Source of the DNA: a virus
Taxonomy: Duplodnaviria > Heunggongvirae > Uroviricota > Caudoviricetes > Demerecviridae
Length of the DNA: 64,000 bases
Direction: 5' to 3' (one strand)
IMG/VR virus record: IMGVR_UViG_2974655058_000001
Span: 7,652 to 71,651 of that record
Part shown: positions 1 through 64,000 of the stretch, one piece after another
How positions within the stretch are numbered: position 1 is the first letter of the stretch
Layout: the number at the start of each line of letters is the position of its first letter
Notes under the pieces: model-generated
Database searches by the model: none
Told to the model about the DNA's origin: nothing
Seen by the model: only the letters and a program-made list of their open reading frames with translations
Position numbers and translations under genes: made by a program

Positions 1-46
1 ATAACGGGGCGTTACTTTCGCCCCACTAACTAGGGGAGTAGTACAA

Positions 47-196
47 ATGGTTATTTTTCGGGCTATTTTAGCTGGTATCTTGGGCGCCATTTTATCATTG
101 TTTGCAATAGCTTTCGGTGTTCACGCCGTTATTATCGGCGCGGGTATCGCCGCATTTTCTTATCTGCTGGGCTGCATGACTGGTAAAGGAGAATAA
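47..196 (+). CDS. small hydrophobic membrane peptide (49 aa)
   Basis: ATG after GGGGAG RBS; single TM-like stretch; below the ORF-track cutoff. Confidence 0.4.
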   Translation: MVIFRAILAGILGAILSLFAIAFGVHAVIIGAGIAAFSYLLGCMTGKGE

Positions 197-198
197 AA

Positions 199-411
199 AT
201 GATCCGCAACGTTTCTCTTGCACGTTCGAAAGGCTTTAAGCTGGTGGATGTTAACACGTTCGAGCGGGAAGATTGTAAAATCGAATATGTAGCACGTAAC
301 AAAAATGCCTTTCGTGTTACCGAGAAAAAATTTGACAAGCGCGGCAACGTGATCGCTGAAACGGTTAAACACTTTGCCACCTTTTACGCTGCGTTTCGGG
401 GAGTGTTATAA
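199..411 (+). CDS. hypothetical protein (70 aa)
   Basis: AAGGAG RBS 8 nt upstream of the ATG; ORF track. Confidence 0.55.
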   Translation: MIRNVSLARSKGFKLVDVNTFEREDCKIEYVARNKNAFRVTEKKFDKRGNVIAETVKHFATFYAAFRGVL

Positions 412-412
412 A

Positions 413-757
413 ATGGTTATTTATGAAGGCAATCGCTTTGTTGCTAATTGCCGTCCGGCATTATTAGCAAACTATTTAAATCAGCTTTCCCCAGCTTATA
501 AGGGCGTTATTAATATTTATGAGGGCAAGGCGCATTATAAAATTAATGCGGTCGTTGCCCGTGAACTAGCGTTTCAATTTTTGACCTTTGCATCTTGTGA
601 TATTCAGGTTATGGGTGAAGCATTAATTGCAGAAAATGAAGATGATTTTATTAATATTTTCCGCAAGGTATGCACTGAGCGCCTGATAATGAAAGGCGCA
701 TATATTCAATCAACTGCGGAAAGTATTGAAACAGCTTTCAGAAAGGTGGCGCAATGA
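413..757 (+). CDS. hypothetical protein (alternative start at 374)
   Basis: internal ATG at 413 preceded by GGAG, abutting the stop of the upstream gene; longer ORF 374..757 in the track. Confidence 0.5.
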   Translation: MVIYEGNRFVANCRPALLANYLNQLSPAYKGVINIYEGKAHYKINAVVARELAFQFLTFASCDIQVMGEALIAENEDDFINIFRKVCTERLIMKGAYIQSTAESIETAFRKVAQ

Positions 758-912
758 AAAAGTTTTTAATAGCTGGCATGTTTCCGTTGTTGCCTTATGT
801 AATTTGCTGGGCTTTATACGCTCATGGTGCTAGTGTTCCCGGTGTGGCTTCATTTGGTGTATCGGCGGGCTTTCTAGCGGGACTATTGGCAAATGTATAC
901 TTACGCAAATAA
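754..912 (+). CDS. small membrane protein (52 aa)
   Basis: ATGA start/stop overlap with the upstream gene; hydrophobic. Confidence 0.4.
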   Translation: MKKFLIAGMFPLLPYVICWALYAHGASVPGVASFGVSAGFLAGLLANVYLRK

Positions 913-931
913 TTAATAACGGAGCGTTATT

Positions 932-1126
932 ATGAGCAATAAAATTGTTGTAACCAAAATCAGTACAATGGTTGATGTTTTTTACGTGCCCGATACGCCG
1001 GAAAACCGACAAGCGGTCGAGCGTGGCGAGTATGATAAAGTGATTTATGATCACGATGGCTATTATCAACATTTGGTGGATTCCTACGGGGAAGAGGAAA
1101 AAATCACGCACCGACTACCAGACTAA
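932..1126 (+). CDS. hypothetical protein (64 aa)
   Basis: GGAG RBS; followed by a terminator hairpin. Confidence 0.55.
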   Translation: MSNKIVVTKISTMVDVFYVPDTPENRQAVERGEYDKVIYDHDGYYQHLVDSYGEEEKITHRLPD

Positions 1127-1133
1127 TAATCAC

Positions 1134-1167
1134 GGGGCGCAACTATCAGGGAGTGCCCCCAATTTTC
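1134..1167 (+). terminator. rho-independent terminator closing the plus-strand gene block
   Basis: GGGGC...GCCCC stem followed by AATTTTC. Confidence 0.6.
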
Positions 1168-1188
1168 AAATGAGAATGATTCTCATTT
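1168..1188. repeat. perfect 21-bp palindrome AAATGAGAAT-G-ATTCTCATTT
   Basis: read directly from the sequence. Confidence 0.8.
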
Positions 1189-1382
1189 GACCGCGCCCGC
1201 GATGGTTAGCCTGCTAATGGTTAGGGTGTTACGTGTCGCCTTGTGTGATCGTTAGCTCGCTAACTAATTTCTAAGCCTCCTCCAATTTTACCCTTGTTTT
1301 AGTATCCCCACCAAAATTAAACGCGTTAGAATGCGATTCAGGACGTTTTAGGCCTATATTAGAATTATTCACTGCATAGGAA

Positions 1383-1402
1383 TACTGTATATTTATACAG
1401 TG
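1383..1402. promoter_or_regulatory. LexA (SOS) box-like site TACTGTATATTTATACAGTG
   Basis: CTGT-N8-ACAG with an AT-rich centre, near-perfect match to the E. coli SOS-box consensus. Confidence 0.55.
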
Positions 1403-1414
1403 GAATAACCTGGG

Positions 1415-1432
1415 GATAAGTCTGTGGATAAC
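1415..1432. promoter_or_regulatory. 18-bp direct repeat copy 1 containing a consensus DnaA box TGTGGATAA
   Basis: GATAAGTCTGTGGATAAC; the reverse complement contains TTATCCACA. Confidence 0.55.
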
Positions 1433-1475
1433 GCTTCAAAATGGCTAGGATTTTGTCAAGTCAAATCGTGCTGTT

Positions 1476-1493
1476 GATAAGTCTGTGGATAAC
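1476..1493. promoter_or_regulatory. 18-bp direct repeat copy 2 with a DnaA box TGTGGATAA, plus a 1-mismatch box TGTTGATAA upstream
   Basis: identical 18-mer 61 bp downstream of copy 1. Confidence 0.55.
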
Positions 1494-1499
1494 TTAAAT

Positions 1500-1712
1500 A
1501 ACAGTGTTTCTCACTTCCATTTTTAAATGCGAATCATTATCATTTGCATTTCACTGTCTAACTGATAATCATTCCACTTTTTAAATGAGAATCATTTCAC
1601 TTCTTGAATAGTTCTCATTCCCTTTCTTAAATGCAAATCATTCCGCTTTTTAAATGAGAATAATTATCATTCGCATTCCGCTTTTTAAATGATAATGCTT
1701 CTCATTCAAAGT
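1500..1712. repeat. about five degenerate tandem copies of the AT-rich motif TTTTTAAATGAGAATCATT (Fur-box-like GAGAAT..ATTATC cores)
   Basis: visible periodic repeats of 35-45 bp. Confidence 0.6.
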
Positions 1713-1713
1713 C

Positions 1714-1740
1714 GCAGGGCAATTGCCCTGCGCTTTTGTG
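1714..1740 (+). terminator. hairpin GCAGGGC-AATT-GCCCTGC followed by GCTTTTGTG
   Basis: GC stem followed by a T-run. Confidence 0.5.
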
Positions 1741-1959
1741 CAAATCCGACATTGCTCCACGGGTGTTACGTGCGGGCATGTATGTGCGAATCCGACAATT
1801 TTTGGTAGTGTGCAAATCCGACCCGAAAAATTTTTATAGTGTGCAAATCCGACAATGAATTTTCCCAAAAACTCCAGCAATCACGAACTGCGTTCGAATC
1901 CTGTGGAATTAGCTAGAATATGTGCAAATCCGACATGTGTTGAGATGTGCGAATCCGAC
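1738..1959. repeat. iteron cluster: six copies of GTGC(A/G)AATCCGAC
   Basis: copies at 1738, 1784, 1810, 1841, 1922 and 1947. Confidence 0.8.
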
Positions 1960-2289
1960 AAGATTTTTATGACTTCGATGAGAGGGTGTGTGATTGTATA
2001 GGTTTGAGGAAAAGATGAGAGAGCGAGAGAAATTTTGGTACTAGAAGGGTGTGGGCGCAGGATTGGTGCGGAGCACCTGATTTGCGGGGATTTTGGGGAA
2101 GAGTTGAGATAATTTGGGGAAATTTGAGATAGGTGCAGAAAAAGTAAAATTTTATTAGCAAAACGGGGCAAAATAGCTTGACAAGTGAAAATTCTTGTGG
2201 CTCTAAAAACTCAGGCAATCATGGGCCTTCGGCCCGAAATAATGCTGCTATTTTCAGGAGAGTAAGAGTTCCTAAAAACTTAGGCGTTT

Positions 2290-2337
2290 GTGCAAATCCG
2301 ACCAGTTTTTAAACTCCTGTCAGTGTGCAAATCCGAC
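2290..2337. repeat. two further GTGCAAATCCGAC iterons
   Basis: copies at 2290 and 2325. Confidence 0.8.
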
Positions 2338-2339
2338 AG

Positions 2340-2800
2340 TAATTTCTGGAAATGTGTTTTCAAAAAATGTCTCCTAGAAATAACCGCCCTCCCTATAACC
2401 GCCCTGTATTAACCGCCTATTGCTAGAGTTTCTAGGAATATGAAAACCGCCTGAGTTGACTAGAGAAACAGATTTAAAGTTTAATGTAAACTCTAGAGTT
2501 AGTGCTCAACTATTCCTAGAAACTTAGGAGTCTAGAAGAAAGTGTTGTGCCATCCTAGCAGATGAGCGGCAACAGGTGTATCATCTTGAACACAGATATT
2601 GCCATTAAAAATATTTAAATAATATAAAGAAAAAGAGACCCCCAATTTCATGAGAGTCTCTCCTGGGGGGCGCGTGATTAATTACGTGAGTACTCATGCC
2701 GTCATACCGCTGTTGCTAGGCCGCAAGCTATACGAGACATTCGTGTAATAATCATCGCCCCTAGAGTTAATCAACTAGAGTAGTTGTTAATCTATGAGAT
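2340..2800. repeat. region with four (T)AACCGCC repeats and more than ten CTAGA/CTAGAG motifs
   Basis: AACCGCC at about 2383, 2398, 2412 and 2446; CTAG-containing hexamers recur. Confidence 0.5.
2633..2680. terminator. bidirectional hairpin CCCCCA...TGGGGGG
   Basis: inverted repeat with flanking A/T runs. Confidence 0.4.
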
Positions 2801-2848
2801 TATTATAACATGTTTGGGTATGAGAATGCAAGAACTTTTTGTTAACTT

Positions 2849-3562
2849 TTATTCCTCCTTCTTGGATTTGAGTTTGATACCTAAGGATGCGAAGTAGATA
2901 TAAGTTGCTAAATAGGAAGCAGTGGATCCTGTATCATCGTAATCCATAGTTCCGCGAGCTGCTCTAGTATACTCAGGAGCGTAGTTTAATATCGTGTAAC
3001 TTGGCATTCCTAGCGACTTACATAGTTCTTTAAATGTATCCTCATATTTATGGCACATGAAATGCACAGCATTTTCTAGGGGCGTTAACTCTAGATCTTT
3101 ATGTAGAGCTACAGTCAAACTCGCTAACATCGTGCCAATCCCACGATAAACTTCATCTTTAACTAGAGTTGGTTTCTCTTTTTCTAGTGGAGGAAGGTGG
3201 GCATATTTGCCGTGTTTGAAAGGAATAAGATCTTCACTAGCTAATGCTTCTTTAAATGATGCTTCCTTAAATCTTGGGAGATCTTCATCGATTAGGATAT
3301 GAATAGCATTAGAAGAGAAACCCTTTGCTTCAGGATCTAAAGCTTTCAACGCTTTATTCACCTCTACATATGAGCCTGACCAAACAACTTGTTTTGCATC
3401 ACGATCATATTTGATCTTACCTTTATCCCACCTAGCAGGATAATGATCTCCTAAAAACATTACTGCATATTTTTCTTCATCAGTTAGCTGGGAAAGACTC
3501 TTTTGTGTAGCACCACGTGCTAACTGGATGAGACGTTTTAATTTTTCAGCTTCTTTAATCAT
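2849..3562 (-). CDS. hypothetical protein (237 aa)
   Basis: ORF track; the first minus-strand early gene. Confidence 0.6.
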   Translation of the reverse strand: MIKEAEKLKRLIQLARGATQKSLSQLTDEEKYAVMFLGDHYPARWDKGKIKYDRDAKQVVWSGSYVEVNKALKALDPEAKGFSSNAIHILIDEDLPRFKEASFKEALASEDLIPFKHGKYAHLPPLEKEKPTLVKDEVYRGIGTMLASLTVALHKDLELTPLENAVHFMCHKYEDTFKELCKSLGMPSYTILNYAPEYTRAARGTMDYDDTGSTASYLATYIYFASLGIKLKSKKEE

Positions 3563-3906
3563 ATATCAGACGCTTGCTCCCCTGTTTCTTTCTTTTCTGG
3601 CTTAGGTTTTCTTGCAATCTCTGCAAAGGTTCCTTTAGTTCTTTCTTTAGCTGGAAGATCTACTTTATACCATAGGATTCCTAATTGTTGTGCTAAGTGA
3701 GCTATATTCTTTGGTGTTATACTTGGAATATCTTCCCTATCAGAAACTTTAGAAATTATATCAAATAACTCTCCTATTTTTGGCTTATTAGTAGTTATTA
3801 GAATATATTCTAATGTTTCTATTTCTACATTTTCATCTTTATAGTAAAGACTAAGAGTAATTAAATCGTCACCAGCAGAAGTTATTTTTGTTTTACCAAA
3901 TATCAT
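3559..3906 (-). CDS. hypothetical protein
   Basis: ORF track; ATGA overlap with the downstream gene. Confidence 0.55.
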   Translation of the reverse strand: MIFGKTKITSAGDDLITLSLYYKDENVEIETLEYILITTNKPKIGELFDIISKVSDREDIPSITPKNIAHLAQQLGILWYKVDLPAKERTKGTFAEIARKPKPEKKETGEQASDI

Positions 3907-3964
3907 TAACTGCCTCTCTTATCTTCATTAATAGCAGCTCCCAATGCTTCCATAATTGCATCTT

Positions 3965-4519
3965 CTAGACTTCCACTCTTACAGGATTGTTCATAGGAAT
4001 AGTATAAACAGACTTATTAAAAACTCCGGAGTCCACAGGCGCTACGCTTTTCATGTCAGATTCAAAAGCTTCTTGGGTGTGTTTCAACTGTACAGAAGGC
4101 CCATAATCTTCACCAACTCGATATGAGGAATTATTTTCTATAACGCCACCGCATGGAACATTGTGCAAATCCGACGTTATTTTAGGACTGTTCCACATTG
4201 TAATTGGCCCTGACTGCCACGGATCTCGAATAGTCACAGGGGTACTAGGACGGTTAACCTCAGTCTTCACAAGTTTATAACCAGCATCGATTAGTGTATT
4301 AATTATATTATCAGCTGGGATGCGAGCTTTGCCAAAGATCTTACGAGCGTTGTTGAGCCTACCTTCAAAATCTTTACATGCTTTAATATTAGTGTGTGCA
4401 AAGGTTAGCTTCATAGATTTGAACTGTACAGTGGCAGTTAAATCTTTAAAGCTATAATCCCACGTATTTAGTTCATGATCGGGTACTACTTGAATAGATT
4501 GTTGTGCATATAAAGTCAT
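3965..4519 (-). CDS. hypothetical protein (184 aa)
   Basis: ORF track. Confidence 0.55.
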   Translation of the reverse strand: MTLYAQQSIQVVPDHELNTWDYSFKDLTATVQFKSMKLTFAHTNIKACKDFEGRLNNARKIFGKARIPADNIINTLIDAGYKLVKTEVNRPSTPVTIRDPWQSGPITMWNSPKITSDLHNVPCGGVIENNSSYRVGEDYGPSVQLKHTQEAFESDMKSVAPVDSGVFNKSVYTIPMNNPVRVEV

Positions 4520-4704
4520 TACTTATTCTCCAGTTTGTCTAGCAGTTTATGAGCTGCTAGATTATATTGTTTAAGCTCACGGTTAAGGATTTGGTTCTCA
4601 CACTTTAACTCTAAATTCTTATTATTAAGAATATTGCAGATTAGTAGAAGTGCTAGTATAACTAGTAGCGAACCTACAAGCATTAAAAGAAAAAGAGTTT
4701 CCAT
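4519..4704 (-). CDS. small membrane protein with one TM and a coiled coil
   Basis: N-terminal TM helix followed by a heptad-like segment. Confidence 0.5.
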   Translation of the reverse strand: METLFLLMLVGSLLVILALLLICNILNNKNLELKCENQILNRELKQYNLAAHKLLDKLENK

Positions 4705-4937
4705 TATTTAATTCCCATGTAACGTTTGAGATACGTGATGAAGTCTTCTGTTGTATGTTCTATGCTACCCTGAACCACAAACAACTTTAAAGCCTCACGC
4801 TGTAATTTAAGAGCAGCTAACTCACCACGTAATTTTGTTAGATCTTCCGCTAGTTCTCTAGCTCTGCGCATAATAGCAAATGATACTAATGTTACAATAA
4901 ATAACATAACTGCTAAAATAATTACTATGATTTCCAT
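4704..4937 (-). CDS. small membrane protein with one TM and a coiled coil
   Basis: TM helix then RARELAEDLTKLRGELAALKLQ coiled coil. Confidence 0.5.
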   Translation of the reverse strand: MEIIVIILAVMLFIVTLVSFAIMRRARELAEDLTKLRGELAALKLQREALKLFVVQGSIEHTTEDFITYLKRYMGIK

Positions 4938-5215
4938 ATTAACATCCAGCTCTTATCGTATACTTGGGCATGTTCTACTAATTCATTTATCGATATAGAA
5001 TTATCGTAGATACCCTCTAGTAAACGTTTTCTGTCAAATTTATCAACCAAATACTCTGTGTCATTTATTACTACCCTATACAGCTCTGGAACTAAGGGGT
5101 GTTTGTTTGGTATTGGGCGACTACCTAAGTCTATTTCATTATACCCCCACGTTGTTTTAAATAGTTTATTACTAAGTGCTGCTAGTGGGTTTGACCATAC
5201 AATATAGCTACTCAC
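4925..5215 (-). CDS. hypothetical protein
   Basis: ORF track. Confidence 0.5.
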   Translation of the reverse strand: MSSYIVWSNPLAALSNKLFKTTWGYNEIDLGSRPIPNKHPLVPELYRVVINDTEYLVDKFDRKRLLEGIYDNSISINELVEHAQVYDKSWMLIWKS

Positions 5216-5654
5216 TATTTATCTCCATTCTTAGCTTTGAAAACTTATTATACCAAACTATATGATTATCGTCAATTACAAATTTATGGTAACATGCTGG
5301 TACGGTATAAGTTCCATAATCCGTGACACGCTGCACAACCTTGTGTGCACACAGTCGACAACCATGCCCTTCTAAATGAGATCTAGCAGTCTGCCAGTAA
5401 TAACCATCATGGTCTGGACAATAGATCTCGACTTGCTGTTGCATTGTCTTATAATTTACACGCTCATACCCAAAGAAAGCCCCGTGAGCTGCAATGGCTT
5501 TCTTGATAAATATAAGGTTTAGCGCCTCTTGTTGAAAATCGGGATGTAGCTGTTTAATCTTAGTTCTATTAATAGATCCATCCGATTTGATGAACCTATT
5601 TATTGGAAAGTTGTTAGCTTCCTCGATTAATAGTTCATTTACTTTCTCTCTCAT
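5208..5654 (-). CDS. hypothetical protein with a Cys/His cluster (possible Zn-finger or HNH-like)
   Basis: CPDHDG...H...GHGCRLCAH; start trimmed to an internal ATG that abuts the stop of the upstream gene. Confidence 0.45.
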   Translation of the reverse strand: MREKVNELLIEEANNFPINRFIKSDGSINRTKIKQLHPDFQQEALNLIFIKKAIAAHGAFFGYERVNYKTMQQQVEIYCPDHDGYYWQTARSHLEGHGCRLCAHKVVQRVTDYGTYTVPACYHKFVIDDNHIVWYNKFSKLRMEINSE

Positions 5655-5655
5655 A

Positions 5656-5859
5656 TTAGATACTCTCACAACTAAGGTAGAAACATTCGTAAGCATCCCC
5701 AGTAAACTCTTTATCCTGTAGTAAACACTTAGCTTGGTCTTCCGGTACTCCAGCATCTAATAATTGTTGTTTACTTGGCTTTTCAGCGAATACTTTTACA
5801 AAATACTCACCATCCTGATTATATTCATTTATATCTCTAGTAAGGACATATACTTGCAT
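5656..5859 (-). CDS. hypothetical small protein
   Basis: ORF track; tightly coupled to the downstream gene. Confidence 0.45.
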   Translation of the reverse strand: MQVYVLTRDINEYNQDGEYFVKVFAEKPSKQQLLDAGVPEDQAKCLLQDKEFTGDAYECFYLSCESI

Positions 5860-5880
5860 TTGAAGTTCCTTGAAAACATA

Positions 5881-5912
5881 AAAGGCCAGAACAATTAAGT
5901 CCTGGCCTCCTA
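5881..5912 (-). terminator. rho-independent terminator (minus strand)
   Basis: GGCCAGG...CTGGCC stem followed by TTTTATGTTTTC on the minus strand. Confidence 0.55.
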
Positions 5913-5915
5913 AAA

Positions 5916-6287
5916 TTAATGAAGTTGTTTACCACTTCTTAACATAGTGGCCGTTTCCATAAGACCTAGCGTAGTATCACGCTTATTGATCTGTTTACCA
6001 AGTTCATCAGTACGTTTACTGATGTAAGCATTAATAGCCATATTCATAGCTGTAGCGAGATCTTCTTTGGTTATCTCTTCATCGTCTAAAGCTAATTTAG
6101 CCAAAGAATCAAATGTGCTAGAGAGTCCTATAAGATCTGAGGTTTCTCCAGCCAAAATAGGATTAATATTATCTACTGTTACTTCTAGCATGGAGTTAAC
6201 AATATCTTCACCGTCTATTAGACCAAATTCAATATTACTCTCCCACTCCTTCATCTGTTCCAGCAATGGATTTTTCTTTTCTGTCAT
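5916..6287 (-). CDS. hypothetical protein (longer ORF extends to 6353)
   Basis: ORF track; internal start chosen to reduce overlap. Confidence 0.4.
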   Translation of the reverse strand: MTEKKNPLLEQMKEWESNIEFGLIDGEDIVNSMLEVTVDNINPILAGETSDLIGLSSTFDSLAKLALDDEEITKEDLATAMNMAINAYISKRTDELGKQINKRDTTLGLMETATMLRSGKQLH

Positions 6288-6696
6288 GGTAGAGGTTTCC
6301 TGTATCTGTGGGTAAGAAGGATGATTGCGTTTTAGGTGGATGTTGCTTAGCAATCCAGTTAAGAATCAGCACGCGACTAGGAACAATATCGGTGTTATAC
6401 CAAAAATCGTGAACCCATTGACGAGCATCTTCAAACTTACCAAATTTATACGCTTTCTTAAACAATTCAAATCCAAAACAATCTGGTGTAAAGTCTACTT
6501 CGCGATATTGAATTACTTTAGAACCTGTTAAGTCTTGAATCGCTGCATTAATTTCTGTATGTGAGAACTTTGTTTCATGAAACTTATTAAAGAATCGGTA
6601 ATTGAAGCGTCCATTCGTTTCGACAAATAACTGGATGAAGAGATCGTTAAATTGGTTATCAAACCAGTAATTCTGTAGTTGTTGTAGTGCTGTCAT
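6235..6696 (-). CDS. hypothetical protein (153 aa)
   Basis: ORF track. Confidence 0.55.
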   Translation of the reverse strand: MTALQQLQNYWFDNQFNDLFIQLFVETNGRFNYRFFNKFHETKFSHTEINAAIQDLTGSKVIQYREVDFTPDCFGFELFKKAYKFGKFEDARQWVHDFWYNTDIVPSRVLILNWIAKQHPPKTQSSFLPTDTGNLYHDRKEKSIAGTDEGVGE

Positions 6697-6893
6697 TTAC
6701 GAACCCCGTTAATTGCCATAATGATGCCTTCGTACATAAAAGGAAGTAACCCAGAAGTATAGAATATATTTTCCGTTATTCCTAGATGTCGAAAAAGTAT
6801 ATTAAACAATGCTGTTAGAAATACAACCTGAGGCAGTAATACAAAATACTCAGTTACAATCTTTGGTGCCTGATAAACAAGACGTTTTATCAT
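6693..6893 (-). CDS. small membrane protein
   Basis: two hydrophobic segments. Confidence 0.45.
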   Translation of the reverse strand: MIKRLVYQAPKIVTEYFVLLPQVVFLTALFNILFRHLGITENIFYTSGLLPFMYEGIIMAINGVRK

Positions 6894-6992
6894 TGTTTTT
6901 AAGTCTCCTTATTACTTTGGCCTGCTCCACAATAATGAAAACTGCGAGCACTAATAGTGCTATTAGTCCCGCAGTAACTGGTACTAGATCAA

Positions 6993-7319
6993 TCATGGGA
7001 GACGCCATACATAATTAGCTGTCTGTAGAACTTCGGAAACACCATCATGTTGCATCACTACAGACGTTGGAGAGTAACTATTCGCCAGTTCTGTACGAAC
7101 CATCTCACGTTCTTCTCCAGTTTCAATATTTTTAACAACCACCTTCATTTTGAGAGGTGTCAGTTCAGAGAGCGGTTTCCAAGAGTCCTCAATTTCAATT
7201 CCTACCTTTTTCTCGATTACCATGAGAACTTCTAGTGTGTCATCTGGAATACTAATATTATTATTTACAAACTGTAACAGCTCATGCAAAGTATTTAATT
7301 CGTTAAAATTAAGTTTCAT
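6993..7319 (-). CDS. hypothetical protein
   Basis: ORF track; start trimmed to the MKLNF ATG just after the upstream stop. Confidence 0.5.
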   Translation of the reverse strand: MKLNFNELNTLHELLQFVNNNISIPDDTLEVLMVIEKKVGIEIEDSWKPLSELTPLKMKVVVKNIETGEEREMVRTELANSYSPTSVVMQHDGVSEVLQTANYVWRLP

Positions 7320-7554
7320 CTTTAAGAATATCCTCAACCATATCACAGGACTGTTGCAATTCGTCAGCAATGCGCTTAATATCGGTCTTTGTTACTTTAC
7401 CAATTAACATCACCAGTAACATAGAAAAGATAATAAGTGGAACTGGAATAACAAATAATGCTACCTTAGCTACATTCTTTGGTGCCCATGTGTGGTACTT
7501 AGTAACTAGAACTCCCACCACGATTAGATAAAATGCTAGAATAAACATCATCAT
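7309..7554 (-). CDS. membrane protein (2 TM)
   Basis: hydrophobic helices. Confidence 0.5.
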   Translation of the reverse strand: MMMFILAFYLIVVGVLVTKYHTWAPKNVAKVALFVIPVPLIIFSMLLVMLIGKVTKTDIKRIADELQQSCDMVEDILKDET

Positions 7555-7832
7555 TTTTTAATCTCCGTGATTATCTGTGTACGCATTACTTTAGCGGGTA
7601 ATTTATTATTACCAATTATTGCCTCGATATTATTTAATTTTTCTTTAAGAATATCTGAGCGTCTTTGTGCTAATTCAATATCTTGCTCTTGCTCTAGCAA
7701 GCGGTGGTGTAGCCCATCATTAGTAATGAGCATACTTTCCATGTTTTTCCGTGCATTCACAATCCCAATAACTCCACCAATCGCTACTAGCGTAGTAAGA
7801 ATTAGTAACCCAATAAGAATTTCTATAATCAT
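7551..7832 (-). CDS. membrane protein (TM plus coiled coil)
   Basis: N-terminal TM helix. Confidence 0.5.
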   Translation of the reverse strand: MIIEILIGLLILTTLVAIGGVIGIVNARKNMESMLITNDGLHHRLLEQEQDIELAQRRSDILKEKLNNIEAIIGNNKLPAKVMRTQIITEIKK

Positions 7833-8365
7833 TTATTTAGTTCCTCTAAAGTAGGAAAGAGTTTTGTATGATCAAAAGTTTCTACAACAGCGTTAGACCC
7901 ATGTAGCTCTAAACGAAGTTTATTAGCTCTTTGAACCACTAATTCTAGATCTAAGAAATCAAAATACCCACCATGTACTAACTTTTTGTATGAATCTACA
8001 ACCCTTACTTCCCATTTTTGCTTTTGTTTATGCCAAAAGATTCCCAAATACCCTGATTTGCTCCTTGCTGTTCTATTTCTAGAATTTTCTTGGTTGTTAG
8101 ATTCTCTAAGGTTAGCCCACCTATTATCACTCCGTATACGATTTACGTGGTCTATTACTTCGGGAATATAACCTTCCATATAGAGGAAGGCTAGTCGATG
8201 TGCTTTGTAACCTACTTTATCTACTCTTATCTCTAGATACCCAGTCTTTCTTAGACAGCCAGCAATACTACCAGCTTTTTGATTACCTATACTTACTAAT
8301 CTAATAAACTCGCCCGTTTCCGGGCGGTATTCCAATAATTCTTTTAATCTTTCTTGTGTTATCAT
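7829..8365 (-). CDS. HNH homing endonuclease (AP2/HNH_3-type), paralog 1
   Basis: shares the MITQERLKEL..PETGEF N-terminus and the H..N..H core with three other ORFs. Confidence 0.75.
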   Translation of the reverse strand: MITQERLKELLEYRPETGEFIRLVSIGNQKAGSIAGCLRKTGYLEIRVDKVGYKAHRLAFLYMEGYIPEVIDHVNRIRSDNRWANLRESNNQENSRNRTARSKSGYLGIFWHKQKQKWEVRVVDSYKKLVHGGYFDFLDLELVVQRANKLRLELHGSNAVVETFDHTKLFPTLEELNK

Positions 8366-8655
8366 TTTTTCTTTAATTGCTTAACTTCACGCTCAAAGCT
8401 AGCTGCTCGGCGTTCTGCCACTGCTTGATGCTCCTTAGCAAAGCGTGCCTCTTGTTTTGCTAAGTTAAATGCCATAGCGTTCTTGTTAAGAGAATCGTAC
8501 ATCTTTTTCATTGCTGGGATGGACATTTTCATCAGTTGCCCCTCAAATCCTTGCATGTCGAGGAGAATTGCTAATACATTGGCCATTTCAGTCTTGGTAA
8601 GGTTAGAGGCGTCGAAGTCTTTAGTCATGTTTTCCATTAGAATTTCCTCTCTCAT
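8362..8655 (-). CDS. hypothetical protein
   Basis: ORF track; preceded by the conserved promoter module. Confidence 0.55.
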   Translation of the reverse strand: MREEILMENMTKDFDASNLTKTEMANVLAILLDMQGFEGQLMKMSIPAMKKMYDSLNKNAMAFNLAKQEARFAKEHQAVAERRAASFEREVKQLKKK

Positions 8656-8669
8656 TAATTTATGAACTT

Positions 8670-8698
8670 ATTATACAGAATTTTAAGGATTAAAGCAA
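8670..8698 (-). promoter_or_regulatory. sigma70 early promoter (conserved module)
   Basis: minus strand: TTGCTT-17-TATAAT followed by the ATAAATTAATGAGAGG leader. Confidence 0.6.
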
Positions 8699-8715
8699 CT
8701 GAATTTTTTAATTAC

Positions 8716-9147
8716 TTACCAATCGTTAACAACACCAGAGAACTCAGAAGCAAAAACTTTCTCAAATTTTTCTGCAATTTCAGGATGATCTTTACAGATT
8801 AACTCAATGCATGCTTCTGGAGTCATTCCTTCGTCTTCAGGATCACCGTAATATTTGTCCCAAAGATCATCAGGGATGATGTGCTCTGCCAAATCTTGGA
8901 AAGAGATTAACTGATAACGTTCTGCTTCCTCGGCGATAAGGATTTCACAAAGATCTTTATCTATATCACTACGGTAATCAGCAATTAGTAGGGCATTGCA
9001 AGCATGACACTCCCAAACCATCAAGCGTTCAGAAATAGGATTAGACTTATCCTGAACGTAGGACTGAAACAGGGTTCGGAAAGTAGCTTTAACTTGTTCA
9101 AACTTATCTGCTGCTGCGAAAACTAGGGCTTTATCAACTTTGTTCAT
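8716..9147 (-). CDS. hypothetical protein (143 aa)
   Basis: ORF track plus an upstream promoter module. Confidence 0.55.
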   Translation of the reverse strand: MNKVDKALVFAAADKFEQVKATFRTLFQSYVQDKSNPISERLMVWECHACNALLIADYRSDIDKDLCEILIAEEAERYQLISFQDLAEHIIPDDLWDKYYGDPEDEGMTPEACIELICKDHPEIAEKFEKVFASEFSGVVNDW

Positions 9148-9306
9148 TTTTATTCCTTCTCATCAATTTATAAAGTAATTATACAGAAACTTAGGCATTT
9201 TAGCAAATAAAACTTTTAATTAAAATGCCTAGTCCTGTACCAATAGCAATACAAATGATTATAAGTATTGCTACTGCTTGTATGATTCGTTTAATAATAG
9301 CCATGA

Positions 9307-9897
9307 TTAGACATTTATATCACCACGCAATACGGCAGCTACATCTTCCCCTATCTGTAATACTTCACCAGTAGTGCAGTTGACTACTCTATCATAGCTA
9401 GTAAACTTACCTGATACAATATCTTCTAGAGGGATAGGAGTTTTGCTCATTTCAAATGAGACATTGATGTAACGAGGGTCACGTAGAGAAGTAGCATGTG
9501 CGTGCCCGTGAATATTTAACTTGCCTCGAAGTTCGTTGGGGTGCAAAGGACAGTGAGATAACCAAAACTTTTTACCACCACCAGTCTGTTTACCTAGAGC
9601 CTGAATATCATCGTAAACTTCTACTAAATCTTTAATACAGAGTCCTTGACGTTCCGCATCGTGGTTGCCCATAATAAGTTGATTAGGAACATTGTGGATA
9701 ACCGACTTTAGCTTGGCCAAGCCTTCACGACCTACTGCAATGTCTCCTAACAAGATGAGTTTAGTACGTTTGCCAATGTGCTTGGAAAGGGTATCCAGAA
9801 TATACTCATCATGCTCTTTCATGTTCTTAAACCACGGGCGGAAACGTAGTGCTCCGGGATGGTCTAAGTGCAAATCTGACCAAAATTTAACTTTCAT
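9307..9897 (-). CDS. calcineurin-like metallophosphoesterase
   Basis: DLHLDH...GDIAVG...GNHD motifs. Confidence 0.7.
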   Translation of the reverse strand: MKVKFWSDLHLDHPGALRFRPWFKNMKEHDEYILDTLSKHIGKRTKLILLGDIAVGREGLAKLKSVIHNVPNQLIMGNHDAERQGLCIKDLVEVYDDIQALGKQTGGGKKFWLSHCPLHPNELRGKLNIHGHAHATSLRDPRYINVSFEMSKTPIPLEDIVSGKFTSYDRVVNCTTGEVLQIGEDVAAVLRGDINV

Positions 9898-10177
9898 TAT
9901 TCTTTCCTTTATTCAGAATAATATTATCAACCCAAGTGGTTAATACTCTAGCTTTAAAATCTTCGGGAGTTTCTGTTTTCTTAAAGGCCTCCTCATTAAG
10001 GAGGAAAATACTAAGTCTTGTTTCTACCTCTATCTCAGTAGGGGAGTCAAAACAAAAATTGGCTGATACTCCAGAGTACCATACTCCAGTATCCCCCTTA
10101 CTGAAGGCATTAACTAGTGCCCTCCAACGAAGGGCATCAAGATGTGTTGAACTTGATTGTTCTTGTTTACTATCCAT
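9887..10177 (-). CDS. hypothetical protein
   Basis: ORF track. Confidence 0.5.
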   Translation of the reverse strand: MDSKQEQSSSTHLDALRWRALVNAFSKGDTGVWYSGVSANFCFDSPTEIEVETRLSIFLLNEEAFKKTETPEDFKARVLTTWVDNIILNKGKNNES

Positions 10178-11040
10178 TAAAGAATCCTCTGTATGCCACA
10201 GCTATCTTCTCGAAGCGTGGTAAATGTTGTGATTTTCCCAGTTTCATCATTAACTTGCGCAACCGTCAACTGCCCGTTGAAGACACCGCCAGTATCTAGG
10301 TAAACACGATTCTGGTATAAAATAGGGTAAGGTACTCCGGTATGTCCGTGAAACACAAAGTCTACCCCACTAACTGGAGGTACTTCTACCATGTATTTTT
10401 CTTTAAATCCTGCATAACGCTGGAAATACGAGTGTTCCTCACCATTTTTGGACAAATGGAAGCCTATTTCTTGGATTACATCTCGATCCCATAAGTATGG
10501 TTCAACATGGTATCCAGGATGGTCATGTGGGTCTTCCTTAGCTGCTTCTACTTGTGCAATAAGGTTATCCCATACTGGGATTTCTACTTCGTTACCACAT
10601 TCTTTGTACGTAAAAGGTACACCACCATGAACAACACCATATTTCTTGCCACGATGCAGCACAGTCAGAAATACTGGAAGTTTTTCAGCCATGTCTTCGG
10701 CAATATTTTTAATGGTATCTGCATCTAGTTCATTCATAGCCCACATACCACCGTTATACATCCAGTTAGCCCAATCTCCCACAATCATAAACTGGTCATG
10801 ATTTCCACGAACGCTACAGAAACGTGGATTATATAAGAATTTAGCTAGAACTTGTAGGTTCTGCGTGCCTCGGTCAATTAAGTCACCAACACATACTACG
10901 CAATCTTTCTTGCCGTTATATCCAGCTAATTGTAGGGCATCTTCTAGCAAATCATTGCATCCATGAATATCGCCAACAAAGAATAAGTTAACATCATCAG
11001 GTACTACTAGTGTTTTATGCACATTAAATTCTTTTTTCAT
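10177..11040 (-). CDS. Ser/Thr protein phosphatase (PPP family, lambda-PPase-like)
   Basis: GDIHGC, GDLIDRG and GNHD motifs. Confidence 0.8.
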   Translation of the reverse strand: MKKEFNVHKTLVVPDDVNLFFVGDIHGCNDLLEDALQLAGYNGKKDCVVCVGDLIDRGTQNLQVLAKFLYNPRFCSVRGNHDQFMIVGDWANWMYNGGMWAMNELDADTIKNIAEDMAEKLPVFLTVLHRGKKYGVVHGGVPFTYKECGNEVEIPVWDNLIAQVEAAKEDPHDHPGYHVEPYLWDRDVIQEIGFHLSKNGEEHSYFQRYAGFKEKYMVEVPPVSGVDFVFHGHTGVPYPILYQNRVYLDTGGVFNGQLTVAQVNDETGKITTFTTLREDSCGIQRIL

Positions 11041-11042
11041 AA

Positions 11043-11288
11043 TTATTCCCAGATAACATTTAAAATAGTTGTGCCATATTCATTAGATAGTTGGAGAGTA
11101 TAACCCTCTTTATAGAGGGCTTTTATAGCTTCATAACTAATTTCGTCACGATTAAGCTGTACAAAAGAACCTCCAATCTCTACAGAAGATACTATCCTCC
11201 GCTTAACCCATCTATACGTTTTCTTTTGGCTCTTAAGGGACGCGGCTCTATTTATCCTAGCTAAACGTTTTGCTTGTTCCGCTAACAT
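11043..11288 (-). CDS. hypothetical protein
   Basis: ORF track. Confidence 0.5.
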   Translation of the reverse strand: MLAEQAKRLARINRAASLKSQKKTYRWVKRRIVSSVEIGGSFVQLNRDEISYEAIKALYKEGYTLQLSNEYGTTILNVIWE

Positions 11289-11292
11289 TTAA

Positions 11293-11670
11293 TTATCTCC
11301 AATGGTTAGTATGTTTTTCAGCCTCTTCATCATTAGGCTCAAATACTACGTGGCAATCTACAGCTTCCCAAAAGGCTTCACGGATTAAGGAGTTTTTAGC
11401 TGAGATATCTAACTCTTCCCACTCCTCCAAAGTCTCTAAGTCTGTATCAACTTCGGTATCACAGCCAACCAAACCCAGAGACACAACAAGAGTAAGACGA
11501 TCTCCACGTTCTTCGGGATAAACCTCAGCATACTCCCAAGCAGCTTCTTCAACATAATATTGTTGTTCCTTTTCTGGAAGTGACTTATACTTTTCCTCTG
11601 TAATACCCATCTCAACAGCGCGAGTACCACAAACTACGTTATTATTAATAATTAGATATGCATAGTTCAT
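11293..11670 (-). CDS. acidic hypothetical protein
   Basis: ORF track. Confidence 0.5.
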   Translation of the reverse strand: MNYAYLIINNNVVCGTRAVEMGITEEKYKSLPEKEQQYYVEEAAWEYAEVYPEERGDRLTLVVSLGLVGCDTEVDTDLETLEEWEELDISAKNSLIREAFWEAVDCHVVFEPNDEEAEKHTNHWR

Positions 11671-11764
11671 TGGAATACTCCTATTTCTTGTAGTGCGTAG
11701 ATAGCCTTCTCATCAATTTATATAAGTATTATACCAAAATTTTTAGCAAAAAGCAAGTAAAATA

Positions 11765-11797
11765 AAAGCCTGATCCGCTAAGATCAGGCTTGGTTTA
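11765..11797 (-). terminator. rho-independent terminator (minus strand)
   Basis: AGCCTGATC...GATCAGGCT stem followed by TTTTATTTT. Confidence 0.6.
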
Positions 11798-12088
11798 TTA
11801 ATCCTCTGGATTATCATCCAGGAAATTTTTAATAGCTTCGTGCATAGTTTCTTTACGAAGCTGACGTCCAATCAAAATATGGTTAGCTTCTACTCGACCA
11901 TTAGGTAAGCGATCCGCCAGAACTACTACAGGAACTTGGCGTACACCAAATTTCTGCATTAATTCTGTATTATCAGTCTCTTTATGGATTTCCAAATTAT
12001 AGTCATTGACTACTTTATCAAATACTGGCTCAAACATTTTGCAGGGATTGCAAGTAGAACCTTTCAATAGGTATACTAATTTACTCAT
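11798..12088 (-). CDS. thioredoxin
   Basis: CNPC active site, CKMFEP and VPVVVL resemble Trx WCGPCKMIAP. Confidence 0.75.
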   Translation of the reverse strand: MSKLVYLLKGSTCNPCKMFEPVFDKVVNDYNLEIHKETDNTELMQKFGVRQVPVVVLADRLPNGRVEANHILIGRQLRKETMHEAIKNFLDDNPED

Positions 12089-12512
12089 AGTTATTAATGG
12101 CCTCTAAGAAGTTTTTCATAGTTTTTACGGTTGCGGTGCTCAGATCAAGATTTACACCCAAACACTCGGTTAATGCTTCCTGATAAGGAGCCTTTAATCT
12201 GCCTTCTGGGACTTCTACCTTCTTATATTCTTTATTTTTGACCTTTTTAATCATAGTCTCTAGTACAAGAAGTGGTAATTTAGCACCTTCAATATCAGTA
12301 CCCAAAAGTTCAGTTAAAATTTTATTAAGATCAAGACGAGTTAACTTTTTGCCTTTAGACATAGGAGCACCTACCTTTGTATCAATAGATTTTTCCGCTT
12401 TCTTTTCGAGCTTTTTGTACTCAGGAGAGTCATGATCGCGGAGTGCAATGTTTAGCTCGTAATGTGGTATACGAAAATGTTCCGCCATTTGAGTGTAGAA
12501 ACGATCAGACAT
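12081..12512 (-). CDS. hypothetical protein
   Basis: ORF track. Confidence 0.5.
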   Translation of the reverse strand: MSDRFYTQMAEHFRIPHYELNIALRDHDSPEYKKLEKKAEKSIDTKVGAPMSKGKKLTRLDLNKILTELLGTDIEGAKLPLLVLETMIKKVKNKEYKKVEVPEGRLKAPYQEALTECLGVNLDLSTATVKTMKNFLEAINNYE

Positions 12513-12587
12513 AATATATACCTCTCTTAACTAATTTATGTATATATTATATAATAACTAGGGCTAAAAGTCAACTACTTTTTTATC

Positions 12588-13004
12588 TTAATCTACTGCA
12601 TGTATAAATCTTTTCCTAACTAGATACATAGTTATTGGGTAAATTGAGTACATAAGTATCGGGGAGAAAAGGGTGAAATACGCTGTAACTCCCCCAGCTA
12701 ACATCAAAGGTATTAATGCTAGAGTAAGGGCCATAAGAATCATACCGAATGAAACAGCCAAAGCTATGGATATAGGATTCTCTAGTTCCATCCATAACCA
12801 ACAATATTTCGTATCTCTATGGCAATTGCATTTACAAACGCCGAATGAACCCATAATTATATACTCTAGTCCGTGAATAACCTTTATTAATAAGCTATTT
12901 CGGGTAGTTAATGCAACGATAGTAAAGACTATCATTAAAACGAATACTACTAGACTTATTTTCCAGATACCTAGTAGCATCATAGTGAATAGTTCTGCAA
13001 ACAT
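12588..13004 (-). CDS. multi-pass membrane protein downstream of the endolysin
   Basis: 4-5 hydrophobic helices. Confidence 0.5.
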   Translation of the reverse strand: MFAELFTMMLLGIWKISLVVFVLMIVFTIVALTTRNSLLIKVIHGLEYIIMGSFGVCKCNCHRDTKYCWLWMELENPISIALAVSFGMILMALTLALIPLMLAGGVTAYFTLFSPILMYSIYPITMYLVRKRFIHAVD

Positions 13005-13081
13005 GGCTTTCTCCTATCTTCAAAAGTTATTAAAGCCCCCTTTGCCTAAAAAGGCGGGAATATTCCCGCCTCAGTTATTAA

Positions 13082-13495
13082 TTAAACTAGTTCGACATGA
13101 CCGCCATCATAGGTACCACGTTTTATTTCATCGTGATAATCTCCCGAAGCATTCCAATCAGCACCAAAACGAAGTTTAATGCCTAGTTCTTTACCTGCTT
13201 GTTCAAAAGCCTTTTTAACTGCCCAAAATGCTTCTAAATCATTCCAATCAATCTTACCATTAATGTATGGAGCAAAATCAAGAGCATCCCCAGTAATATG
13301 CTTGCTTTTACTAGGATCTTTTAAGAATGAAGTACCATTAGCAATATTCTGGGCACTTTGTGCTACTGTACGAATACCCTGTACGATCGTGAAATCATAA
13401 GGAGATAATTCTAAAGCTCTACGAGCTACTTTTTGTAGCTCTGGCTTAACGGTAGCTAATTGTTTTTCGCTATTTTTACCAAATTTAAAACTCAT
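13082..13495 (-). CDS. endolysin, peptidase M15 (L-alanyl-D-glutamate peptidase-like)
   Basis: VanY/M15 H..D..H signature (HITGDALDF...DGGHVE); T5 Lys is of this class. Confidence 0.8.
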   Translation of the reverse strand: MSFKFGKNSEKQLATVKPELQKVARRALELSPYDFTIVQGIRTVAQSAQNIANGTSFLKDPSKSKHITGDALDFAPYINGKIDWNDLEAFWAVKKAFEQAGKELGIKLRFGADWNASGDYHDEIKRGTYDGGHVELV

Positions 13496-14148
13496 ATTGA
13501 TCTACCTAAAGATCTCTGTTGTGGGGAACAGAGCTTTGTTAAATACTCGTTAAATTTCTCAGAATCGGCTGCATCTACAGGATTATCTTTCCAAGCAATA
13601 CCAATATATCCAGCATAGATATTGTTTAGATTGAAGTACGGACAAGTGTATATGTAATTAAAAGTAACGTTCTTAAACGCAGGTATATTTAACCCCATGT
13701 ATTTATTTACTTTTACACTTAAATCCGATGCGTAGTTAAAGCCGTCTAAGTGACGTCTATATAGCTCAGACGTCTTATTTACCGCTTTATCGGCCAAGTC
13801 AGCCCTATCTAATTGCGCATTGCTTTCCCATGCAATAATGTTAGAATAATCATTAATGGCATCGGGTTTATACTTGACTACAAAAACAGCATCCGCACCC
13901 GTTTGGGAAAAAAGCACCATGCTCTTTTCTCTAGCTACGTTAGGAAAATTACTTATCCTTTGAGTTTGAACATCCTGTAGAACCGCAGACGTGGAGAAAG
14001 TCTTTAAGAACGACATCACTTCACTAGTATTACTAACAAATAAGAAAATAATGACAGCAACTAAGATAGTTAGCAGACGTTTAAGAAGCGATGCTGGATC
14101 TTTCGCTTCTTGGAGCAGTACCGTTAATAATTGTAAGAACTTTTCCAA
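13492..14148 (-). CDS. putative holin (218 aa, N-terminal TM), translationally coupled to the endolysin
   Basis: ATGA overlap with the endolysin gene; single TM near the N-terminus. Confidence 0.5.
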   Translation of the reverse strand: MEKFLQLLTVLLQEAKDPASLLKRLLTILVAVIIFLFVSNTSEVMSFLKTFSTSAVLQDVQTQRISNFPNVAREKSMVLFSQTGADAVFVVKYKPDAINDYSNIIAWESNAQLDRADLADKAVNKTSELYRRHLDGFNYASDLSVKVNKYMGLNIPAFKNVTFNYIYTCPYFNLNNIYAGYIGIAWKDNPVDAADSEKFNEYLTKLCSPQQRSLGRSI

Positions 14149-14266
14149 TTGTAACCTCCTCTAACCAGTACCATTATACTAATTTTGGAGGAAAATTACA
14201 ATGTGTTTTTAAAGATCACTTCTGGAGCATAAAATTTTGTCGTTGTCAAGAAGAATTTTAGATAAA

Positions 14267-14300
14267 AGAAAAGCCAGGGTCGTTAAACCCTGGCTTAAAA
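14267..14300 (-). terminator. rho-independent terminator (minus strand)
   Basis: AGCCAGGG...CCCTGGCT stem followed by TTTCTTTT. Confidence 0.6.
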
Positions 14301-14304
14301 TTAC

Positions 14305-14904
14305 TTACTCTTCGTTATGCTCCTCGGATTGAGGTAACTGGGCTTTATTATATTGCTCAGATCGATATTTTGCCAAGATTTCAATACGCTTATGGATTTC
14401 TTTGCTATCTAGATAGATATTTTTGTTGTCTTTTACCATCTCGTCGATTTCGTCTATAGAGAAGAACGGATAGTAGACATCTAGCATCATATCTTCTACG
14501 AACTTGTTGTAAGATTCATAGGCTTTCTTGATTTCTTGACCCTTCTCACAGAATCCGCCAGAGAACGTGTGTCCCATTAGCGTAGCATGTGGATGTACTA
14601 CCCATCCATGACAGGATAGGAAAATTGTGCAGTAAGCAGAAGCACTAGGACCAATCAGGTGTCCTATAACTGTTCCACGGCAATTAGCAATTAAGTTAGA
14701 TAACTGTGCAGCAGTATCAACATAACCACCAGGGCCATTAATCATCAGATTAATTTCGTCGTCCTCATTTGCTTGCATAAGCACCATTGATAAATCACGG
14801 TATTCATCCGGCGGGCCTAATTCTTCATCAAAGAAAAAGGTATACTCATTAGATTGGCGAATGGAGTGAAACAGGTTAGTCTTTTCTTCTTTTTTATTAG
14901 TCAT
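14305..14904 (-). CDS. ClpP-like serine protease
   Basis: INGPGGYVDTAAQLSN resembles the ClpP INSPGG motif. Confidence 0.65.
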   Translation of the reverse strand: MTNKKEEKTNLFHSIRQSNEYTFFFDEELGPPDEYRDLSMVLMQANEDDEINLMINGPGGYVDTAAQLSNLIANCRGTVIGHLIGPSASAYCTIFLSCHGWVVHPHATLMGHTFSGGFCEKGQEIKKAYESYNKFVEDMMLDVYYPFFSIDEIDEMVKDNKNIYLDSKEIHKRIEILAKYRSEQYNKAQLPQSEEHNEE

Positions 14905-14916
14905 AGCGATCCTTGA

Positions 14917-15669
14917 TTATCCAACTAGTGGTTCTAGCTCTAAGTCACAGAAGTTATAAACTTCTAGTTTAAGGTTATTGATACCATCGAATTTATTAAC
15001 TAATTCGTGAGTAATATATTTTGCAGGAATACCACTTTCAGATGGATGATCTGATTTAATAGTGAACTTCTGCTCAGCGGGTACTACATTTACTATCAAA
15101 GAAGCCATATCTAAATGGTTTGTTTCTCTGAGTAACTCTCCTTCATTGGGGAATCTAACATCTGTTATTACGGCGACATCTGGGTCGTCTTTAGCGATGG
15201 ATTGCTCCAGAATTATGAGCCAAATGCGTTCATGTACCAGCTGCCTTCCTAGCTCTGTTCCTACGAGCTGTAACATTTTTCTCGGAGAAATAAATAAACT
15301 ATAAAGTCCGTCTTCTTTATTCTCTGAGATAAGTTGTTGAGGATTAAGATATTTTTCCTCAAAAATCGGCCAAACGTACGAGAAGTCTTCAAACTTATCG
15401 ATACCGTATTTAAACCATACGTCTCTAGCTCGCTCCAATTGAGATTGTGTGACCGTAAACCATTGGTCAATCTCTTTTCCCCTGCGCTCTCCTAGAAACT
15501 CTGGAGTTACACCGAGGATTACGGATGCAAGTTCATAAACGGGCTTAGCAAAACTATAACGACGGGCTAAATACATTGGATACGTGTCATTACACCAATC
15601 GATAATTAATTTTGCAACGGTATCTTTTCCCGAACCAGCTTCACCATGTAAACCGACTAATACTGACAT
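14917..15669 (-). CDS. deoxynucleoside monophosphate kinase-like P-loop protein
   Basis: GEAGSGKDT Walker A; size and context like a phage dNMP kinase. Confidence 0.55.
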   Translation of the reverse strand: MSVLVGLHGEAGSGKDTVAKLIIDWCNDTYPMYLARRYSFAKPVYELASVILGVTPEFLGERRGKEIDQWFTVTQSQLERARDVWFKYGIDKFEDFSYVWPIFEEKYLNPQQLISENKEDGLYSLFISPRKMLQLVGTELGRQLVHERIWLIILEQSIAKDDPDVAVITDVRFPNEGELLRETNHLDMASLIVNVVPAEQKFTIKSDHPSESGIPAKYITHELVNKFDGINNLKLEVYNFCDLELEPLVG

Positions 15670-16022
15670 TAATCTTTCCTATTGTTAATTGGTGGATAAT
15701 ATACTAAACAACGTTTTTCTTGCAAATCTTGGCGGTAGAAGCAAACCATACTTGTCAGTCGTGAGATATATGAATATTCTGCCTCACGGCATTTTGCCAA
15801 CATATTCCAATCTTTATATGGTACGACTACTACTACGCCATCTTCTCCATTTGTAGCTAATTTCTTTTCAAACTTAAAGTCAAAGCTACAAGGTTGAAGC
15901 CCTTTAGGCCAGTCCACATGAGCTGTTGGTAGTTCATGTGTAGGTTCTGGCTTTATTTCCTGTGCACAGCCTGTGATTGTGATTGCGGCTGCGAGCAGTA
16001 TTCCAAGTTTCCAGTTAAACAT
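15669..16022 (-). CDS. outer-membrane lipoprotein (o-spanin candidate)
   Basis: signal peptide plus ITGC lipobox; overlaps the upstream TM/coiled-coil gene. Confidence 0.55.
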   Translation of the reverse strand: MFNWKLGILLAAAITITGCAQEIKPEPTHELPTAHVDWPKGLQPCSFDFKFEKKLATNGEDGVVVVVPYKDWNMLAKCREAEYSYISRLTSMVCFYRQDLQEKRCLVYYPPINNRKD

Positions 16023-16402
16023 GCTAATCTTTCCTCGAACTCCTTACTCTGCTTTTTAGCAATTAATGTTACCAATCCAGGCTTTGCAGCTATAATGTCT
16101 TGACGACTAAGTGCTTTATCAAGCTGACTAATTTTCTTATCTAGATCTGCTTGGGAAACATTATTCATTGTGAAATACTGATTCATACGAGTCTCACGAA
16201 GTTCACTCTCAGCTTTCACCTTGTTAAGGGAAGTCTCTAGAGAAGAGATCTTTTTAGTAGCTACCGCAAGATCTCCCGCCAAAGTCTCCACTTTATTTAT
16301 TAAGTGATAAGCACCGAACCCGATGCCTATCGCTAGACCTGCTCCCAGGATATACCACTTACCGCGCCATATTCCTGAAAGAAGTTTTTGTATCAAATCC
16401 AT
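15953..16402 (-). CDS. i-spanin candidate (N-terminal TM, periplasmic coiled coil)
   Basis: TM helix then coiled coil; overlapped arrangement with the lipoprotein gene. Confidence 0.5.
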   Translation of the reverse strand: MDLIQKLLSGIWRGKWYILGAGLAIGIGFGAYHLINKVETLAGDLAVATKKISSLETSLNKVKAESELRETRMNQYFTMNNVSQADLDKKISQLDKALSRQDIIAAKPGLVTLIAKKQSKEFEERLACLTGNLEYCSQPQSQSQAVHRK

Positions 16403-17057
16403 GCGCTGCTAACCTGTCTTTATCTGATACTTTAATCATATCAGGCTCACCAGTTCCTAGTACACCGAAGATATACTGTTCGAGAACTTGGTGTAAACGG
16501 TATAAGTTACTTTCAATTTCCTGCCACGGAATACCGGACTGATGGAAACGAATGTTAGTCTGAATTACGAAGTTACGAACATCATCGTTATCGTTCTTTT
16601 TAATACCTTTCACATATGCAATCGGTACACGCAGTTCGGATAAGATACGTTCTGCTTTAGGTTTTGCTTCAGCTAGCAGATCACGCATTGTTTCACGAAC
16701 ATCTCCACGACTCTTATCCATTAAGTAAGAGCGAGCATGTAATCCCATCTCTTCCATTTTATCGAACATAGTGTCGAGATTAAACGTTTTGAAGCTAAAT
16801 GCTGGATGCCAGCAGTACAGCTCGTGTAACCAGTAAACTTCACCTGCAACAAATAGGGGGTTTACGAAGTATTCGAAATCACCACGGAAAGATAGCGAAC
16901 CATCACGAAATACCTGGCGAGTATGCACAATGTTCTTTTCTGCATCATCGGTTACTTTAACCAGTAACTCCTCAGTTTTACGTTCCCACACACGATCTGG
17001 GTCGAACAAACTGTTCTGCAAATCATACACATCGGCGAACTTAGAAATAATCCTCAT
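16359..17057 (-). CDS. hypothetical protein (232 aa)
   Basis: ORF track. Confidence 0.55.
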   Translation of the reverse strand: MRIISKFADVYDLQNSLFDPDRVWERKTEELLVKVTDDAEKNIVHTRQVFRDGSLSFRGDFEYFVNPLFVAGEVYWLHELYCWHPAFSFKTFNLDTMFDKMEEMGLHARSYLMDKSRGDVRETMRDLLAEAKPKAERILSELRVPIAYVKGIKKNDNDDVRNFVIQTNIRFHQSGIPWQEIESNLYRLHQVLEQYIFGVLGTGEPDMIKVSDKDRLAAHGFDTKTSFRNMAR

Positions 17058-17138
17058 ATTTAATCCTCTTGCCTCAATCTATAAACATATTATACAAAAG
17101 TTTGGGCATCTAAGCAACTAAAATTTTATTATAAAAAT

Positions 17139-17175
17139 AGCCCAGTCGCAAAAGTGCAGGCTGGGCTTTGTCATT
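17139..17175. terminator. bidirectional terminator hairpin
   Basis: AGCCCAG...CTGGGCT stem flanked by T-runs. Confidence 0.55.
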
Positions 17176-17211
17176 ATTTGCTTTTGCTAGTAAGTTGATT
17201 TAGTATCAATC

Positions 17212-17592
17212 TTATGTAATATTAGTTTCTCTAGCTTTACGTAGTACCCCTGCATTTCTCCACAATTTGATGTCAGCAACTGTTTCTTTATATGGAGCAA
17301 TGGTAGGACCAATTGGGCCAGCAACTAATAGCCCAAAGAACCCTACAATACGCATGTAGAACAAGCATTCTTTGGCTGTCATATTATTTACTGCTTTTTT
17401 CTGCTTTTCATCTTTAAACTTCTGTTCTTGATCATCAATACGTAGATACTTAATAAACCATTCAGCAGAATATTCGTCCAAATGTCTAATAATAGCTATC
17501 GCATATCCAGCACCGATTAAAAACCAAGTTGTAACAAGAATTAGTAATATAGTCATATTATCTCCAGTTAGGGCTAGCAGCCACCTCACCAC
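17212..17592 (-). CDS. membrane protein
   Basis: hydrophobic helices; the start is possibly the internal MTILLIL. Confidence 0.5.
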   Translation of the reverse strand: MVRWLLALTGDNMTILLILVTTWFLIGAGYAIAIIRHLDEYSAEWFIKYLRIDDQEQKFKDEKQKKAVNNMTAKECLFYMRIVGFFGLLVAGPIGPTIAPYKETVADIKLWRNAGVLRKARETNIT

Positions 17593-17666
17593 TTACCGCA
17601 CTAAGGGGCACGACTCCCTTATCCGTAACAGTTGCAGGTGACGCAACTCGGTCCTACGCGAGTTCT

Positions 17667-17951
17667 TTAATTATTCTGCATTTCTGCTTTAAATTTTTTC
17701 ATATTACGAGTTTTTCGGTAATAGAAAAATACAGATGCTGGTCCTAGCAGAATATCCATAATAAATATCACAGACATACCACATCTTAATAGTGTTTTAT
17801 CATCAAGAGGTGCTAGATCTAGTGGACGTGTTTTATGTATAACATATAAAAGTACATCTTTGTTCTTAGAGATATACAGATCATCAATCAAGCTGTAAAT
17901 AGCTACTATGGATCCAATGACGAACCAAAGAGCAAAGGGAGAGATAATCAT
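17667..17951 (-). CDS. membrane protein
   Basis: hydrophobic helices. Confidence 0.5.
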   Translation of the reverse strand: MIISPFALWFVIGSIVAIYSLIDDLYISKNKDVLLYVIHKTRPLDLAPLDDKTLLRCGMSVIFIMDILLGPASVFFYYRKTRNMKKFKAEMQNN

Positions 17952-18256
17952 TTCAGATCCTTTTCATTAATTAGAATATTTGTAAACAGTGGAGTAAATC
18001 CTAGACTCATAGTAGGTCCAAACGTATTCATGGCTACCCACAATTGCATAGTGATCATCCCATCTTTAATCTCTGGATCTTTATATTCTTCGATACGTTT
18101 TTTGGCAAAGGCAACTACATCTGGGTTATTTTTATTTTTCTGGATATAGTCATGCCAAAACTGGGCATTCTCACTACGTAGGAATGTTAAAATATCCTTA
18201 GTTGCTGGGATCTGCACTGTGCTATTAATATTTAGTCTTTTCACGTTCTTTTCCAT
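17948..18256 (-). CDS. hypothetical protein
   Basis: start trimmed to the ATG behind an AAGGAG RBS, 1 nt after the upstream stop. Confidence 0.5.
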   Translation of the reverse strand: MEKNVKRLNINSTVQIPATKDILTFLRSENAQFWHDYIQKNKNNPDVVAFAKKRIEEYKDPEIKDGMITMQLWVAMNTFGPTMSLGFTPLFTNILINEKDLK

Positions 18257-18257
18257 G

Positions 18258-18560
18258 TTACTCTTCTCCTTCAAAGTCGCAATCATAACGACAAGTAAAA
18301 GAATCGGAACTATTAGTACGTTGAGTGGTTATTTCACCGCGTTTGCTAATAGTAACGGCTGGAGTAGAGAAGTTTTTGTTAGTGTATATTTCTACTTTAC
18401 CATTACGTTCCTTAACATCACGTACTTTACCATACTCGGTAATAATGCCGTTCTGTTGGACTTTAACATTACCATTTTTCATAGAAACTTTGGTAGATGC
18501 CAGAGAACCGAAACTAACTGCGGAGATCATCAGTGCAATAATAAACTTATTCATCTTCAT
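18258..18560 (-). CDS. secreted/periplasmic protein with a signal peptide
   Basis: MKMNKFIIALMISAVSFGSLAS signal peptide behind a GGAGG RBS. Confidence 0.55.
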   Translation of the reverse strand: MKMNKFIIALMISAVSFGSLASTKVSMKNGNVKVQQNGIITEYGKVRDVKERNGKVEIYTNKNFSTPAVTISKRGEITTQRTNSSDSFTCRYDCDFEGEE

Positions 18561-18828
18561 CCTCCCCACTACAATCACGACATACATCATAATCGTTGAA
18601 AGAACGTTCGTGAGCTTCACACCACCAAGAACAAGAATCGCAGAGGAACATTTCGGTTTTTTCCAGTGCTTGACCTAAAAGATCATCAGCTTCCTCAGCA
18701 GTAATCTTCAATCCACACACATCTGCCACACGTTCTTTAATTAAACGACCTGCTTCGTGGTAAGACATACAGGTTCCCACAACATCATGTTCAAGAACAT
18801 GAATGGCACAGTCTAGGCGATTTTTCAT
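18547..18828 (-). CDS. Cys-rich hypothetical protein
   Basis: multiple CxxC pairs. Confidence 0.5.
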   Translation of the reverse strand: MKNRLDCAIHVLEHDVVGTCMSYHEAGRLIKERVADVCGLKITAEEADDLLGQALEKTEMFLCDSCSWWCEAHERSFNDYDVCRDCSGEDEDE

Positions 18829-18904
18829 TTCAAACCTCTCTCATCAATTTATAAATATATTATAGCAAGAAAAGAGAGGTTTAGCAAATGAATTATTTCA
18901 GAAT

Positions 18905-19252
18905 TTAGTCATAGCACCACCATAATCCACGCTTACGCATGTCATGATCGCGATTATAGTCGTAATTTTCCGGATCTTTCATCACGCGGTGGAGTTCTTG
19001 ACGATTCCCTTGACGAACCATTTTATTAGAGTGCCACTTAACATTCTTACTAATGGAATTCCAGTTATAACCATCCTTTTTCTCATTACGAATGGTTGCT
19101 TCCTTCATTTCCTGTTCTACATCATCCCAGGATTTAGCATAAATAACACGAATCCAGTAGCCATTTTCTTTGAGGAAAGAATATTCTTGAGAGAATTGTT
19201 CTTTAGACTTCCACCACTGATCACCAGATTGTCTACGATAAGTACGGCTCAT
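18905..19252 (-). CDS. hypothetical protein (Trp-rich)
   Basis: ORF track. Confidence 0.5.
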   Translation of the reverse strand: MSRTYRRQSGDQWWKSKEQFSQEYSFLKENGYWIRVIYAKSWDDVEQEMKEATIRNEKKDGYNWNSISKNVKWHSNKMVRQGNRQELHRVMKDPENYDYNRDHDMRKRGLWWCYD

Positions 19253-19335
19253 ATTACCTCCATTAAGTCTTTTAAATTAACCTAATGTGGATGAATTTTA
19301 TTATACATAAACTATTTTCCTGTACACAGAAAAAC

Positions 19336-19373
19336 CCCAGACTACTTATTCAATAGCTGGGGTTTGTTATTAA
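19336..19373. terminator. bidirectional terminator hairpin CCCCAG...CTGGGG
   Basis: stem with T-runs on both sides. Confidence 0.55.
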
Positions 19374-19688
19374 TTACAGATCGGGGCGTTCATCTTCGAA
19401 ACAGCCTGAGCTAATTCCTTCTCCGAATCCTACAAAGCCATCAAATTCGTCATTTGAGATGCCCATAATCATTGCTTCCATTTTCCTAATCTCCGAGATT
19501 TTCATGCCTGCTTTACTATTCTTATAGTACTTGCGAGGGTTCCCACACATCCAACAAGAACAGATGCAAGGAGTAGTAGTAATAATACCTAACCGTTTAG
19601 GGCTTTCTTCATGTGGGAAGACTGTCCAATACTTTTTGCGATTGTTCTTCACACGTTGCCGGTGATGGCGTCTCAATGCTCGATCCAC
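19374..19688 (-). CDS. basic Cys-containing hypothetical protein
   Basis: ORF track. Confidence 0.5.
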   Translation of the reverse strand: MDRALRRHHRQRVKNNRKKYWTVFPHEESPKRLGIITTTPCICSCWMCGNPRKYYKNSKAGMKISEIRKMEAMIMGISNDEFDGFVGFGEGISSGCFEDERPDL

Positions 19689-19769
19689 ACATTTCTCCTA
19701 AAACTTGGGAGATAAATGGAGTTTGCTCGACTACCTTGCGTAGCTGGGAGAAATCGTATCCAAACCCCA

Positions 19770-20138
19770 TTACATCGCCTGAGTAAATGTACGACTAATA
19801 ACGTCGTTCTGTTGTTCACGAGTCAGTGCGTTAAAACGTACAGCGTACCCTGAAACACGGATAGTTAATTGAGGGTATTTTTCAGGATGTTTCTGGGCAT
19901 CCAAAAGCTGATCACGACTTAACACATTGACATTTAAGTGCTGACCTCCCTCTATTTGAGGAACTACTTCCACCTTGACTTCACGAAAGGACTCTGGGTC
20001 AAAATGGGGTGTAATACCCTCTAGATCCTCAACCAGAACTTTTTGTTTAAGTTCGCCATTTTTAGAGTACAGTTGAATAATCTGATTATCATGAACAAGG
20101 TTAATTACGCCAGACTTAAGATTTTGATATGCTTTCAT
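19770..20138 (-). CDS. grcA: autonomous glycyl-radical cofactor (GrcA/YfiD-like)
   Basis: [11 protein letters not shown]...[20 protein letters not shown] matches E. coli YfiD, including the RVSGY glycyl-radical motif. Confidence 0.8.
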
Positions 20139-20180
20139 TAGATCTCCCTGATGTTAGAAATTGGCTCAGCTCTTTATTCT

Positions 20181-20375
20181 CTATAGTTTACCACGATATA
20201 CAGAAACTGTCTTACCAGTTTGGTTCATAACGTATGCTACTTCATCTTCTTTTAAGAAGATTGCTTGATCTATTCCAGAAATAGCTATGCTTTTATTTCT
20301 GGGATTAAACCCTACGCTTTTACCAACATGAATCTGCTCACCACCATCAGTGGACATTATTTTAACTGTTAACAT
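20181..20375 (-). CDS. hypothetical small protein
   Basis: ORF track. Confidence 0.45.
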   Translation of the reverse strand: MLTVKIMSTDGGEQIHVGKSVGFNPRNKSIAISGIDQAIFLKEDEVAYVMNQTGKTVSVYRGKL

Positions 20376-20412
20376 AATTGCTCCTATATTTAGCTATCTC
20401 TAGCTCTGTTAA

Positions 20413-20488
20413 TGGTAGTTAGTAGTGGATTTGAACCACTGTAGTCGCTCCGTATGAAGGAGGTGCATAACCACTCTGCCAACTAACT
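20413..20488 (-). tRNA. tRNA (anticodon CAT; Met/fMet/Ile-lysidine type)
   Basis: cloverleaf with T-arm GGTTCAAATCC, CCA encoded, anticodon loop TTCATAC. Confidence 0.7.
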
Positions 20489-20584
20489 ATTATGTTTTAT
20501 TAGACTAAGTAAGTATTCTTTATACTCTATAGACCAATTAGCTTTTTTAAACTTTCCTGGACGCATAGTCTTAATTCCTAAATT

Positions 20585-20661
20585 TGGTACTCCGGGAGGG
20601 ATTTAAACCCCCGATCTCTCGGTTATCAGCCGAGTGCTTTAGATCGCTAAGCTACCGAAGC
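20585..20661 (-). tRNA. tRNA-Ile (GAT)
   Basis: acceptor GCTTCGG/CCGGAGT, anticodon loop CTGATAA, CCA encoded. Confidence 0.75.
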
Positions 20662-20662
20662 A

Positions 20663-20869
20663 TTAACATTTAATTGCAGAACGTTTACCATTTCTAGGCG
20701 CACCTGGAAGTCGTGCACGTTCTGCCATTCTTCGCTTAATCTTTGAGATATTTTCTAGTGTTTGTTCTTCAGGCTTAATACCTGAAACACTACACCACTG
20801 ATTACCATCCCATGCGGTAATGATCATAACACCATTACCCGTAATCTTTTCTGTGAAAGTAATTCTCAT
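20663..20869 (-). CDS. hypothetical small protein
   Basis: ORF track; start trimmed to the TAATG overlap. Confidence 0.45.
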   Translation of the reverse strand: MRITFTEKITGNGVMIITAWDGNQWCSVSGIKPEEQTLENISKIKRRMAERARLPGAPRNGKRSAIKC

Positions 20870-21162
20870 TATAGCAACTCGTCTAAGCAAGAGGTATATT
20901 TAAGTTTACCATCTTTATCTACTTTGATTTCGACTTCCGCCCGTGGTACTTGACGAACTACACCATGAATCATCTTATAGTTAATAGACTTAGACGGTTC
21001 ATAATCTTTTGGAAAGACTTGCTTAACCGTTACTACCTTGTACCCATCACGCGGTGTTAGTACAACTACTTGATCGCCTTCTTTGATTTTCCAAGAAGAT
21101 GGAAATTCATAGGTATAGCGTTGACCACCAGTTTGGAACATAACAGAAAGATAACGTTTCAT
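20869..21162 (-). CDS. hypothetical protein
   Basis: ORF track plus an upstream promoter module. Confidence 0.5.
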   Translation of the reverse strand: MKRYLSVMFQTGGQRYTYEFPSSWKIKEGDQVVVLTPRDGYKVVTVKQVFPKDYEPSKSINYKMIHGVVRQVPRAEVEIKVDKDGKLKYTSCLDELL

Positions 21163-21236
21163 TTGGCTTCCCTCTCGTTAATTTATATAAATATTATAAC
21201 AATAAATAAGAGAGAAAGCAAATGAATTTTTAAATT

Positions 21237-21312
21237 TGGTGCTCCCACCAGGAATCGAACCCGGTTCAGATGCTTACAAGGCAACTGCATCGCCAACAAT
21301 GCTTTAGGAGCA
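21237..21312 (-). tRNA. tRNA-Thr (TGT)
   Basis: T-arm GGTTCGATTCC, anticodon loop CTTGTAA. Confidence 0.65.
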
Positions 21313-21477
21313 AAAACCCGTTATTTCAACGGGATTTCTTTTTCAATAACAGGAGACTTATCAGTCATAACTGTCATTGCCATTTGTTGTAGAAATTCAA
21401 AGGTGAAGGCTACACGTTCTTCACCAATCTCTACTTCTACACGTTTCTTTTGTTTATCGATCTTGACTTTTAGGTTA

Positions 21478-21729
21478 TCAGCCATTAGAGAGTACAGTAC
21501 TGGTAGTTGGCAATACTACAGATGAAGCAACAGTGTTTAAATGCTTTCTCCAGTCTAGGTTAAATTGTTTTCGAAACTCTTCATAAGGTTCTTCTGGATA
21601 AAAGCTAAAACCTCCTTTCTCGTCATTCAGGATAACAGAGCCGTCAGTTTGTTCGTATGCTCGGTATGTTTCTCCAATAACAATAATTCGTTTATCGGTA
21701 CTTTTATTACGAAACTCAAAAACGTGCAT
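21478..21729 (-). CDS. hypothetical protein
   Basis: ORF track. Confidence 0.5.
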   Translation of the reverse strand: MHVFEFRNKSTDKRIIVIGETYRAYEQTDGSVILNDEKGGFSFYPEEPYEEFRKQFNLDWRKHLNTVASSVVLPTTSTVLSNG

Positions 21730-21745
21730 AATGTTTCCTTAAAGT

Positions 21746-21821
21746 TGGAGCGGCTAGAGGGAATCGAACCCTACTCAGCGAGGCTTGGAAGGCCTGCGAC
21801 ACAACCCGTGTGCTTAACCGC
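21746..21821 (-). tRNA. tRNA-Gly (TCC)
   Basis: acceptor GCGGTTA/TAGCCGC, loop CTTCCAA. Confidence 0.65.
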
Positions 21822-21829
21822 TTATTATT

Positions 21830-21905
21830 TGGCTGGAGAAGGAGGAATCGAACCTACCATTAACGGAGTCAAAGGCCGTTGTGCTAACCGTTACACTACT
21901 CTCCA
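21830..21905 (-). tRNA. tRNA-Gln (TTG)
   Basis: acceptor TGGAGAG/TTCTCCA, loop CTTTGAC. Confidence 0.7.
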
Positions 21906-21911
21906 ATAATT

Positions 21912-21987
21912 TGGCTGGGATGCCACGGATCGAACGTGGAACCTTCGGAGTCAGAGGCCGACGATCTGCCAATTGATCTACATCCCA
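21912..21987 (-). tRNA. tRNA-Gln (CTG)
   Basis: acceptor TGGGATG/CATCCCA, loop CTCTGAC. Confidence 0.7.
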
Positions 21988-22000
21988 ATAATTCTTTACT

Positions 22001-22195
22001 CTATGGAAATAGAGTAACTGGCTCAGGTTCTTCAAGGCGCTTACCTTCATGATCTACTCGAATGACTCCGCATCCTTCGCAAACCACAACTGCACCATAA
22101 CCTTCTTTGACTTCGGCTTCTGTAATCAGACCAGATAAGTCACCAGTATCTCTGCCCCACATATCAATGGAGCATTGTTTGCAGAAATCAGCCAT
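22001..22195 (-). CDS. small Zn-ribbon-like protein
   Basis: CKQC...CEGC pairs. Confidence 0.45.
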   Translation of the reverse strand: MADFCKQCSIDMWGRDTGDLSGLITEAEVKEGYGAVVVCEGCGVIRVDHEGKRLEEPEPVTLFP

Positions 22196-22220
22196 AGTTT
22201 ATTTCCTATTTAAGTTAATT

Positions 22221-22297
22221 TGGGGTGGCTAGTGGAATTCGAATCCACATAGGCCTGATTCACAATCAGGATCATTAACCAATTATGATATAGCCAC
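22221..22297 (-). tRNA. tRNA-His (GTG)
   Basis: anticodon stem CCTGA/TCAGG, loop TTGTGAA. Confidence 0.75.
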
Positions 22298-22525
22298 AAT
22301 TGAAAACTCGCAGGGTTAGCGAAACCATCCTCAATTAGCATGTTCTAGAATACTAATCAAGTTATCTCCTATTGCACGCAGCTCAAGACGAGTACGAATT
22401 TTCAATTGTGGCGGCTCTCAGAAACTCTTCTATTCTAGCCTCAGAAGCTTACCCCGAACGCATGTCGGGAAAGTCTTTCCAAGCGCATCAAATAGCACCG
22501 TTACACTTTGAGCCATTGATGTATC

Positions 22526-22610
22526 AAGGAACAGAAGGAGTTGAACCTTCACGAGATAGACCATTTATCTCAACCGCTTTTAAGGTATATTTCTAGGAGT
22601 GGATGTTCCT
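22526..22610 (-). ncRNA. tRNA-like RNA (85 nt, complementary AGGAACA/TGTTCCT termini, T-arm GAAGGTTCAACTCCTTC, no clear anticodon arm)
   Basis: T-arm and acceptor pairing are present but the D and anticodon arms are not canonical. Confidence 0.3.
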
Positions 22611-22857
22611 AGTAAACCTATTCGGCAGTCCCGTCTACCAATTCCGGCATATTCCAAGAATTTTTATAAACCAGCAGAAGCCTCATTTAAGGCATCAACA
22701 ATAGCTTCACGTTGGGTCATTCCATACCCAGTGGAATCTAGGTGTGGCAAATAAGCCATCCATCCCTTATCTGTTTCATGAAGGCATGCTTTAAATTTTT
22801 TACCGTCCTTCATTGTTACAGTAACTGTTTTGCTCATAATGATTCCTTATAGTTAAT

Positions 22858-22947
22858 TGGAGGAAGGTAATGGAGTCGAACCATCACCGTATCACTACAG
22901 CGGGCTAGTTTTCAAGACTAGTTGCGTACCACTACGCCCTACCTTCC
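22858..22947 (-). tRNA. tRNA-Ser (TGA), class II
   Basis: 90 nt, long variable arm, loop CTTGAAA. Confidence 0.7.
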
Positions 22948-22954
22948 ATTTGTT

Positions 22955-23045
22955 TGGCGGAAGAGGAGAGATTTGAACTCTCAAGCCGTTTTACCAGTCA
23001 GCCACTTTCCAAGCGGTTTTCGTCGCCAATTCGATTTGCTCTTCC
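22955..23045 (-). tRNA. tRNA-Ser (GGA), class II
   Basis: 91 nt, loop TTGGAAA. Confidence 0.65.
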
Positions 23046-23157
23046 AATAATAAGATGATGCCTCTATCACACCAGGCAGTTACGCCTCGCTGGGATTCGA
23101 ACCCATTAAAACAGCTCAACCGAGATAGTAGGTTTAATTTACTCTGACCATCAAATT
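23046..23157 (-). ncRNA. tRNA-derived element: canonical T-arm (ATGGGTTCGAATCCCAG) without a matching acceptor stem
   Basis: T-loop motif at 23088-23104 flanked by tRNA genes; no 7-bp acceptor pairing found. Confidence 0.3.
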
Positions 23158-23234
23158 TGGTGCGTGACAAGGGATTCGAACCCTCAAAACCCGACTTCTA
23201 AGGACGGTATGTATGCCAATTCCATCAATCACGC
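23158..23234 (-). tRNA. tRNA with anticodon TAG (a Leu anticodon) but class-I architecture
   Basis: 77 nt, 5-nt variable loop, loop CTTAGAA, discriminator A73. Confidence 0.55.
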
Positions 23235-23239
23235 GTATT

Positions 23240-23318
23240 TGGTGGAGGATAACGAATTCGAATCGTTCTGATGTCCTCGGTGCAAGCGAGGTGTCCACCC
23301 CTAGCAGACCCATCCCCC
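23240..23318 (-). tRNA. tRNA-Ala (TGC)
   Basis: anticodon stem CCTCG/CGAGG, loop CTTGCAC. Confidence 0.7.
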
Positions 23319-23691
23319 AAATTCTTTAGTTTACTAAGGCTATTGGCTCGGCGTAACTACAGCACCTTCACTTCGAGCGGAAGGAACCGCGTCATCTCGC
23401 AAACCCGATACACTATTCAGTTGCCACTGAATCTAGTGGACTAATCTAGAACCTCTCCCAAATAGTAGGGATCGTGCTTTTTGGCAGCCAGTCCTAGGTC
23501 GAGCTAATACCTTAGTGAACTATGATGAGGATTTCTCCTCATCAATTTATATAAATATTATATCAAGAAATTAAGCATTAAGCAACTGCGTTTTTGAAAT
23601 TTCTTGGACTTGGTACTCGGTGATAGAATCTAACTATCGCTACCGCCGTGTAAAGACGGGGTTCTCTCATTAAACTAACCGAGCAAAAATT

Positions 23692-23769
23692 TGGTGGATT
23701 GCCTGGGATTCGAACCCAGAACTGACGGATTAAAGGTCCGCTACTCTTATCCAGTTGAGCTAGCAATCC
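23692..23769 (-). tRNA. tRNA-Lys (TTT), tentative
   Basis: acceptor GGATTGC/GCAATCC; loop CCTTTAA (position 33 is unusual). Confidence 0.55.
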
Positions 23770-24233
23770 AAATTCTCTACTAATAGTTTAAAAGCGTCTA
23801 ACAGAGGTACTTCAAACCATTCTCCTGATACTTTGTAGTCTTTCAGAAGATTATGTAATGCTTTTTCAGTTCTTCTCTTGTCCGAGGAGAATCTAAAATG
23901 GTATAACTTGTAATCACGATAGGGCGAATATGTTTGATAACTAGACAGTCTTTCATTTACGTCTACTGTCATACCTATCTTATAGAGTCCAGGCCACGCT
24001 GGGTTACCTATTACATATACAAACCCTTCTGTTATAGGGATTTTATGCTCCCTTTTATACTTCAGTAAGTTTAACGCTGCCATTCTATAACAGAACTTAA
24101 ACTCTGAGGATTTTAGTTTACCTTCTTTACCGGATATTTCGTTATACTTCTCCATATACCTACGTATTAAGGAGTCAGTAATAGTAAAGTGCTTTGGAAG
24201 ATCCAGGGCTTGAAGTACACGGTTAATAAGCAT
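23760..24233 (-). CDS. T5orf172 / GIY-YIG-like domain protein
   Basis: GLYKIGMT...NERL...YHFRF motif block of the T5orf172 domain; the gene end overlaps the tRNA-Lys gene by a few nt. Confidence 0.6.
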   Translation of the reverse strand: MLINRVLQALDLPKHFTITDSLIRRYMEKYNEISGKEGKLKSSEFKFCYRMAALNLLKYKREHKIPITEGFVYVIGNPAWPGLYKIGMTVDVNERLSSYQTYSPYRDYKLYHFRFSSDKRRTEKALHNLLKDYKVSGEWFEVPLLDAFKLLVENLDC

Positions 24234-24407
24234 AAACTTCCTTAATAGAATGGACTTTTAAGTAAGAATGATTAATCCCAAACTCCGCCATTACTTCTTT
24301 TTCATCTTTTCCATAATGTGCAAGTAAGGATCTTGAGGTATTATTACCTAAACGTTTGTCACTTACTACTAATCGAAATACTTTCATTTCGAAATCCTCT
24401 ATTAAAA

Positions 24408-24485
24408 TGGAAGCGGGTGCAGGAATCGAACCTACCTCTTTCTAGCTTATGAGACTAGCGATCTCTACCAGAGATCTAACCCGCA
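24408..24485 (-). tRNA. tRNA (anticodon CAT) with a 1:72 mismatch (initiator-like feature)
   Basis: loop CTCATAA; T1 is unpaired with T72. Confidence 0.6.
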
Positions 24486-24491
24486 ATTGTT

Positions 24492-24569
24492 TGGTCTCCG
24501 TGGGAGGATTTGAACCCCCGACCCTATCGCCCCAAACGAAACGCTCTGGCCAAACTGAGCTACACGGAG
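24492..24569 (-). tRNA. tRNA-Pro (TGG)
   Basis: acceptor CTCCGTG/CACGGAG, loop TTTGGGG. Confidence 0.65.
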
Positions 24570-24942
24570 AATATTATTTCTTCAACCACAACAAAGATAA
24601 GCCCAGCATACTAAAGCCGCTAACTAATCCGATACATTTTTCTTCTATAGTAAAAGTATCTAGATTAAATGCTGTTATAGCTATGGGCATACACCATAAT
24701 GCCATAAAAACTTGAGCTATCTTGTGTTTCATTTTGCTTTCCTTCTCTTCACTTTATAAAATATATTATAAAGATAATTAAGCTGAATAGCAAATGAATT
24801 TTTAATAAATTTACTTATTGTGTAGGCTACCTGGAGGCTACCAACCCCACGGCTGACAAAGAAGTTTGCGAGACCTCTCTTAAATGTCAGAATAGACCCA
24901 CCGATCTATCGGAACCTACATAATAAGTAGACTTTATAGTGT

Positions 24943-25063
24943 CATTCTAGACAGGACTCGAACCTGTTATCACTTGTGCGGACTTACGAGAACCATTCTT
25001 TCACTCGAATCGAACGAGCTTCTGCCCTCGCCAAGCTGGTTTCCCCATCAACCACGCTAGAAT
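24943..25063 (-). ncRNA. 121-nt tRNA-like stable RNA candidate (perfect ATTCTAG/CTAGAAT termini, two T-arm-like hairpins)
   Basis: termini pair over 7 bp like an acceptor stem; internal T-arms ACAGGTTCGAGTCCTGT and GCTCGTTCGATTCGAGT; too long and irregular for a tRNA. Confidence 0.4.
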
Positions 25064-25185
25064 GTTTGATTGTTTTCAGTGCAAGAGTCCGAGTCTTGGA
25101 CACGACCGCTTCGCAAGTACATAGGCAGCTTATCATGAGTCAGCACTTCCGAATTGCTAGCTCCGTGTTCTGCACTGAAATTCTG

Positions 25186-25542
25186 TTAGTTTAACCGTAA
25201 AGTATTATCTACTTCACCATTAATTGTTCGGCAATCCTCTGGGATTGCTGGGGTGGCCTTGTATTCCCACCACTCAGCACCATCATATTCCCCACGTTCT
25301 AGCCAAGTTCCATCGGCAAACCATACATTACCATAAAGTAATTGTCCACCGTATCCAGAATCATACTCAAAGTCTAGATTATTAAGAAAATCCTCAATAT
25401 CTTCTTCTGTATAGCCTAAAGGTAATACCCAGACTTTTTTATCCCCATAATACCCAAATTCTATTTTAATACACTTAACTTCAGAATTAGTATTTTTTAA
25501 GGCAAGTAACAACTCTTCTTTAGCATTACGCATATTACGCAT
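25186..25542 (-). CDS. hypothetical protein
   Basis: ORF track. Confidence 0.5.
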   Translation of the reverse strand: MRNMRNAKEELLLALKNTNSEVKCIKIEFGYYGDKKVWVLPLGYTEEDIEDFLNNLDFEYDSGYGGQLLYGNVWFADGTWLERGEYDGAEWWEYKATPAIPEDCRTINGEVDNTLRLN

Positions 25543-25567
25543 AGTATATTCTCATACTGAATTAATT

Positions 25568-25644
25568 TGGCGCGACCGATGGGATTTGAACCCACATTCT
25601 CTCCCGTGACAGGGGAGTACCATTACCAAGCCAGCCCCGGTCGC
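25568..25644 (-). tRNA. tRNA-Asp (GTC)
   Basis: anticodon stem CTCCC/GGGAG, loop CTGTCAC. Confidence 0.75.
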
Positions 25645-25653
25645 ATGATCTGT

Positions 25654-25839
25654 TTATTCAGCTTTGAGTTTTTCAATAGCTGCATTAAGTTCTTTAAGAA
25701 ACTCTTTTCGTACATTAAGACGATTGAGACTTACTAGTATATCATGTTTAAGTTCTTCTATGTATTTCTTCTCAACTTCAATATTGTTGATAGTGCTATC
25801 ACGATGAACTTCTAGTTGCGCAATCACATTCTTGGACAT
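25654..25839 (-). CDS. small coiled-coil protein
   Basis: ORF track. Confidence 0.45.
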   Translation of the reverse strand: MSKNVIAQLEVHRDSTINNIEVEKKYIEELKHDILVSLNRLNVRKEFLKELNAAIEKLKAE

Positions 25840-25941
25840 GCTTGTTTCCTCAGTTATTAATGAAAATGGTATCTGTGGCTGAATTCGATGTCAGCAATGA
25901 TAGCTGGTTGGCTACCGGTTTACTTAACTCTACACAGAATT

Positions 25942-26024
25942 TGGCGGGCCGTGTAGGATTCGAACCTACGTTGTCTTTCGACACGGATTAACAATCCGCC
26001 GCCAAACCGCTTGGCTAACGACCC
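25942..26024 (-). tRNA. tRNA with anticodon GTT (an Asn anticodon) and a long class-II-like variable arm
   Basis: 83 nt; loop TTGTTAA; variable hairpin GTC-GAAA-GAC. Confidence 0.5.
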
Positions 26025-26033
26025 TAAGTTTGT

Positions 26034-26174
26034 GTTGCTGACTAGGATTTTCACCTAGACGGAGTTAGCACCGTAGCGTGTAGCGGCATACCTCTCCAAA
26101 CCGTGCCTCATCTTTCAATTACGGAGACAGTGTTCCTACGCGTGCCTGAATTGATTTAACAATTCTTTCAGCAA
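26034..26174 (-). ncRNA. 141-nt structured RNA candidate (perfect TTGCTGA/TCAGCAA termini, non-canonical T-arm-like hairpin CTAGGTGAAAATCCTAG)
   Basis: complementary 7-nt termini plus internal hairpins; sits between tRNA genes. Confidence 0.35.
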
Positions 26175-26176
26175 AT

Positions 26177-26253
26177 TGGACGACCGCATGAGATTTGAAC
26201 TCACATAAAAAGGATTTGCAATCCTTCGCCTAAGCCATTCAGCCAACGGTCGG
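26177..26253 (-). tRNA. tRNA-Cys (GCA)
   Basis: anticodon stem AAGGA/TCCTT, loop TTGCAAA. Confidence 0.75.
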
Positions 26254-26430
26254 TTTATCTTGTTTTTCGAGATCTTCAAATTCTAGATCATTGAAGTTCC
26301 CTAGAGTACGGGTATAGAACCCATCCCCTGAGTCATAGCCTGATTTACCACAATCACACATTTTAAATTCACGAAGATGTGTGAAAATATGCTCAGAACC
26401 ACAACACTTAAATTTAACTAACTTTCTCAT
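26239..26430 (-). CDS. small Cys-rich Zn-binding-like protein
   Basis: CCGSEH...CDCG; the gene end overlaps the tRNA 5' region by a few nt. Confidence 0.4.
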   Translation of the reverse strand: MRKLVKFKCCGSEHIFTHLREFKMCDCGKSGYDSGDGFYTRTLGNFNDLEFEDLEKQDKPTVG

Positions 26431-26669
26431 TTAACACGCTCCGGTAGATCTTCTAGTTTATATTCAGTAGCCACATTAGCAGCATCTAAAAGTAATCCCA
26501 TGTGTTTAAGGATTTTAGTGATAGATTCGCCTTCGGCTTCTTCTACGAAAGAACGTAGATGAACAAAGTCAATTCCACCGTCCATACCAGAGAAAATATT
26601 TAGTAAGCGAAGCATTACCAGCTTACGTTCATTCAATTCTTGTTCTGTCATGTTGCTTCTCCAGTTCAA
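26427..26669 (-). CDS. hypothetical protein
   Basis: ORF track plus a promoter module upstream. Confidence 0.5.
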   Translation of the reverse strand: MNWRSNMTEQELNERKLVMLRLLNIFSGMDGGIDFVHLRSFVEEAEGESITKILKHMGLLLDAANVATEYKLEDLPERVK

Positions 26670-26701
26670 TTTATGTAATAATTATATAGAACTTTAAGCA
26701 G

Positions 26702-26989
26702 TTAAGCAACCACATTTTTTAAAAATTTGATGCCTTTCTTTTTCTTCTTATATTTCCACGTTAAGGGATTCTGTCGATTATGAACGCTTGAGATCTTCGT
26801 CTCGTCAAAGTTCTTCAATATCATGTAATCACAAGATAATTGTTCTAATGGAATGTGATCACCGTCAAAAGCGTATACATAAGGCTGTTGACTAGCACGA
26901 TAATGATAGACTTTGTTAATTCTACGTTTCAGCGACTTATCCGCGCAGTAAATAAAGAAGTTTTCAGGATGCATCAGCAGCTCCTTCAA
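26702..26989 (-). CDS. hypothetical protein
   Basis: ORF track. Confidence 0.5.
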   Translation of the reverse strand: MKELLMHPENFFIYCADKSLKRRINKVYHYRASQQPYVYAFDGDHIPLEQLSCDYMILKNFDETKISSVHNRQNPLTWKYKKKKKGIKFLKNVVA

Positions 26990-26991
26990 TT

Positions 26992-27066
26992 TGGTGCACC
27001 CTGTTCGTATCGAACGAACCTCTCAAGCTCTTCAGGCAAGCGCTAATCCATCTCAGCTAAAGGTGC
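26992..27066 (-). tRNA. tRNA-Phe (GAA), tentative
   Basis: T-arm GTTCGTTCGATACGAAC, loop CTGAAGA, anticodon stem with 2 mismatches. Confidence 0.5.
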
Positions 27067-27072
27067 AAATTT

Positions 27073-27143
27073 TGGCAGGGGTAAAGGTATTCGAAACCTT
27101 TTCATGGGTTTTGGAGGCCCATTTGCAACCTATGCGTACCCCA
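27073..27143 (-). tRNA. tRNA-Trp (CCA), short 71 nt
   Basis: loop CTCCAAA; T-arm AAGGTTTCGAATACCTT. Confidence 0.55.
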
Positions 27144-27152
27144 ATTATTAAT

Positions 27153-27227
27153 TGGCACACCCAACGAGGATCGAACTCGTGTTCCCACTGTGAAAGAGTG
27201 GTGTCCTAACCGCTAGACGATAGGTGC
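27153..27227 (-). tRNA. tRNA-Glu (TTC)
   Basis: anticodon stem CCACT/AGTGG, loop CTTTCAC. Confidence 0.75.
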
Positions 27228-27234
27228 ATTAAAT

Positions 27235-27322
27235 TGGTGGGGAAAGATGGAGTCGAACCACCCGAGTCGCAATGACAACTGATTTACAGTCAGCTCTGCT
27301 ACCACTTACAGAATATTTCCCC
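27235..27322 (-). tRNA. tRNA-Tyr (GTA), class II
   Basis: 88 nt, long variable arm, loop CTGTAAA. Confidence 0.7.
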
Positions 27323-27452
27323 ATATTTAGAAGTATTCAAAAATTCTCATTTAAACACTTTTAAATATGTTTCCAAATTAGATAAATATTATATCAAGTT
27401 TTATAGTATTGGGCAAGTCAAATTTTAAAGAACTTGCCCAATGCTGTATTAG

Positions 27453-27728
27453 TTAGTCGAACTTAGGAGTGACAGTTAAGGAGAACGGAAGTTCAAAAAC
27501 TTCTTCACCCTCATCACTAACAGTGATTACACGACCTTTAAGTTCAGACATTGAAATATCAATGTCAGCTTTTGCATCTGGAGCCATGCCAGCTTCAACA
27601 CATTTAGCTTTAATTTCCGGCAGAAGTTCTACATCGTAGAAATAAAGCCACTCAATCTCACCTTCCCAGCCTTCCCAGGATTTACAGATTGCACTTTCAA
27701 TACCAGTTGCTATAACACGATTTTGCAT
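27453..27728 (-). CDS. hypothetical protein
   Basis: ORF track plus a promoter module. Confidence 0.5.
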   Translation of the reverse strand: MQNRVIATGIESAICKSWEGWEGEIEWLYFYDVELLPEIKAKCVEAGMAPDAKADIDISMSELKGRVITVSDEGEEVFELPFSLTVTPKFD

Positions 27729-27818
27729 TCGTTAACTCCTTCATCAATTTATACAACTATTATATCAGAAATTTAAAGCAAAAGGCAAGTACATTTTTAA
27801 AAATTCTGTTCGGAGGAG

Positions 27819-28025
27819 CTAAACTCCAGATTCTTCGGCCAAGTCTAGACTAATAAGAGTTATAGCCATAATTGCCGCACCGTGTTCTTTTTCTCCGGTG
27901 TTTTTAGCAGAGTCTATAATATCCTTAATCTGTTCGTAATAACTTTTTACTTCTTGTTCAATGCCTGCCTCGGCTATCATGCCTTTAGTCATGAGTCGTT
28001 GCATGGTAATTTCAGGATTAGCCAT
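27819..28025 (-). CDS. hypothetical small protein
   Basis: ORF track. Confidence 0.45.
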   Translation of the reverse strand: MANPEITMQRLMTKGMIAEAGIEQEVKSYYEQIKDIIDSAKNTGEKEHGAAIMAITLISLDLAEESGV

Positions 28026-28200
28026 GTTGTTTCTCCAGTTTCATTTTTAATAGTTTACAAATGAAATCAACGTCTTCATCTGTGCCTAAGTCTCTATCCT
28101 CAAGGTTTGCCTTGAAGTTTTTCGTCAACTCCATAAGGATGACTTCCCTAGAACGACGTGTTGGTGGCGGAGGAGGTCTATACATCTTAATTCCTTAATT

Positions 28201-28277
28201 TGGTAGGGGTGGTGGGATTCGAACCCACAAAACCTGAATTTTAAGTCCAGTACCTATGCCAATTCGATTACACCCCC
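28201..28277 (-). tRNA. tRNA with anticodon TAA (a Leu anticodon) but class-I architecture
   Basis: 77 nt, 5-nt variable loop, loop CTTAAAA, A73. Confidence 0.55.
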
Positions 28278-28378
28278 ATGTAATCAGTTTATTAGTTGAT
28301 ACATATTATAGCCTAGAGAAAACCCTACTACTAATCCTACGAACCAACCAATATAATAATCTTTTAGTTTCACGGGTA

Positions 28379-28564
28379 TCAACCTCGCTCAATATCTAGA
28401 GAAATACCACAGGTAGGATTAATGCCTGTGCCTTTGCATGTATGACAAACCCAGATATTGCAAAAAGTATCTCCTGCTTCTGCATCAGAGGCTTCCCCAA
28501 CTCCTAGACAGTCAGGACAGGCACATTCTTCTAGCTCTTGCTTGAGTTCTTGAAACTTAGACAT
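28379..28564 (-). CDS. mini protein with two DnaJ-type CxxCxGxG zinc-finger motifs
   Basis: CPDCLGVG ... CHTCKGTG. Confidence 0.5.
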   Translation of the reverse strand: MSKFQELKQELEECACPDCLGVGEASDAEAGDTFCNIWVCHTCKGTGINPTCGISLDIERG

Positions 28565-28573
28565 ATAGTTTCC

Positions 28574-28762
28574 TTATTCAATTACTTTTGAGGCTTCAAG
28601 GGAGTCGATATAGTGTACGTTTTCTACCATAATCATATAATCTGCCACTTTATCCATAGCCTGAGCTTCAGAGGTAGCCCTAGCTAACCTATATCCTTTT
28701 TTATATTCATCCGGGTATTCCCTATCTGGAATAAACACAACACAAACTAGGTATAGTTTCAC
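28574..28762 (-). CDS. hypothetical small protein
   Basis: ORF track. Confidence 0.45.
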   Translation of the reverse strand: MKLYLVCVVFIPDREYPDEYKKGYRLARATSEAQAMDKVADYMIMVENVHYIDSLEASKVIE

Positions 28763-28783
28763 TTGTAACCTCTCTAATTAAGC

Positions 28784-28861
28784 TGGTGGCTCCCCGAGGA
28801 TTCGAACCTACGTACCTTCCGGTTATGAGCCGGGTGCTCATACCATATGAGCTTGAGAACC
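28784..28861 (-). tRNA. tRNA (anticodon CAT), third CAT species
   Basis: acceptor GGTTCTC/GGGAGCC with G-U pairs, loop CTCATAA. Confidence 0.6.
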
Positions 28862-28867
28862 AGAATT

Positions 28868-28956
28868 TGGCGGAAGAAGTGGGAATCGAACCCGCAAGGC
28901 TATATTTCAAACCGACAGATTAGCAATCTGCTGCAATACCGTTATGCTATTCTTCC
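28868..28956 (-). tRNA. tRNA-Ser (GCT), class II
   Basis: 89 nt, loop TTGCTAA. Confidence 0.7.
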
Positions 28957-29067
28957 GAATTTATAAATATATTATATTAGAAATTTAGCTTCATAGCAAG
29001 AAAATTTTTCAAGTTTTCGGTAGACATCTCATCCACATCTACAGGAGAAACAAATCCATTTAATTGT

Positions 29068-29496
29068 CTAGCAAATTTTTTCACCAGCAGGATCATTATC
29101 TCCGATAGCTACCAATTTAAAAGGTAGTAGCTTTAGTTGCTTTAATAGGGCTTTTCCTGGAGAAGAACCCAACATTGCTAGGGCGGGATAACCAGCGTTA
29201 TGTAACGCAACTGCCTTAAATACAGATTCAGCAATCAATACTACTTTTTCATCTCCAGTGAGGGTTTCTAGTCCCCATACACACTGTGTAGTAGAATAAG
29301 TAAAATATCTAGCTTCAAAGGGACACTTACCATGACCTTTTGGAGCAGAAGGATTATACGTCTGATAGCCTCTCAACATCCCAGAGAAGTCATACAATGG
29401 GACTGTTAGCCATCCTTCCGGGCTTAACCAGCAATGATATTTATCTGTATCAAACCCTCTAGATAAGAGGTGTTCTGTTAGTTCATCAACAGTCAT
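29068..29496 (-). CDS. TOPRIM-domain protein (primase C-terminal-like paralog lacking the Zn finger)
   Basis: VVLIAESVF...VAIGDNDPAG matches the TOPRIM E...DxD signature, similar to the C-terminus of the primase at 62556..63446; start placed at the MTVDEL ATG after a promoter module. Confidence 0.55.
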   Translation of the reverse strand: MTVDELTEHLLSRGFDTDKYHCWLSPEGWLTVPLYDFSGMLRGYQTYNPSAPKGHGKCPFEARYFTYSTTQCVWGLETLTGDEKVVLIAESVFKAVALHNAGYPALAMLGSSPGKALLKQLKLLPFKLVAIGDNDPAGEKIC

Positions 29497-29671
29497 ACTA
29501 GATTCCTCTCTCAAATTTATAAATATATTATACAGAGAATTTAGCATTCAAGCAATTGAATTTTTTAACTTTTTAGAGGAAAATCACAGGATGCTTAAGG
29601 GTAGCAGGTAAGTGGTCAGGACCGAAATTTGTGACCCCACTAAAAATCTGTGGGCAATTTTTAAAGACCCC

Positions 29672-29700
29672 TTGACATTTTTGCTGGGGTAGTGTAAAGT
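29672..29700 (+). promoter_or_regulatory. consensus sigma70 promoter for the plus-strand cassette
   Basis: TTGACA, 17-nt spacer, TAAAGT. Confidence 0.65.
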
Positions 29701-29762
29701 ATATGTTATGGATGAGTGATCAAAGAGACACACATTTTCTATATACTAGGAGGTGTCAAAAA

Positions 29763-30743
29763 ATGACAGAAGAAGTAGCTAAGAGTCCTGAAACCGTCGC
29801 TAGCGTAGCAGCAGAACTGCATCGTCACGAGGAATCAGATAAGAAAAAGTGGGAGAAAGTCAAAGCCTACGAAGAAGAACATCGTGAACACGATGAAGAT
29901 GATGAAGAAGATGACGATGATGAACATTGTCATAAATATGGAAAACATAAAATGCAAGAACCAGTAAACGTATTTACTAACGGCTTCCCTGGCATGGGTG
30001 CATTCCCAGCTAACGCAAGTGCTTTCGGTGGAGAAGGTATGGGTCTATTCGGAGCTATCTTAATCGGTGCTCTATTAACAGGCGGATTTGGTGGGTTTGG
30101 TGGTTTTGGTCGCGGTGCTGGCGTTGCCGCTGAAGGAACTGCTGTGGACGCGATCCTTTCTAACCAAGATACTGCAAGTATTCTAGCTGCAATTAACACT
30201 ACTCGTACAGAAGCTAACCAGGGCACTGGGGCTGTTCTAAGTGCAGTAAACGGTGTGGGAGCTGCTCAAGCTGCTAGCACTCAGCAAGTTCTGACTACTA
30301 TCTACGGTACAGGTGCTAATCTGTCAAACCAGATCTGTGCTGAAACTCGTAACGTTATTCAGGGTCAGTTCGATCTTTCTCGTCAGATGGATCAATCTTT
30401 CGCTGCTAACCAGATAGCACGTGCTCAAGATAAGTTTGACTCTGCTCAGATTGCTTTCCAGCAGTCTATTCAGACCAACAACCAGTTTGCCGCTGTTCAG
30501 GCTCAGATGTGCGCTAACCAGAACGCTATCGAACGTCAGCTTGCGGAATGTTGCTGTGAGCTTCAGACTGCGATCGCTGGTGTAACTACTGCACGTATCC
30601 AGGACGAACTGAATGAATGCCGTCTGCGCGAAGCAATCGCTGCAGGTAGCGGTGCAAATGGTCAGGTAATCAACCAAATCGCTGTAAGTCTTGGTGCTAT
30701 CACTCAGACTCTGGCTGGTCTGCAGGCTAAACTGCCGGCTTAA
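29763..30743 (+). CDS. low-complexity G/A/Q-rich protein (His/acidic N-terminus, GFGGFGGFG hydrophobic segment)
   Basis: AGGAGG RBS 7 nt before the ATG at 29763 (the ORF track starts at an upstream in-frame ATG, 29703); host-like codon usage. Confidence 0.6.
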   Translation: MTEEVAKSPETVASVAAELHRHEESDKKKWEKVKAYEEEHREHDEDDEEDDDDEHCHKYGKHKMQEPVNVFTNGFPGMGAFPANASAFGGEGMGLFGAILIGALLTGGFGGFGGFGRGAGVAAEGTAVDAILSNQDTASILAAINTTRTEANQGTGAVLSAVNGVGAAQAASTQQVLTTIYGTGANLSNQICAETRNVIQGQFDLSRQMDQSFAANQIARAQDKFDSAQIAFQQSIQTNNQFAAVQAQMCANQNAIERQLAECCCELQTAIAGVTTARIQDELNECRLREAIAAGSGANGQVINQIAVSLGAITQTLAGLQAKLPA

Positions 30744-30764
30744 AATTAAGGGGAGGAGCCCATT

Positions 30765-31193
30765 ATGAGTAAATATGGTTTTGTGAACAACGGATTTAAT
30801 CAACCAATGGGCTCCCAGCAGCCCGTTCCGGGTCTGGATAATCCTTACCTACAACAGTTGCAACAGCGTTTAGCAGAAGCGCAACAGATGCAGCAACAAC
30901 TCCAGCAAAACCCTGGAAGTGTGAGTCCTATGCAAATGATGCAGCAAATGAGCGGGCAGTCGCAAATGCCTCAACAAATGCATCAACAGGTGGCTCAGCA
31001 ACAAGTTCAGCAGCAAGTTCAGCAGCAAACCCAACAACCGCAGGTTTCTGCGGAAGGACAGGCAGTACTAGCCCTTTTCGAAGACTTCGCAAAGACAGAG
31101 GATGGGAAGCAGCTTGTATCACTTATGGGTAAGTTTAATAGCTTCTGCCAAAGCCAAATTGCAAAAGCTCAAAATAGCGGTAATAACTCCTAA
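30765..31193 (+). CDS. Q/N-rich prion-like low-complexity protein
   Basis: GGGGAGGAG RBS; poly-Q/QQ-V repeats. Confidence 0.6.
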   Translation: MSKYGFVNNGFNQPMGSQQPVPGLDNPYLQQLQQRLAEAQQMQQQLQQNPGSVSPMQMMQQMSGQSQMPQQMHQQVAQQQVQQQVQQQTQQPQVSAEGQAVLALFEDFAKTEDGKQLVSLMGKFNSFCQSQIAKAQNSGNNS

Positions 31194-31202
31194 GGAGGAA
31201 TT

Positions 31203-31397
31203 ATGTGTTGCAGAAAATCTGTTTCGTGCTGCCCAATGCATGTAGCACGTTGTTGCTCTCCAGCAATGTTTACGCAAATACCGGCGTTCAATCCGTTTGC
31301 CTTTAAGCCTACTCTTATCCTGCCCCCTAGAGTAGATTTTCAGTCAAGATTGGCCTCCCGTATGGGTGGTTGCTGTAACAAGAGTATATGGTTCTAA
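31203..31397 (+). CDS. Cys-rich peptide with four CC doublets (64 aa)
   Basis: AAGGAGG RBS 5 nt before the ATG; MCC..SCC..RCC..GCC. Confidence 0.45.
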   Translation: MCCRKSVSCCPMHVARCCSPAMFTQIPAFNPFAFKPTLILPPRVDFQSRLASRMGGCCNKSIWF

Positions 31398-31410
31398 GGA
31401 ACCAAACAAT

Positions 31411-31447
31411 AAAGCCCCTAGTCGAAAGACTTAGGGGCTTTTCTTTT
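31411..31447 (+). terminator. rho-independent terminator ending the plus-strand cassette
   Basis: AAGCCCCTAGTC-GAAA-GACTTAGGGGCTTTTCTTTT. Confidence 0.7.
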
Positions 31448-31462
31448 ATCTTAAATACAGAA

Positions 31463-31500
31463 AAGCCCGCGCTCTCGGAGGAAACGCGGGCTTGGTTCGA
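31463..31500 (-). terminator. rho-independent terminator for the SPFH gene (minus strand)
   Basis: GCCCGCG...CGCGGGC stem followed by TTTTCTGTATTT on the minus strand. Confidence 0.65.
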
Positions 31501-31516
31501 AGATTACGTGTAACTA

Positions 31517-32464
31517 TTACTTGTTACGCATATCCATGATCATTTGACCATCGTAGCCAGTACCTACTACAGTCTGAGGCACACCACCTTGATATTTCTG
31601 AGCACGAATCATCTCAACTTCCAGTTGTTTCCAACGAATCATCTCAGGAGTAATGGTACGTTGCAGTGCGGCGTTAGCTTCAGCTTCTTTCTTAGCTGCG
31701 TACAGTTTAGCATCTGCGTCACGTTCATTAGCGATAGCTTGGTTGTTGCGAGCTTCACGATCTGCTTCTGCTTGTTTAACTTTTTGCTGTGCTTCCTGTT
31801 CAACACGAGCTAATTCAGCTTTAGCAGCATTAACCTGTTCTTCACGAACTTTGGTATTCTGTACCTGTTCCATGATTACCGGTGGCAAAGTAATATCCTG
31901 AAGGAATACCTGCTTAACTGTGTAACCATATGGGCGTGCATACTCTTCAACTTCCTGTTGAATTGCAGTTTGCAATTGAGCCTGAATTTTAGCATCAAAC
32001 AAATCTTGTGCTTTAGGTACAGACTTACCAAACTCACGAATAGTAGACAGTAATTTTTCAGTTACATACTTGTCTAGTGCCTGATCCTGAGTACCTGCAT
32101 TAATACGGTTAATCGGTGCCTTAGAACCATCAAACTGCAACATAACAGTCAGGTCAACAGTGGATTTAAACTTATCCTGACTAGGAACCTGAAGTTTATC
32201 TAATTTTACAGCAATATCTTTTGTACTGAAAGTATCGAAAGATGCAAACGGGTTTACAATATGGAAACCAGGTAATACTGGATTAGGGTCTACTTTACCC
32301 AGGAATGTTTGAGTTTTAACCGTACCATCAGAAACAATAGTATATGAATTAAAAGCTAGGATTAAACCTGCTAAACCAACTACAGCACCAATCCCCCAAC
32401 GTTTAATAGTACGAATTACTTTCTGCTCAGAAGTTAGTTCTTTCATATTTTTAGTATTAAACAT
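31517..32464 (-). CDS. SPFH/band-7 (prohibitin/HflK/C-like) membrane protein
   Basis: N-terminal TM, SPFH core, long C-terminal coiled coil EAQQKVKQAEADREARN... Confidence 0.7.
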   Translation of the reverse strand: MFNTKNMKELTSEQKVIRTIKRWGIGAVVGLAGLILAFNSYTIVSDGTVKTQTFLGKVDPNPVLPGFHIVNPFASFDTFSTKDIAVKLDKLQVPSQDKFKSTVDLTVMLQFDGSKAPINRINAGTQDQALDKYVTEKLLSTIREFGKSVPKAQDLFDAKIQAQLQTAIQQEVEEYARPYGYTVKQVFLQDITLPPVIMEQVQNTKVREEQVNAAKAELARVEQEAQQKVKQAEADREARNNQAIANERDADAKLYAAKKEAEANAALQRTITPEMIRWKQLEVEMIRAQKYQGGVPQTVVGTGYDGQMIMDMRNK

Positions 32465-32498
32465 ATATTTCCTTTGTTTTAGTTACAGTTAATAAAAT

Positions 32499-32573
32499 TG
32501 GCCGAGGTGACAGGATTCGAACCTGCATAAAGGAATTTAGAAGACTCCTGCCTCTCCCTTAGACTACACCCCG
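32499..32573 (-). tRNA. tRNA-Arg (TCT)
   Basis: anticodon stem GGAGT/ATTCC, loop CTTCTAA. Confidence 0.7.
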
Positions 32574-33075
32574 TTTAAGTATTTTTAAGAACTCTCGTAA
32601 AAACTCTTAAAAATACAGACGATACCGGGAGAGTCATAAGTCTCACTCATTAAGTATTTCAAGACAAAATACAGTAACGTCTATTATTTTCCAGTTTAAG
32701 TCAGGGTGACTTAGTGGTTATGTCCTGCGGTATATTGAGGACTCGGTTAGGCTTGGGGTCATGACTTCCCGCCTTTTGCTGCTACTCAACAGGAGTTATC
32801 GCGAATTACCTGTGCTATTGTGCACCATTAGTGACATCTCTCATGTCAGCATTTCCCACTTTGTGGATAGCTTGAAAAACTACTCCGATATGGAGAAAGA
32901 ACTTCACTATCCTAGAATACCTTCTAAAGTTCTTCTTTAGCCTGGACATAGTTAAATCGTAATAAAACTATTCAGCAGACTGGTTGGTTAGTCTGGAACC
33001 AACTACCGCGTGGTTTAGGCAGTGCGCAACTAACCTCGGAAGCTTTTACGTTAAAAGCATCAGTTATCCAGTTCT

Positions 33076-33147
33076 TACCGACCGTAGGATTCGAACCTAC
33101 ATCTTCCACCAGTTACGGCTTGATAATACCAATTATACTAGGACGGC
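33076..33147 (-). pseudogene. degenerate tRNA-like sequence (canonical T-arm and acceptor-like termini, no anticodon arm, no CCA)
   Basis: GTAGGTTCGAATCCTAC T-arm; GCCGTCC/GGTCGGT termini with one mismatch. Confidence 0.35.
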
Positions 33148-33407
33148 AGTGTTACTACATAAGTGATTTCCACACCCCACTATTTATAAATTAGAGAAGA
33201 GTTTAGGGGAGAGGTTTCAGACGCCTCATTTTACACGTTCTAGCCACTAACCGGGATTGCCGCCCCCTGTGTACTAGTTTTACAACTAACCCACCGACTC
33301 TATTCAATGCGCTCCGGTTGGGATTCTGCACTCAGCGTAATCGGCTCGCTGTTCCCTAATTTATGAATATATTATACAGAATTTATAAGCATTTAGCAAA
33401 TAAATTT

Positions 33408-33851
33408 TTAATTAAATTCGCCAGCAATCTGAGCAGCAGTACCACCATCATAACGCCCAGGAAATTCTTCCTTAATCGCTTTCATCAGCATACCTTTTGT
33501 AATTCCAGGGTTTAGCTTAACTAATTCTGCAAAGTATTTACGAATCTCAGTATCAGATAACTGAGGAGGCAGATACTCCTGCAACCACTTATTTAGAATG
33601 TATTCATACTGAGCGGACTGCAAGCTATAACTATCAAGATCTTGACCATGAAGTTTAGCTTTCATCTGGTTAATGCTTTTTAGTTGAGCTTTGAGATAAG
33701 ACACAAATTGTTCAGAAGTGACGAAATCTTTATCAATACGCTGAAGATCCCCGATTATGGTCTGATAGCTTTTAGCGACTTCTTTATCAGAACCATTAAA
33801 CTTAGAATCCTGCAAAGCTCTACGCAAAACATCTAAAATATTCTCTTCCAT
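33408..33851 (-). CDS. GatB/YqeY-domain protein
   Basis: YqeY-like helical domain, C-terminal EEFPGRYDGGTAAQIAGE. Confidence 0.65.
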   Translation of the reverse strand: MEENILDVLRRALQDSKFNGSDKEVAKSYQTIIGDLQRIDKDFVTSEQFVSYLKAQLKSINQMKAKLHGQDLDSYSLQSAQYEYILNKWLQEYLPPQLSDTEIRKYFAELVKLNPGITKGMLMKAIKEEFPGRYDGGTAAQIAGEFN

Positions 33852-34021
33852 TATTTCATTCCTAACGCTTGGTTAAAAGATTGTTCTGTCATAACTGCTG
33901 AGACTTTGGCGAAATCAAACTTTTTAGGGTTCGTAGTGATCTCAGCAACGTTAGAAGTTTTAACAGTTTTCGTAGTACGAATACCGCGAGTGTTAACACC
34001 AATAATTACAACTGATTTCAT
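33851..34021 (-). CDS. small protein (56 aa), translationally coupled (TAATG) to the yqeY-like gene
   Basis: ATG after a promoter module; below the ORF-track cutoff. Confidence 0.35.
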   Translation of the reverse strand: MKSVVIIGVNTRGIRTTKTVKTSNVAEITTNPKKFDFAKVSAVMTEQSFNQALGMK

Positions 34022-34089
34022 ATTTCGCTTCCTCTCATTAATTTATGGAAGTATTATACGGAAATTTAAGTATTTAAGCAAGTAAATTT

Positions 34090-34557
34090 TTAAGTTTTAG
34101 TGACAACAGGTTTATAAAACGTATGTCCCTTAATCTTAGTTGTTTTCTTAAACTTCTTTGTCCAGTAAGGTTTATCTTTACCACTATGGAAGTATAGTGC
34201 TCCATATGTAGGATCTTGTGGTAAATCAACGTAGTATATCACTCTAGCTAAATTCTTAGCGGTTTGCCAAGCCTCATCAGTTTTATCAACTTTTGGTCTC
34301 TTAGATACCCAAGAGAACTGGTTAGACTGATATACTACTTTACAGTAGGAATCTGGGAATTTACCGGAGTTTACACGGTTTTTAGTAACATGTGCAATCG
34401 CCGTCATTCCCTTTATGCCCTCACCACGACTTTCGAAATAGATATTTTTAGCAATGCAATCTATTTCTCTTGCATCGTGCGATGCCTGACTACTAAAGCT
34501 GAAGGTAAGGGCAGCTACTAAAAGCAAAGCTGCCTTCATTCTTTTTACTCCTGCCAA
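34090..34557 (-). CDS. SleB-like cell-wall hydrolase with a signal peptide
   Basis: signal peptide plus the NIYFESRGE...AHVTKNR Hydrolase_2 signature. Confidence 0.65.
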   Translation of the reverse strand: MAGVKRMKAALLLVAALTFSFSSQASHDAREIDCIAKNIYFESRGEGIKGMTAIAHVTKNRVNSGKFPDSYCKVVYQSNQFSWVSKRPKVDKTDEAWQTAKNLARVIYYVDLPQDPTYGALYFHSGKDKPYWTKKFKKTTKIKGHTFYKPVVTKT

Positions 34558-34862
34558 TCATATTCAACACGATTGGGATTTTCTTTGTACCCTAAGTCAA
34601 GCAAATCATTACGCATAGTTTGCTTAGCTACGGGATTCGAGGTTACTAGTACCACTTTCTTTGGTCTCTGCCCAAATTCTAAGAGTAAACGAAGAATTTG
34701 ATAACCTTCCATACCATCTACAGCCAAGTCATTATCCATATAAACGAAGTGGCCTGTGGTATCAGTTTTATTCAGAAACTCGACAGCGGCTTCGGGGGTT
34801 CGAATGATAATGTCCATTCCGTGAAGATTACGCACATCATCAATCAAAATATGAAAAGTCAT
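34545..34862 (-). CDS. CheY-like receiver-domain-like protein (orphan)
   Basis: ILIDD...YMDNDLAVDGMEG...VLVTSN...K pattern resembles the receiver fold. Confidence 0.45.
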   Translation of the reverse strand: MTFHILIDDVRNLHGMDIIIRTPEAAVEFLNKTDTTGHFVYMDNDLAVDGMEGYQILRLLLEFGQRPKKVVLVTSNPVAKQTMRNDLLDLGYKENPNRVEYDWQE

Positions 34863-35304
34863 AATAGCCTCGTTTCATCAATTTAAAAATATATTATACA
34901 GAAAACTTAATAAATTAGCAAATACATTTTTAAATTGTGAAACTAGTAAACCGATAAACAGCCTAGAGGCGCCACAGGCCATATCTTACGAGCCATGTAC
35001 CTTTGATCTAGGGTTTGGATCATCAACGAATACTTTGCATCTTTTAGCTTTAGAAGTTTAGAAGTTTGAGTTCTTTAAACTTTTCAGCTTTCATACTTAA
35101 ATGTTGATCTTTGAAGTTGTGTCGGTAATATCAACGACTCTTTGTTTTTACGTGTCAGATTAAATGTCTGATGTAATAAACATAATCTCCAATAGATTAT
35201 ACTTTATAGTATGGTCAGCGGTCTTATTTAACCTCGTATTTCAACCGCTGCTGCGAGGTAAGATGCTTGGGCTTTCGTCTACCGATTTACTAGCTTTTAA
35301 ATTA

Positions 35305-35943
35305 TTACTCTACTTCAATGAAAGTAGAGGCGTTAGACTCGGACAGAACAAAATCAACATTTGTTGCAAAGTCCTGGTATTCCTCGTCATGCTGTTTAAT
35401 CAGCTTCTCCAGTTCCAGCGGATCAATCAAGAATGGAGTATTCTTGAGTTCCAACAGGTTGAGCTGCATTTTAACTTCATCTTCGGAAGTTTTCTTATCG
35501 CGGGTAGCCATGCTATCCTGCAAACGCTCATATTTAGCATCAAACTGTGCTTTCTGCGTATTAAACTTAACCGTAGCGGCATGGAACTGCTTACGCATGT
35601 TAGCCAGCAGTTGAGCTTTAAGTTCCATAGAACGCTTAGCTTCAATTGCTTCCGCAACAGTCATCTTACGAGAGCCAATCTCAACGATTGTTTCCGCATT
35701 GCTTTTAATCAGAGCAGCTTTGATACGATCACGCTGGGACATCATATCCAGCAGAGACTGGAAATCAGTCTTAATACGAGTAGACAGATCAGCTACTTCG
35801 ATTGCAGCGCCAACTACAACCTGGTTTTTATCCTTACCTTCACCAACAGCGATCAGAAGCTGCTGTTCAGTAGCTTTACGGATTTTAGCTTCCAGAGATT
35901 TGATAGTTGCTAGAGCACGAGTTTTAGAAATACGAGTGGTCAT
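35305..35943 (-). CDS. coiled-coil hypothetical protein with host-optimal codon usage
   Basis: ORF track; rich in ctg/gct/cgt codons. Confidence 0.6.
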   Translation of the reverse strand: MTTRISKTRALATIKSLEAKIRKATEQQLLIAVGEGKDKNQVVVGAAIEVADLSTRIKTDFQSLLDMMSQRDRIKAALIKSNAETIVEIGSRKMTVAEAIEAKRSMELKAQLLANMRKQFHAATVKFNTQKAQFDAKYERLQDSMATRDKKTSEDEVKMQLNLLELKNTPFLIDPLELEKLIKQHDEEYQDFATNVDFVLSESNASTFIEVE

Positions 35944-35995
35944 TGTTTCTTCCTTATATGAAGTTTAAGATTTGAATTTGTTTAAATTTGATCTA

Positions 35996-36178
35996 TTACA
36001 GACCCATTGCCAGTAAGGTACGCAGAACAGTATCTTTACTGTTATCAATTTTAGGATTAGCACGATTTAGCATATCAAAGATTTTCTGGACACCTGATTG
36101 ACGTTCAGCCATACGACGAATACCCAGATTACGAGTAGCTTTCTTACCATTTTTACGAACATTTTTAGATACTGGCAT
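35996..36178 (-). CDS. small basic protein
   Basis: ORF track. Confidence 0.45.
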   Translation of the reverse strand: MPVSKNVRKNGKKATRNLGIRRMAERQSGVQKIFDMLNRANPKIDNSKDTVLRTLLAMGL

Positions 36179-36248
36179 ATTTGTTTTCCTTTTATTGTTT
36201 TCTCAAATTTATGAATATATTATACAGAATTTTGGAGCCGGAAGCAAA

Positions 36249-36950
36249 TCAAATTTTCATTTTTTCGATCATAGCTGCAACACAATAGCTCTCAACTAAG
36301 GCATCGAATGCTGGATCATGCTTAACCGGATAGATTCCATAACGAATAGTGTCCATTTTCTCCATTTTAGCGGTTGCCCAGCTAATACCTTCAGCTTCTA
36401 GCTCTTTGTAACTATATCCAGCTTGCATCCAGAGATTACGAAGAGATCGAACATTACCTAAGTTCCAGAATTTCCACGGAACTATCTCTTCATTGGTTCC
36501 AGCATGAAAAGTGTTTGCAGAGTAGATAGTCATATCGAACTCTGGGCCATTGCCATAATACAAAGCATTATCACCTAGAGCCAACTCCATAATATTTTGG
36601 GCCTTAGAGTAGGCAGCATAGTTAGAGCCGAGTTTACTAGTACAATGATGTTTACCGTTTTGGAATGCAATCAGCTTTGGATTACGCTCGTTCGTAGCTT
36701 CCATAATGTGGATAGCAGACGGGCTATGCTTAGCTTGATCCATCCAGAATGCTAGAGTAGACGCTGTAACTTTAGCACCAGAATTAAGCTGATCTTGTAC
36801 ATCCAAAGTAACAAATACTAGATCAGGGTCTTTATCAATTCCATGCATAGCCACAAAAGCGAATGAAGGCATTGCGATATGAGTAGTACCACAATCTCCT
36901 GGAGTTCCTAGAGATTCAATATCTAGCATACCAAATGGTTTTACTTTCAT
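36249..36950 (-). CDS. DEDDh 3'-5' exonuclease (DnaQ/DexA-like)
   Basis: DIESLG (DxE) motif plus a C-terminal H-x4-D motif. Confidence 0.65.
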   Translation of the reverse strand: MKVKPFGMLDIESLGTPGDCGTTHIAMPSFAFVAMHGIDKDPDLVFVTLDVQDQLNSGAKVTASTLAFWMDQAKHSPSAIHIMEATNERNPKLIAFQNGKHHCTSKLGSNYAAYSKAQNIMELALGDNALYYGNGPEFDMTIYSANTFHAGTNEEIVPWKFWNLGNVRSLRNLWMQAGYSYKELEAEGISWATAKMEKMDTIRYGIYPVKHDPAFDALVESYCVAAMIEKMKI

Positions 36951-36977
36951 AACTTATCCTTATTGTGTAGAAAACTA

Positions 36978-37214
36978 TTAAAGAGCTGTCTCTTTAATAG
37001 ACTCCCACTTCTTGGGGTCTTTAAAACCAGGAAGCATATCCTCACTAACATCCCAGTTCTCTTCCATAGAGAAGTCGGGCCATTCATTCCAGCTACCTTC
37101 CAGCTCTTCATAACAGGTGTCCATTACCTCATGACTAGAAAGTCGTGTATAATCTCTAGCGGACTTATGAGTGCTAGCACGGTTAAAATCATTCTTTGCT
37201 ACAAAATTACGCAT
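36978..37214 (-). CDS. acidic hypothetical protein
   Basis: ORF track. Confidence 0.5.
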   Translation of the reverse strand: MRNFVAKNDFNRASTHKSARDYTRLSSHEVMDTCYEELEGSWNEWPDFSMEENWDVSEDMLPGFKDPKKWESIKETAL

Positions 37215-37255
37215 AGTTTCTCCAAATAAGAGGGGCTTTCGCCCCCTGATTTAAA

Positions 37256-37471
37256 TCACTTGCCCAGCAGTTTAAGGATATTTTCCATAATAGTTTGGGC
37301 AGATTTTTCACTCTTGTTGGTTTCAGCCAACTTTAAAGCGAGTTCTTCCTGCTGTTTCTGAATATCAGCAGCAATTTTCTGATCAGCCTCAATACGAGCT
37401 TGAAGTTCATCAGTGATAGTAGTAAAGGAAGCAACGATTTCAGTAACGGAACGTGGTTTCTTAGAGAACAT
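37256..37471 (-). CDS. small coiled-coil protein
   Basis: ORF track. Confidence 0.45.
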   Translation of the reverse strand: MFSKKPRSVTEIVASFTTITDELQARIEADQKIAADIQKQQEELALKLAETNKSEKSAQTIMENILKLLGK

Positions 37472-37530
37472 AAAAATATCCTGGATTGGTTAGAGAATTA
37501 GTTGACTGTAGGGGCTAAAGCCCCTATCTA

Positions 37531-38046
37531 TTACTTCGCTTTACGCTTGCGAGCTGGTTTAGCAGATTTACGAGCAGAATCGCCTGTGAATTTAATCCCT
37601 ACACCATAGCACAGAGCACGAACGTTATCTTTGCTATATTCTACACCAAAGATATTTGGTTTAACAGAACCGAACTGTCCACGAGTATCACGCAGTACAT
37701 CTGCCGTTGGTTTACGCTTCTGGTTAACTGCCTTCTCATAGTCTTTCATAGACATACCATTACGAGAGAACAATTCAGCCCCAGCGTTGAAGCTCAGGGA
37801 AACTGGGACAGATTTGTGGCCGTAATTTTCTACATACATAACCATTTTGTAGGATTTACGGGTGGCATTTTTAGCTTTAGGCTTCTGACGAATCGGAGCC
37901 GGATTATTCAGTGCTTGCGCAGCCTGAGCATCGGTAGGATGCTTACGCAGGTGACGTTCCAGGCGAGCTTTGCGATTAGCCTCAGTCTTCGGGAAAGTTT
38001 TAACTGCCGGAGCTGCTTGAGTTTTTGCGTTTTTCTGCTTAGCCAT
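37531..38046 (-). CDS. basic (Lys/Arg-rich) protein, possibly nucleic-acid binding
   Basis: K/R-rich termini; host-optimal codons. Confidence 0.55.
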   Translation of the reverse strand: MAKQKNAKTQAAPAVKTFPKTEANRKARLERHLRKHPTDAQAAQALNNPAPIRQKPKAKNATRKSYKMVMYVENYGHKSVPVSLSFNAGAELFSRNGMSMKDYEKAVNQKRKPTADVLRDTRGQFGSVKPNIFGVEYSKDNVRALCYGVGIKFTGDSARKSAKPARKRKAK

Positions 38047-38084
38047 TATTTGTTTTCCTTTTTGTTTATCAATTTATGAAGTAT

Positions 38085-38113
38085 ATTATACGAGAATTTG
38101 AAGCGTTTAGCAA
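38085..38113 (-). promoter_or_regulatory. sigma70 early promoter (conserved module)
   Basis: minus strand: TTGCTA-17-TATAAT followed by ATACTTCATAAATTGATAAACAAAAAGG. Confidence 0.6.
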
Positions 38114-38129
38114 ATGAATTTTTTAAAAA

Positions 38130-38408
38130 TTATCTACCAACCATCTTAGCTTGTTCGGCATCTGAGACATATTGATACGCTCCTTTATTATACGCTGGAG
38201 CAGTACACATTTTCTTACGCTCAATCTCTTCTTGAGCTTTTCTTTCGCGTTCAGCTAATTCTTCGTCTAGGTAAACTAAACGTTGTTCTGGAGGGGGTGG
38301 AAGACGTGTTTCTGGCTCACCAATATTAGCCTTTCTTATTTGACGAGGTGATTGTGCACGTTTTCTCAATGGTTTAAATCCTAGTGAATTTGAGTTATAA
38401 ATACGCAT
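38130..38408 (-). CDS. hypothetical protein
   Basis: ORF track. Confidence 0.5.
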   Translation of the reverse strand: MRIYNSNSLGFKPLRKRAQSPRQIRKANIGEPETRLPPPPEQRLVYLDEELAERERKAQEEIERKKMCTAPAYNKGAYQYVSDAEQAKMVGR

Positions 38409-38485
38409 AAAGCCCTCCTCACTTTCAATACGAATATTATACTAAATTAGAGGGCTTTAAGCAAGAGAATTTTTTAATTTATTTA

Positions 38486-38962
38486 TTACATCTCAGCCAT
38501 TTCAGCTTCAGTAATAACTGTGTTACACAATGCATCTACAGCTTCATTACCACTAATACCAGAATGCCCTTTAACCTTAATAAAGGTAGGATTAGTATTA
38601 TGAAAGTTGATATACTGCTGTGTTAATTTAAATGCTTCCTGCCAAAGTTCTAGATTAAGAGGGACTTCACCATCTGCTTTCTTCCAGCCTTTCCTTTGCC
38701 AAGAAAACATCCAACTTTCCATACCATTTTTGCAATAAGCAGAATCAGTATAGATAACAATTGGTCTATTATCTTTTTTAACTGACCAACGTAGAGCCTC
38801 TACAATAGCCGTGAGTTCCATCTCATTATTTGTAGTTTTAGGACTATACCCAGATTTAGAACCTAAACGATCGTCGTTATCATCATAGACAATAAAACCC
38901 CAAGCGCCTGGACCTGGATTAGACTTACAAGCACCATCTGTATAAATGTGGAAAACGCTCAC
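38486..38962 (-). CDS. rnhA: ribonuclease H
   Basis: IYTDGAC...GxGxWG... full RNase HI fold motifs. Confidence 0.85.
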   Translation of the reverse strand: MSVFHIYTDGACKSNPGPGAWGFIVYDDNDDRLGSKSGYSPKTTNNEMELTAIVEALRWSVKKDNRPIVIYTDSAYCKNGMESWMFSWQRKGWKKADGEVPLNLELWQEAFKLTQQYINFHNTNPTFIKVKGHSGISGNEAVDALCNTVITEAEMAEM

Positions 38963-39507
38963 TTATTAAGTTCCTCTACTGGTGGGTAATAGTTAGTATA
39001 GAAATCTTCTATAACTGCTTCGCTACCATGAAGTGTTTTTCTCAGTTCATTAGCCTTTATGACCGCACTTTCTAGGTCTAAGTAGTCAAAAATACCCCCA
39101 TAAATATTTTTACCCTTATTATCAATCACCTGTACTTGCCATTTCTGTAGTTGTTTGTTCCAGTGTACACCTAGATATCCAGATTTACTCGATGCGGTAC
39201 AGTTTCTATTATTAGACTGGCTTGTAGCTTCTCTTAGGTTTATCCACCTATTATCTGACCTAATCCTATTTTTGTGGTCTATTAAATCTGGTATTGATCC
39301 TGTCATGTATAGAAAGGCTAGTCTATGTGCTAAATAATCTATTTTATCTATCTTAATAGTTATATAGCCATCTTTTCTTAGGTATCCAGCGGGTGAACCT
39401 GCTTTTCCTCCCCTACCACGACTTACCTTATTAGTAAATATACCGGTATCTGGATCATAGATTAATAATTCTTTTAATCTTTCTTGGCTAGGTAACTTTT
39501 TATTCAT
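38959..39507 (-). CDS. HNH homing endonuclease (AP2/HNH_3-type), paralog 2
   Basis: paralog of 7829..8365; ATGA-coupled. Confidence 0.75.
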   Translation of the reverse strand: MNKKLPSQERLKELLIYDPDTGIFTNKVSRGRGGKAGSPAGYLRKDGYITIKIDKIDYLAHRLAFLYMTGSIPDLIDHKNRIRSDNRWINLREATSQSNNRNCTASSKSGYLGVHWNKQLQKWQVQVIDNKGKNIYGGIFDYLDLESAVIKANELRKTLHGSEAVIEDFYTNYYPPVEELNK

Positions 39508-39883
39508 CTAACCATCCTATATCTATACTAAGTAATGCTTTTATTCCTGTAATACCTGTACCATAAGTATTATACCGAATAGCACTTCTGCTCTTTACTT
39601 CAAGTATATTTTCATGCTCTGTATTTTCTAGAATTTCTGTAGATATACCTAAATATCCTACTTGATCTTCCTCATCCCAACCCATATCTTCTAGGAGATT
39701 TAGACATAACTCTACCTTCTCATCTCCATTGCCTACAGAGTAGTAGTCTTCTAAAGTCCTGAATTTAGAAGTGATAGAGTCTAGTATTAATAATACCTGT
39801 TCCTTAGTAATAGTTTCTTTATCACCCTGCAAGTAATTGGAGTAATTCAGAAGGGCTTGTTCTAATTCAATTTCTTTACTCAT
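39500..39883 (-). CDS. hypothetical protein
   Basis: ORF track. Confidence 0.5.
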   Translation of the reverse strand: MSKEIELEQALLNYSNYLQGDKETITKEQVLLILDSITSKFRTLEDYYSVGNGDEKVELCLNLLEDMGWDEEDQVGYLGISTEILENTEHENILEVKSRSAIRYNTYGTGITGIKALLSIDIGWLDE

Positions 39884-39982
39884 TTTATTATCCTTTTGTA
39901 CTTATTGAGTATATTATATTTGAAATTGTACTTAATAAGCAAGTACAATTTCAAATATAATAGCCCCGAAGGGCTATTTAAG

Positions 39983-40822
39983 TTAAGAAGACATCTTAGC
40001 TTTAAGAGCTGGGTGAGGATCGTACCCCTCTAAATGGAGTGACCAAGCTGCCGTATTATTTTCTAATAAATCGTAAAGATCTACAAACTCTGGCATTACT
40101 AGAGTAGGTAAAGCACGAGGTTTACGTTTTACTTGTTCTTCTACCTGTTCCATGTGGTCATTATAGATATGAGTATCACCGCCACTAAAGATAAGATAAC
40201 GAGGTTTTAATCCTGTCAGTTTTGCTAATATATGCGTTAATAAAGCATAACTAGCAATATTGAAAGGTAGGCCTAGAAAACAGTCTACAGAACGTTGTGT
40301 CCATTTAAGGTCTAAGTATCCATCATTACTTACGTAACACTGAAAACCATAATGACATGGTGGTAGTGCCATCTTATCCAGTTCAGCAACGTTCCATGCG
40401 GATACTAGGTGTCTACGACCATGTGGATTATTCTTGAGTCCCTCAATGAGTTCTAAAATCTGATCTCGTCCGCCAAAGTTGCGCCATTGTTTACCATATA
40501 CTGGTCCTAGATTACCCTTATCATACCCCATACTTATGGCTTGGTCTTCATAATTTGGAGTCCAGATGGTCCACTGTCCTTCGTCACGACCAAATGTGAA
40601 TACACGTAGATCATGAAGATTTGTGGAACCAGACAAGAACCATAAAAGTTCTCCTACTACTGATTTCCAGGCCAGGCGTTTGGTAGTTACAGCCGGGAAC
40701 CCTTCACGTAGGTCGAACTTAGCATAGGAATCAAAAATTGAAACTGTGCCTGTTCCTGTACGGTCATTACGGGGTTCACCTAGTAAAATTACATCTGTCA
40801 AAATTTTTAAATATTGTTGCAT
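39983..40822 (-). CDS. thyA: thymidylate synthase
   Basis: NDRTGTGT, KRLAWKSV..ELLWFL, PPCH motifs. Confidence 0.9.
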   Translation of the reverse strand: MQQYLKILTDVILLGEPRNDRTGTGTVSIFDSYAKFDLREGFPAVTTKRLAWKSVVGELLWFLSGSTNLHDLRVFTFGRDEGQWTIWTPNYEDQAISMGYDKGNLGPVYGKQWRNFGGRDQILELIEGLKNNPHGRRHLVSAWNVAELDKMALPPCHYGFQCYVSNDGYLDLKWTQRSVDCFLGLPFNIASYALLTHILAKLTGLKPRYLIFSGGDTHIYNDHMEQVEEQVKRKPRALPTLVMPEFVDLYDLLENNTAAWSLHLEGYDPHPALKAKMSS

Positions 40823-41355
40823 TAATAAGTAACCAATTCCTGTACAAATCGCAGGCTGTTATCACTGTTTGCGCCAACTGCATAGACTAATCGGGTGGAT
40901 TCATAGTTATAATCCAGTATCATACTATCTAGGTGTGTATCTGCCTCTAGCTTCTGTTCGCTAAAGATTGTAGATACAAAAGCACTTTCTATATGCCCAT
41001 GTTGGTACATTTCTAGAAGAAGATTAGCTCCACCTAGAACTACTGTTTGCTGATCTTTTAGAAAAGTAGGTAATGTATCACCTATCATTGATATGGGAGT
41101 GTAAATATCATGTGTAATATCGTCTGGCAGTGGACGATCAGCACGAATAAATAGGTCAGAAGCTCCAATCATACGTTCCCTAACGGCGTATGGGAGAGCT
41201 AAATAAGTACACGCCCCAATAATAATATTATCAGGATTTAGTACATCTAATTGTGAATAAAAAGCATCTAGTTCTTCTTTAAAAGAACCCCAGGGGAGCT
41301 TACCTCGGAGGCCGAACTCCCCATTCGGCCCAACTGCATACATTGCTGTAATCAT
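40822..41355 (-). CDS. dihydrofolate reductase
   Basis: MITAMYAVGPNGEFGLRGKLPW DHFR N-terminus. Confidence 0.85.
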   Translation of the reverse strand: MITAMYAVGPNGEFGLRGKLPWGSFKEELDAFYSQLDVLNPDNIIIGACTYLALPYAVRERMIGASDLFIRADRPLPDDITHDIYTPISMIGDTLPTFLKDQQTVVLGGANLLLEMYQHGHIESAFVSTIFSEQKLEADTHLDSMILDYNYESTRLVYAVGANSDNSLRFVQELVTY

Positions 41356-42497
41356 AGGAAATCTCCAAATTCATTGCCCAGATCTTTCAGAGTATCAGTA
41401 GAGGTCTCAGTTACCTGACCTACACGGTAAGCTGCACCAATCTGGATTTCTTGTGGAGCAGGCTGTAGAGAAGTAGTATCCAACCAGTTCATGATCCACG
41501 GAATAGGGTTTTTGGTGATTACTGGTAAGTGACTAGGCCATTCTACACCAATGTGCATAAATGCGTTACGTCCCACAAAGTACAAGTATTCTTCTAGAAG
41601 TTCTGCATTCAAACCAATCAGACTACGACCTTTGAAGATGAAATGACCCCATTCAATTTCAGTTTTCAGAGTTTTCAGGAGCTGTGCTGGTGCTTTAGCC
41701 ACTGCTTCATCTACCAGATCTTTGTCAAACTGCTGGAACATAATCTGGATGATTGTTTTAGACATCTGAGTATGTAGGGCTTCATCTTTAGCAATCAATT
41801 GCAGATTTTTAGCAATACCTTGCAGAATATCGTTCTCTGCTAACGCAAAGGTACATGCAAAGGATGCGTAGAACTGCATTGCTTCCAGACCGTAGATTGC
41901 AAAATAAGCATCTAACAGTTTAGCCTGAGTTTCACGCTTAACTTCAGGGAACTCAGTTTCTGGATATGTATTGTCACCACGATGATCACGTACCGCGATG
42001 AAATACTGACCTAACTGGTACAGTTCATCGAACAGCTCAACAGAATCAGCGATACGTGCGAATGCTTCTTGGTTTTTGGTTACAGAATCAATAAATTCTG
42101 CTGGATCAGTCAGCACATTACGAATAATATTACTATAAGCACGACTATGCAGGTCTTCAAAATAGCTCCACTGCTTGAGCATACCTTCCAACTCTGGACG
42201 ACTTACAAGTGGCATAATAGCTGCTTCAGGAGCACGACTGATAAAGGAATCTGTTTGAGTCTGCCATGCTAAGTTCAGGAGTGTAATTTCCTGAATTTCA
42301 CGCGGGAGATTAGGCCATTGTTTCTTATCTGCTTCCAGACTGATTTCAGTTTCAGTCCAAAATTGAGAACGCTGTAATAGCGCTAAACGTTCTAATTCTG
42401 GATGGGCTACACGTACGTAGTCTGCGATACCAAGAGAGTCTCCCAGGAAAAGATCAGCGTTAGTATGATCCCAATTCAGGTTTAGTAAAGTAGTCAT
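41352..42497 (-). CDS. nrdB: ribonucleotide reductase class Ia small subunit
   Basis: di-iron/tyrosyl-radical motifs (EALH, FYASFA). Confidence 0.85.
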   Translation of the reverse strand: MTTLLNLNWDHTNADLFLGDSLGIADYVRVAHPELERLALLQRSQFWTETEISLEADKKQWPNLPREIQEITLLNLAWQTQTDSFISRAPEAAIMPLVSRPELEGMLKQWSYFEDLHSRAYSNIIRNVLTDPAEFIDSVTKNQEAFARIADSVELFDELYQLGQYFIAVRDHRGDNTYPETEFPEVKRETQAKLLDAYFAIYGLEAMQFYASFACTFALAENDILQGIAKNLQLIAKDEALHTQMSKTIIQIMFQQFDKDLVDEAVAKAPAQLLKTLKTEIEWGHFIFKGRSLIGLNAELLEEYLYFVGRNAFMHIGVEWPSHLPVITKNPIPWIMNWLDTTSLQPAPQEIQIGAAYRVGQVTETSTDTLKDLGNEFGDFL

Positions 42498-42603
42498 TGA
42501 TTTTCCTCTTTCTCACTATTTCAGGAATATTATAGCAAATCAGGCAGCGATTAGCAAGTAAAATTTCAAAGAAAAAGGAGACCCGAAGATCTCCTTATTT
42601 TTA

Positions 42604-44934
42604 TTAGATAGTACAACCACCAGAAGCACAACCCGCTGCTTCTTCTCCAGCTCCACCACCATTTGCGGTATTGAAGTTAGCGTAATACCAAGTCTTCCAA
42701 CCGTATTTAACAGCAGTCATGAAATCACGAACTACTACTGGGCCAGGAATGATTTCATTCTCAAACTTGGTGTAGTCGTAGTACATATTAGTACTGATAG
42801 ACTGGCTGAAGAATTTCTGCATAGTTGCTACCCATTTGATCCACTCAATACGATCTACATCATAAGCCAGTTTATAGCTCATTAAAGTTTCCCAATCGGT
42901 TGCACCTGGGGCAATTGCAATTACTTTATTCACTGCACTACCCTTTATAGATACAATCTTACGAGGTGGTTCGATAGAGTTAGTAACACCTAACAGAACA
43001 GAGGAACTTTCTCCTGGCATCTGAGCAGTCAGAACAGAGTTACGCATACCGTATTTCAGAATATCTGCACGCAGAGATTCCCAATCCATTTCTAGATCTA
43101 CAGATACCAGCTCATCAACAGTTTTCTTATACGTGTCGATTACCAGAGTTCCTTTGGATGGTTTAGTACGATTAAACCATTCACATGCACCTTGTTCTTT
43201 AGCCAGACGTACAGAGGCTTTATGCAGGAAGTAGGATAGTTTTTCAGCTTCACGATGAATCCAGTTACGTGCTTCAACGCCTTCATAAGCCAGACCTTCT
43301 GCTGCCATTGCACCTGCTGCGTTCATAAGGCCAATACCAACGTTACGACGTTTCTTAGCTGTATATTCCATAGTTGGGAACGGATAATCCTGAATTTCAA
43401 TAATTGTATCAACGAATTTCAAAAGAATATAGCAAGTTTTTTCCCACTCAGCCAGAGATTCCATGCGCCCAAGTACAACACCCCCTAAGTTACACAGAGA
43501 TACTTCACCAATATCCTCCGGCTTCATTTGATCAAGCTGCTCTTTTGTTTTATACAGTTCCGTGATATGATGGAACGGGCGTGTAGGTTGAGTAATTTCA
43601 ACACAAAGGTTTGTCATACGGATCGGATCAAGGAAGTTACCGTGACGATTAGATTCCCCAATGTGGTGAGCATACATACGTCCTGTTTCCATTCGGATAC
43701 GTAGCCAAGTATCTAGGATTTCTTTTGAAGAGACTTTAGGAGCTGCAGGAACTGTTTTTCCTTCGTGGTCGATCTTTGTAAGAGATGCCACACGTTTCTC
43801 CGCTGCCACGTAGATTTCTTCAAATTTAGCCTCGTCATCACTATAAAACGCTTCATGAACTTCTGGAGCATAGAAGTATGACATTAGCGTAATATCTTCG
43901 TTTTTAAGATAACGTTTTAACAAAAGATTGTTGAAGCTCAGAGAATAATCCATCTTATCGATTTTATTCTCATCTGTAGCACGTTGTTGCTTAACCTGCA
44001 TCAATTGAATGATTTCAGGGTCGAAGTATGGATAAGACACTGTAGCAGAACCACCACGAGTTTGCTGAGTATTGGCCTTTACTGAGCGGTCAATGTGTCG
44101 ATAATATGGCAGTTTTCCGGAATGCGGGAATGCCCCATTTCGCACCGGATCAGCAATTGATCGGCTTTCAAGATGATACCCGATTCCCGCTCTGGCTGCG
44201 ACCATTTTGAAGACGATGTGCTCGGCGGTGTCGATTGAATCCAACGTGTCAGTGGAATCCACGAGACAGCAACTAGCAAATCCACGGTCACTAGAGCGCA
44301 GACCAACCAGTGGCGGCGTAGGAACGTTGATTTTGTGGAGTGACATTGCGTTGTAGAGGTCGATTGCATCTAGAATTGTCCAGTTAGGTTGAGAAAGCAT
44401 CGCCATTGCCATACCCATGTAGGCAAACTGCGGGGTTTCATAAATTTCACCAGTGGCTATATTACGACGGGAATACTTATCAAAGAACTGCTTCAGCCCA
44501 CCACTAGTAAAAAGACGGTCACGATCATGGTCGATAACCTGATTCAGAGCCTCAAATTGCTCATCGGTAATCCATGCACTCATGTCTTCCCATGCACCTA
44601 CGCTAACCATGTGGTCATGGAAGAAGCGTAGAGAAGGTGGTTCGAAGGAATCATAAAGGCGTTTACGCATCTGCGCAAGACGTAATTCCTTTGCAGGCAC
44701 GTCGTATGCTGGATTATCTTTGATAAGACTTTCAGCAGCTTTAATTAACGCATCCATCAGAGTATCGGAATCTACAACCCCTTTAGGCAGAGTTTTTTGA
44801 GCAGCCATAGTAATGGCTGACCAACTTACATCAACTGTTTTGCAACCATACTCTGTCCAACCATTGAGTTTTTCAGGAGCAAAGTCTTCTACAGTACCGT
44901 CACGTTTAATTACTTTTTCAATGCGATGGCTCAT
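42604..44934 (-). CDS. nrdA: ribonucleotide reductase class Ia large subunit
   Basis: ATP-cone KVIKRDG, NLCVEITQPT; start placed at MSHRIEKV with an AAGGAAA RBS (the longer ORF extends to 45039). Confidence 0.85.
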   Translation of the reverse strand: MSHRIEKVIKRDGTVEDFAPEKLNGWTEYGCKTVDVSWSAITMAAQKTLPKGVVDSDTLMDALIKAAESLIKDNPAYDVPAKELRLAQMRKRLYDSFEPPSLRFFHDHMVSVGAWEDMSAWITDEQFEALNQVIDHDRDRLFTSGGLKQFFDKYSRRNIATGEIYETPQFAYMGMAMAMLSQPNWTILDAIDLYNAMSLHKINVPTPPLVGLRSSDRGFASCCLVDSTDTLDSIDTAEHIVFKMVAARAGIGYHLESRSIADPVRNGAFPHSGKLPYYRHIDRSVKANTQQTRGGSATVSYPYFDPEIIQLMQVKQQRATDENKIDKMDYSLSFNNLLLKRYLKNEDITLMSYFYAPEVHEAFYSDDEAKFEEIYVAAEKRVASLTKIDHEGKTVPAAPKVSSKEILDTWLRIRMETGRMYAHHIGESNRHGNFLDPIRMTNLCVEITQPTRPFHHITELYKTKEQLDQMKPEDIGEVSLCNLGGVVLGRMESLAEWEKTCYILLKFVDTIIEIQDYPFPTMEYTAKKRRNVGIGLMNAAGAMAAEGLAYEGVEARNWIHREAEKLSYFLHKASVRLAKEQGACEWFNRTKPSKGTLVIDTYKKTVDELVSVDLEMDWESLRADILKYGMRNSVLTAQMPGESSSVLLGVTNSIEPPRKIVSIKGSAVNKVIAIAPGATDWETLMSYKLAYDVDRIEWIKWVATMQKFFSQSISTNMYYDYTKFENEIIPGPVVVRDFMTAVKYGWKTWYYANFNTANGGGAGEEAAGCASGGCTI

Positions 44935-45078
44935 TTGGTTTTCCTTTTTATAGTTATCAGGATTTAGGAAATAGTTTACTTTATTCTCAGTCATTTGGCA
45001 AATAAAATTTTCTGATAGAAAAGGCCCGAGTATTTTCATACCCAGGCCTTCTGTGTTGTCAGTCTAGTTTTTGGCCAC

Positions 45079-45276
45079 TTAAGTTCTCAGCAGAATATCT
45101 ATTGAGGTACTTAGTTCATTATAATTGAAGGGCCGATTTGGATTTGAGGTTACAATTTTCCACGCTAGGGTAGTCTTAGGACTATCTTCCCCTTCCTTAC
45201 GTGTAATCATATTAGCAGCACTCAGTGAAGTACGATGTATTTTTGTTTTACGGTGTAGATGTACGACGTTTCCCAT
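45079..45276 (-). CDS. small hypothetical protein between phoH and nrdA
   Basis: ORF track; abuts the phoH stop. Confidence 0.4.
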   Translation of the reverse strand: MGNVVHLHRKTKIHRTSLSAANMITRKEGEDSPKTTLAWKIVTSNPNRPFNYNELSTSIDILLRT

Positions 45277-45277
45277 A

Positions 45278-46039
45278 TTACACCTTCCCCATGTCTTTAA
45301 AAATATCGTAGAATGCTTTAGACTCAGCAGAACGAACGTTATCGATCAATTCGATCATTGAGAATGGAGCATTTTCATATTTCTCATAAACTTCCATAAG
45401 AAGTGCTAGACCTGAGTCACCTTTAATGTCTTTCTGAGCTATATCTCCGCAGATAATTAAACGGCAGTCTTGTCCTACACGAGTTAGGAGACAAACCATT
45501 GCCTCAACGGAAATATTCTGAGCTTCATCGACAATTACATAGGAGTTGTTGAAAGTTCTGCCACGAGCATGTTCTATAGCCAAAAATTTAATTTTCTGGC
45601 GTTCGACATATCCCTTATAGGCATGATCACCGATGGCCCATTTCATACCATCAGCTATTGGCTCCAACCAAGGCTCTAGCTTTTCTGCTAGATCACCAGG
45701 AAGCATACCAAGAGACTTACCTAGAGGTTCATTAGGACGTACGAGAATCACTTGCTCAATATCTGAGTGAATGTCTACGAGTTCCTGAGCTGCAAGAACG
45801 GACGGGATAAAGGTTTTACCTGTACCTGGTTCACCGATACCTACAGTCACTGTGTTGTTCTTGATCATATTGATATATGATTTTTGCTCTCGGTTTTTAC
45901 CTACTAGGGATTTAGCAACTGGGTTAGCGTAATCATTAGAAAAATCAGCCTGAATTACGTTATTCTCATATTTGTTGCCACGCTTTCTTGAACCATTGCG
46001 GTTCTCTCTTTTTTGACGTGCTTTTCCCATAAATAACAC
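45278..46039 (-). CDS. phoH: PhoH-like ATPase
   Basis: GEPGTGKTF Walker A, PhoH family. Confidence 0.85.
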   Translation of the reverse strand: MLFMGKARQKRENRNGSRKRGNKYENNVIQADFSNDYANPVAKSLVGKNREQKSYINMIKNNTVTVGIGEPGTGKTFIPSVLAAQELVDIHSDIEQVILVRPNEPLGKSLGMLPGDLAEKLEPWLEPIADGMKWAIGDHAYKGYVERQKIKFLAIEHARGRTFNNSYVIVDEAQNISVEAMVCLLTRVGQDCRLIICGDIAQKDIKGDSGLALLMEVYEKYENAPFSMIELIDNVRSAESKAFYDIFKDMGKV

Positions 46040-46342
46040 TCCTATAGTGTACTTCGCTAACAGAGGATCAACAAAAAGATCTTGTTTATCAACTTACAAA
46101 TATATTATACCAGTATATGCAGTAAAAAGCAACTACAATTTTAAATAAGCCTATGATATTGCATTTAAATAAAAAATTTGCTTGCTTTTAACGGGAAATG
46201 TATGGTATTAGATAATCATTTTATACCGCGTACATAGGCGCGTGATTATACTATTTTAAGTACAAAATAGCAAATAAATTTTTTAACAATTTGCTAACCT
46301 TTTAGCACAGATCAAAATACACTATCTAAGAGAAAAATTATA

Positions 46343-46371
46343 TTGACATTTGCCCTTGAATAAGCTATAAT
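46343..46371 (+). promoter_or_regulatory. perfect-consensus sigma70 promoter upstream of nrdD
   Basis: TTGACA, 17 nt, TATAAT. Confidence 0.7.
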
Positions 46372-46400
46372 AGTAGTCTTAGCTAGAGAAGGAGAGTATA

Positions 46401-48275
46401 ATGAATCGCAATGATGAACTAAAGTACAAGGAAATGCAGTCCTTGATTAGAAACTGCAAAGAAATTATTGAGGGTTCTGCTGATGAAGAGCTTCTCTTTA
46501 ATAATGCGAATAAACCCTCTGAGCGTTTCCCTACACAAAGGGATATGCTTGCAGGGGAATTGAGTAAATATCTGATTCTAGAAGAAATGCCAATTCAGAT
46601 TCGAAATGCTCATATGATTGGTGATATTCACTTTCATGATGCTGATTACGCTGCTTTAGGCATGACTAACTGTTGCCTAGTAGCCCTGGAAGATATGTTG
46701 AAAAATGGTATGAAAGTTGGTAATGCTGAAATTAGCACTCCAAACTCTATCACTACTGCGGCTGCTATTACAGCTCAGATTATCACACAGGTTAGTTCCC
46801 ATCAGTATGGAGGTACTTCTGTAGACCGATTAGATGAAGTATTGGCTCCTTATGTTCGTAAGTCTTATGATAAGAATCATGCGTTTGCAAAACGTTGGAC
46901 TAAGGATGAAGCCAAAGCATCAGTAATGGCTACGGAGATGACTGAAAAAGAAGTCTATGATGCTTGTCAGGGTCTAGAGTATGAAATCAATACGATGTTC
47001 AACTCTAATGGTCAGAGTCCATTTATTACCTTTGGTTTTGGTCTAGGAACTTCTTGGGAATCACGTCTAGTACAGAAAGCAATACTGAAAGTACGTATGG
47101 ATGGCCTAGGCATCAATAAACGTACAGCTATCTTTCCGAAACTGGTGTTTGTTCTGCGTGATGGCGTAAATATGAAGCCAGGGGATGTTAATTATGACAT
47201 CAAGAAGTTAGCTATGAAATGTACTGCTGAACGTATGTATCCAGACTATATCAGCTATGATAAGGTTGTGGAAGTTACTGGTGACTATAAAGTTTCTATG
47301 GGTTGCCGTTCATTCCTAGCTGCTACAGAAGATGGTGAAACTGCCGGTCGTAATAACTTAGGTGTTGTTTCTGTAAACTTGCCTAGAATTGCTATCGAAG
47401 CTGAAGGGAATATTGATCTATTCTTTGACTTGCTTGAGTTACGTGTGGATACAGCGTTAAAAGTATTGGAGTGGAGAGTTGATCGCTTAAAATACATTCA
47501 AGCTAAAGCCGCACCCATCCTCTATATGTCAGGAGCCTTTGGATTACGCTTGGGGCCTGATGAATATGTATTCGATCATTTCTATAACCGTGCTTCTGTA
47601 TCTCTAGGGTATATTGGTTGCCATGAAATGCTACAGTTCATGTTTGGCAAAGATGTAGACACAATGTCCGAGACCTGCATCAAGTTTGTTCAGCGTGTAT
47701 TGCAGTACATGCGAGATAGAGTCGATCAGAAGAAGGAAGAGACTAAGTTAGGTTATAGCCTGTATGCTACACCATCAGAGTCCCTATGTGATCGCTTTTG
47801 TCGTCTAGACCGTGAATATTTCCCGGAGCATGAAGATATTCTGTCCAAAGGATACTACACCAACTCTCACCACCTTGATGTGGAACGTAAAGTTGCTCCT
47901 AACGTGAAATTTGATTATGAATCTAACTTTACTCCTATTGCTTCTGGTGGGTGTATTTCCTATGTAGAACTACCAGATATGAAACGATTCCCAGATGCAC
48001 TGGAATGGGTTATTAATTATGCTGCTAGTAAAGTTCATTACTTCGGTATTAATACTCCAGTGGATTCTTGCGGTAAATGTGGATTCTTAGGTGAAACAGT
48101 AGCATCCGAAGATGGGTTTAAGTGCCCTATCTGTGGTAATCATGACCCCGAAACTCTTGAAGTAACTCGTCGAGTTTGTGGGTATCTTGGAAATCCAGGT
48201 GCTCGTCCATTTAACCCCGGCAAACAGCACGAGGTTATGGGCAGGGTGAAACATCAGGATATTCGAGCTAAATAA
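46401..48275 (+). CDS. nrdD: anaerobic ribonucleoside-triphosphate reductase (class III)
   Basis: glycyl-radical RVCGYLG and a C-terminal CxxC...CxxC Zn site. Confidence 0.9.
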   Translation: MNRNDELKYKEMQSLIRNCKEIIEGSADEELLFNNANKPSERFPTQRDMLAGELSKYLILEEMPIQIRNAHMIGDIHFHDADYAALGMTNCCLVALEDMLKNGMKVGNAEISTPNSITTAAAITAQIITQVSSHQYGGTSVDRLDEVLAPYVRKSYDKNHAFAKRWTKDEAKASVMATEMTEKEVYDACQGLEYEINTMFNSNGQSPFITFGFGLGTSWESRLVQKAILKVRMDGLGINKRTAIFPKLVFVLRDGVNMKPGDVNYDIKKLAMKCTAERMYPDYISYDKVVEVTGDYKVSMGCRSFLAATEDGETAGRNNLGVVSVNLPRIAIEAEGNIDLFFDLLELRVDTALKVLEWRVDRLKYIQAKAAPILYMSGAFGLRLGPDEYVFDHFYNRASVSLGYIGCHEMLQFMFGKDVDTMSETCIKFVQRVLQYMRDRVDQKKEETKLGYSLYATPSESLCDRFCRLDREYFPEHEDILSKGYYTNSHHLDVERKVAPNVKFDYESNFTPIASGGCISYVELPDMKRFPDALEWVINYAASKVHYFGINTPVDSCGKCGFLGETVASEDGFKCPICGNHDPETLEVTRRVCGYLGNPGARPFNPGKQHEVMGRVKHQDIRAK

Positions 48276-48283
48276 GCTAATCA

Positions 48284-48320
48284 GCCGGGTTGCTAGTCGA
48301 CCTGGCTTTTATTTTATTTG
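48284..48320 (+). terminator. rho-independent terminator after nrdD
   Basis: AGCCGGG...CCTGGCT stem followed by TTTTATTTTATTT. Confidence 0.6.
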
Positions 48321-48346
48321 CTTTCAGCCAAAAATTTATATATAAT
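48318..48346 (+). promoter_or_regulatory. T5 early-promoter-like module (PN25-family-like)
   Basis: TTGCTT-17-TATAAT then TAGATTTATAAATTTGAGAGGAG. Confidence 0.6.
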
Positions 48347-48374
48347 AGATTTATAAATTTGAGAGGAGAAAGAT

Positions 48375-48587
48375 ATGAGAGTTCACAAGGTAGATAAAGA
48401 ACGTATCTATTTTATTATGGATTCTGGGGCATATGGTTCCATTCTCCGTGAGGATATAACTAAATTATGTTTAGTAAATACTTGGATGGACGAAGAGAAG
48501 ATTGATCCTAGGGCGGGATTGTGCTTATCTGAGCCCGCCCTTTCTATTGCTAATGCAGAAATTGAAATGTTTGAGGAACAAGAATGA
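48375..48587 (+). CDS. hypothetical small protein
   Basis: ORF track; follows the promoter module. Confidence 0.5.
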   Translation: MRVHKVDKERIYFIMDSGAYGSILREDITKLCLVNTWMDEEKIDPRAGLCLSEPALSIANAEIEMFEEQE

Positions 48588-48787
48588 AAAACGTAAAACA
48601 TCTTAAATATCGCTTAATTTACAACGGACGTATGGAAACAGAAGATCTGGCCCAACTAGCTATTAATTCTAATGAGGTTACAGTGCGTGCACTGGCAATT
48701 GAAAAGTTGCGTGCTTCTTATGAAAATCGTGTTATGGAACTAGAGGAGAAACTTTATGGACTTCTTGAATCAGAATCTAAAAAGTAA
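48584..48787 (+). CDS. hypothetical small protein
   Basis: ORF track, ATGA-coupled. Confidence 0.45.
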   Translation: MKNVKHLKYRLIYNGRMETEDLAQLAINSNEVTVRALAIEKLRASYENRVMELEEKLYGLLESESKK

Positions 48788-48950
48788 TCCAGAAAACATG
48801 CTTATTGAGCAGTGGAACTTTGGTTATAATGCTGGTGTAGCTACTTGTATTGCTAGATTGGATATGCTTATTAAACAAGAAAAGGTACGCCCGGAGGAAG
48901 CAATTTTACTCCGAAATATTATCGAAGGATTTAAGCAAGGAATCGTATAG
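48756..48950 (+). CDS. hypothetical small protein
   Basis: ORF track. Confidence 0.45.
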   Translation: MDFLNQNLKSNPENMLIEQWNFGYNAGVATCIARLDMLIKQEKVRPEEAILLRNIIEGFKQGIV

Positions 48951-49786
48951 TGCGTAGATTAATTATTATTAGCGGTGCGGGTTTGAGTGTTGAAAGTGGT
49001 GTACGAGCTTTTCGTACTGATACTGCTAGTGGTAAAGCATTGTGGGATGATTATGATCTAGAAGAAGTATGTAATATTCATGCCTTTCGTGGTAATTTTT
49101 ACCATAAAACCCATATGTTTTACAACAAGCGACGTGAAGAGCTAAAAACTGTTGAACCTAACCTTGCGCATCTTCGTATTGGTGAGTGGTATAAACAATA
49201 CCCAGGTCAAGTAGTAAATTTGACTACTAACGTTGATGACCTTATTGAGCGTGCTGGTGTTCCCCATAATGATATTCTCCACATTCATGGATACTTAAAG
49301 GAGGTTGTTGTAGCTGATAGCTACAATAGTAGTAATAAACGAATTATTGATGTTGGGTATAGTTCTATTGACCCCGATGACTTTGACTGGGTTAAACCTA
49401 ATGTAATTTTCTTTGGGGAACATGCTCCAGCGTACAAAACAATGTATGAGATTTTTGATGGCATTACCAGTCAAGATATGATCATTGTGGTTGGTTGCTC
49501 TAACCAAGTAATTAACTTCTATTGGGAATTATTTCCTGTTCTTAATTTGACTGCTGCGAAACTTATGGTTGTTAACTATTATGATAGTGTCCTCGCAGCG
49601 GAACCGGGCTATCAAGGTATGACTCGTAGTGAGATGTACCAGCTGGAAGAACGTGGTGTCCCTTACTGGAGTAAAGGTGCGGTAGATGCTTTCAGTGACC
49701 CTGATTTTATTGCTCGTGTAGAAGCCCATTTAGAGGGTAGACCTTATGTGACGGAGAGAAGGGGAAACAGATATGTCCATAGTTAA
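48950..49786 (+). CDS. Sir2-family (sirtuin-like) NAD-dependent protein
   Basis: ISGAGLSVESGVRAFR, TTNVDDLIERAG and HIHG motifs; GTG start overlaps the upstream TAG. Confidence 0.7.
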   Translation: MRRLIIISGAGLSVESGVRAFRTDTASGKALWDDYDLEEVCNIHAFRGNFYHKTHMFYNKRREELKTVEPNLAHLRIGEWYKQYPGQVVNLTTNVDDLIERAGVPHNDILHIHGYLKEVVVADSYNSSNKRIIDVGYSSIDPDDFDWVKPNVIFFGEHAPAYKTMYEIFDGITSQDMIIVVGCSNQVINFYWELFPVLNLTAAKLMVVNYYDSVLAAEPGYQGMTRSEMYQLEERGVPYWSKGAVDAFSDPDFIARVEAHLEGRPYVTERRGNRYVHS

Positions 49787-49955
49787 ATCCGTTTATACAC
49801 ATCCCGATGATATATTTGTATGGGCGGACGGTAGTTGGTGCTATCGCTGTGAGCTGTGGGAAATGGACTATAAATCCGATGACTATGGTGTCATATATGT
49901 TGATACGGCTGAGTATGATACGTTCTTAGAAAGGAACAAAAATGGAAATAAGTAA
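49773..49955 (+). CDS. hypothetical small protein
   Basis: ORF track; GGGGAA RBS. Confidence 0.45.
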   Translation: MSIVKSVYTHPDDIFVWADGSWCYRCELWEMDYKSDDYGVIYVDTAEYDTFLERNKNGNK

Positions 49956-50448
49956 TACTCCAATTATTTTTCTAGACATTGATGGGGTGCTCAATTCGAG
50001 CATCTCCCATCATCATGCACCTGATGATGAAAAGATTTTCTTTGGAAGTGACTGGGTTTTCAAACCGCTTCTCAAGGCTTTTCAGGATTTTATTCGTCCT
50101 TCTCGGATAATGATTGTTGGAATATCCTCATGGTTCTCTGTTAGGAATGAGATGGAGAACGTTCAGATTATGACCGGATTAGATCTTATCGATCGTTTTC
50201 TTGGTACAACGGATTTTACTGGTGGTGGATTATCTAGGGGTAATTCTGTTCTTCGCTTCGTTGAAAAGCATAAGCTCAAACATTGGTGTGTGCTGGATGA
50301 CGCCGGTGCTATGATGTATCAGTATCCAACGGTTATAGTCAATGGTAGAACTGGAATAAATCTTCAAGATTTAAGAGCTGTTAGCTATATGTTAGAATTT
50401 AGTCCAGATCTTGAAATGTGTAAAGCCCTACAACAATTTAAGGTGTAA
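49942..50448 (+). CDS. HAD-superfamily phosphatase-like protein
   Basis: IFLDIDGVLN (DxDG) motif I. Confidence 0.45.
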   Translation: MEISNTPIIFLDIDGVLNSSISHHHAPDDEKIFFGSDWVFKPLLKAFQDFIRPSRIMIVGISSWFSVRNEMENVQIMTGLDLIDRFLGTTDFTGGGLSRGNSVLRFVEKHKLKHWCVLDDAGAMMYQYPTVIVNGRTGINLQDLRAVSYMLEFSPDLEMCKALQQFKV

Positions 50449-50450
50449 AT

Positions 50451-50879
50451 ATGTTCAATAATGTATTCTCTAAAGAGGCTAACCCAATTTTGGTTAACTT
50501 TTGGCGTACTCTCCCAGCTAGCCTGTATAATGAGGCTATTAACTCCTTGAAAATATGGTGTGAGAATAGCGAAATCTCCTTTGCTTTTAAAGATGATATT
50601 GATGAGGCTCCCTGTATTGGTTTAATTGTGCAGGTAGAGGAGGGTCTTGAAGAGATTGTGGGCTGGAAAGAGTTAGACGAAATGGGCTTAGTTTTTGCGT
50701 TAAATTATAAGCTGTTTATGCCTGCTAAGCATCGCCTTGTTGTTAACTATAAAACTAGTGAATCTCCTGGTTTTCAGGTTAATGAACGTTACGGTTGGTC
50801 TTACTCACCGGAAGAAGTAAATGAGGGGATTCAGAAACTTCGACGTTTCGGGTATATGATCCCAGGTTTAACTGCTTAA
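50451..50879 (+). CDS. hypothetical protein, paralog A of a tandem pair
   Basis: shares ELDxMGLxxALNxxLFxP...IPGL with the next ORF. Confidence 0.55.
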   Translation: MFNNVFSKEANPILVNFWRTLPASLYNEAINSLKIWCENSEISFAFKDDIDEAPCIGLIVQVEEGLEEIVGWKELDEMGLVFALNYKLFMPAKHRLVVNYKTSESPGFQVNERYGWSYSPEEVNEGIQKLRRFGYMIPGLTA

Positions 50880-50888
50880 GGAGGCAGA

Positions 50889-51281
50889 ATGGAACAAGTA
50901 TATTGGCGTCAGATTGATCCTAGTTTGGTGAAACGTGGGGAGAAGCTGCTACAACGTTGGTTGGGGGTAAGACAAGCTTCCTTCACTTTTCCGGAGCAGC
51001 AAATAGATGATCCCTGTGTTGGTGTTTTCCTATCCGGCTACGCGGGGGAATGGGAATTGGATTGGAATGAATTGTCTGCTATGGGTTTAATTGTTGCCCT
51101 AAATTTCTCTTTGTTCCATCCACGTGGTTTTGCCATATGTCGTGTGCCTGATGACGGTTGTTCGCCCCATCTTTTACAGGTGGAAGATGATATTTGGGAG
51201 TACACTCCAGATATTCTCAAAGAAGCCAAAGAACAATTAAACCGTGTTGGGATCTATGTTCCGGGGCTAAATGATAAATGA
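50889..51281 (+). CDS. hypothetical protein, paralog B of the tandem pair
   Basis: paralogous to 50451..50879. Confidence 0.55.
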   Translation: MEQVYWRQIDPSLVKRGEKLLQRWLGVRQASFTFPEQQIDDPCVGVFLSGYAGEWELDWNELSAMGLIVALNFSLFHPRGFAICRVPDDGCSPHLLQVEDDIWEYTPDILKEAKEQLNRVGIYVPGLNDK

Positions 51282-51304
51282 TTTTTATTAGTTGACCTCT
51301 GATT

Positions 51305-51333
51305 ACCGAGTCATTTTGGCTCGGTTTTCTCTA
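51305..51333 (+). terminator. rho-independent terminator
   Basis: CCGAG...CTCGG followed by TTTTCTCT. Confidence 0.55.
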
Positions 51334-51898
51334 TGCTCAAAGACACTGATAGCACCATCCGGAAAATTTTACTTGCAGGATGCCCAAAATCTTGATATAA
51401 TATTTATATTGAATTGAGAGACATTAGTAAAAATTGATTTTGCTAATTTTTCTTGTTTACAATCCGCGATACGGAACAGTTAGGCTGCCCCATTAAGGGT
51501 TGTTTTAACTATTACTAGTGTTTATATTGCATTAGTTAATCTTCAATTAAGTGATCTGTGTACCCTGAATTCGGAAAGGTAAATCCAAACCGTGCATATT
51601 TAGCTCGTTATATAGGCAGAGTTTTATATGGGGGTGCGAACGAAAAGAGCAGCGAATGGCGGCACGTACAGTAGTCACCTACCAATAGGATAGTGAGGAC
51701 AAATAGAATCGGCTTAGCGGCCAATGACCTAGGTTCTATTCTGTATATGAGCGAAGAGAGCACAGCACTGAGATATGATAACTTATTCATATTGTTTGAT
51801 GATAATTGATGTTTACGTAAATAGTAGTAATAGTTGTTCTATTCTTTCTGAATAGTCCTAAAGAAAAGATTTCGATTAATCAACACAGGAGTATTGTT

Positions 51899-54688
51899 GT
51901 GTTTTCTATCCTCCAAGGTCACGCTGGGTTTTCTCGTGATTTAGCAACAGGTATTTGGCGAGAAATCAAAGCGGAAGATTATACCTTTGCCAAACGATTC
52001 TCGAAAGAGCATCCAGAAGGTAAACCAGCTTCTATGCCCTTCAAATTTGATGTAATAGAAGAGCACGACCCACAAAGCCTTGCCGAAATGTTACCACTTA
52101 TGAGACGTTTAACGTCTGACCCTCATATCGTTGCGGTACGAGGTCGATGTCTTGCACCTAAAAATAATGTGCGACGTAAGAAAGGTAACTTTAATGTATC
52201 CAACCCTAGCAATATTATTGCTATGGACGTGGACGGTATCCTAGATACCGGTGGGTACGACAAGTTTAATCTTGTAGGTATGGCCCGCCACATTATTAAG
52301 ATGTTGAATAGTATTAGTGAGGACATGTTCCCTCTTGATGCAGGGTTTATTGCTCATGCATCGTCTTCGGCTGGCCTAAAACCAGGTATCCGAATGCACT
52401 TAATGCTAGAATCTAACGTCAAGGTAACTCAAGGTCAGTTAAAGTTCTTATTTACGTCTATCAATGATAGTAGTAAGCAAAAATTTGGTTTTGATATTGC
52501 CGACTTAGCTTATTATTCATCTGTCCAGCTCCACTATTTTGCCGACCCTTTATTTAGCGATGGTATTGTTGATCCGTTTAAAGCGGAGAGTAAGCCACGT
52601 CTGGTGTATGTTAAAGGTTCGAAGGTAAATTTGCCTAATAATCTGGTTGACTATGAAACAACTAGAGGGGAGTTTAAGGAAGAGTTTTATTCTTTACTTG
52701 ATCAAATTAAAGGCAAAAAGATTGCTTCTGATAAAGTAGAAGAAACCATCAGCGAATTGGAAGAAGCTGAGGATGGGGTGTACTTGCGTATTATCCCCAA
52801 ACTCTACCATAGAGCATTAGAGGATGGTGTTGATTTCGCATGGCTAGAACGTGAGATTAAACCCGCTTTATCTGAATATATTGCAACTAAAGATAACAGT
52901 CGTAATATTCAAGATTACTTTAATAACGGTCGTAAGCAGGCTCTCAAAGCGTTTGTTAATAATTCTAAACGTGAGATCCCATTAAATCTGAAGGGTGTTC
53001 CACTCAAGAAATTAGAAGTGGATTCTCCACCAGAAGTTCCATACCTGAAGATTAACATTGTGCCCCCAAAAGGCCATATAACATTTGTTAAGGCAAGTCT
53101 TGGTACTGGTAAAACTACGGCAGTAACTAAATGGCTGGACGCAGGAGTTCTTCCTGGCAACTTTTTAGCAGTTACAAATACTAGAGCGCTGGTATCTTCA
53201 AACGCTAAGAAATTTAGCGCAGGACAATACGATAAGTCTGTAGATATGCTCAACTTTAAACGTGGAGCTATTGATCGTATGTCCACAACTATTCACTCTT
53301 TGCATAGGTTCAAAAGTTTTATTGGTCAAATAGACACCATTTTTATTGATGAGTGTGACGCTGTAATGAATGATCTGTTATTCGCCCCCGTTGTTAAACA
53401 ACGTCGTGAATGTATTCAAGTTCTACGTGACATCCTCATGACAGCTAAAACTGTAATTCTATCAGATGGTGATATTAGTGCCGAAACTATTGAAGCATAT
53501 GGTTCTCTAATTGATTTTGATAAACCAGTAGCATTTTATAATCATCACCGTAAGATGCTATCAAAAGCTCATGCTTATGAGTTTCCTGATGAATCCAGTA
53601 TTTGGGTTGCACTTCAGACTTCTCTAGAGATGGGGGAGAAATCTATCCTAGTATCTGACTGTGGGCCGGATGAACTGAATGAGAAGGGCATGGCATTGCG
53701 TCGTAATACGGGTGCGTTAGTTAAGGAAATCCACTCAAATTCTACATCCGATGTAGATATTCGACGTATTCTGGATTACACAACTAATGAGCTAATTGAC
53801 CAACAAATTGATTGCTTATTATGTAGTCCATCCGTAACGAGTGGTGTTGACTTCAATTACTTTGATAACGTATTTGTTATTACTAGAACTAGTAACCAAG
53901 CGCCAAACATGCGTTTTCAAGCAATCAGGCGCGACCGTGGTGCTCAGAATATCTATTATTTTATTGATAAATCCACTAGTGGGTTCTCCGCAGGTTCTGA
54001 ACAATATAATATTGATGAAGGTTGGCTGGAGTTAGCACAGCAATTATACGCACGTCGCAGGGAGCTGGAATCTAGGAACTATACTAGTACTTTACGTTAT
54101 TACTTGCTTGATCAAGGTGCAACTATTGATATTTTCAGCGAAAGCTGGGGAACTATTGAAGGTGCTGGTAAAGAGTACACAGAAGAGCGAATCAAAGCTA
54201 TTCTACATTCAACTCCGGATTATTGTGCTCCACGTCATGCGGATGCGTACGAGGCTAAACTACTTCTTGTTCGCTATTATCATCTTGAGTCTATTAAAGA
54301 TGTAACAGTTGAGCATGTTGAACAATATATCAAAGATAAACCCAATGATCGAGCTGCATTCTTCCATAAGATGCATGAGATGTTCTGGGAAGATATTAAG
54401 AAGTGTTCAAATGTCACTATCAAACCATTCATAGAGGCTCTGAAAGGTAAGAAGAAAGATTTCTTCCTTAAAACAGGTCAGAGTGCTAACCCAAAATATG
54501 CCAGAATGTATCTTGGTATGATGGGTATTGGTAAGGATATGAACACGGAGAATATTGTAGACTGGTACAGAACCTATTGTAAAATCGAGTGTATGCCAAT
54601 CCCGTATAAGTTTATGACTGAGGAGGAGAAACATATGCATGATGAAGCAATGGCAGAGCTAGGTGCTAGAAATGACAGTGAAGAATAA
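51899..54688 (+). CDS. 929-aa P-loop NTPase/helicase-like protein (candidate replication origin-binding protein, UL9-like)
   Basis: Walker A LGTGKTT and Walker B FIDECD; GTG start after AGGAG; sits before the replication genes. Confidence 0.5.
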   Translation: MFSILQGHAGFSRDLATGIWREIKAEDYTFAKRFSKEHPEGKPASMPFKFDVIEEHDPQSLAEMLPLMRRLTSDPHIVAVRGRCLAPKNNVRRKKGNFNVSNPSNIIAMDVDGILDTGGYDKFNLVGMARHIIKMLNSISEDMFPLDAGFIAHASSSAGLKPGIRMHLMLESNVKVTQGQLKFLFTSINDSSKQKFGFDIADLAYYSSVQLHYFADPLFSDGIVDPFKAESKPRLVYVKGSKVNLPNNLVDYETTRGEFKEEFYSLLDQIKGKKIASDKVEETISELEEAEDGVYLRIIPKLYHRALEDGVDFAWLEREIKPALSEYIATKDNSRNIQDYFNNGRKQALKAFVNNSKREIPLNLKGVPLKKLEVDSPPEVPYLKINIVPPKGHITFVKASLGTGKTTAVTKWLDAGVLPGNFLAVTNTRALVSSNAKKFSAGQYDKSVDMLNFKRGAIDRMSTTIHSLHRFKSFIGQIDTIFIDECDAVMNDLLFAPVVKQRRECIQVLRDILMTAKTVILSDGDISAETIEAYGSLIDFDKPVAFYNHHRKMLSKAHAYEFPDESSIWVALQTSLEMGEKSILVSDCGPDELNEKGMALRRNTGALVKEIHSNSTSDVDIRRILDYTTNELIDQQIDCLLCSPSVTSGVDFNYFDNVFVITRTSNQAPNMRFQAIRRDRGAQNIYYFIDKSTSGFSAGSEQYNIDEGWLELAQQLYARRRELESRNYTSTLRYYLLDQGATIDIFSESWGTIEGAGKEYTEERIKAILHSTPDYCAPRHADAYEAKLLLVRYYHLESIKDVTVEHVEQYIKDKPNDRAAFFHKMHEMFWEDIKKCSNVTIKPFIEALKGKKKDFFLKTGQSANPKYARMYLGMMGIGKDMNTENIVDWYRTYCKIECMPIPYKFMTEEEKHMHDEAMAELGARNDSEE

Positions 54689-54905
54689 AAAGTGGGAAAC
54701 AAGGAAGTTTCCAGTAAAAGAACGTAAAGTTCCTGTTTACGACACTTCGGAAAAGCTATGTAGGGTGGTACCGCATAGATTAGCTGGCATCCCTAACATA
54801 TCCGAGTGGTTACTTAAGCAACGGAAAACTAACGTGTCTCTTCGCATCGGCTTTGAGTTAGATAAAGTCTATGCTGAGCTTGCTTCTTTGCTCAAGGAAT
54901 CGTAA
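54672..54905 (+). CDS. hypothetical small protein
   Basis: ORF track (alternative start 54663). Confidence 0.4.
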   Translation: MTVKNKKWETRKFPVKERKVPVYDTSEKLCRVVPHRLAGIPNISEWLLKQRKTNVSLRIGFELDKVYAELASLLKES

Positions 54906-54913
54906 AAATTTAT

Positions 54914-54943
54914 TTGCATAGTGCAAAAAATTTTCTGTATAAT
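54914..54943 (+). promoter_or_regulatory. T5 early promoter, PN25-like
   Basis: AAAATTTATTTGC...TTTTCTGTATAATAGATTCATAAATTTGAGAGAGGAGTT; matches PN25 as recalled from CTGTATAAT onward. Confidence 0.6.
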
Positions 54944-54974
54944 AGATTCATAAATTTGAGAGAGGAGTTTAAAT

Positions 54975-55679
54975 ATGGCTGGTTCTCGCAGAAAGAAACA
55001 TATCCATGAAATCCCGGATGAAGTCTTTAAAAAGGTTATAGAGCATCTGGAGAACGGTGGTACTAAGAAAGCAGCATGTGAAATGCTCGGCGTATCATCC
55101 AATCCAACTATGGAAAGGATGATTGAAGAGTGGCAAGATCGCCAAATTCAAGTTGCCGAAATGAAGAAAAAGAAACGTGGCACACTCATTGAAGGCATTG
55201 AGTTAGCTAACGTTATTGAGCAGTATTTATCTGGTGATTCTTTTGAAGAAATTGCCGATCGTAATTATCGCTCTGTAGCAATGGTTAAATCTGTTCTGGA
55301 ACGATATGGTGCTCTACTTCGTTTGAATGATATTGTAGACCCATTGAATCCTCCGATTATTCCTGATGATGCTGTAGCAGAAGAATTTGCAGTTGGTGAG
55401 CTTGTTTGGGTTCCTGGATACCAGTGTATCGGTGAAATCAAAAAAGCAATGGATAATCCTGTTGGTTGCTACCGTGTATGGCTTCTATCAGAAGGCAAAC
55501 AACAGAACGTCCATTATATGAATTATGAATTAGCTTCTGTAAAGCATTTGGAAAAGCTAGGGGTAGACGTAAAATCTCTGGGATATAAATGGTCCCGGGA
55601 AGAAGTTATCACACTGATTAACGAAGCTGTTAAGGCCGCCCTGAAACTTGATAAAGAAAAAGGTAAACGTCGTGAGTAG
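54975..55679 (+). CDS. HTH DNA-binding protein (candidate early/late transcription regulator)
   Basis: GGTKKAACEMLGVSS helix-turn-helix. Confidence 0.55.
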   Translation: MAGSRRKKHIHEIPDEVFKKVIEHLENGGTKKAACEMLGVSSNPTMERMIEEWQDRQIQVAEMKKKKRGTLIEGIELANVIEQYLSGDSFEEIADRNYRSVAMVKSVLERYGALLRLNDIVDPLNPPIIPDDAVAEEFAVGELVWVPGYQCIGEIKKAMDNPVGCYRVWLLSEGKQQNVHYMNYELASVKHLEKLGVDVKSLGYKWSREEVITLINEAVKAALKLDKEKGKRRE

Positions 55680-55923
55680 ACTAACTGATTTACTTAAAGA
55701 TGGAGAAGTAAAAACGCTATATCGTAGAAGCTGGGATAACGATAATAACGGCTTAGTGTTACTAACTTTAGATGCTGACTCGGATGTAGCTACTCAGCAT
55801 ACCTGGGTAGCCGGTAACTATCCATATAGCGAGGTTGTTTCATTAACAGTATGCGAAGCTATTGCAGACGATTGGGAGGTTGCCAGCATTGATGATATGC
55901 TCGCTGTTGGCCTGGTGGAGTAA
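55648..55923 (+). CDS. hypothetical protein (alternative GTG start at 55672)
   Basis: ORF track. Confidence 0.45.
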   Translation: MIKKKVNVVSRLTDLLKDGEVKTLYRRSWDNDNNGLVLLTLDADSDVATQHTWVAGNYPYSEVVSLTVCEAIADDWEVASIDDMLAVGLVE

Positions 55924-56026
55924 CTACTTAAAAATTTCAGTTGCTTAATCCTACAATTCTTGATATAATATTCTCATAGTTTGAAAGAACTATTCTGTTT
56001 AATTCTTAATTAAGGAAATATAAAAT

Positions 56027-56437
56027 ATGACTACTCCAACTCAGTGGACTGATGAACTGTTCGAAAAAATGTCTTCCGAATACGTTGCTCGTATGGAGCA
56101 ATTCCCAGAGGATGAACGTCCGGGTGTTAGCATGGAAATTGTTAGTGAAATTGCCCAGGAAAATGGTGTAACTCCGAACGGTTTTCGTATGAAGCTGACT
56201 AAAGCAGGTGTGTATATCAAGAAAGCTGCTGGCTCTGCTTCTAAATCTAGCGCATCTACTGGAGAAAAAGCTTCCGGTGGTTCTCGTACCTCCAAAGCCC
56301 AGGCTCATGCTGACCTTCGTTCAGCGTTCTCTGATGCTGGCTTAGTACCAGATTTTCTGGATGATGCAATTATCGACAAACTGACCGGTAAAGCGGCTGC
56401 TCATCTGGCAGAAGCAATCCGAGCTATCACTAAGTAA
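56027..56437 (+). CDS. hypothetical protein
   Basis: ORF track; follows a promoter module. Confidence 0.55.
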   Translation: MTTPTQWTDELFEKMSSEYVARMEQFPEDERPGVSMEIVSEIAQENGVTPNGFRMKLTKAGVYIKKAAGSASKSSASTGEKASGGSRTSKAQAHADLRSAFSDAGLVPDFLDDAIIDKLTGKAAAHLAEAIRAITK

Positions 56438-56472
56438 TTTTAGATAAATCCACCACAAAAGGAACTATAGCT

Positions 56473-56769
56473 ATGACTAAAGCTGAAATTATTGCACAGT
56501 GCGAAAAATTTGGTGAGTTTTATCTTCATTACGAGAAACTTCGTCAGAAAGGAACCACGTACCTTCAGGGTACAATGGAATTTGATCCAGCCCAGGATAA
56601 ATATCTGGCTGAGCGTATTAAACGTGAACGTATTCGTAAAGCGAAAGATGATGAAATCCTTGTCTTCTCTCGTACTAATGATAGCTTCCGTTTTATTCCT
56701 GTCGAGAAAGTTCGTCGTGTGACTAGCCTCCAATCAGAGTTAGATCGTGCTTCTCCAGTAGGCCGATAA
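56473..56769 (+). CDS. hypothetical protein
   Basis: ORF track. Confidence 0.55.
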   Translation: MTKAEIIAQCEKFGEFYLHYEKLRQKGTTYLQGTMEFDPAQDKYLAERIKRERIRKAKDDEILVFSRTNDSFRFIPVEKVRRVTSLQSELDRASPVGR

Positions 56770-56779
56770 GAAAACAATT

Positions 56780-56803
56780 AGCCCCTATATGGGGCTTTTT
56801 GTG
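56780..56803 (+). terminator. rho-independent terminator
   Basis: AGCCCC-TATAT-GGGGCT followed by TTTTGTG. Confidence 0.6.
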
Positions 56804-56819
56804 TATTTGGGATATGTAA

Positions 56820-57128
56820 ATGAGCGAACAGGTAAATCAAAACTATGAAGGACACGTTGATGACCAGTCCATCATACTTTGGGAGAAGGAGGGGGAACAA
56901 GTAAGATTAACAGTATCTGAATTTCGTGGGAATCTATACATGGGTATTCGTTACTGGCTTCTTGATATTAATGATGAATGGTTTCCAACGAAATCTGGCT
57001 TCTCTTTTCCTTACACCCTAGAAACAACATCACAGCTTTTCTATGCGTTTACACAGATTCTTAGCGAATCTGAGGTTTTACATGAAGTACAGAAACGAGC
57101 TGAAGAACTCAAAGCCAAGAATGCCTAG
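56820..57128 (+). CDS. hypothetical protein
   Basis: ORF track; terminator hairpin GCCAAGAA...TTCTTGGC follows. Confidence 0.55.
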   Translation: MSEQVNQNYEGHVDDQSIILWEKEGEQVRLTVSEFRGNLYMGIRYWLLDINDEWFPTKSGFSFPYTLETTSQLFYAFTQILSESEVLHEVQKRAEELKAKNA

Positions 57129-57155
57129 TTCTTGGCTTTTTCTTTATAAATGTAT

Positions 57156-57184
57156 TTGCTTTCAACTCAGTTTTGTTATATAAT
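57156..57184 (+). promoter_or_regulatory. sigma70 early promoter module
   Basis: TTGCTT-17-TATAAT then ATTTATATAAATTGATGAGAG. Confidence 0.6.
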
Positions 57185-57215
57185 ATTTATATAAATTGAT
57201 GAGAGATATAAATAA

Positions 57216-58187
57216 ATGGCTAATGTAAAAGAATTTATTAAACGCTGTCAAGAAGCATATTATCAAGGCATGTCTTTAATCTCTGATGAAGAATATGATC
57301 GTCTTATTAAAAGATTCCCACTAGAGGAAGAGATCGGGCCTAAGGGTGATATCCCACATCTGTATCGTATGTATTCTTTACAGAAAGTTTATTATAATCG
57401 TGGAGATAAACCTCCGTTTAACCCATTAGGTCAGGTAGAAACTGATAAGTTAGATGGTTGTGCGATTTCTCTGTTATATATTAATGGTGAATTTGTTCAA
57501 GCATTAACTCGTGGTAATGGCATTCTAGGGAATGATGTCACAAGCAACGTAAGATTGCTGAACATCCCTAAAAAGATTTCCCAAAAAGTACCTACTCAAA
57601 TCACTGGTGAAGTTCTAATTACAAAAGAAGTAGAAAATAAACGTAACTTTGCCTCTGGTGCTATTAACCTCAAGGATAGCGATGATTTCGTACAACGTAT
57701 CGGGGAAGGTGGTTTAATCTTCGTTGCATATGGTATCCAGTGTTCTGCTGAATCTGTAGGTATTACAGAAGCGTATTTAAAAGATATGCTTTGGCTGGAG
57801 AATGAGAACTTCTTAACAGTTGTTAATGTGCGTTCCTTCTTTAAATGGATTCCGACTGACGGTAAAGTTGTTCGTATTAATGACAACAACAAATTCTTCC
57901 GTGAAGGCTGGACTAATAAATTCCCTCGTGGAGCATTCGCCATTAAAGAGGATGAAGAAGGCGAGATTACAACTCTTACTAAAGTTGAATGGCAGATAGG
58001 GGCTTCTGGTAAAGTAACTCCAGTCGGTTATTTTGAACCAGTAATTATTGATGATGCTACAATTGTTAAAGCGACTCTTAATAACGTTGATTATATTAAC
58101 TCTCTTGATCTAGAGATCGGTTGCCAGATTCGAGTGATTCGTGCTGGTGGTGTAATCCCGTGCATAGTAGAGCGAGTATACGATTAA
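57216..58187 (+). CDS. NAD-dependent DNA ligase, adenylation-domain subunit (split ligase, part A)
   Basis: LigA N-terminal domain with the KxDG motif (TDKLDGCAI). Confidence 0.8.
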   Translation: MANVKEFIKRCQEAYYQGMSLISDEEYDRLIKRFPLEEEIGPKGDIPHLYRMYSLQKVYYNRGDKPPFNPLGQVETDKLDGCAISLLYINGEFVQALTRGNGILGNDVTSNVRLLNIPKKISQKVPTQITGEVLITKEVENKRNFASGAINLKDSDDFVQRIGEGGLIFVAYGIQCSAESVGITEAYLKDMLWLENENFLTVVNVRSFFKWIPTDGKVVRINDNNKFFREGWTNKFPRGAFAIKEDEEGEITTLTKVEWQIGASGKVTPVGYFEPVIIDDATIVKATLNNVDYINSLDLEIGCQIRVIRAGGVIPCIVERVYD

Positions 58188-58240
58188 TACATAACCCTTT
58201 GCTACCCATCTACCATATCGGAATTATAAAGTGGTTATTG

Positions 58241-58270
58241 ACATTTTCGCCGCTTAGGTATATACTATTA
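58241..58270 (+). promoter_or_regulatory. sigma70 promoter in the ligase intersubunit gap
   Basis: TTGACA-17-TATACT. Confidence 0.5.
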
Positions 58271-58330
58271 TCATTCAGTTGAGGGATAGAAAGTTATGGC
58301 GAGGGTAAGCAAAGTTAGTTAAAATTGTAG

Positions 58331-58359
58331 TTGCTAAATGCTTAAATACTTGCTATAAT
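58331..58359 (+). promoter_or_regulatory. sigma70 early promoter module
   Basis: TTGCTA-17-TATAAT then ATTTATATAAATTGATAAGGAAG. Confidence 0.6.
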
Positions 58360-58386
58360 ATTTATATAAATTGATAAGGAAGAAAT

Positions 58387-59169
58387 TTGATGAAAATCGA
58401 AATTCCAACACAATGCCCCTCTTGTGGTTCTAAGCTAGATCTTGTCAACGGACAATTATTCTGTCGTAATAAGTCCAACTGTCCAGCGCAATCAAGTAAG
58501 TTAATTGAGAACTTCTGTACAAAAATGAAGCTAAAGGGCTTTGGCCCAAAAACTATTGAGAAGCTGGAGCTGACGAAGATTTCAGAACTATTTTACCTAA
58601 CCGAAGAAGATTTGGTTAGAGCCGTGGGTAGCAAGGTTGCCGCTAAGTTAATTAGCGAATTAAATACTAAAGTTCGCGGAGACATTGACTTTGGTTCAGT
58701 TCTCGGTTCTTTAGGAATCCCTCTAATTGGAGAGGTTGCAGCAAAGAAATTATCCCAAAATTGCACCAGTTTTCACGATGTGAAGGCTGATGGCAAAGCT
58801 GGAGAAAACTATAAAGCCTGGCTAAATTCCCCACAAGGCAAGGATGTTATCGAATTACCGTGGAAATTCACAACTGGTATTAAAGGTGCTAAAGCTGAGG
58901 TCATCATCACTGATGGTCTAGTAGCCCAACCAAATGGAATAACGGTATGTATTACCGGGTCTTTGCAAGATTTTGCAAATAGAACGGATGCAACAAATTA
59001 TTTAGAAGGTCTAGGGTATACTGTTAAAAAATCAGTTACCAAAGACGTTAAATACCTAATCTGTGAGGATGAATCGAAGCGTTCTTCCTCATCTTATAAG
59101 AAAGCCGAAACGAATGGGATAGAAATCCTGTCGATCAAAGAACTATTGGAGAAAAATAATAATGTCTAA
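58387..59169 (+). CDS. NAD-dependent DNA ligase, Zn-finger/HhH/BRCT subunit (split ligase, part B)
   Basis: CPSCGSKL...C Zn finger and HhH-like segments typical of the LigA C-terminal half. Confidence 0.75.
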   Translation: MMKIEIPTQCPSCGSKLDLVNGQLFCRNKSNCPAQSSKLIENFCTKMKLKGFGPKTIEKLELTKISELFYLTEEDLVRAVGSKVAAKLISELNTKVRGDIDFGSVLGSLGIPLIGEVAAKKLSQNCTSFHDVKADGKAGENYKAWLNSPQGKDVIELPWKFTTGIKGAKAEVIITDGLVAQPNGITVCITGSLQDFANRTDATNYLEGLGYTVKKSVTKDVKYLICEDESKRSSSSYKKAETNGIEILSIKELLEKNNNV

Positions 59170-59929
59170 ACTGAACTGGAACGTAGAAGGTGTAACCGAG
59201 TCTCTGAAAGCAAAAGCCACTGCTCTGGGTGTTGCTGTAATCTCTCAAGAACAAGTAGCGGCTATCGCTGCTGAACTGGCTGCTGAAACTGGCAAAGACG
59301 TTACCGCTCGCTCTGTTGGCTCTAAGCTGCGTAAAGAAGGTTTCGAAGTACAGAAAGCTAACGAAGTACAGAAATCCCCATGGACTCCTGAGCAGGAAGC
59401 TGAACTGGTTGATTTCCTGAACGCTCATGCTGGTCAGTATACTTATGCTGAAATTGCTGCTGCTGTAGCTGGTGGTCAGTTCGGGGCTAAACAGGTACAG
59501 GGTAAGATCCTGAGTCTGGAAATGACAGCATCTGTTAAACCAACTGAAAAAGCTGCTGCTGTTCGTTCCTTCACTCCGGATGAAGAAACTGACTTTGTTA
59601 ATCAGGTTGTTGCTGGGGCTACTATTGAAGCTATCGCTGCTCACTTTGGTCGTAATATCAAGCAGATCCGTGGTAAAGCTCTGAGTCTGCTTCGCGAAGG
59701 TCGTATCGCTGCTATGCCGGTACAGGAAACCTCAAGTGCTAAAACTCGTGAAGATCTGTTAGAAGGTCTGGATCTGGTTAACATGACTGTTGCTGAGATC
59801 GCTGAGAAAACTGGTAAATCTGAGCGCGGTGTTAAATCTATGCTGTCTCGTCGTGGTCTGGTTGCTAAGGACTATGATGGTGCCGCTAAGCGTGCTAAAC
59901 TGGATGCAAAAGCTGCGGCTGCTGAATAA
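59162..59929 (+). CDS. protein with three tandem sigma70-region-4-like HTH repeats; host-optimal codons
   Basis: repeats TYAEIAAAVAGG..KQVQGKILSL, TIEAIAAHFGRNIKQIRGKALSLL and TVAEIAEKTGKSERGVKSML. Confidence 0.6.
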   Translation: MSKLNWNVEGVTESLKAKATALGVAVISQEQVAAIAAELAAETGKDVTARSVGSKLRKEGFEVQKANEVQKSPWTPEQEAELVDFLNAHAGQYTYAEIAAAVAGGQFGAKQVQGKILSLEMTASVKPTEKAAAVRSFTPDEETDFVNQVVAGATIEAIAAHFGRNIKQIRGKALSLLREGRIAAMPVQETSSAKTREDLLEGLDLVNMTVAEIAEKTGKSERGVKSMLSRRGLVAKDYDGAAKRAKLDAKAAAAE

Positions 59930-59944
59930 TTAGAAGGCAGATAA

Positions 59945-59970
59945 GGAGAACTTCGGTTCTCCTTTCTTGT
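59945..59970 (+). terminator. rho-independent terminator
   Basis: GGAGAAC-TTCG-GTTCTCC followed by TTTCTTGT. Confidence 0.65.
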
Positions 59971-59988
59971 ATATTAGAAGGCTACATA

Positions 59989-60570
59989 ATGGGGGAGATT
60001 ACCCAGCAGTATCTTAAAACATTATTAAGATATGAGCCTGATACTGGAAATTTTTACTGGCTACCTAGAGAAAATAATCCTGCGTTCAATGCTAAGCACG
60101 CTAACAAACCTGCAGGCTATATGCATTCATCGGGCTACATTTATATAAAGATAACCTTAGAGTCAGGTATACAAAAATCTATGGGAGCACATAGGTGGGC
60201 CTTTCTATACATGGAAGGAGAAATTCCTGACAAGGTAGATCATAAAAATAGAATTAAAACTGATAATACTTGGAATAACTTACGTGAAGTTACTTCCTCT
60301 CAAAATTCCGCTAATAGCTTTATAGGTAACAAGCTAGGCATTCGTAATATAGAAGTAACAAAAAATAACACATTTAAAGTAACCATATCTAAAAACTCCA
60401 AAGTATTTAGAAAAACCCTAAAAACTCTAGGAGAAGCTCTGTGGTATAGAGATAAGCTGCTTTTAGCCCTGTATGGAGATTTCGCAGCTCTAGATGCTCT
60501 AGATATAGAGAGGGTTAAACCGCAGAATATAGCGGATAACTTTACAGAGGAGCTGCTAGATAATGTTTAA
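59989..60570 (+). CDS. HNH homing endonuclease (AP2/HNH_3-type), paralog 3
   Basis: HRWAFLYMEG...DHKNRIKTDN motif; lies between the ligase and helicase genes. Confidence 0.7.
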   Translation: MGEITQQYLKTLLRYEPDTGNFYWLPRENNPAFNAKHANKPAGYMHSSGYIYIKITLESGIQKSMGAHRWAFLYMEGEIPDKVDHKNRIKTDNTWNNLREVTSSQNSANSFIGNKLGIRNIEVTKNNTFKVTISKNSKVFRKTLKTLGEALWYRDKLLLALYGDFAALDALDIERVKPQNIADNFTEELLDNV

Positions 60571-62029
60571 CGTGCAAGCTGTAGTGTTGAAGATGCTTCT
60601 AGCTTCCGAACAGAAGCAAATAGCATTGGAAACATTCTCAAAACTGCATAAAGATCATTTTAATGACGCTTTCTCCTCAATTTACCAAGCCGTCCAGAAT
60701 TATTATAAAAAATATAACACAATGCCGTCCATTGACGCACTGATGCTTGAGGCTAATAGGAACGCCCGCCTTTCTCAAGCTCTAGTCGTTTTAGCTAACA
60801 CTCAAATTCCAGAAGTTAGCATGGAACAGGCACTTGAAGTCCTAGAGGCCGAGTATACACAGGACTTATTCCTGAAGCTTCTAGAAACAGACGTGCTTCA
60901 AGATTTAACAATGCTGGATCAGGGAGAAATTCTTAACCGAGTTGCCTCCCTTCACTTAAAATTAGAAGAGAAAGTAACGAATACTGGAAAAGTATTCAAC
61001 GCAGATAACATGCGTATTTTCCAGAGAGAAGAAGATACCAAACTGAACTTAATCGCTCTTGGTATTTGTAATGAGTTCGACGCTCAAATTGGTTTAGCTC
61101 GTACAGAAACGTTACTGCTTGGTGGTTGGCGTGGTACTGGTAAATCCATTATCTGTTCAAACATACAGGTTCAGCAATATTTGAATGGAGATATTGCTCC
61201 ATACTTCTCAATTGAGATGAAAGAACATGAAGTATTTAGACGTAATCTAGCCATGTTAGCTGGTGTATCAGCATTAGCAATGCGTAATAATACTCTAGAA
61301 GGTGCAGCTCTGTTGAGATTAGCCAGAACTAGAGCTAGAATGTTTAATGGTGGTGAAGAGCTTTTCGACAACTTCGTTAAACAGTACACAATGGCTAAGA
61401 TGAGTGATTTCTACGATATGGAAAGTAAGCTAATAGAAGGGTATGAACTACATACTCCTATGATTATTGTTTATGATCCTGAGCTGTCTATTACAACAGT
61501 TGACGTAGAATTAAATAAATTAGTTGCTAGATATGGGGATAAAGTTACAGTAGCTTTACTGGACTATATTAACCAAACCCGACTTCCAGACTCTAAAACC
61601 ATTGATATGTATGACTGGAAAGAACAGATGGTTGTTAGCTCGTCTTTCAAATCTATCTGCCAGAAACATAACGTGGCTGGTGTAGCTCCTTACCAGATTG
61701 ATCAAGATGGTAGAACACGTATGTCAAAGGGGATTCTTGATTCCGCAGACATGGCTGCTAATCTTAATGCTGCAAAAGCTGATAATGGTCAAGGTGCTAT
61801 TATGTTTGACTTCGTTAAGACTCGTTCTTCTGATAGTGTGAAGTTTATGCCTAAAATGAACTGGGAAACCCTGCGGATGGATAACACTACCAACCTAGCA
61901 ATGGAAGATATATCTCAAATGGAAGCTGAGTTCGTTATCCCTATTGAGAAGGATAAGCCGGCTCAATCTAAACGTGCTAAGAAAGACAAAGCTGAAAATT
62001 CAACAGGTGAACAGGCCAGCGATATATGA
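60563..62029 (+). CDS. DnaB-like replicative DNA helicase
   Basis: RecA-like core with Walker A GGWRGTGKS; the N-terminal domain is DnaB-like. Confidence 0.75.
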   Translation: MFNVQAVVLKMLLASEQKQIALETFSKLHKDHFNDAFSSIYQAVQNYYKKYNTMPSIDALMLEANRNARLSQALVVLANTQIPEVSMEQALEVLEAEYTQDLFLKLLETDVLQDLTMLDQGEILNRVASLHLKLEEKVTNTGKVFNADNMRIFQREEDTKLNLIALGICNEFDAQIGLARTETLLLGGWRGTGKSIICSNIQVQQYLNGDIAPYFSIEMKEHEVFRRNLAMLAGVSALAMRNNTLEGAALLRLARTRARMFNGGEELFDNFVKQYTMAKMSDFYDMESKLIEGYELHTPMIIVYDPELSITTVDVELNKLVARYGDKVTVALLDYINQTRLPDSKTIDMYDWKEQMVVSSSFKSICQKHNVAGVAPYQIDQDGRTRMSKGILDSADMAANLNAAKADNGQGAIMFDFVKTRSSDSVKFMPKMNWETLRMDNTTNLAMEDISQMEAEFVIPIEKDKPAQSKRAKKDKAENSTGEQASDI

Positions 62030-62559
62030 TAACACAGGAAAGGCTAAAAGAGTTATTTGATTACTCCCCAGAAACTGGGGAGTTTACTAGAAAAGTATCT
62101 AGAGGTAATCAGAAAGCTGGTAGTATAATAACCAGAAAAGACTCTAACGGTTATATAATTATTGGTATAGATGGCAAGGATTACAAAGCCCATCGGATGG
62201 CTTTTCTATTTATGGAAAATACATTGCCAGAAAAAGTAGACCATGTAAACAGAATACCTTTTGATAATAGGTGGTGTAATCTAAGAGACGCCACAGCTCA
62301 GGAAAATAGTAGAAATAAAACCGCATGTAGTAAGTCTGGATATTTGGGAGTTGCTTGGGATATCGAAAAACAAAGATGGAGAGTTCAAGTAAGAGACTCT
62401 AATAGCACTCTTAAAAATGGGGGCAGATTTAAGTATGAAGAGCTAGAGCTAGCTGTAAATTCAGCAAATATATTAAGGACTAAGTTACATGGAGAACGTG
62501 CTGTTATAGAAATTTTTGATACATCTAATTATCCTTCACTGGAGGAGTTAAATTCATGA
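62026..62559 (+). CDS. HNH homing endonuclease (AP2/HNH_3-type), paralog 4
   Basis: the MITQERLKEL..PETGEF N-terminus is nearly identical to paralogs 1 and 2. Confidence 0.75.
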   Translation: MITQERLKELFDYSPETGEFTRKVSRGNQKAGSIITRKDSNGYIIIGIDGKDYKAHRMAFLFMENTLPEKVDHVNRIPFDNRWCNLRDATAQENSRNKTACSKSGYLGVAWDIEKQRWRVQVRDSNSTLKNGGRFKYEELELAVNSANILRTKLHGERAVIEIFDTSNYPSLEELNS

Positions 62560-63446
62560 GTCGAATAACAGAATTACTTGATCTTAAGGGAATTGATTAT
62601 AAAGATACTGGTGGAGATATTTTAATCTGTTGTCTCAATCCAGATCATGATGATAAACACCCAAGTTTGCGTATTGACCCTGAAACAGGTATTATGCACT
62701 GCTTGAGTTGTGGCTTCGGTAAAGGTATACCGAGCATTTACCATTATTTTAATGAGACTCAGTACCGACAGTCCCCAAGACTATCGCAAGTACGTAAAAA
62801 GATTTCAGAGATTAGGAATGGATCAACGAATCTTGCAATTCCTGAATCTGCTTACCTTTTCGAAGGTGATTTCCGAGGCATAAGTTCTAAGACCTTGAAG
62901 AAATATTTTGCTTTCCAACACCAAGCAGACTGGGAAGGCAGAATTGTATTCCCAATCACAGATGCTGTTGGACGCAATATCCTATTTTTGGGTCGTTCTA
63001 TAAACAGTTCTGCCCCTCCTAAATACTTAGTAAAACCAAAACAAGTTTCACCGCCAATTTTTCCTGTACGATATAATACTCCGGTTCTTATTCTAGTTGA
63101 AGGCATCTTTGATATGCTGAACCTAGAGGATAATGGTATAGACTATGCTTCTTGCTGCTTTGGTACACATCAGTTTACTTCGGATAACATTGCAGATAAG
63201 TTCAGTCCTTATATTATTGCCGGTGTAAAAGTTGTTGTTATCCTACTAGATAATGATGCTTCCGGTAATAAAGCTGCGCAAGCACTGGCTAAACTAATCC
63301 GTACAAAAACGCGTTTAACGCCTGTAGTTGCTAACTTTCTTCTTCCTGAAGGTAAAGACCCTGGTGACTTAAATAAAGAAGAGATTGATATGTTAGCAAA
63401 ACGTATTGAAATTTTAGTTGCTGAATCGCTTAAAGATTTGGTATAA
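62556..63446 (+). CDS. DNA primase (CHC2 zinc finger plus TOPRIM)
   Basis: CCLNPDHDDKHPSLRID...HCLSCG Zn finger; TOPRIM VEGIFD...LDNDASG. Confidence 0.8.
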   Translation: MSRITELLDLKGIDYKDTGGDILICCLNPDHDDKHPSLRIDPETGIMHCLSCGFGKGIPSIYHYFNETQYRQSPRLSQVRKKISEIRNGSTNLAIPESAYLFEGDFRGISSKTLKKYFAFQHQADWEGRIVFPITDAVGRNILFLGRSINSSAPPKYLVKPKQVSPPIFPVRYNTPVLILVEGIFDMLNLEDNGIDYASCCFGTHQFTSDNIADKFSPYIIAGVKVVVILLDNDASGNKAAQALAKLIRTKTRLTPVVANFLLPEGKDPGDLNKEEIDMLAKRIEILVAESLKDLV

Positions 63447-63508
63447 TATAGTGGTAAGTTAGAGAAGAAACACTGAAGTTATACTTACTTACCAAGAGGA
63501 GATTAAAT

Positions 63509-64000
63509 TTGAAAATCGCAGTAGTTGATAAAGCTCTAAACAACACTCGTTATGATAAACATTTCCAGCTATACGGCGAGGAAGTTGATGTATTCCATAT
63601 GTGTAACGAGAAGTTGTCCGGTCGTTTGCTCAAAAAGCATATTACTATCGGGACTCCGGAAAACCCATTTGATCCGAATGATTATGATTTTGTTATACTG
63701 GTAGGTGCAGAACCTTTCCTGTACTTTGCAGGTAAGAAAGGTATTGGTGATTATACCGGTAAACGTGTAGAGTATAATGGATATGCTAACTGGATTGCGA
63801 GTATCAGCCCAGCCCAGTTACACTTTAAACCTGAAATGAAACCAGTTTTTGATGCAACAGTAGAGAATATCCACGATATTATTAATGGTCGTGAGAAGAT
63901 TGCAAAAGCTGGTGATTACCGTCCTATTACTGACCCTGATGAGGCAGAAGAATATATCAAGATGGTGTATAATATGGTTATCGGACCTGTCGCATTCGAC
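63509..64000 (+). CDS. 5' part of a large replication gene, probably the DNA polymerase N-terminal extension (partial, runs off the window)
   Basis: TTG start after a GGAG RBS; open to the window end; lies after the primase. Confidence 0.45.
   Translation, partial: MKIAVVDKALNNTRYDKHFQLYGEEVDVFHMCNEKLSGRLLKKHITIGTPENPFDPNDYDFVILVGAEPFLYFAGKKGIGDYTGKRVEYNGYANWIASISPAQLHFKPEMKPVFDATVENIHDIINGREKIAKAGDYRPITDPDEAEEYIKMVYNMVIGPVAFD

Follow-up and report, generated by a model that had tools for sequence, protein, structure and literature searches.

The 64,000-nt stretch of DNA analyzed here (the window; positions 7,652 to 71,651 of the Demerecviridae record IMGVR_UViG_2974655058_000001) encodes on its minus strand an RNA that has the body of a tRNA and carries, where a tRNA has its 7-nt anticodon loop, a conserved 55-nt module. 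The gene was known before: it is annotated as RNA2 in phages T5 and BF23. As far as could be established, what is new is the covariation-backed secondary structure, the conserved module at the place of the anticodon loop, and the breadth of the family, which extends beyond the T5-like phages. RNA2 is not a decoding tRNA, and it probably does some other job. That the element is a real, functional, structured RNA gene orthologous to RNA2 can be held with high confidence. The functional reading to which we incline, with confidence only a little above an even balance, is that of a stable, non-decoding, tRNA-shaped RNA in which the body would act as a scaffold and the module as an effector.

Identity and Genomic Position of the Element

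The RNA starts at position 25,063 and ends at 24,943. A preliminary description of the DNA had given a tRNA-like RNA of 121 nt, and its length is borne out by the full-length covariance model R2, built from relatives, whose match in the window covers exactly 24,943–25,063 on the minus strand with 117.5 bits. The copies from the window, T5, and BF23 all score within 115–120 bits against this model. The Salmonella phage VSe12 (T5-like, Demerecviridae) is 100% identical with the window. In the BF23 tRNA-region record (AJ604530), the blastn match, with 97% identity, falls on a misc_RNA feature described as “rna2 / RNA2: tRNA-like RNA with unknown functions”, while in T5 st0 (AY692264) rna2 is annotated at 32962–33086. 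Judged by sequence, the element is the VSe12 ortholog of the T5/BF23 misc_RNA rna2/RNA2. The features in GenBank, which go back to annotation by the Ksenzenko laboratory, are 125 nt long, with one additional nucleotide at the 5′ end and three at the 3′ end, and they come without structure, family, or function, whereas the element is presented here with a covariation-backed structure and a family.

The T5/BF23 genes and the window copy lie on the same strand and at the same place, 3′ of tRNA-Asp and a T5p065-like ORF and 5′ of RNAIV and the promoter P13a. Along the minus strand of the window, the order is tRNA-Asp, the ORF (25,186–25,542), RNA2, RNAIV, a P13a-like promoter site, and tRNA-Pro. 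The window also bears orthologs of other T5/BF23 small RNAs (rnaIV, rna1, rnaI, rnaIII, rna2H, and rna3), and ARAGORN finds in it 22 tRNA genes, all on the minus strand. Rfam gives no match to the element, either at gathering thresholds in the whole window or at E ≤ 10 in the region 24,570–25,570.

One of the initial suggestions, a stable small RNA, agrees with the rna2 annotation in T5 and BF23 and with the strong conservation described below; the RNA would presumably be expressed. A description of RNA2 was not found in the searchable literature on stable or tRNA-like RNAs of T5. Since GenBank calls RNA2 “tRNA-like”, in contrast to the “stable RNA” used for its neighbors RNAI, RNAIII, and RNAIV, it may never have appeared as a discrete band. 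Several phage records place a “hypothetical protein” CDS over RNA2.

Secondary Structure: A tRNA Body and an Inserted Module

The body of the RNA has the L-shape of a class I tRNA, with canonical numbering from the stem at the anticodon position to the discriminator (Table 1). The 7-nt termini, ATTCTAG and CTAGAAT on the DNA, were initially proposed to pair like an acceptor stem, and they do so perfectly, nt 1–7 (25,063–25,057) with nt 114–120 (24,950–24,944), leaving G121 (24,943) as the discriminator. RNA2 has in common with canonical tRNAs (RF00005) the 7-bp acceptor stem, the D-arm with GG (a D-loop feature that all full-length members retain), a 5-bp stem where the anticodon stem would be, a 4–5-nt variable loop, the GTTCRANYC T-arm, the discriminator, and the location in a tRNA array. 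It differs from them in the absence of a 7-nt anticodon loop and in its length of 121 nt, and the window copy bears C8/U14 where tRNAs have U8/A14. Both T-arm hairpins recognized at the outset carry the T-arm consensus. By contrast, the remark that an anticodon arm cannot be drawn holds only in part: the 7-nt loop is indeed missing, but a 5-bp stem, GCUUG/CAAGU (helix S), occupies the anticodon-stem position and is paired in 99% of the alignment cells.

Table 1. Parts of the RNA2 gene in the window. Sequences are given as RNA, 5′ to 3′; nt, position in the RNA. The two nucleotides between the acceptor strand and the D-arm are CG.
Feature	nt	Coordinates	Strand	Supporting observation
Whole RNA gene, acceptor 5′ end to discriminator		24943..25063	−	R2 match of 117.5 bits; 97% identity to BF23 rna2
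Acceptor stem, 5′ strand, AUUCUAG	1–7	25057..25063	−	Pairs with 24944–24950; 7/7 pairs with two-sided changes in the family
D-arm, stem UGGU/ACCA, loop UGAUGGGGAA with GG	10–27	25037..25054	−	4/4 pairs covary; 92% of cells paired
Helix S, 5′ strand, GCUUG, anticodon-stem position	28–32	25032..25036	−	Pairs with 24972–24976; 5/5 covary; 99% of cells paired
J1, GCGA unpaired, then GGGC (PJ 5′ strand)	33–40	25024..25031	−	GGGY pairs with RUCC at 24980–24983
Px helix, 5′ strand, AGAA	41–44	25020..25023	−	Pairs with UUCU at 24989–24992; 4/4 pairs with two-sided changes
Inner T-arm, GCUCG-UUCGAUU-CGAGU	45–61	25003..25019	−	Stem covaries; T-arm positions invariant in 26/26
3′-side bulge, GAAAGAAUGG, A-rich, AAUGG at its end	62–71	24993..25002	−	AAUGG in 26/26 aligned members
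Px helix, 3′ strand, UUCU	72–75	24989..24992	−	Covariation with Px 5′ strand
J2, CGUAA unpaired, GUCC (PJ 3′ strand), GCA unpaired	76–87	24977..24988	−	UAA, UCC, and last A invariant
Helix S, 3′ strand, CAAGU	88–92	24972..24976	−	Covariation with S 5′ strand
Variable loop, GAUA	93–96	24968..24971	−	2–5 nt in the family, mostly 4–5, as in tRNA class I geometry
Outer T-arm, ACAGG-UUCGAGU-CCUGU	97–113	24951..24967	−	4/5 pairs covary; 98.5% of cells paired
Acceptor stem, 3′ strand, CUAGAAU, and discriminator G	114–121	24943..24950	−	Followed by ACA, not CCA

The module begins with an internal loop, GCGA/RYA, and continues with the 4-bp helix PJ (GGGY/RUCC), an asymmetric (C)GUAA loop on the 3′ strand, the 3–4-bp helix Px, a 10-nt bulge ending in AAUGG, and a 5–6-bp stem closed by a canonical T-loop. 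Thus built, it forms an arm of about 18 bp with the second T-loop of the molecule at its tip. The family consensus of J2 is (C)GUAA-NUCC-RYA. AAUGG closes the bulge in every aligned member, although the respective columns stand at ≥90% because extra bases follow AAUGG in the hand-offset rows of members L009 and L385.

If the module is swapped for a 7-nt loop, ARAGORN calls a tRNA in 21/23 members, while the window copy as it stands gives no tRNA call whether introns are allowed or not. The early suggestion of a tRNA with an insertion describes the architecture correctly but misleads as to function, since the insert is the most conserved part of the RNA and no usable anticodon loop is present.

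Covariation Support

The structure was evaluated on 26 distinct members in a motif-anchored alignment, in which indels were padded with N so that MAFFT left it as it was. Seven helices are backed by covariation, with 94.4% of cells paired against 59.9 ± 1.2% in shuffles (0/500 reach the observed value), the figures for the acceptor, D, S, and Px helices being somewhat inflated by hand curation, as the first three were placed in the register that pairs best and Px was offset manually in some sequences, whereas motifs alone fixed the position of both T-arms and PJ. When the partner strand is slid by 1–3 columns, 34–47% of cells are paired. Two-sided changes are found in 30/35 pairs (Table 2), and the covariation score is 0.82, as compared with 0.19 for shuffled alignments and about 0.1 for slid partners.

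Table 2. Compensatory changes in the helices of the RNA2 family.
Helix	Pairs	Pairs changed on both sides	Cells paired
Acceptor	7	7	95%
D-stem	4	4	92%
S (anticodon-stem position)	5	5	99%
PJ	4	1	87.5%
Px	4	4	88%
Inner T-stem	5–6	5	96%
Outer T-stem	5	4	98.5%

The preliminary description had named the conservation of the base-paired termini in relatives as a test, and the termini are conserved there as a helix with wholly different sequences, e.g., GGGUACU/GGUACCC, UACUGAC/GUCAGUA, GGGGCGA/UCGCUCC, AGGUUAG/CUAACCU, and others. Likewise, Px is built in relatives as GAGA/UCUC, AAGA/UCUU, AUG/CAU, or GUC/GAC, and the inner T-stem as CUGG/CCAG, ACGG/CCGU, UUGG/CCAA, or CAAGG/CCUUG. Helix PJ varies much less: three of its pairs, two G-C and one G-U, are essentially invariant, and the fourth (Y:R) pair is C:G (n = 8), U:A (n = 10), or U:U (n = 8) but never C:A or U:G. 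In the T-arms, the equivalents of G53, U54, U55, C56, A58, and C61 are invariant in 26/26 members for the inner arm, and those of G53, U54, U55, A58, and C61 for the outer one. Px and the inner T-stem together always comprise 9 bp (4 + 5 or 3 + 6), and the total length is 118–124 nt in 22 of the 23 full-length members; the distance between the two T-loop “elbows” would therefore matter, as this constancy suggests.

Since the folding energy by itself is not significant (z = −1.0), the case for the structure rests on comparative data. For the window copy, the single-sequence MFE fold (−34.5 kcal/mol) and the covariation-backed fold (−26.2 kcal/mol) differ in the central arm. The MFE register of this arm (CGAGGGC/GUUCUCG) fails in Spivey, L229, and L084, while the Px and PJ registers covary. 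Several further pairings were considered and rejected. A pseudoknot AUGG:CCRY would compete for the CC with PJ, in which the Y:R pair covaries; the inner T-loop is unlikely on steric grounds to pair with either conserved GG, since both lie at the foot of the Px/T-stem stack; and an extension of helix S by two G-C pairs, obtained in constrained folding, has no covariation support.

Conservation and Distribution of the Family

With a 141-nt query that spans the element, blastn matches 479 cultured-phage records, 418 of them over at least 80% of the query length. Identity of at least 99% is reached in 124/479 records for this query and in 2/425 for the surrounding 961 nt. The homology shared with other T5-like phages often begins or ends within a few nucleotides of the element ends, and in Epseptimavirus the copy lies between tRNA-Lys(CUU) and tRNA-Gly(GCC) with spacers of 7 and 9 nt. 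Because of these homology breaks and the placement between tRNAs, RNA2 behaves like one more cassette of the mosaic tRNA array.

Beyond the T5-like phages, blastn finds the element in Klebsiella Sugarlandvirus, in Serratia phage Slocum, and in T4-like Acinetobacter phages (Acj9, AB1I1M-1, and a phage-133-like contig), always in tRNA clusters. About 20 divergent members with 41–70 bits were added by pattern scans of IMG/VR and metagenome contigs screened with the core covariance model R1. The full-length R2 model gives 39 family matches at 53–120 bits, while ordinary tRNAs score at most 43 bits; that they score at all is a sign that the body is tRNA-like. Together, the members detected by covariance models come from Tequintavirus, Epseptimavirus, Sugarlandvirus, Serratia phage Slocum, T4-like Acinetobacter phages, and at least 20 uncultured contigs. 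As to individual divergent members, blastn with L229 and L084 found no cultured phage, and with L051 only Klebsiella Sugarlandvirus.

Most members form part of tRNA arrays and share the strand of the tRNAs, from which 4–10 nt separate them at several loci; the L335 copy lies within 47 tRNA genes in 8 kb. The sequence of the body is wholly different between clades, whereas the module is near-invariant across phages of unrelated hosts. Three copies, those of the T4-like Acinetobacter phages, retain helix S and the outer T-arm along with the module, but a short GG-containing strand stands in for the D-arm and the terminal stem is irregular. As these copies lack the D-arm, a full tRNA body is not strictly required.

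No family member is found by the covariance models in T4 itself, nor does a copy occur in any of the 5,426 complete E. coli genomes. In bacterial genomes, a loose pattern yielded chance matches only: of 120 loci pulled out, 100 were screened with the model, and none scored. Among the neighborhoods of at least 20 clades, there is no conserved protein gene common to them.

A Proposed Scaffold-Plus-Module Model and Its Alternatives

We propose that RNA2 would be co-transcribed with the early tRNA cluster. Simple scans reveal no promoter-like site between the ORF 25,186–25,542 and the element and no terminator in 24,400–25,700. Two weak (9/12) promoter-like matches lie inside this ORF and inside the element, and the next good site is the P13a-like one (24,793–24,765), downstream of RNAIV. 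Owing to its tRNA body, RNA2 could then be excised by the host tRNA-maturation enzymes, with RNase P acting at the 5′ end and the 3′ end being formed by trimming and possibly by CCA addition. The same body would make the RNA stable, so that it may serve both as a scaffold for processing and stability and as a way into tRNA-binding sites. The module, placed at the anticodon-loop position, would be the working part and might bind a conserved component of the host tRNA-handling machinery. An anticodon-directed enzyme or nuclease, RNase P, and the ribosome are conceivable partners, and RNA2 might act as a tRNA mimic or decoy that can be neither decoded nor cut in an anticodon loop. A host partner is preferred over a phage one because the neighborhoods of the clades share no protein gene; this lack of a consistent phage protein nearby, combined with the near-invariance of the module in phages of unrelated hosts, argues for a universal host target. 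Any particular target is much less likely than the scaffold-plus-module picture as such, and the decoy role is one among others that the module might have.

Another possibility is that the element acts in cis alone: as a tRNA-like signal for processing or stability, it would punctuate the polycistronic early transcript after the ORF 25,186–25,542, with no role in trans. Its position between the ORF and RNAIV and the results of the promoter and terminator scans agree with this, and tRNA-like shapes are able to recruit RNase P. However, a tRNA body would suffice for such a purpose, so that the near-invariant 55-nt module with its 9-bp Px and T-stem and its second T-loop would be left unexplained; moreover, the copies of other phages sit between tRNAs, which are processing sites themselves. 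We consider a purely cis-acting signal unlikely.

It is more doubtful that the acceptor end is the active part, i.e., that RNA2 is aminoacylated and enters the ribosome or another pathway that uses aminoacyl-tRNAs, in the manner of tmRNA. Nearly all members do have an intact acceptor/T-arm minihelix, and some of them are suggestive in detail: in the Sugarlandvirus copies (Spivey and L386), the discriminator is followed by an encoded CCA, a 3′ CCA can be read in L351 if the acceptor stem is taken as 6 bp, and the stem of the L229 clade, GGGGCGA/UCGCUCC, resembles that of tRNA-Ala, with G3:U70 and A73. Most members, nevertheless, lack an encoded CCA. Among them is the window copy, where G73 is followed by ACA, although all 22 tRNA genes of the window encode CCA. 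Acceptor stems and discriminators (G, A, U, or C) differ between clades, and hence no amino-acid identity is conserved; the acceptor-stem identity elements are not kept. Neither is there an mRNA-like ORF conserved in the family, and ARAGORN finds no tmRNA in the window. A mini-ORF starting from the AUG of the bulge was considered and discarded, because its reading frame and length vary between members.

Very unlikely in our estimation is an interrupted tRNA gene, from which 45–48 nt would be removed between positions 31/32 to leave the stem and the 7-nt loop NUCCRYA with U33 and the anticodon CCG (Arg) or CCA (Trp). In that case, the module would represent a new kind of small intervening sequence paired with the anticodon, resembling the intron–anticodon helices of eukaryotic pre-tRNAs. 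With introns allowed, ARAGORN does read 10/23 members as Arg-CCG or Trp-CCA with an intron of 45–48 nt (70 nt in L385), and the would-be U33 and A38 are invariant. It is a curious coincidence that the only tRNAs reported to be missing in BF23 are tRNA-Arg and tRNA-Trp (PMC10644984). On the other hand, the same search leaves the window copy uncalled, conservation is far higher in the “intron” than in the “exons”, acceptor stems and discriminators (G, A, U, C) vary within one “anticodon” class, and the L335 array already has three normal tRNA-Trp(CCA) genes. NUCCRYA is the sole loop-like reading of the sequence, and its positions 32–35 are locked in PJ. Position 37 is a pyrimidine in 26/26 members, whereas tRNAs have a purine there. 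A group I intron needs more than 45–48 nt, Rfam gives no intron match, and we know of no endonuclease/ligase route in bacteria for such an insert. By inspection, PJ is flanked by a 4–5-nt 3′ bulge on one side and a 3–4/3-nt internal loop on the other, which differs from the canonical 3-4-3 bulge–helix–bulge.

Finally, a decayed or fused tRNA pseudogene or a functionless recombination scar, one of the initial options, is hardly credible: two T-arms, the failure of tRNA finders to detect the gene, and the mosaic nature of T5-like tRNA regions, rich in homing endonucleases, might point to it, but it is contradicted by the seven helices kept by compensatory changes in distant phages, by the nearly constant length, by the presence in distant phage families, and by the higher conservation of the element than of its flanks.

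Comparison with Other tRNA-Like and Phage RNAs

In the tRNA-like domain of tmRNA and in YrlA, a tRNA-like module is joined via a helix at the anticodon-stem position to another functional module, and RNA2 may be regarded as following the same design principle by analogy. It differs from tmRNA in having neither pseudoknots nor a tag ORF and in bearing, in the window copy, U3-A70 instead of G3:U70. As compared with YrlA, RNA2 has no Ro60-binding helix, no Rsr gene nearby, and no match to Y RNAs of Rfam at E ≤ 10; the termini of YrlA form the Ro-binding stem, while those of RNA2 form the acceptor stem.

Among phage RNAs, the T4 species 1 and 2 RNAs (rnaC and rnaD) resemble RNA2 as small RNAs without an assigned function located in a phage tRNA cluster. 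The T4 RNAs are stable, and rnaC ends in a T-arm. They were nevertheless rejected as homologs, since in the T4 tRNA region the family models match only tRNAs, and no similarity is visible by eye.

In engineered “tRNA scaffold” RNAs, a foreign RNA is put in the anticodon stem of a tRNA for stable expression. Their topology is identical to that of RNA2, with a cargo standing for the anticodon loop and a tRNA body that gives processing and stability. RNA2, by contrast, is natural, and its cargo is a conserved module with a T-loop of its own.

Significance for Phage tRNA Regions

For some 20 years, GenBank has carried the odd “tRNA-like” RNAs of phage tRNA clusters without an explanation. RNA2 is no relic but a covariation-backed family present in T5-like phages, T4-like Acinetobacter phages, and many uncultured phages, whose gene is missed by tRNA finders and Rfam and mis-annotated as a hypothetical protein in several records. 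Its module is clearly delimited, and the invariant nucleotides are defined: AAUGG, GUAA, UCCRYA, and the inner T-loop. For RNA engineering, RNA2 offers a natural precedent for the tRNA-scaffold design.

It has been reported that phage tRNA clusters counter bacterial defenses that target tRNAs, such as PARIS and retrons (PMC11464382; PMC11555353); rna2 is not included in the tRNA-region deletion of T5n (PMC11555353). As phage tRNA regions counter tRNA-directed immunity, RNA2 is a well-defined candidate for experiments. A broader and more tentative view, to which we give somewhat less than even credence, is that RNA2 may stand at the head of a class of phage effector RNAs, widespread but so far undescribed, in which a generic tRNA body processed by the host would serve as the scaffold and bring a near-invariant module with a second T-loop elbow to a universally conserved host machine, e.g., an anticodon-directed defense nuclease, RNase P, or the ribosome. 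If this is true, the tRNA-scaffolded module of RNA2 would represent an RNA-based factor of host takeover or anti-defense.

Small RNAs, tRNA genes and reading frames around RNA2

RNA2, the tRNA-shaped RNA gene of the T5-like phages, lies among further small RNA genes (table below). In the window, the RNAIV ortholog begins 21 nt beyond the 3′ end of RNA2; a tRNA-Gly(GCC) gene located between RNA2 and the RNAIV region is present in BF23 and in Epseptimavirus, and is absent from the window and from T5. A sigma-70 promoter-like site occupies the position of the T5 promoter P13a, with RNAIV upstream and tRNA-Pro downstream. A simple scan of window positions 24400–25700 found no intrinsic terminator. 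The window orthologs of rnaIII, rnaI, rna1, rna2H, and rna3 have no match in Rfam.

Features around RNA2 and across the tRNA region (window coordinates)
Feature	Position	Strand	Remarks
rnaIII ortholog	22299–22404	−	small RNA annotated in T5/BF23
rnaI ortholog	22409–22514	−	small RNA annotated in T5/BF23
rna1 ortholog	22515–22658	−	small RNA annotated in T5/BF23
rna2H ortholog	23338–23509	−	small RNA annotated in T5/BF23
Sigma-70 promoter-like site	24765–24793	−	TTGCTA-17-TATAAT, 10/12
RNAIV ortholog	24819–24921	−	95% identical to T5/BF23 “RNAIV”, labelled stable RNA
Short mechanical ORF	24976–25194	+	overlaps RNA2 gene
Short mechanical ORF	24984–25136	−	overlaps RNA2 gene
rna3 ortholog	25867–25939	−	small RNA annotated in T5/BF23
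tRNA-like match	28787–28861	−	Rfam tRNA 40.3 bits, reaches gathering score; no ARAGORN call
tRNA-like match	33076–33147	−	Rfam tRNA 35.5 bits, reaches gathering score; no ARAGORN call

The 3′ CCA is encoded in all tRNA genes of the window (22 of 22 in the ARAGORN set) and is usually followed by AAUU or AAAU; RNA2 is the exception. Several deposited T5-like genomes (e.g., hits H46, H47, H54, and H56) carry a “hypothetical protein” annotated over RNA2; such calls, like the ORFs listed in the table, are probably spurious because RNA2 covaries at the RNA level.

Relatives of RNA2 and a possible relative of its module

RNA1 (L011 2505–2648 in T5) contains the stretch GGUUGAGAUAAAUGGUCU, which in a local alignment shares 18 contiguous matches with the Sugarlandvirus RNA2 module once the inner T-arm is taken out, and a T-arm follows this stretch. 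RNA1 obtained no score with the covariance models of the RNA2 family. Possibly, RNA1 represents a degenerate form related to the RNA2 module.

Weaker relatives (24–39 bits) occur in L325 (1482–1589), L329, L350, L237, L318, and L374. They retain AAUGG...GUAANUCCRYA and the outer T-arm, with the inner T-arm changed or absent or the bulge shorter, and may represent remoter branches of the family. A family member (6023–6138) is located within an array of 47 tRNA genes spanning 8 kb (1–8283) of L335, a very large (1.46 Mb) metagenome contig, Ga0308158_10000004; the array could be bacterial, or it could come from a phage or mobile element of very large size.

In the clade formed by L229, L333, L352, and L319, the acceptor stem is tRNA-Ala-like, GGGGCG(A/G)/UCGCUCC with G3:U70 and A73, a feature absent from the other clades of the family. 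The RNAs of this clade could in principle undergo alanylation, like tmRNA.

Follow-up and report, generated by a model that had tools for sequence, protein, structure and literature searches.

Phage tRNA clusters have lately been reinterpreted as countermeasures to tRNA-cleaving immunity. Some of these clusters also contain small stable RNAs that resemble tRNAs (species 1 and 2 of T4; RNA I, III, 1, 2, and 3 of T5), and to our knowledge no function has been found for any of them in about 50 years. Joining a tRNA-like module to a non-tRNA functional domain is also a feature of tmRNA and of the bacterial Y-RNA-like YrlA, whose tRNA-like module has the RNA termini at its opposite end. In RNA engineering, Ponchon and Dardel reportedly substituted foreign structured RNA for the anticodon loop of tRNA scaffolds and obtained tRNA-like processing and stabilization in Escherichia coli. 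In T4, species 1 (rnaC, 139 nt) and species 2 (rnaD, 119 nt) are encoded at the end of the tRNA cluster; RNAC and RNAD are visible by Northern blot, and the function of the species 1 and 2 RNAs was still described as unknown in 2022 (PMC9697503). In the T5 group, RNA1 (~145 nt), RNA2 (125 nt), and RNA3 (73 nt) are annotated as tRNA-like RNAs in AJ604531 (Salmonella phage 5), NC_042564 (BF23), and AY692264 (T5 st0); in the curated GenBank entries for phage 5 and BF23, RNA2 is labeled "tRNA-like RNA with unknown functions."

The window analyzed here is a stretch of 64,000 nucleotides from the T5-like Salmonella phage VSe12. It holds copies of RNA1, RNA2, and RNA3 at positions 22515-22658, 24940-25064, and 25867-25939, and the element described below, at 26034-26174 on the minus strand, is a further member of this decades-old class by architecture, not by detectable homology. 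All 22 tRNA genes lie on that same strand. The element starts 2 nt from the CCA end of tRNA-Cys and ends 9 nt before tRNA-Asn. It shares with RNA1, RNA2, and RNA3 the tRNA cluster, the strand, a position flush with the tRNAs, acceptor-like pairing of the termini, and a T-type arm, and with RNA1 and RNA2 a body far longer than a tRNA. However, RNA1 and RNA2 keep the canonical GGUUCAAGUCC T loop, whereas the element has UGAAAAU and a D loop without GG. The curated records that carry RNA1, RNA2, and RNA3 leave the Asn-Cys interval unannotated, and only the element had a Mydovirus homologue in the ~6- to 14-kb stretches fetched. T4 rnaC resembles the element in length and in a tRNA-like T arm near the 3' end, but its minimum-free-energy fold forms no clean cloverleaf with a 7-bp acceptor stem, and T4 belongs to a different phage family from the carriers of the element.

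The original prediction had placed this RNA in a family together with a 121-nt element of the same cluster, which is very probably RNA2. The family stands as an architectural class but not as a set of homologues: BLAST against RNA1, RNA2, and RNA3 returned nothing, and a covariance model of the element found no second copy in the window. Likewise, no homology was detected to RNAI, RNAIII, or RNAIV of T5 or to rnaC or rnaD of T4, and the model gave no match on the T4 locus at an E value of ≤1.

Read on the minus strand, the RNA has the connectivity of a tRNA cloverleaf (Table 1). A 7-bp acceptor stem is followed by a 2-nt connector, a 6-bp D-like hairpin, a 1-nt connector, and a 5-bp anticodon-like stem; on the 3' side, an 8-nt variable region leads into a T-like arm (5-bp stem, 7-nt loop), which abuts the 3' acceptor strand with no nucleotide between them. 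The connectors are thus of the tRNA type (2 nt, 1 nt, and 0 nt), and pairing is 100% in helices 1, 2, and 6, each of which shows compensatory changes. In the consensus fold, the anticodon loop is replaced by a 70-nt three-way junction, enclosed by the 5-bp stem 29-33/104-108.

Table 1. Parts of the element and its neighbors in the window. RNA nucleotide n corresponds to window position 26175-n (nt 1 = 26174; discriminator-like nt 141 = 26034)
Feature	RNA nt	Sequence	Window position	Strand	Remark
Whole tRNA-shaped RNA gene, 141 nt			26034..26174	-	Covariance model match to these exact ends, 167-170 bits
Upstream neighbor, tRNA-Cys(GCA)			26177..26252	-	CCA encoded
Downstream neighbor, tRNA-Asn(GUU)			25942..26024	-	Its RNase P site would free the 3' side of the element
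Acceptor-like stem, 5' strand	1-7	UUGCUGA	26168..26174	-	4/7 pairs change on both sides; 100% of cells paired
D-like hairpin	10-27	Stem GAAUUG/CAAUUC, loop UUAAAU	26148..26165	-	5/6 pairs change on both sides
Extended anticodon-like stem, 5' strand	29-39	GGCAC (29-33), bulged G34, CGUAG (35-39)	26136..26146	-	
Inserted-domain hairpin H4	46-71	6-bp stem UGUCUC/GAGGCA, 14-nt loop	26104..26129	-	
Hairpin H5	72-91	4-bp stem CGGU/GCCG, 12-nt loop UUGGAGAGGUAU	26084..26103	-	Consensus-fold prediction
AUG of candidate mini-ORF	86-88	AUG	26089-26087	-	Just past GGAG-rich stretch; UGA stop in T loop
Junction strand	92-98	CUACACG	26077..26083	-	Alignments
Extended anticodon-like stem, 3' strand	99-108	CUACGGUGCU	26067..26076	-	Consensus fold
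Variable-region equivalent	109-116	AACUCCGU	26059..26066	-	
T-like arm	117-133	5-bp stem CUAGG/CCUAG, loop UGAAAAU	26042..26058	-	119:131 A-U to U-A in Mydovirus
Acceptor-like stem, 3' strand	134-140	UCAGCAA	26035..26041	-	

The prediction had rested on 7-bp pairing of the termini (plus-strand TTGCTGA, 26035-26041, with TCAGCAA, 26168-26174), an internal 6-bp hairpin GAATTG/CAATTC, and a T-arm-like hairpin CTAGG-TGAAAAT-CCTAG. All three are present, the last at 26042-26058 in the minus-strand reading, and the minimum-free-energy fold contains them together. The proposed derivation of this structured RNA from a tRNA, with an acceptor-like stem at the termini and a noncanonical T arm, is well supported. 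A correction concerns the strand: the T arm had been read on the functional minus strand, whereas the termini had been given for the plus strand. The terminal complementarity is not lost in relatives. Compensatory changes maintain it in both phage families (UUGCUGA/UCAGCAA, UUACUGA/UCAGUAA, and UUGUCUA/UAGACAA). Nucleotide 141, after the 3' acceptor strand, is C in VSe12 and U in relatives, and no CCA is encoded at the 3' end.

Within the cloverleaf, the D-like hairpin is preceded by A8A9 and followed by A28, and its loop lacks G18G19. The anticodon-like stem covaries at 31:106 (C-G to G-C) and 32:105 (A-U to U-G), with G29-U108 invariant. The T-like loop is invariant and contains the equivalents of U54 and A58, without an equivalent of psi55-C56. 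In the inserted domain, the H4 loop holds a conserved UGARAG motif above a stem with compensatory changes at 47:70, 48:69, and 50:67; by direct reading, H4 of the Mydovirus copy has a UCCCCA/UGGGGA stem and a 7-nt UGAGAGU loop. The H5 loop UUGGAGAGGUAU is purine rich and Shine-Dalgarno-like. All H5 pairs are invariant, so covariation speaks neither for nor against this hairpin, and there is a weak indication that its loop pairs with nt 111-114. Such a pseudoknot (78-81 with 111-114) and a hairpin of 101-104 with 113-116 both fit the data, neither decisively. A 19-nt block, AUGCCGCUACACGCUACGG, spans the junction strand and is invariant between T5-like phages and Mydovirus. The inner helix 35-39/99-103, like H5, never varies, and other registers exist; CGCUAC is present twice, at nt 90-95 and 97-102.

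The comparative data make the case for this fold. The covariance model matched the window at 26034-26174 on the minus strand with 167 bits, and its second-best match in the window was a true tRNA, which it aligned over the full length while passing over the insert. Across 11 distinct homologues, 97.8% of cells were paired and 15 of the 38 pairs changed on both sides, with compensatory changes spread over five helices; the covariation comes from only ~3 lineages and thus represents few independent events. The KKP_3822 copy was left out of the final alignment because it has many 1-nt deletions resembling sequencing errors. When partners were slid by 1 to 3 columns as a control, 25 to 45% of cells were paired and 0 to 2 pairs changed on both sides, and in 500 shuffles neither the paired-cell percentage nor the covariation score ever came up to the observed value. 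G-U pairs occupied 34 of 415 cells, including the invariant G29-U108 and U75-G88, which would be C-A on the plus strand; this marks the minus strand as the functional one. The consensus-fold energy was -41.0 on the tRNA strand versus -27.1 on the opposite strand. The plus strand gave the better single-sequence z score (-2.71) but was rejected on the consensus energy and on the conversion of G-U to C-A. On the minus strand, the single-sequence z score was only -1.86, a value at which the fold alone is not beyond chance. No ORF spans the element, and no promoter-like or terminator-like site was found inside it on the minus strand.

Homologues were present in ~220 phage records, among them T5-like phages of E. 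coli, Salmonella, Klebsiella, and Yersinia and an unrelated Klebsiella Mydovirus group. They always lie within tRNA arrays and on the tRNA strand, while the flanking genes vary: Cys-element-Asn in VSe12, Asn-element in phiR2-01 and Klebsiella phages, and Ser-element-Ser in Mydovirus VIK251. The element is therefore a module of tRNA arrays. In VSe12, phiR2-01, Klebsiella T5-like phages, VIK251, and P8734, it starts 2 to 3 nt past the CCA end of the upstream tRNA; in BIS47, no called tRNA lies directly upstream. Sequence similarity to Mydovirus ends near the structural boundaries. Identity to the Mydovirus copy was 75.9%, versus a mean of 65.2% for 15 same-anticodon tRNAs, and identity to a Klebsiella T5-like copy was 87.2%, versus 65.4% for same-anticodon tRNAs. 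In the alignments of T5-like phages with Mydovirus, loops and junction strands are invariant and stems covary, a pattern of conservation under selection. The element is dispensable all the same, having been lost in T5, BF23, and NR01. In T5 and BF23 a T5orf172-domain gene occupies its slot, and in NR01 its 5' half is missing, with the deletion endpoint inside the element. T5, which lacks the element, is the strain with the most RNA data.

A wider search used exact 16/17-mers and gapped patterns against IMG/VR, JGI metagenomes, and GTDB genomes, followed by covariance-model screening, and real copies were recovered only from T5-like and Mydovirus phages. One loose gapped pattern gave mostly noise; all 43 pattern matches in bacterial genomes and ~130 in IMG/VR were chance matches. 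A weak match of 58 nt (L203-L205) proved to be tandem GCTACGGTGAAAAT repeats beside a promoter-like region, with no tRNAs near. No similarity to the element was seen in E. coli genomes, which thus give no evidence that the element came from a host or has an obvious antisense target.

The element was then set against known RNA classes. No Rfam family matched the 15-kb tRNA region at an E value of ≤1, or the element and its Mydovirus copy at ≤10; the sole Rfam match, to a 23-nt HIV stem-loop, was due to chance and fell on the wrong strand. The tRNA family (RF00005) gave no match even at ≤10 on a 171-nt stretch, and ARAGORN with default settings did not call the element in tRNA, intron, or tmRNA mode. 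With a canonical tRNA it shares the acceptor stem, coaxial with the 5-bp T stem and its 7-nt loop, as well as the connectors, D hairpin, 5-bp anticodon-type stem, and variable region. Unlike a canonical tRNA, it has the 70-nt three-way junction where the 5-bp stem would close a 7-nt anticodon loop containing U33, and its D loop (UUAAAU) and T loop (UGAAAAU) do not provide the elbow set G18G19 and T54-psi55-C56. Unlike tmRNA, it lacks G3-U70 (pair 3:70 is G-C or A-U), pseudoknot modules, and tag-ORF modules; ARAGORN was negative for tmRNA even at an 80% threshold, and the sole mini-ORF runs through the T arm and not outside the tRNA-like domain. Unlike YrlA, the element has no Rfam match. The records inspected show no annotated RNA feature at its position, and literature searches returned no description of its RNA.

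The element is thus a real, conserved, tRNA-shaped noncoding RNA gene and not a spacer. We consider it probable that this gene is an independent one, whose tRNA-processed scaffold presents a conserved domain that acts in trans. The element would be transcribed from the minus strand in a polycistronic early tRNA transcript, in the order tRNA-Cys, element, tRNA-Asn. It retains the tRNA parts that the host maturation machinery reads, namely, the acceptor/T stack, the 2-nt and 1-nt connectors, and the D-like hairpin. RNase P would cut at U26174, and the 3' end would be set by RNase P cleavage before tRNA-Asn and subsequent 3' exonuclease trimming, with CCA perhaps added afterwards, to yield a stable RNA of ~141 to 144 nt. 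A 12-bp acceptor plus T minihelix, the prerequisite of an RNase P substrate, is present; against such processing stand the U at +1 and the lack of an encoded CCA, neither of which is optimal for E. coli RNase P. The RNA is incapable of decoding. Its 70-nt junction, with the invariant 19-nt block, the UGARAG loop, and the GGAG-rich loop, would be the part that acts in trans, and its most probable mode of action is to bind a protein or an RNA of the host or the phage. Engineered tRNA scaffolds are laboratory designs, whereas the arrangement found here is natural and its processing presumed; the element would exemplify the scaffold principle in nature. With its clear covariation, its occurrence in two unrelated families, a conservation above that of the surrounding tRNAs, its absence from Rfam and from the annotation of the records inspected, its sharply defined invariant domain, and natural knockouts (T5, BF23, and NR01), it is a tractable entry to the question of phage tRNA-like stable RNAs.

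A more specific reading, possible but doubtful, is that of a tRNA-shaped decoy or inhibitor. Host tRNA machinery would mature and stabilize the RNA, and the three-way-junction domain would trap or misdirect a tRNA-binding factor. One candidate factor is an immune effector that targets tRNAs (an anticodon nuclease or a CCA-end-modifying toxin); the other, reached through the GGAG-rich loop, is a translation or ribosome component. Such a role, if true, would account for an element that is kept and apparently exchanged among unrelated phages of Enterobacteriaceae yet is dispensable in the laboratory, and it would be the first function for a 50-year-old class of phage RNAs.

A purely cis-acting role in processing or punctuation is unlikely. 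Here the fold would only recruit RNase P to part the tRNAs or define their 3' ends, and the RNA, once excised, would do nothing by itself. The flush position, with spacers like the inter-tRNA spacers of the cluster, agrees with this, as do the dispensability and the acceptor plus T minihelix, which is the minimal RNase P substrate. However, other adjacent tRNAs of the cluster lie only 5 to 7 nt apart and need no helper, and the flanking genes of the element vary between genomes. Nor does a processing handle need a 70-nt insert with an invariant 19-nt block and conserved loops in two phage families, or conservation above that of the tRNAs themselves.

A decaying tRNA pseudogene with a neutral insertion, a transcribed spacer without function, would explain why tRNA finders make no call, why the canonical GG and T-psi-C have gone from the D and T loops, and why the element was lost in T5, BF23, and NR01. 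It is nevertheless quite improbable. Against it stand compensatory changes in five helices, unpaired segments that stay invariant, conservation between lineages that exceeds that of functional tRNAs, and presence in ~220 genomes of two unrelated families.

Conservation at the DNA level, as the target of a homing endonuclease or a recombination site in a deletion-prone tRNA region, is very unlikely. The T5orf172 (GIY-YIG-like) gene that fills the slot in T5 and BF23 and the NR01 endpoint within the element would suit such a site, as would the known status of the tRNA region as a hotspot of deletion (PMC12483538). However, constraint on DNA predicts neither compensatory changes with strand-specific G-U pairs nor the tRNA-like geometry of the connectors.

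A tRNA gene with a small intron, whose splicing would restore an anticodon loop such as that of a CUA amber suppressor, has even less in its favor. At a score threshold relaxed to 90%, ARAGORN fits the VSe12 copy to a tRNA that has a 63-nt insert and the anticodon CUA, but by default it finds nothing, with or without introns. The relaxed solution has a noncanonical insert position and no U33, and the Mydovirus copy is unsolved at 90% and receives a different, incompatible solution at 80%, so that no consistent removal of an insert restores a standard anticodon loop across homologues. An insert of 63 to 70 nt is too short for a group I intron, and neither a group I intron nor any other Rfam family matched the region at an E value of ≤10.

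Least credible of all is a 12-codon mini-ORF, encoded or delivered in the manner of tmRNA (peptide MPLHATVLTPSR): the Mydovirus copy has, by direct reading, an ORF of equal length and frame (MPLHATGLTLSW) preceded by GGGAGG, but the Shine-Dalgarno-like core ends only 1 to 2 nt before the AUG, the frame crosses the H5, H3, and T stems so that translation would require unwinding of the tRNA-like domain, three of the four codons that differ bring radical substitutions, RNA pairing explains or is compatible with all five nucleotide changes, and the tmRNA search was negative, with no G3-U70. With the element read as a noncoding RNA gene, an ncRNA annotation could be added to ~220 phage genome records, and calls of a "hypothetical protein" or "DNA ligase" across it, which are spurious, could go. 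A separate 64-amino-acid ORF in the window (20181-20375) is common to Mydovirus with 79% identity; it is missing from phage 5 and BIS47, both of which carry the element, so there is no strict linkage of the kind expected of a protein partner.

The element at 26034-26174 (minus strand) is a real, conserved, tRNA-shaped noncoding RNA gene without RNA annotation in the inspected records. The window was 100% identical to Salmonella phage VSe12 (MN022787; T5-like, Demerecviridae) over 401 queried bases. ARAGORN called 22 tRNA genes in it, at 20.4 to 32.6 kb and all on the minus strand, and the element occupied the interval between tRNA-Cys and tRNA-Asn. Its flanking spacers were similar to the 5- to 7-nt gaps separating other adjacent tRNA genes of the cluster. 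No ORF spanned the element on either strand, and no promoter-like or terminator-like site was found within it on the minus strand. In addition, three minus-strand regions uncalled by ARAGORN, 28787-28861, 33076-33147, and 21749-21822, matched the Rfam tRNA clan (40.3, 35.5, and 30.9 bits); they are probably T5 tRNA-Ile2 (CAU), a pseudo-tRNA near RNAX, and tRNA-Gly, respectively.

From the sequence, the original prediction had proposed a 7-bp pairing of the termini, a 6-bp GAAUUG/CAAUUC hairpin, and a CUAGG-UGAAAAU-CCUAG hairpin. All three features were present, the last directly adjoining the 3' terminal strand. The single-sequence fold was not significant alone on either strand (z = -1.86 for minus and -2.71 for plus). 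Thus, the case for the element rests on comparison. Analysis of a hand-checked alignment of homologues with RNAalifold gave a cloverleaf consensus, with an energy of -41.0 kcal/mol for the tRNA strand versus -27.1 for the reverse complement. Both the acceptor/T stack of 7 + 5 bp and the connectors, 2, 1, and 0 nt long, matched a tRNA exactly. In place of the 7-nt anticodon loop stood 70 nt (nt 34-103) forming a three-way junction with hairpins H4 and H5.

Coordinates of the element, its neighbors, and related features (window positions on the minus strand unless another record is named; nt n of the RNA is window position 26175-n)
Feature	Position	Strand	Remark
tRNA-Cys	26177-26252	minus	upstream neighbor; encoded CCA ends at 26177
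Spacer AU	2 nt	minus	between tRNA-Cys CCA and element
Element	U26174 (start) to C26034 (end)	minus
Spacer	9 nt	minus	from element to G1 of tRNA-Asn
tRNA-Asn	25942-26024	minus	downstream neighbor
Acceptor stem	nt 1-7/134-140	minus	consensus fold
Connectors	A8, A9	minus	consensus fold
D-like hairpin	nt 10-15/22-27	minus	consensus fold
Connector	A28	minus	consensus fold
5-bp stem in anticodon-stem position	nt 29-33/104-108	minus	consensus fold
Stem continuation past bulged G34	nt 35-39/99-103	minus	consensus fold
H4 of three-way junction	nt 46-51/66-71	minus	consensus fold
H5 of three-way junction	nt 72-75/88-91	minus	consensus fold
Junction strand, 7 nt	nt 92-98	minus	consensus fold
Variable region, 8 nt	nt 109-116	minus	consensus fold
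T-like arm, 7-nt loop UGAAAAU	nt 117-121/129-133	minus	consensus fold
Unpaired 3' nucleotide	nt 141	minus	consensus fold
RNAIII, RNAI, RNA1, RNA2H, RNAIV, RNA2, RNA3	22299-22658, 23338-23509, 24819-25064, 25867-25939	minus
172-aa ORF, BF23 record (L195)	6749-7267
172-aa ORF, T5 record (L002)	about 6928-7446
NR01 deletion (L019)	924-1700		element 3' half joined to sequence normally several kb upstream

For the covariation test, 11 distinct sequences were realigned to a purpose-built covariance model. Standard pairs were found in 97.8% of 415 alignment cells, and 15 of the 38 pairs had changed on both sides; none of 500 shuffles matched the observed paired-cell percentage or covariation score. 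When partners were slid by 1 to 3 columns as a control, pairing fell to 25-45% and double changes to 0-2. Double-changed pairs were distributed over the acceptor stem (4/7), D-like hairpin (5/6), anticodon-like stem (2/10), H4 (3/6), and T-like arm (1/5), and the changes came from about three lineages. By direct reading, three versions of the acceptor stem were seen: UUGCUGA/UCAGCAA (Salmonella and E. coli phages), UUACUGA/UCAGUAA (T5-like phages of Klebsiella and Yersinia), and UUGUCUA/UAGACAA (Mydovirus). The corresponding forms of H4 were UGUCUC/GAGGCA, UGCCAC/GUGGCC, which has lost the first pair, and UCCCCA/UGGGGA. The model's automatic alignment assigned a poorer register to Mydovirus H4, hence the score of 86% for this helix. 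Neither H5 nor the inner half of the long stem showed any variation, so covariation speaks neither for nor against them. G-U pairs filled 34 cells, including the invariant G29-U108 and U75-G88, which the plus strand would turn into C-A mismatches. Together with the consensus energies and connector polarity, this placed the RNA on the minus strand, in the same orientation as the tRNAs, with which it is presumably co-transcribed.

A peptide gene is probably not the explanation. A 12-codon ORF (AUG at nt 86) has the same length in Mydovirus, but it crosses three helices, its Shine-Dalgarno-like stretch stops 1-2 nt before the AUG, its codon changes are mostly radical, and every nucleotide change is explained by or compatible with RNA pairing. 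An intron-bearing tRNA was rejected: ARAGORN -i was negative, and relaxed thresholds alone gave mutually inconsistent, noncanonical solutions. A canonical tRNA was likewise rejected, as the element has no anticodon loop and no equivalents of G18G19 or psi55-C56, and ARAGORN and Rfam (even at E <= 10) were silent. The ARAGORN search also ruled out a tmRNA, and no Rfam family matched.

BLAST found the noncoding RNA element in about 220 phage records, with organism names pointing to Salmonella (120), Escherichia (53), Klebsiella (31), and a few Shigella, Yersinia, and Citrobacter. Identity was 95-100% in most records and 87-90% in the T5-like phages of Klebsiella and Yersinia. An unexpected find was a copy of about 76% identity in a handful of Klebsiella records. 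The three inspected, VIK251, BIS47, and P8734, were myoviruses of about 142-147 kb with the copy within their own tRNA arrays, on the tRNA strand. VIK251 and BIS47 are classified as Mydovirus (Vequintavirinae), an unrelated family; P8734 is unclassified, with the same organization. Among about 60 BLAST matches listed, none had an RNA annotation over the element, and a few had evidently spurious CDS calls. In the wider search, pattern scans of IMG/VR followed by covariance-model screening found no lineage beyond T5-like and Mydovirus phages. Five JGI metagenome contigs matched, and the four screened (L188-L190, L192) were T5-like. In 185,579 bacterial and archaeal genomes, all 43 pattern matches were chance hits in unrelated GC-rich taxa, and the element had no similarity to any of 5,426 complete genomes of E. 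coli. The copy in Salmonella phage KKP_3822 (record L009, 1510-1639) had many single-base deletions breaking helices, a pattern more suggestive of errors in sequencing or assembly than of biology. In PS3-1, phB7, phC17, SCF, IME178, and SP01, the 401-nt query (25900-26300) matched in two pieces spanning about 515 bp, indicating that about 115 bp are inserted close to the element; the insertion lies outside it, because the 152-nt element query matched in one piece.

Between VSe12 and VIK251, the element was 75.9% identical, versus a mean of 65.2% (range, 54-73%) for 15 same-anticodon tRNA pairs; the corresponding values for VSe12 versus a T5-like phage of Klebsiella were 87.2% and 65.4% (9 pairs). 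The greater uniformity of the element relative to the tRNAs is maintained by selection, by horizontal exchange, or by both. In the alignments, conservation was highest in its unpaired segments, namely the block AUGCCGCUACACGCUACGG and the segment CGCGUAGG, the H4 apex (UGARAG), the GGAG-rich loop of H5, and the T loop. VSe12 has the gene order Cys-element-Asn, phiR2-01 has Cys-Asn-element, Klebsiella T5-like phages have Asn-element-(85 nt)-Cys, and VIK251 has Ser-element-Ser. In all of these and in P8734, the element started 2-3 nt past the upstream tRNA's CCA; BIS47 had no called tRNA directly upstream. With differing neighbors and a similar start, the element therefore acts as a separate, gene-like module.

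In curated GenBank records from the Ksenzenko laboratory (phage 5, AJ604531; BF23, NC_042564; T5 st0, AY692264), the same tRNA cluster contains RNAI, RNAIII, RNAIV, RNA2H, and RNAX, annotated as "stable RNA with unknown functions," and RNA1, RNA2, and RNA3, annotated as "tRNA-like RNA with unknown functions." The phage 5 record leaves the Asn-Cys interval blank, though phage 5 carries the element. All these RNAs had copies in the window; those tabulated were 87-100% identical to phage 5, and none is in Rfam. RNA2 (24940-25064), whose termini read CAUUCUAG/CUAGAAUG and which combines a canonical T arm with a long central arm, is very probably the 121-nt element that had been grouped with the present one as a family. 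BLAST and the covariance model detected no homology of the element to the T5-group RNAs or to T4 rnaC (139 nt) and rnaD (119 nt), its classic analogues, still without known function. The proposed family therefore holds as an architectural class, of which the element is a new member, and not as a homologous family.

In tRNA precursors, RNase P, 3' trimming exonucleases, and the CCA-adding enzyme recognize features that the element retains. Those it has lost serve decoding and the canonical D/T elbow. From this combination, we infer four steps. RNase P would excise the RNA from a polycistronic transcript at U26174, and the 3' end would be set by an RNase P cut before tRNA-Asn, followed by 3' trimming. 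The excised RNA would accumulate as a stable RNA, and its conserved three-way-junction domain would mediate its action, most likely through binding of a protein or RNA. The element is a proposed natural counterpart of the engineered tRNA scaffold. An attractive, speculative role is that of a decoy against tRNA-directed host immunity, in line with how phage tRNA clusters are now viewed (PMC10644984; PMC10264068).

The element is dispensable: it was absent from T5 and BF23, whose Asn-Cys interval holds ORF trn 2.8 (ORF065; 172 aa). Its protein matched Pfam MUG113 and T5orf172, the latter family probably named after it, with a weak GIY-YIG match. About 12 nt right after tRNA-Cys still resemble the element's 5' end, which suggests that the 172-aa gene replaced the element by insertion. 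In Salmonella phage NR01, a natural partial knockout, a deletion removed the element's 5' half and the Cys, Phe, Glu, Tyr, and Leu tRNA genes, which fits the T5 tRNA region being a deletion hotspot (PMC12483538). The tRNA feature coordinates in AY587007 (T5 ATCC 11303-B5; L002) seem shifted by about 50-80 nt from the real genes; tRNA-Cys is annotated at 7400-7475, with its BLAST match at about 7454-7549.

A 64-aa ORF just downstream of tRNA-Met (20181-20375, minus strand) belonged to phrog_3909, of unknown function, and had no Pfam match. Its protein was 77-79% identical to ORFs within the tRNA clusters of VIK251, P8734, and a Klebsiella T5-like phage, and is thus a second cross-family module of tRNA clusters. 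It was absent from T5, BF23, phage 5, and BIS47, and its linkage to the RNA element is not strict. A 212-aa ORF (35305-35943, minus strand) was 98.6% identical to its T5 counterpart and 39% identical to a homologue in Mydovirus BIS47 (record L026, 5953-6588).

Follow-up and report, generated by a model that had tools for sequence, protein, structure and literature searches.

A three-gene transcription unit in the tRNA region of T5-like phages and the large protein family of its first gene

What is the role of a small cassette of three genes that a T5-like phage carries in its tRNA region, on the strand opposite to that of its neighbours? The window analysed here, a stretch of 64,000 nucleotides, comes from the T5-like Salmonella phage VSe12, and its cassette represents T5 genes T5.077, T5.078 and T5.079 along with the promoter P12 and a terminator that is bidirectional. 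In T5, a classical model phage, this operon looks strongly expressed, yet it has stayed "hypothetical" since the annotations of 2004-2005, and GenBank labels all three cassette genes as hypothetical proteins. Likewise, the literature on T5.077-079, the T5 tRNA region, T5 transcriptomes and T5 toxic-gene screens had nothing to say about them. The novelty lies in the protein families and their function and not in the locus, which already carries an annotation, and no new mechanism is claimed.

A motif scan places a sigma-70 promoter, TTGACA-17-TAAAGT, at 29672-29700 on the plus strand (score 10/12), a match that by itself does not exceed chance (3 sites against 3.2 expected). The T5 and BF23 records annotate promoter P12 (P12/T5P21) at this site, the promoter block is about 97% identical across five T5-like phages, and a promoter with identical spacing is kept in two divergent T5-like loci (L007 and L008). 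Each of the three open reading frames is preceded by an AGGAGG-type ribosome-binding site. At the far end, hairpin prediction finds an intrinsic terminator on the plus strand (31411-31449; dG -20 kcal/mol) with a 12-bp stem carrying one bulge, a GAAA loop and a U-tract, back-to-back with the minus-strand terminator of a convergent SPFH gene (31493-31463, z = -5.0). The T5 record calls the cassette terminator an "efficient bidirectional rho-independent terminator", and a hairpin with U-tract follows gene 3 in L007, L008 and a lambdoid-type contig (L009) as well. In the VSe12 RefSeq entry the coding sequences on either side of the cassette are all on the minus strand, and tRNA genes lie on both flanks. 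The original prediction of a self-contained, lone plus-strand unit within the tRNA region, with its own promoter, strong ribosome-binding sites and back-to-back terminators, is thus borne out, and T5.077-078-079 is a true transcription unit of early type. Early expression is suggested by its consensus -35 box and by the "early promoter" annotation of T5.

Are these genes translated? Gene 1 (29763-30743) encodes 326 amino acids, gene 2 (30765-31193) 142 and gene 3 (31203-31397) 64, all on the plus strand. Their composition is strongly biased and VSe12 RefSeq omits gene 3, as might be expected of untranslated low-complexity artefacts. However, dN/dS is well under 1 throughout (0.11-0.21 for gene 1, 0.07-0.31 for gene 2 and, from small counts, about 0.1-0.6, mostly 0.1-0.4, for gene 3), a sign of purifying selection on all three; indels preserve the reading frame, homologous trios occur in phages that differ greatly in composition and host, and the ribosome-binding sites are strong. 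The loss of frame conservation by which the original prediction might have fallen is not seen, and the probability that the ORFs are artefacts is practically nil. Judged by dN/dS, the three are real genes. Base composition had been read as a mark of host optimisation. GC content is indeed raised (0.47, against about 0.35-0.42 in the neighbouring genes), but codon-position analysis puts the excess of gene 1 in positions 1 and 2 (GC1 0.63, GC2 0.44), whereas its GC3 (0.34) falls within the usual range of the phage. Amino-acid composition, and not host-like codons, accounts for the rise, and host-optimised codon usage is accordingly rejected.

Gene 1 occurs in 223 records, against 410 T5-like records that match the region, and about half lack the cassette, a distribution as patchy as had been anticipated. 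In the cassette-less phages Seafire, rutana and Gostya9, homology to the window ends at 29609 and restarts at 31366. The missing segment that these breakpoints define (29610-31365; 1,756 bp) comprises the promoter, the whole of genes 1 and 2, and gene 3 up to codon 54; the three sampled phages keep the last 10 codons of gene 3. The deletion junction is identical in all three, which belong to two genera. Given an identical deletion that leaves a remnant of gene 3, patchiness within the T5-like lineage reflects loss rather than gain, and the cassette is, on this genomic evidence, ancestral in T5-like phages. Recent acquisition, in contrast, finds itself opposed both by this shared deletion and by the phage-typical GC3. 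As far as genome comparison can tell, the three natural deletions in two genera, together with the 223 of 410 records, show that T5-like phages can dispense with the cassette. Outside this lineage the trio is found in conserved order in the lambdoid-type contig, where it lies on the opposite strand and adjoins holin, lysozyme and Rz genes, and in Pseudomonas phage KPP23; the three genes travel together between unrelated phages.

In these respects the cassette recalls the phage morons, such as lambda bor and lom or HK97 gp15. It has its own promoter and terminator and is oriented against its neighbours, it is dispensable and patchy among close relatives, and in unrelated phages it occupies accessory sites beside lysis genes or after tail-fibre and capsid genes. 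Unlike morons, it resides in a virulent phage and so brings no lysogenic conversion, its GC3 is not that of a foreign sequence, T5-like phages had it ancestrally and lost it by deletion instead of gaining it recently, and its products resemble no known moron product.

What could these products be? The three proteins gave no family match in Pfam, NCBIfam or PADLOC, and matched only PHROGs of unknown function (gene 1, PHROG 8119, E = 5e-198; gene 2, PHROG 7894). The homologue search proposed with the original prediction returned no relative with an assigned function, in keeping with the view that these unusual products belong to no described system. Gene 1 opens with an N-terminal helix, continues through an acidic, His-rich linker and a Gly-rich hydrophobic segment (residues 94-118; GLFGAI... 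in VSe12 and T5), and then runs for about 200 residues of predicted helices, with a CCC triplet at residues 263-265. Glu makes up 24%, Asp 13% and His 11% of its first 62 residues, the N-terminal region has a net charge of -13, residues 63-125 are 30% G, and the tail is rich in A, Q and T; the predicted composition was therefore right, and the predicted length of 327 residues was one too many. The protein belongs to an unnamed phage family of at least 400 sequence clusters, whose members share the Gly-rich hydrophobic segment, long predicted helices and a near-invariant CCC, and 45 of these members likewise matched nothing characterised in Pfam, NCBIfam, PADLOC or PHROG. Every sequence of alignments A1 and A3 has the CCC, as do 40 of the 45 members of A2; in 22 of these 45 it provides the sole cysteines. 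Thus an operon of T5 is now tied to a family of hundreds of clusters, in siphovirus-like and myovirus-like genomes, that has no Pfam entry, name or assigned function.

Our best guess, held with low confidence, is that the cassette produces a dispensable, early-expressed, membrane-associated coiled-coil complex held together by cysteines. Gene 1 would use its Gly-rich hydrophobic segment to anchor in the cytoplasmic membrane or to insert into it, and would oligomerise through the helical region of about 200 residues, and the near-invariant CCC would staple the oligomer by inter-chain disulfides or a shared thiolate-metal site. The Q-rich protein of gene 2 and the small, basic, CC-rich peptide of gene 3 may bind this scaffold; the charge of gene 3 (+7) complements that of the gene 1 N-terminal region, and the three uncharacterised products are, at the least, interacting-looking. 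Early in infection, such an envelope-associated complex might pay off under certain conditions, for instance if it changes the properties of the membrane, keeps out competitors or opposes a response of the host; it would stand outside core replication, assembly or lysis. The membrane complex is favoured by the family-wide occurrence of the Gly-rich segment, by the long helices predicted in two models and by the near invariance of CCC; against it, genes 2 and 3 carry no export signals. The best 19-residue Kyte-Doolittle hydrophobicity of gene 1 is 1.72, with a median of 1.54 among 45 family members and values of at least 1.6 in 21 of them, and in about half of the family the segment is too Gly-rich for a classical transmembrane helix. 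Charges flanking the segment weakly favour an N-out/C-in topology, which fits poorly with the 90-residue acidic N-terminal domain. AlphaFold2 predicts helices for VSe12 gene 1 (18 sequences) and long helices for a short-form family member (12 sequences); both models are of low confidence (pLDDT 49.5 and 51.7), which leaves oligomer state and fold tentative. If a membrane-active coiled-coil complex is indeed what the operon encodes, it would represent a new type of accessory envelope function in phage biology. Natural isogenic-like pairs that differ by the clean 1.76-kb deletion, together with the genetic tools of T5, make the function directly testable.

Searching the wider loci of gene 1 relatives with the short-form alignment reveals that short-form relatives lie in head, tail-fibre or lysis neighbourhoods, which makes a role in structure or assembly just as conceivable. 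Some follow immediately after the major head protein in portal-scaffold-capsid modules, and others directly after tail-fibre or host-specificity genes (eiAU, Seuratvirus STP-SP5, the myovirus-like contig L004 and L060). Several adjoin holin and endolysin genes; some adjoin Amidase-type endolysins and small membrane proteins, a combination that may indicate single-membrane hosts. Positions next to head and fibre genes would suit a virion-associated structural, scaffolding or chaperone coiled-coil, which T5-like phages would express from a separate promoter. Sites after capsid or fibre genes are, however, classic accessory insertion positions, and another relative (L062) sits among early or metabolic genes. 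In T5-like phages, moreover, the cassette belongs to the early tRNA region, where it runs against its neighbours and a consensus sigma-70 promoter precedes it, and about half of the genomes have lost it while their structural genes are unchanged. We consider a virion role rather unlikely.

A more active part at the membrane is also conceivable for gene 1, as a fusing or perturbing device, an auxiliary spanin-like or HA2-like element that acts in lysis timing, vesiculation or membrane contact. In such a device the Gly-rich hydrophobic peptide would lead into the long heptad-like helix with its conserved Cys, and this is the arrangement for which a profile search of PDB sequences returns almost exclusively influenza HA2 (best E = 3e-4, from the fusion peptide through helix A), the reversed-sequence control giving one match at E = 0.047; the relatives beside holin and endolysin genes fit as well. 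Yet the HA2 score reaches only about 23 bits, and neither the alignment nor a hydrophobicity scan detects a C-terminal hydrophobic segment of transmembrane length, so that gene 1 has no C-terminal membrane anchor. Canonical holin, endolysin and Rz-like spanins are encoded elsewhere in T5-like phages (PMC4342426, PMC11664485), the lambdoid contig carries its own Rz, gene 3 has no lipobox, and the relatives beside Amidase-type endolysins may come from hosts with a single membrane. Altogether, we give a fusion or perturbation device little credence.

The likeness to HA2 comprises a Gly-rich hydrophobic peptide, a Gly/Ala linker and a predicted long N/Q-rich helix, at a weak score, and HA2 is the only structure family that the profile search returns above the reversed control; a lamin match appears only with that control. 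Gene 1 differs from HA2 in having no C-terminal transmembrane anchor and no receptor-binding partner, nothing in it points to a cleavage site or to a trimer of hairpins, and its setting is a bacterial host with no enveloped virion. Read at its broadest, the likeness would make the family a class of membrane-inserting phage proteins, widespread but not recognised before, that are built like HA2 from a Gly-rich segment resembling a fusion peptide, a long coiled coil and a cysteine cluster, and that remodel or fuse bacterial membranes with lineage-specific small partners. Such a class would be a bacterial-virus counterpart, or distant relative, of class I fusion machinery, distinct from the spanins; all this strikes us as a long shot. 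A resemblance to keratins and keratin-associated proteins (Gly-rich head, coiled-coil rod, CC-rich small partner) was set aside as analogy only.

With the spanins Rz and Rz1 the cassette shares a larger protein that has an N-proximal hydrophobic segment and a predicted coiled-coil region with conserved Cys, and a small Pro- and Cys-rich partner encoded downstream. As a putative i-spanin, gene 1 offers the hydrophobic segment and the predicted long helices, but a 90-residue acidic domain precedes the segment. The small protein has neither signal peptide nor lipobox, and gene 3 is therefore not an o-spanin; the Q-rich third protein has no spanin counterpart. The cassette stands in the tRNA region behind an early-type promoter and outside the lysis cassette, and since T5-like phages, like the lambdoid contig, already possess Rz-type spanins, we reject it as a lysis spanin.

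Gene 3 is nonetheless an unusual peptide. It is basic (+7), rich in Pro and Cys, and starts with MCC (MCCRKS...); its 8 Cys in 64 residues (12%) include CC doublets at residues 2, 9, 17 and 57, the four that had been predicted. The protein is 87.5-98% identical across six T5-like phages, and homologues are recognisable in the lambdoid contig (L009, 6444-6719) and in KPP23 (L017, 5969-6151), none of them with a signal peptide, hydrophobic signal or lipobox. The divergent T5-like loci L007 and L008 retain just two of the four doublets, and the only elements to recur across divergent copies are the N-terminal MCC and one internal CC. Could the cassette then bind metal? The His/acidic stretch, the CCC and the CC-rich peptide might together bind, inside the infected cell, a soft metal or a centre of the Fe-S type, and the Cys content of gene 3 and the 11% His of the gene 1 N-terminal region agree with this, as do His runs of the HHYHHHHHEH type in relatives, a separate His-rich protein (phrog_9157) that comes after the family gene in eiAU-type modules, and ferritin-like proteins near the copies in L004 (E = 6e-4, below the Pfam cut-off) and L062. 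The His/acidic stretch is, however, the least conserved part of gene 1 and missing from most of the family, just those two elements of gene 3 are widely kept, and the Pfam and NCBIfam scans detected no known metal-binding domain. Nor is the gene 1 N-terminal region a fused copy of the His-rich neighbour, to which it has no similarity. A metal or redox function seems to us improbable.

In gene 2, an N-terminal helix motif and a C-terminal domain of about 45 residues, the latter with one invariant Cys, are conserved, and the Q/P-rich linker between them is variable. The protein had been described as Q/N-rich and prion-like, but residues 26-97 contain 44% Q and 3% N, which makes it Q-rich only, and this Q-rich segment is the most indel-prone and least conserved part of the protein. 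One search returned 118 homologues, all in T5-like contexts; alignment A4 takes in the copies of the lambdoid contig and KPP23 too. A profile search of PDB sequences gave nothing for gene 2, and Pfam and NCBIfam gave sub-threshold low-complexity matches only. Several records label it "kapc" (cAMP-dependent protein kinase catalytic subunit); these scans return no kinase family, and this wrong label can be corrected, as can that of "lipoprotein" on the SPFH neighbour. A Q-rich neighbour of the family gene in locus L050 was considered as a gene 2 homologue and dismissed for want of similarity.

A question remains, does the cassette act together with the adjacent SPFH/band-7 scaffold, in a joint module that forms membrane microdomains or condensates, as the original prediction proposed? 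The adjacency is real: the SPFH gene is the convergent neighbour and the two have a terminator region in common, their products are likely both membrane-associated, and gene 2 contributes 44% Gln over 72 residues. However, the two units are transcribed separately from opposite strands, and all T5-like phages examined carry the SPFH gene, whether they have the cassette or not. The lambdoid contig has no recorded SPFH family near its copy of the cassette and the KPP23 annotation shows none, and unlike SPFH systems with their usual membrane partners, such as NfeD, the cassette has no NfeD-like domain and its adjacency is not conserved outside T5-like phages. Given that the SPFH gene is kept where the cassette is missing, there is no conserved link between them, and the joint module proposed is very improbable. 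The stem of the SPFH-gene terminator (31463-31493) contains a GCGC motif (31469-31472) that corresponds, mapped by position only, to the annotated major single-strand nick of T5 (32.6%); nick annotations are present in the T5 and BF23 records.

The cassette is a real, conserved, separately transcribed and dispensable three-gene unit, and its anatomy is already known. The 1.9-kb stretch that holds it matches Salmonella phage VSe12 at 100% identity and T5 and BF23 at 95-97%; the curated entries for T5 and BF23 annotate promoter P12 (alias T5P21) and then three hypothetical proteins with no assigned function (T5.077, T5.078 and an unnamed 64-aa CDS in T5; 'ORF 326aa/138aa/64aa' in BF23), and mark further downstream an 'efficient bidirectional rho-independent terminator' and, at 32.6% of the genome, the major single-strand nick. 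In the window, a sequence scan places the promoter TTGACA-17-TAAAGT at 29672-29700 on the plus strand, ahead of gene 1 (29763-30743, 326 aa), gene 2 (30765-31193) and gene 3 (31203-31397, 64 aa), each with an AGGAGG-type ribosome-binding site, and a terminator hairpin followed by a U-tract lies at 31411-31441. A minus-strand terminator (31493-31463) stands between the cassette and the neighboring SPFH gene, and the two terminators fold jointly (z = -5.0). The sigma70-type promoter, the three ORFs with strong ribosome-binding sites and the back-to-back terminators of the original prediction are thus all in place, as is its lone plus-strand unit; the annotated genes on either side are all on the minus strand, tRNA genes flank the cassette, and an Rfam scan finds no family within it. 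Gene 1 had been read as 327 aa; the 326-aa reading, as in BF23, is the sensible one, since the in-frame ATG further upstream (29703) is no later than the expected start of transcription. The compositions described were accurate overall, except that gene 2 is Q-rich, not Q/N-rich. A GCGC motif (31469-31472) in the stem of the minus-strand terminator (31463-31493) matches by position the annotated major nick of T5 (32.6%) and the annotated nick of BF23, and is also kept in cassette-less phages. Rfam reports tRNA-like sequences on the minus strand at 28787-28861 (40.3 bits) and 33076-33147 (35.5 bits), neither of which is reported by ARAGORN; at the matching VSe12 positions RefSeq has tRNA-Met and 'tRNA-OTHER', respectively, the latter within a region matching, by gene order, the stable 'RNAX' annotated in T5.

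The three ORFs do not behave as untranslated artefacts. Among five T5-like phages, dN/dS is estimated (pairwise Nei-Gojobori) at 0.11-0.21 for gene 1, 0.07-0.31 for gene 2 and mostly 0.1-0.4 for gene 3, where one pair reaches 0.59 and counts are small, and the reading frame is preserved across indels in the acidic/His stretch and the Q-rich linker. Host-optimized codon usage, on the other hand, had been read into a cassette GC content (0.47) that has another source. Since GC3 of gene 1 (0.34) falls within the range of other window genes (~0.25-0.39) and its GC1 is high (0.63; GC2 0.44), the GC excess reflects Ala/Gly/Gln-rich amino acid content; gene 2 is the only cassette gene with somewhat raised GC3 (0.45). 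Elsewhere, a 249-aa ORF at 35164-35913 (plus strand) has an unusually high GC3 of 0.53 and overlaps a minus-strand CDS that RefSeq calls 'tail fiber protein' (VSe12 42956-43594).

Some part of the region has a blastn match in 410 phage records, and in only 218 of these does the match extend over most of it; tblastn detects gene 1 in 223 records. In three cassette-less phages, Epseptimavirus Seafire and rutana and Tequintavirus Gostya9, homology to the window ends at 29609 and restarts at 31366, an identical junction in all three, and what is retained includes the terminators and the last ten codons of gene 3 (CCNKSIWF and the stop) with its conserved CC. Most simply, the T5-like group would have had the cassette ancestrally, and a single 1,756-bp deletion would have spread or arisen more than once. 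The cassette is kept, beside an inserted NadR/PnuC pair, in other members of Epseptimavirus (Sw2, IrmaTschudi, STG2 and EscoHU1). The SPFH gene (31517-32464, minus strand; Pfam Band_7, E = 1.8e-17) had been tentatively joined to its convergent neighbor in a single module. It is found in every T5-like phage examined, cassette-bearing or cassette-less, and this persistence takes away the grounds for an obligate SPFH-cassette module and counts against an SPFH-linked role. RefSeq and PHROG 200 label the gene 'lipoprotein'; its product has an ordinary hydrophobic segment at the N-terminus that lacks cysteine, hence no lipobox. Irrespective of cassette presence, all the Epseptimavirus loci (L014, L015, L056-L059) carry a NadR-like nicotinamide-nucleotide adenylyltransferase gene just upstream of the cassette site; in Seafire and rutana it is seen paired with a PnuC transporter gene. 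In EscoHU1 (L059 2200-2730) the terminator/nick region between gene 3 and the SPFH gene is interrupted by a minus-strand HNH endonuclease gene.

The three genes move together across unrelated phages. The full trio, its order unchanged, occurs in two settings that are not T5-like: a lambdoid-type contig (L009), where it is divergently placed and adjoins holin, lysozyme and Rz, and Pseudomonas phage KPP23 (L017), where it adjoins the terminase region. In two divergent T5-like contigs (L007 and L008) gene 1 identity is ~40-46%, and promoter spacing and terminator are retained. Gene 3, unannotated by RefSeq in VSe12, is 87.5-98% identical across six T5-like phages and recognizable in both the lambdoid-type contig and KPP23; its homologues start with MCC or MSCNC and carry an internal CC, and the copies outside T5-like phages add a C-terminal GGCC/GRCC. 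The conserved 60-aa MCC...CC peptide of KPP23 lies at 5969-6151; the deposited ORF072 (5971-6165, GTG start) differs in frame and is probably misannotated. The cassette does not encode the spanin of the phage: in T5-like phages holin, endolysin and Rz-like spanins lie in a lysis cassette of their own (PMC4342426, PMC11664485), the lambdoid-type contig has an Rz of its own, and gene 3 is without a lipobox.

Gene 1 is part of a large family that has no name and in which a CCC triplet is near-invariant. Searched against 1.84 billion representative proteins, the gene 1 profile reaches 421 clusters at E <= 1e-3, of which 67 have E <= 1e-10; a further profile, of short-form relatives, yields 403 clusters at E <= 1e-5, nearly all metagenomic, none of them with a Pfam domain and all recorded names being 'hypothetical protein'. 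Family matches to PHROGs (8119, 9288 and 16490) are likewise function-unknown. In most members, of 240-290 aa, the acidic/His N-terminal domain is absent and the protein starts at the Gly-rich hydrophobic stretch; common motifs are NFTTLxSINGLGRD, LNSFN, QGFN, CCC and DGxATRALIN. The family gene lies directly 3' of the major head protein in portal-scaffold-capsid modules and directly 3' of tail-fibre genes (eiAU, Seuratvirus STP-SP5, L004 and L060), positions that a virion or assembly role of the cassette proteins would fit; it also occurs near endolysin and holin-like genes and amid early or metabolic genes (L062). Recurrent nearby proteins are Q-rich, His-rich or ferritin-like, and STP-SP5 has another small neighbor starting 'MCGNACC'. 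Metal or redox handling would draw on such company, for which sequence comparison demonstrated no homology to the T5 partners. A conserved ~98-aa protein comes next after the family gene in 31 of 36 IMG/VR loci, often within a five-gene block. In L018-L053 (e.g. L045 5547-7582) the short-form gene is first in a conserved block of small unknown-function genes, followed by the ~98-aa beta-rich protein and then by proteins of 58, 87-105 and 154-160 aa; the block shifts among head, tail and early regions in different phages, and some loci have ferritin-like genes and a radical-SAM gene nearby.

Two AlphaFold2 runs, one on VSe12 gene 1 and one on a short-form member, both predict long helices at pLDDT ~50. 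The best 19-residue hydrophobic window of gene 1 (Kyte-Doolittle) scores 1.72 in VSe12 (family median 1.54), and flanking charges weakly suggest an N-out/C-in topology. When the short-form alignment is run as a profile against PDB sequences, nearly all matches are influenza HA2 chains (best E = 3e-4, ~23 bits), and the aligned part covers the latter half of the fusion peptide, the Gly-rich linker and helix A; the broader gene 1 profile gives E ~0.03. A reversed-sequence control profile has one match (lamin, E = 0.047). Because the HA2 match outscores this control, the resemblance appears to be more than composition, yet is far from proof of homology. The hydrophobic segment of VSe12/T5 gene 1 happens to open with GLFGAI, as HA2 does; the hexapeptide is unconserved in the family. 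A fusion-like or lysis-accessory role would build on this resemblance and on the lysis genes beside some family members. The mechanism that we propose, tentatively and with more doubt than confidence, is that gene 1 would form a membrane-associated coiled-coil oligomer stapled at CCC, which the Q-rich gene 2 protein and the basic, CC-rich gene 3 peptide would decorate, the complex giving a conditional benefit early in infection. Its rivals are the virion or assembly, metal or redox, fusion-like or lysis-accessory and SPFH-linked roles named above.

Gene 2 is called 'cAMP-dependent protein kinase catalytic subunit (kapc)' in AY587007, ESCO30/40, Seabear, EH3 and UTK0010; no kinase domain is detectable, and the name seems to be a low-complexity artefact carried over from record to record. 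The middle of gene 3 (31232-31366) has 97-98% nucleotide identity among five T5-like phages, conserved like the promoter, and dS for the same phage pairs is 0-0.23 in gene 3, much below that of genes 1 and 2 (0.07-1.07). The sense strand of this stretch folds with z = -3.0, versus -0.5 for a control stretch, and mRNA structure or another overlapping constraint is a possible cause of the conservation.
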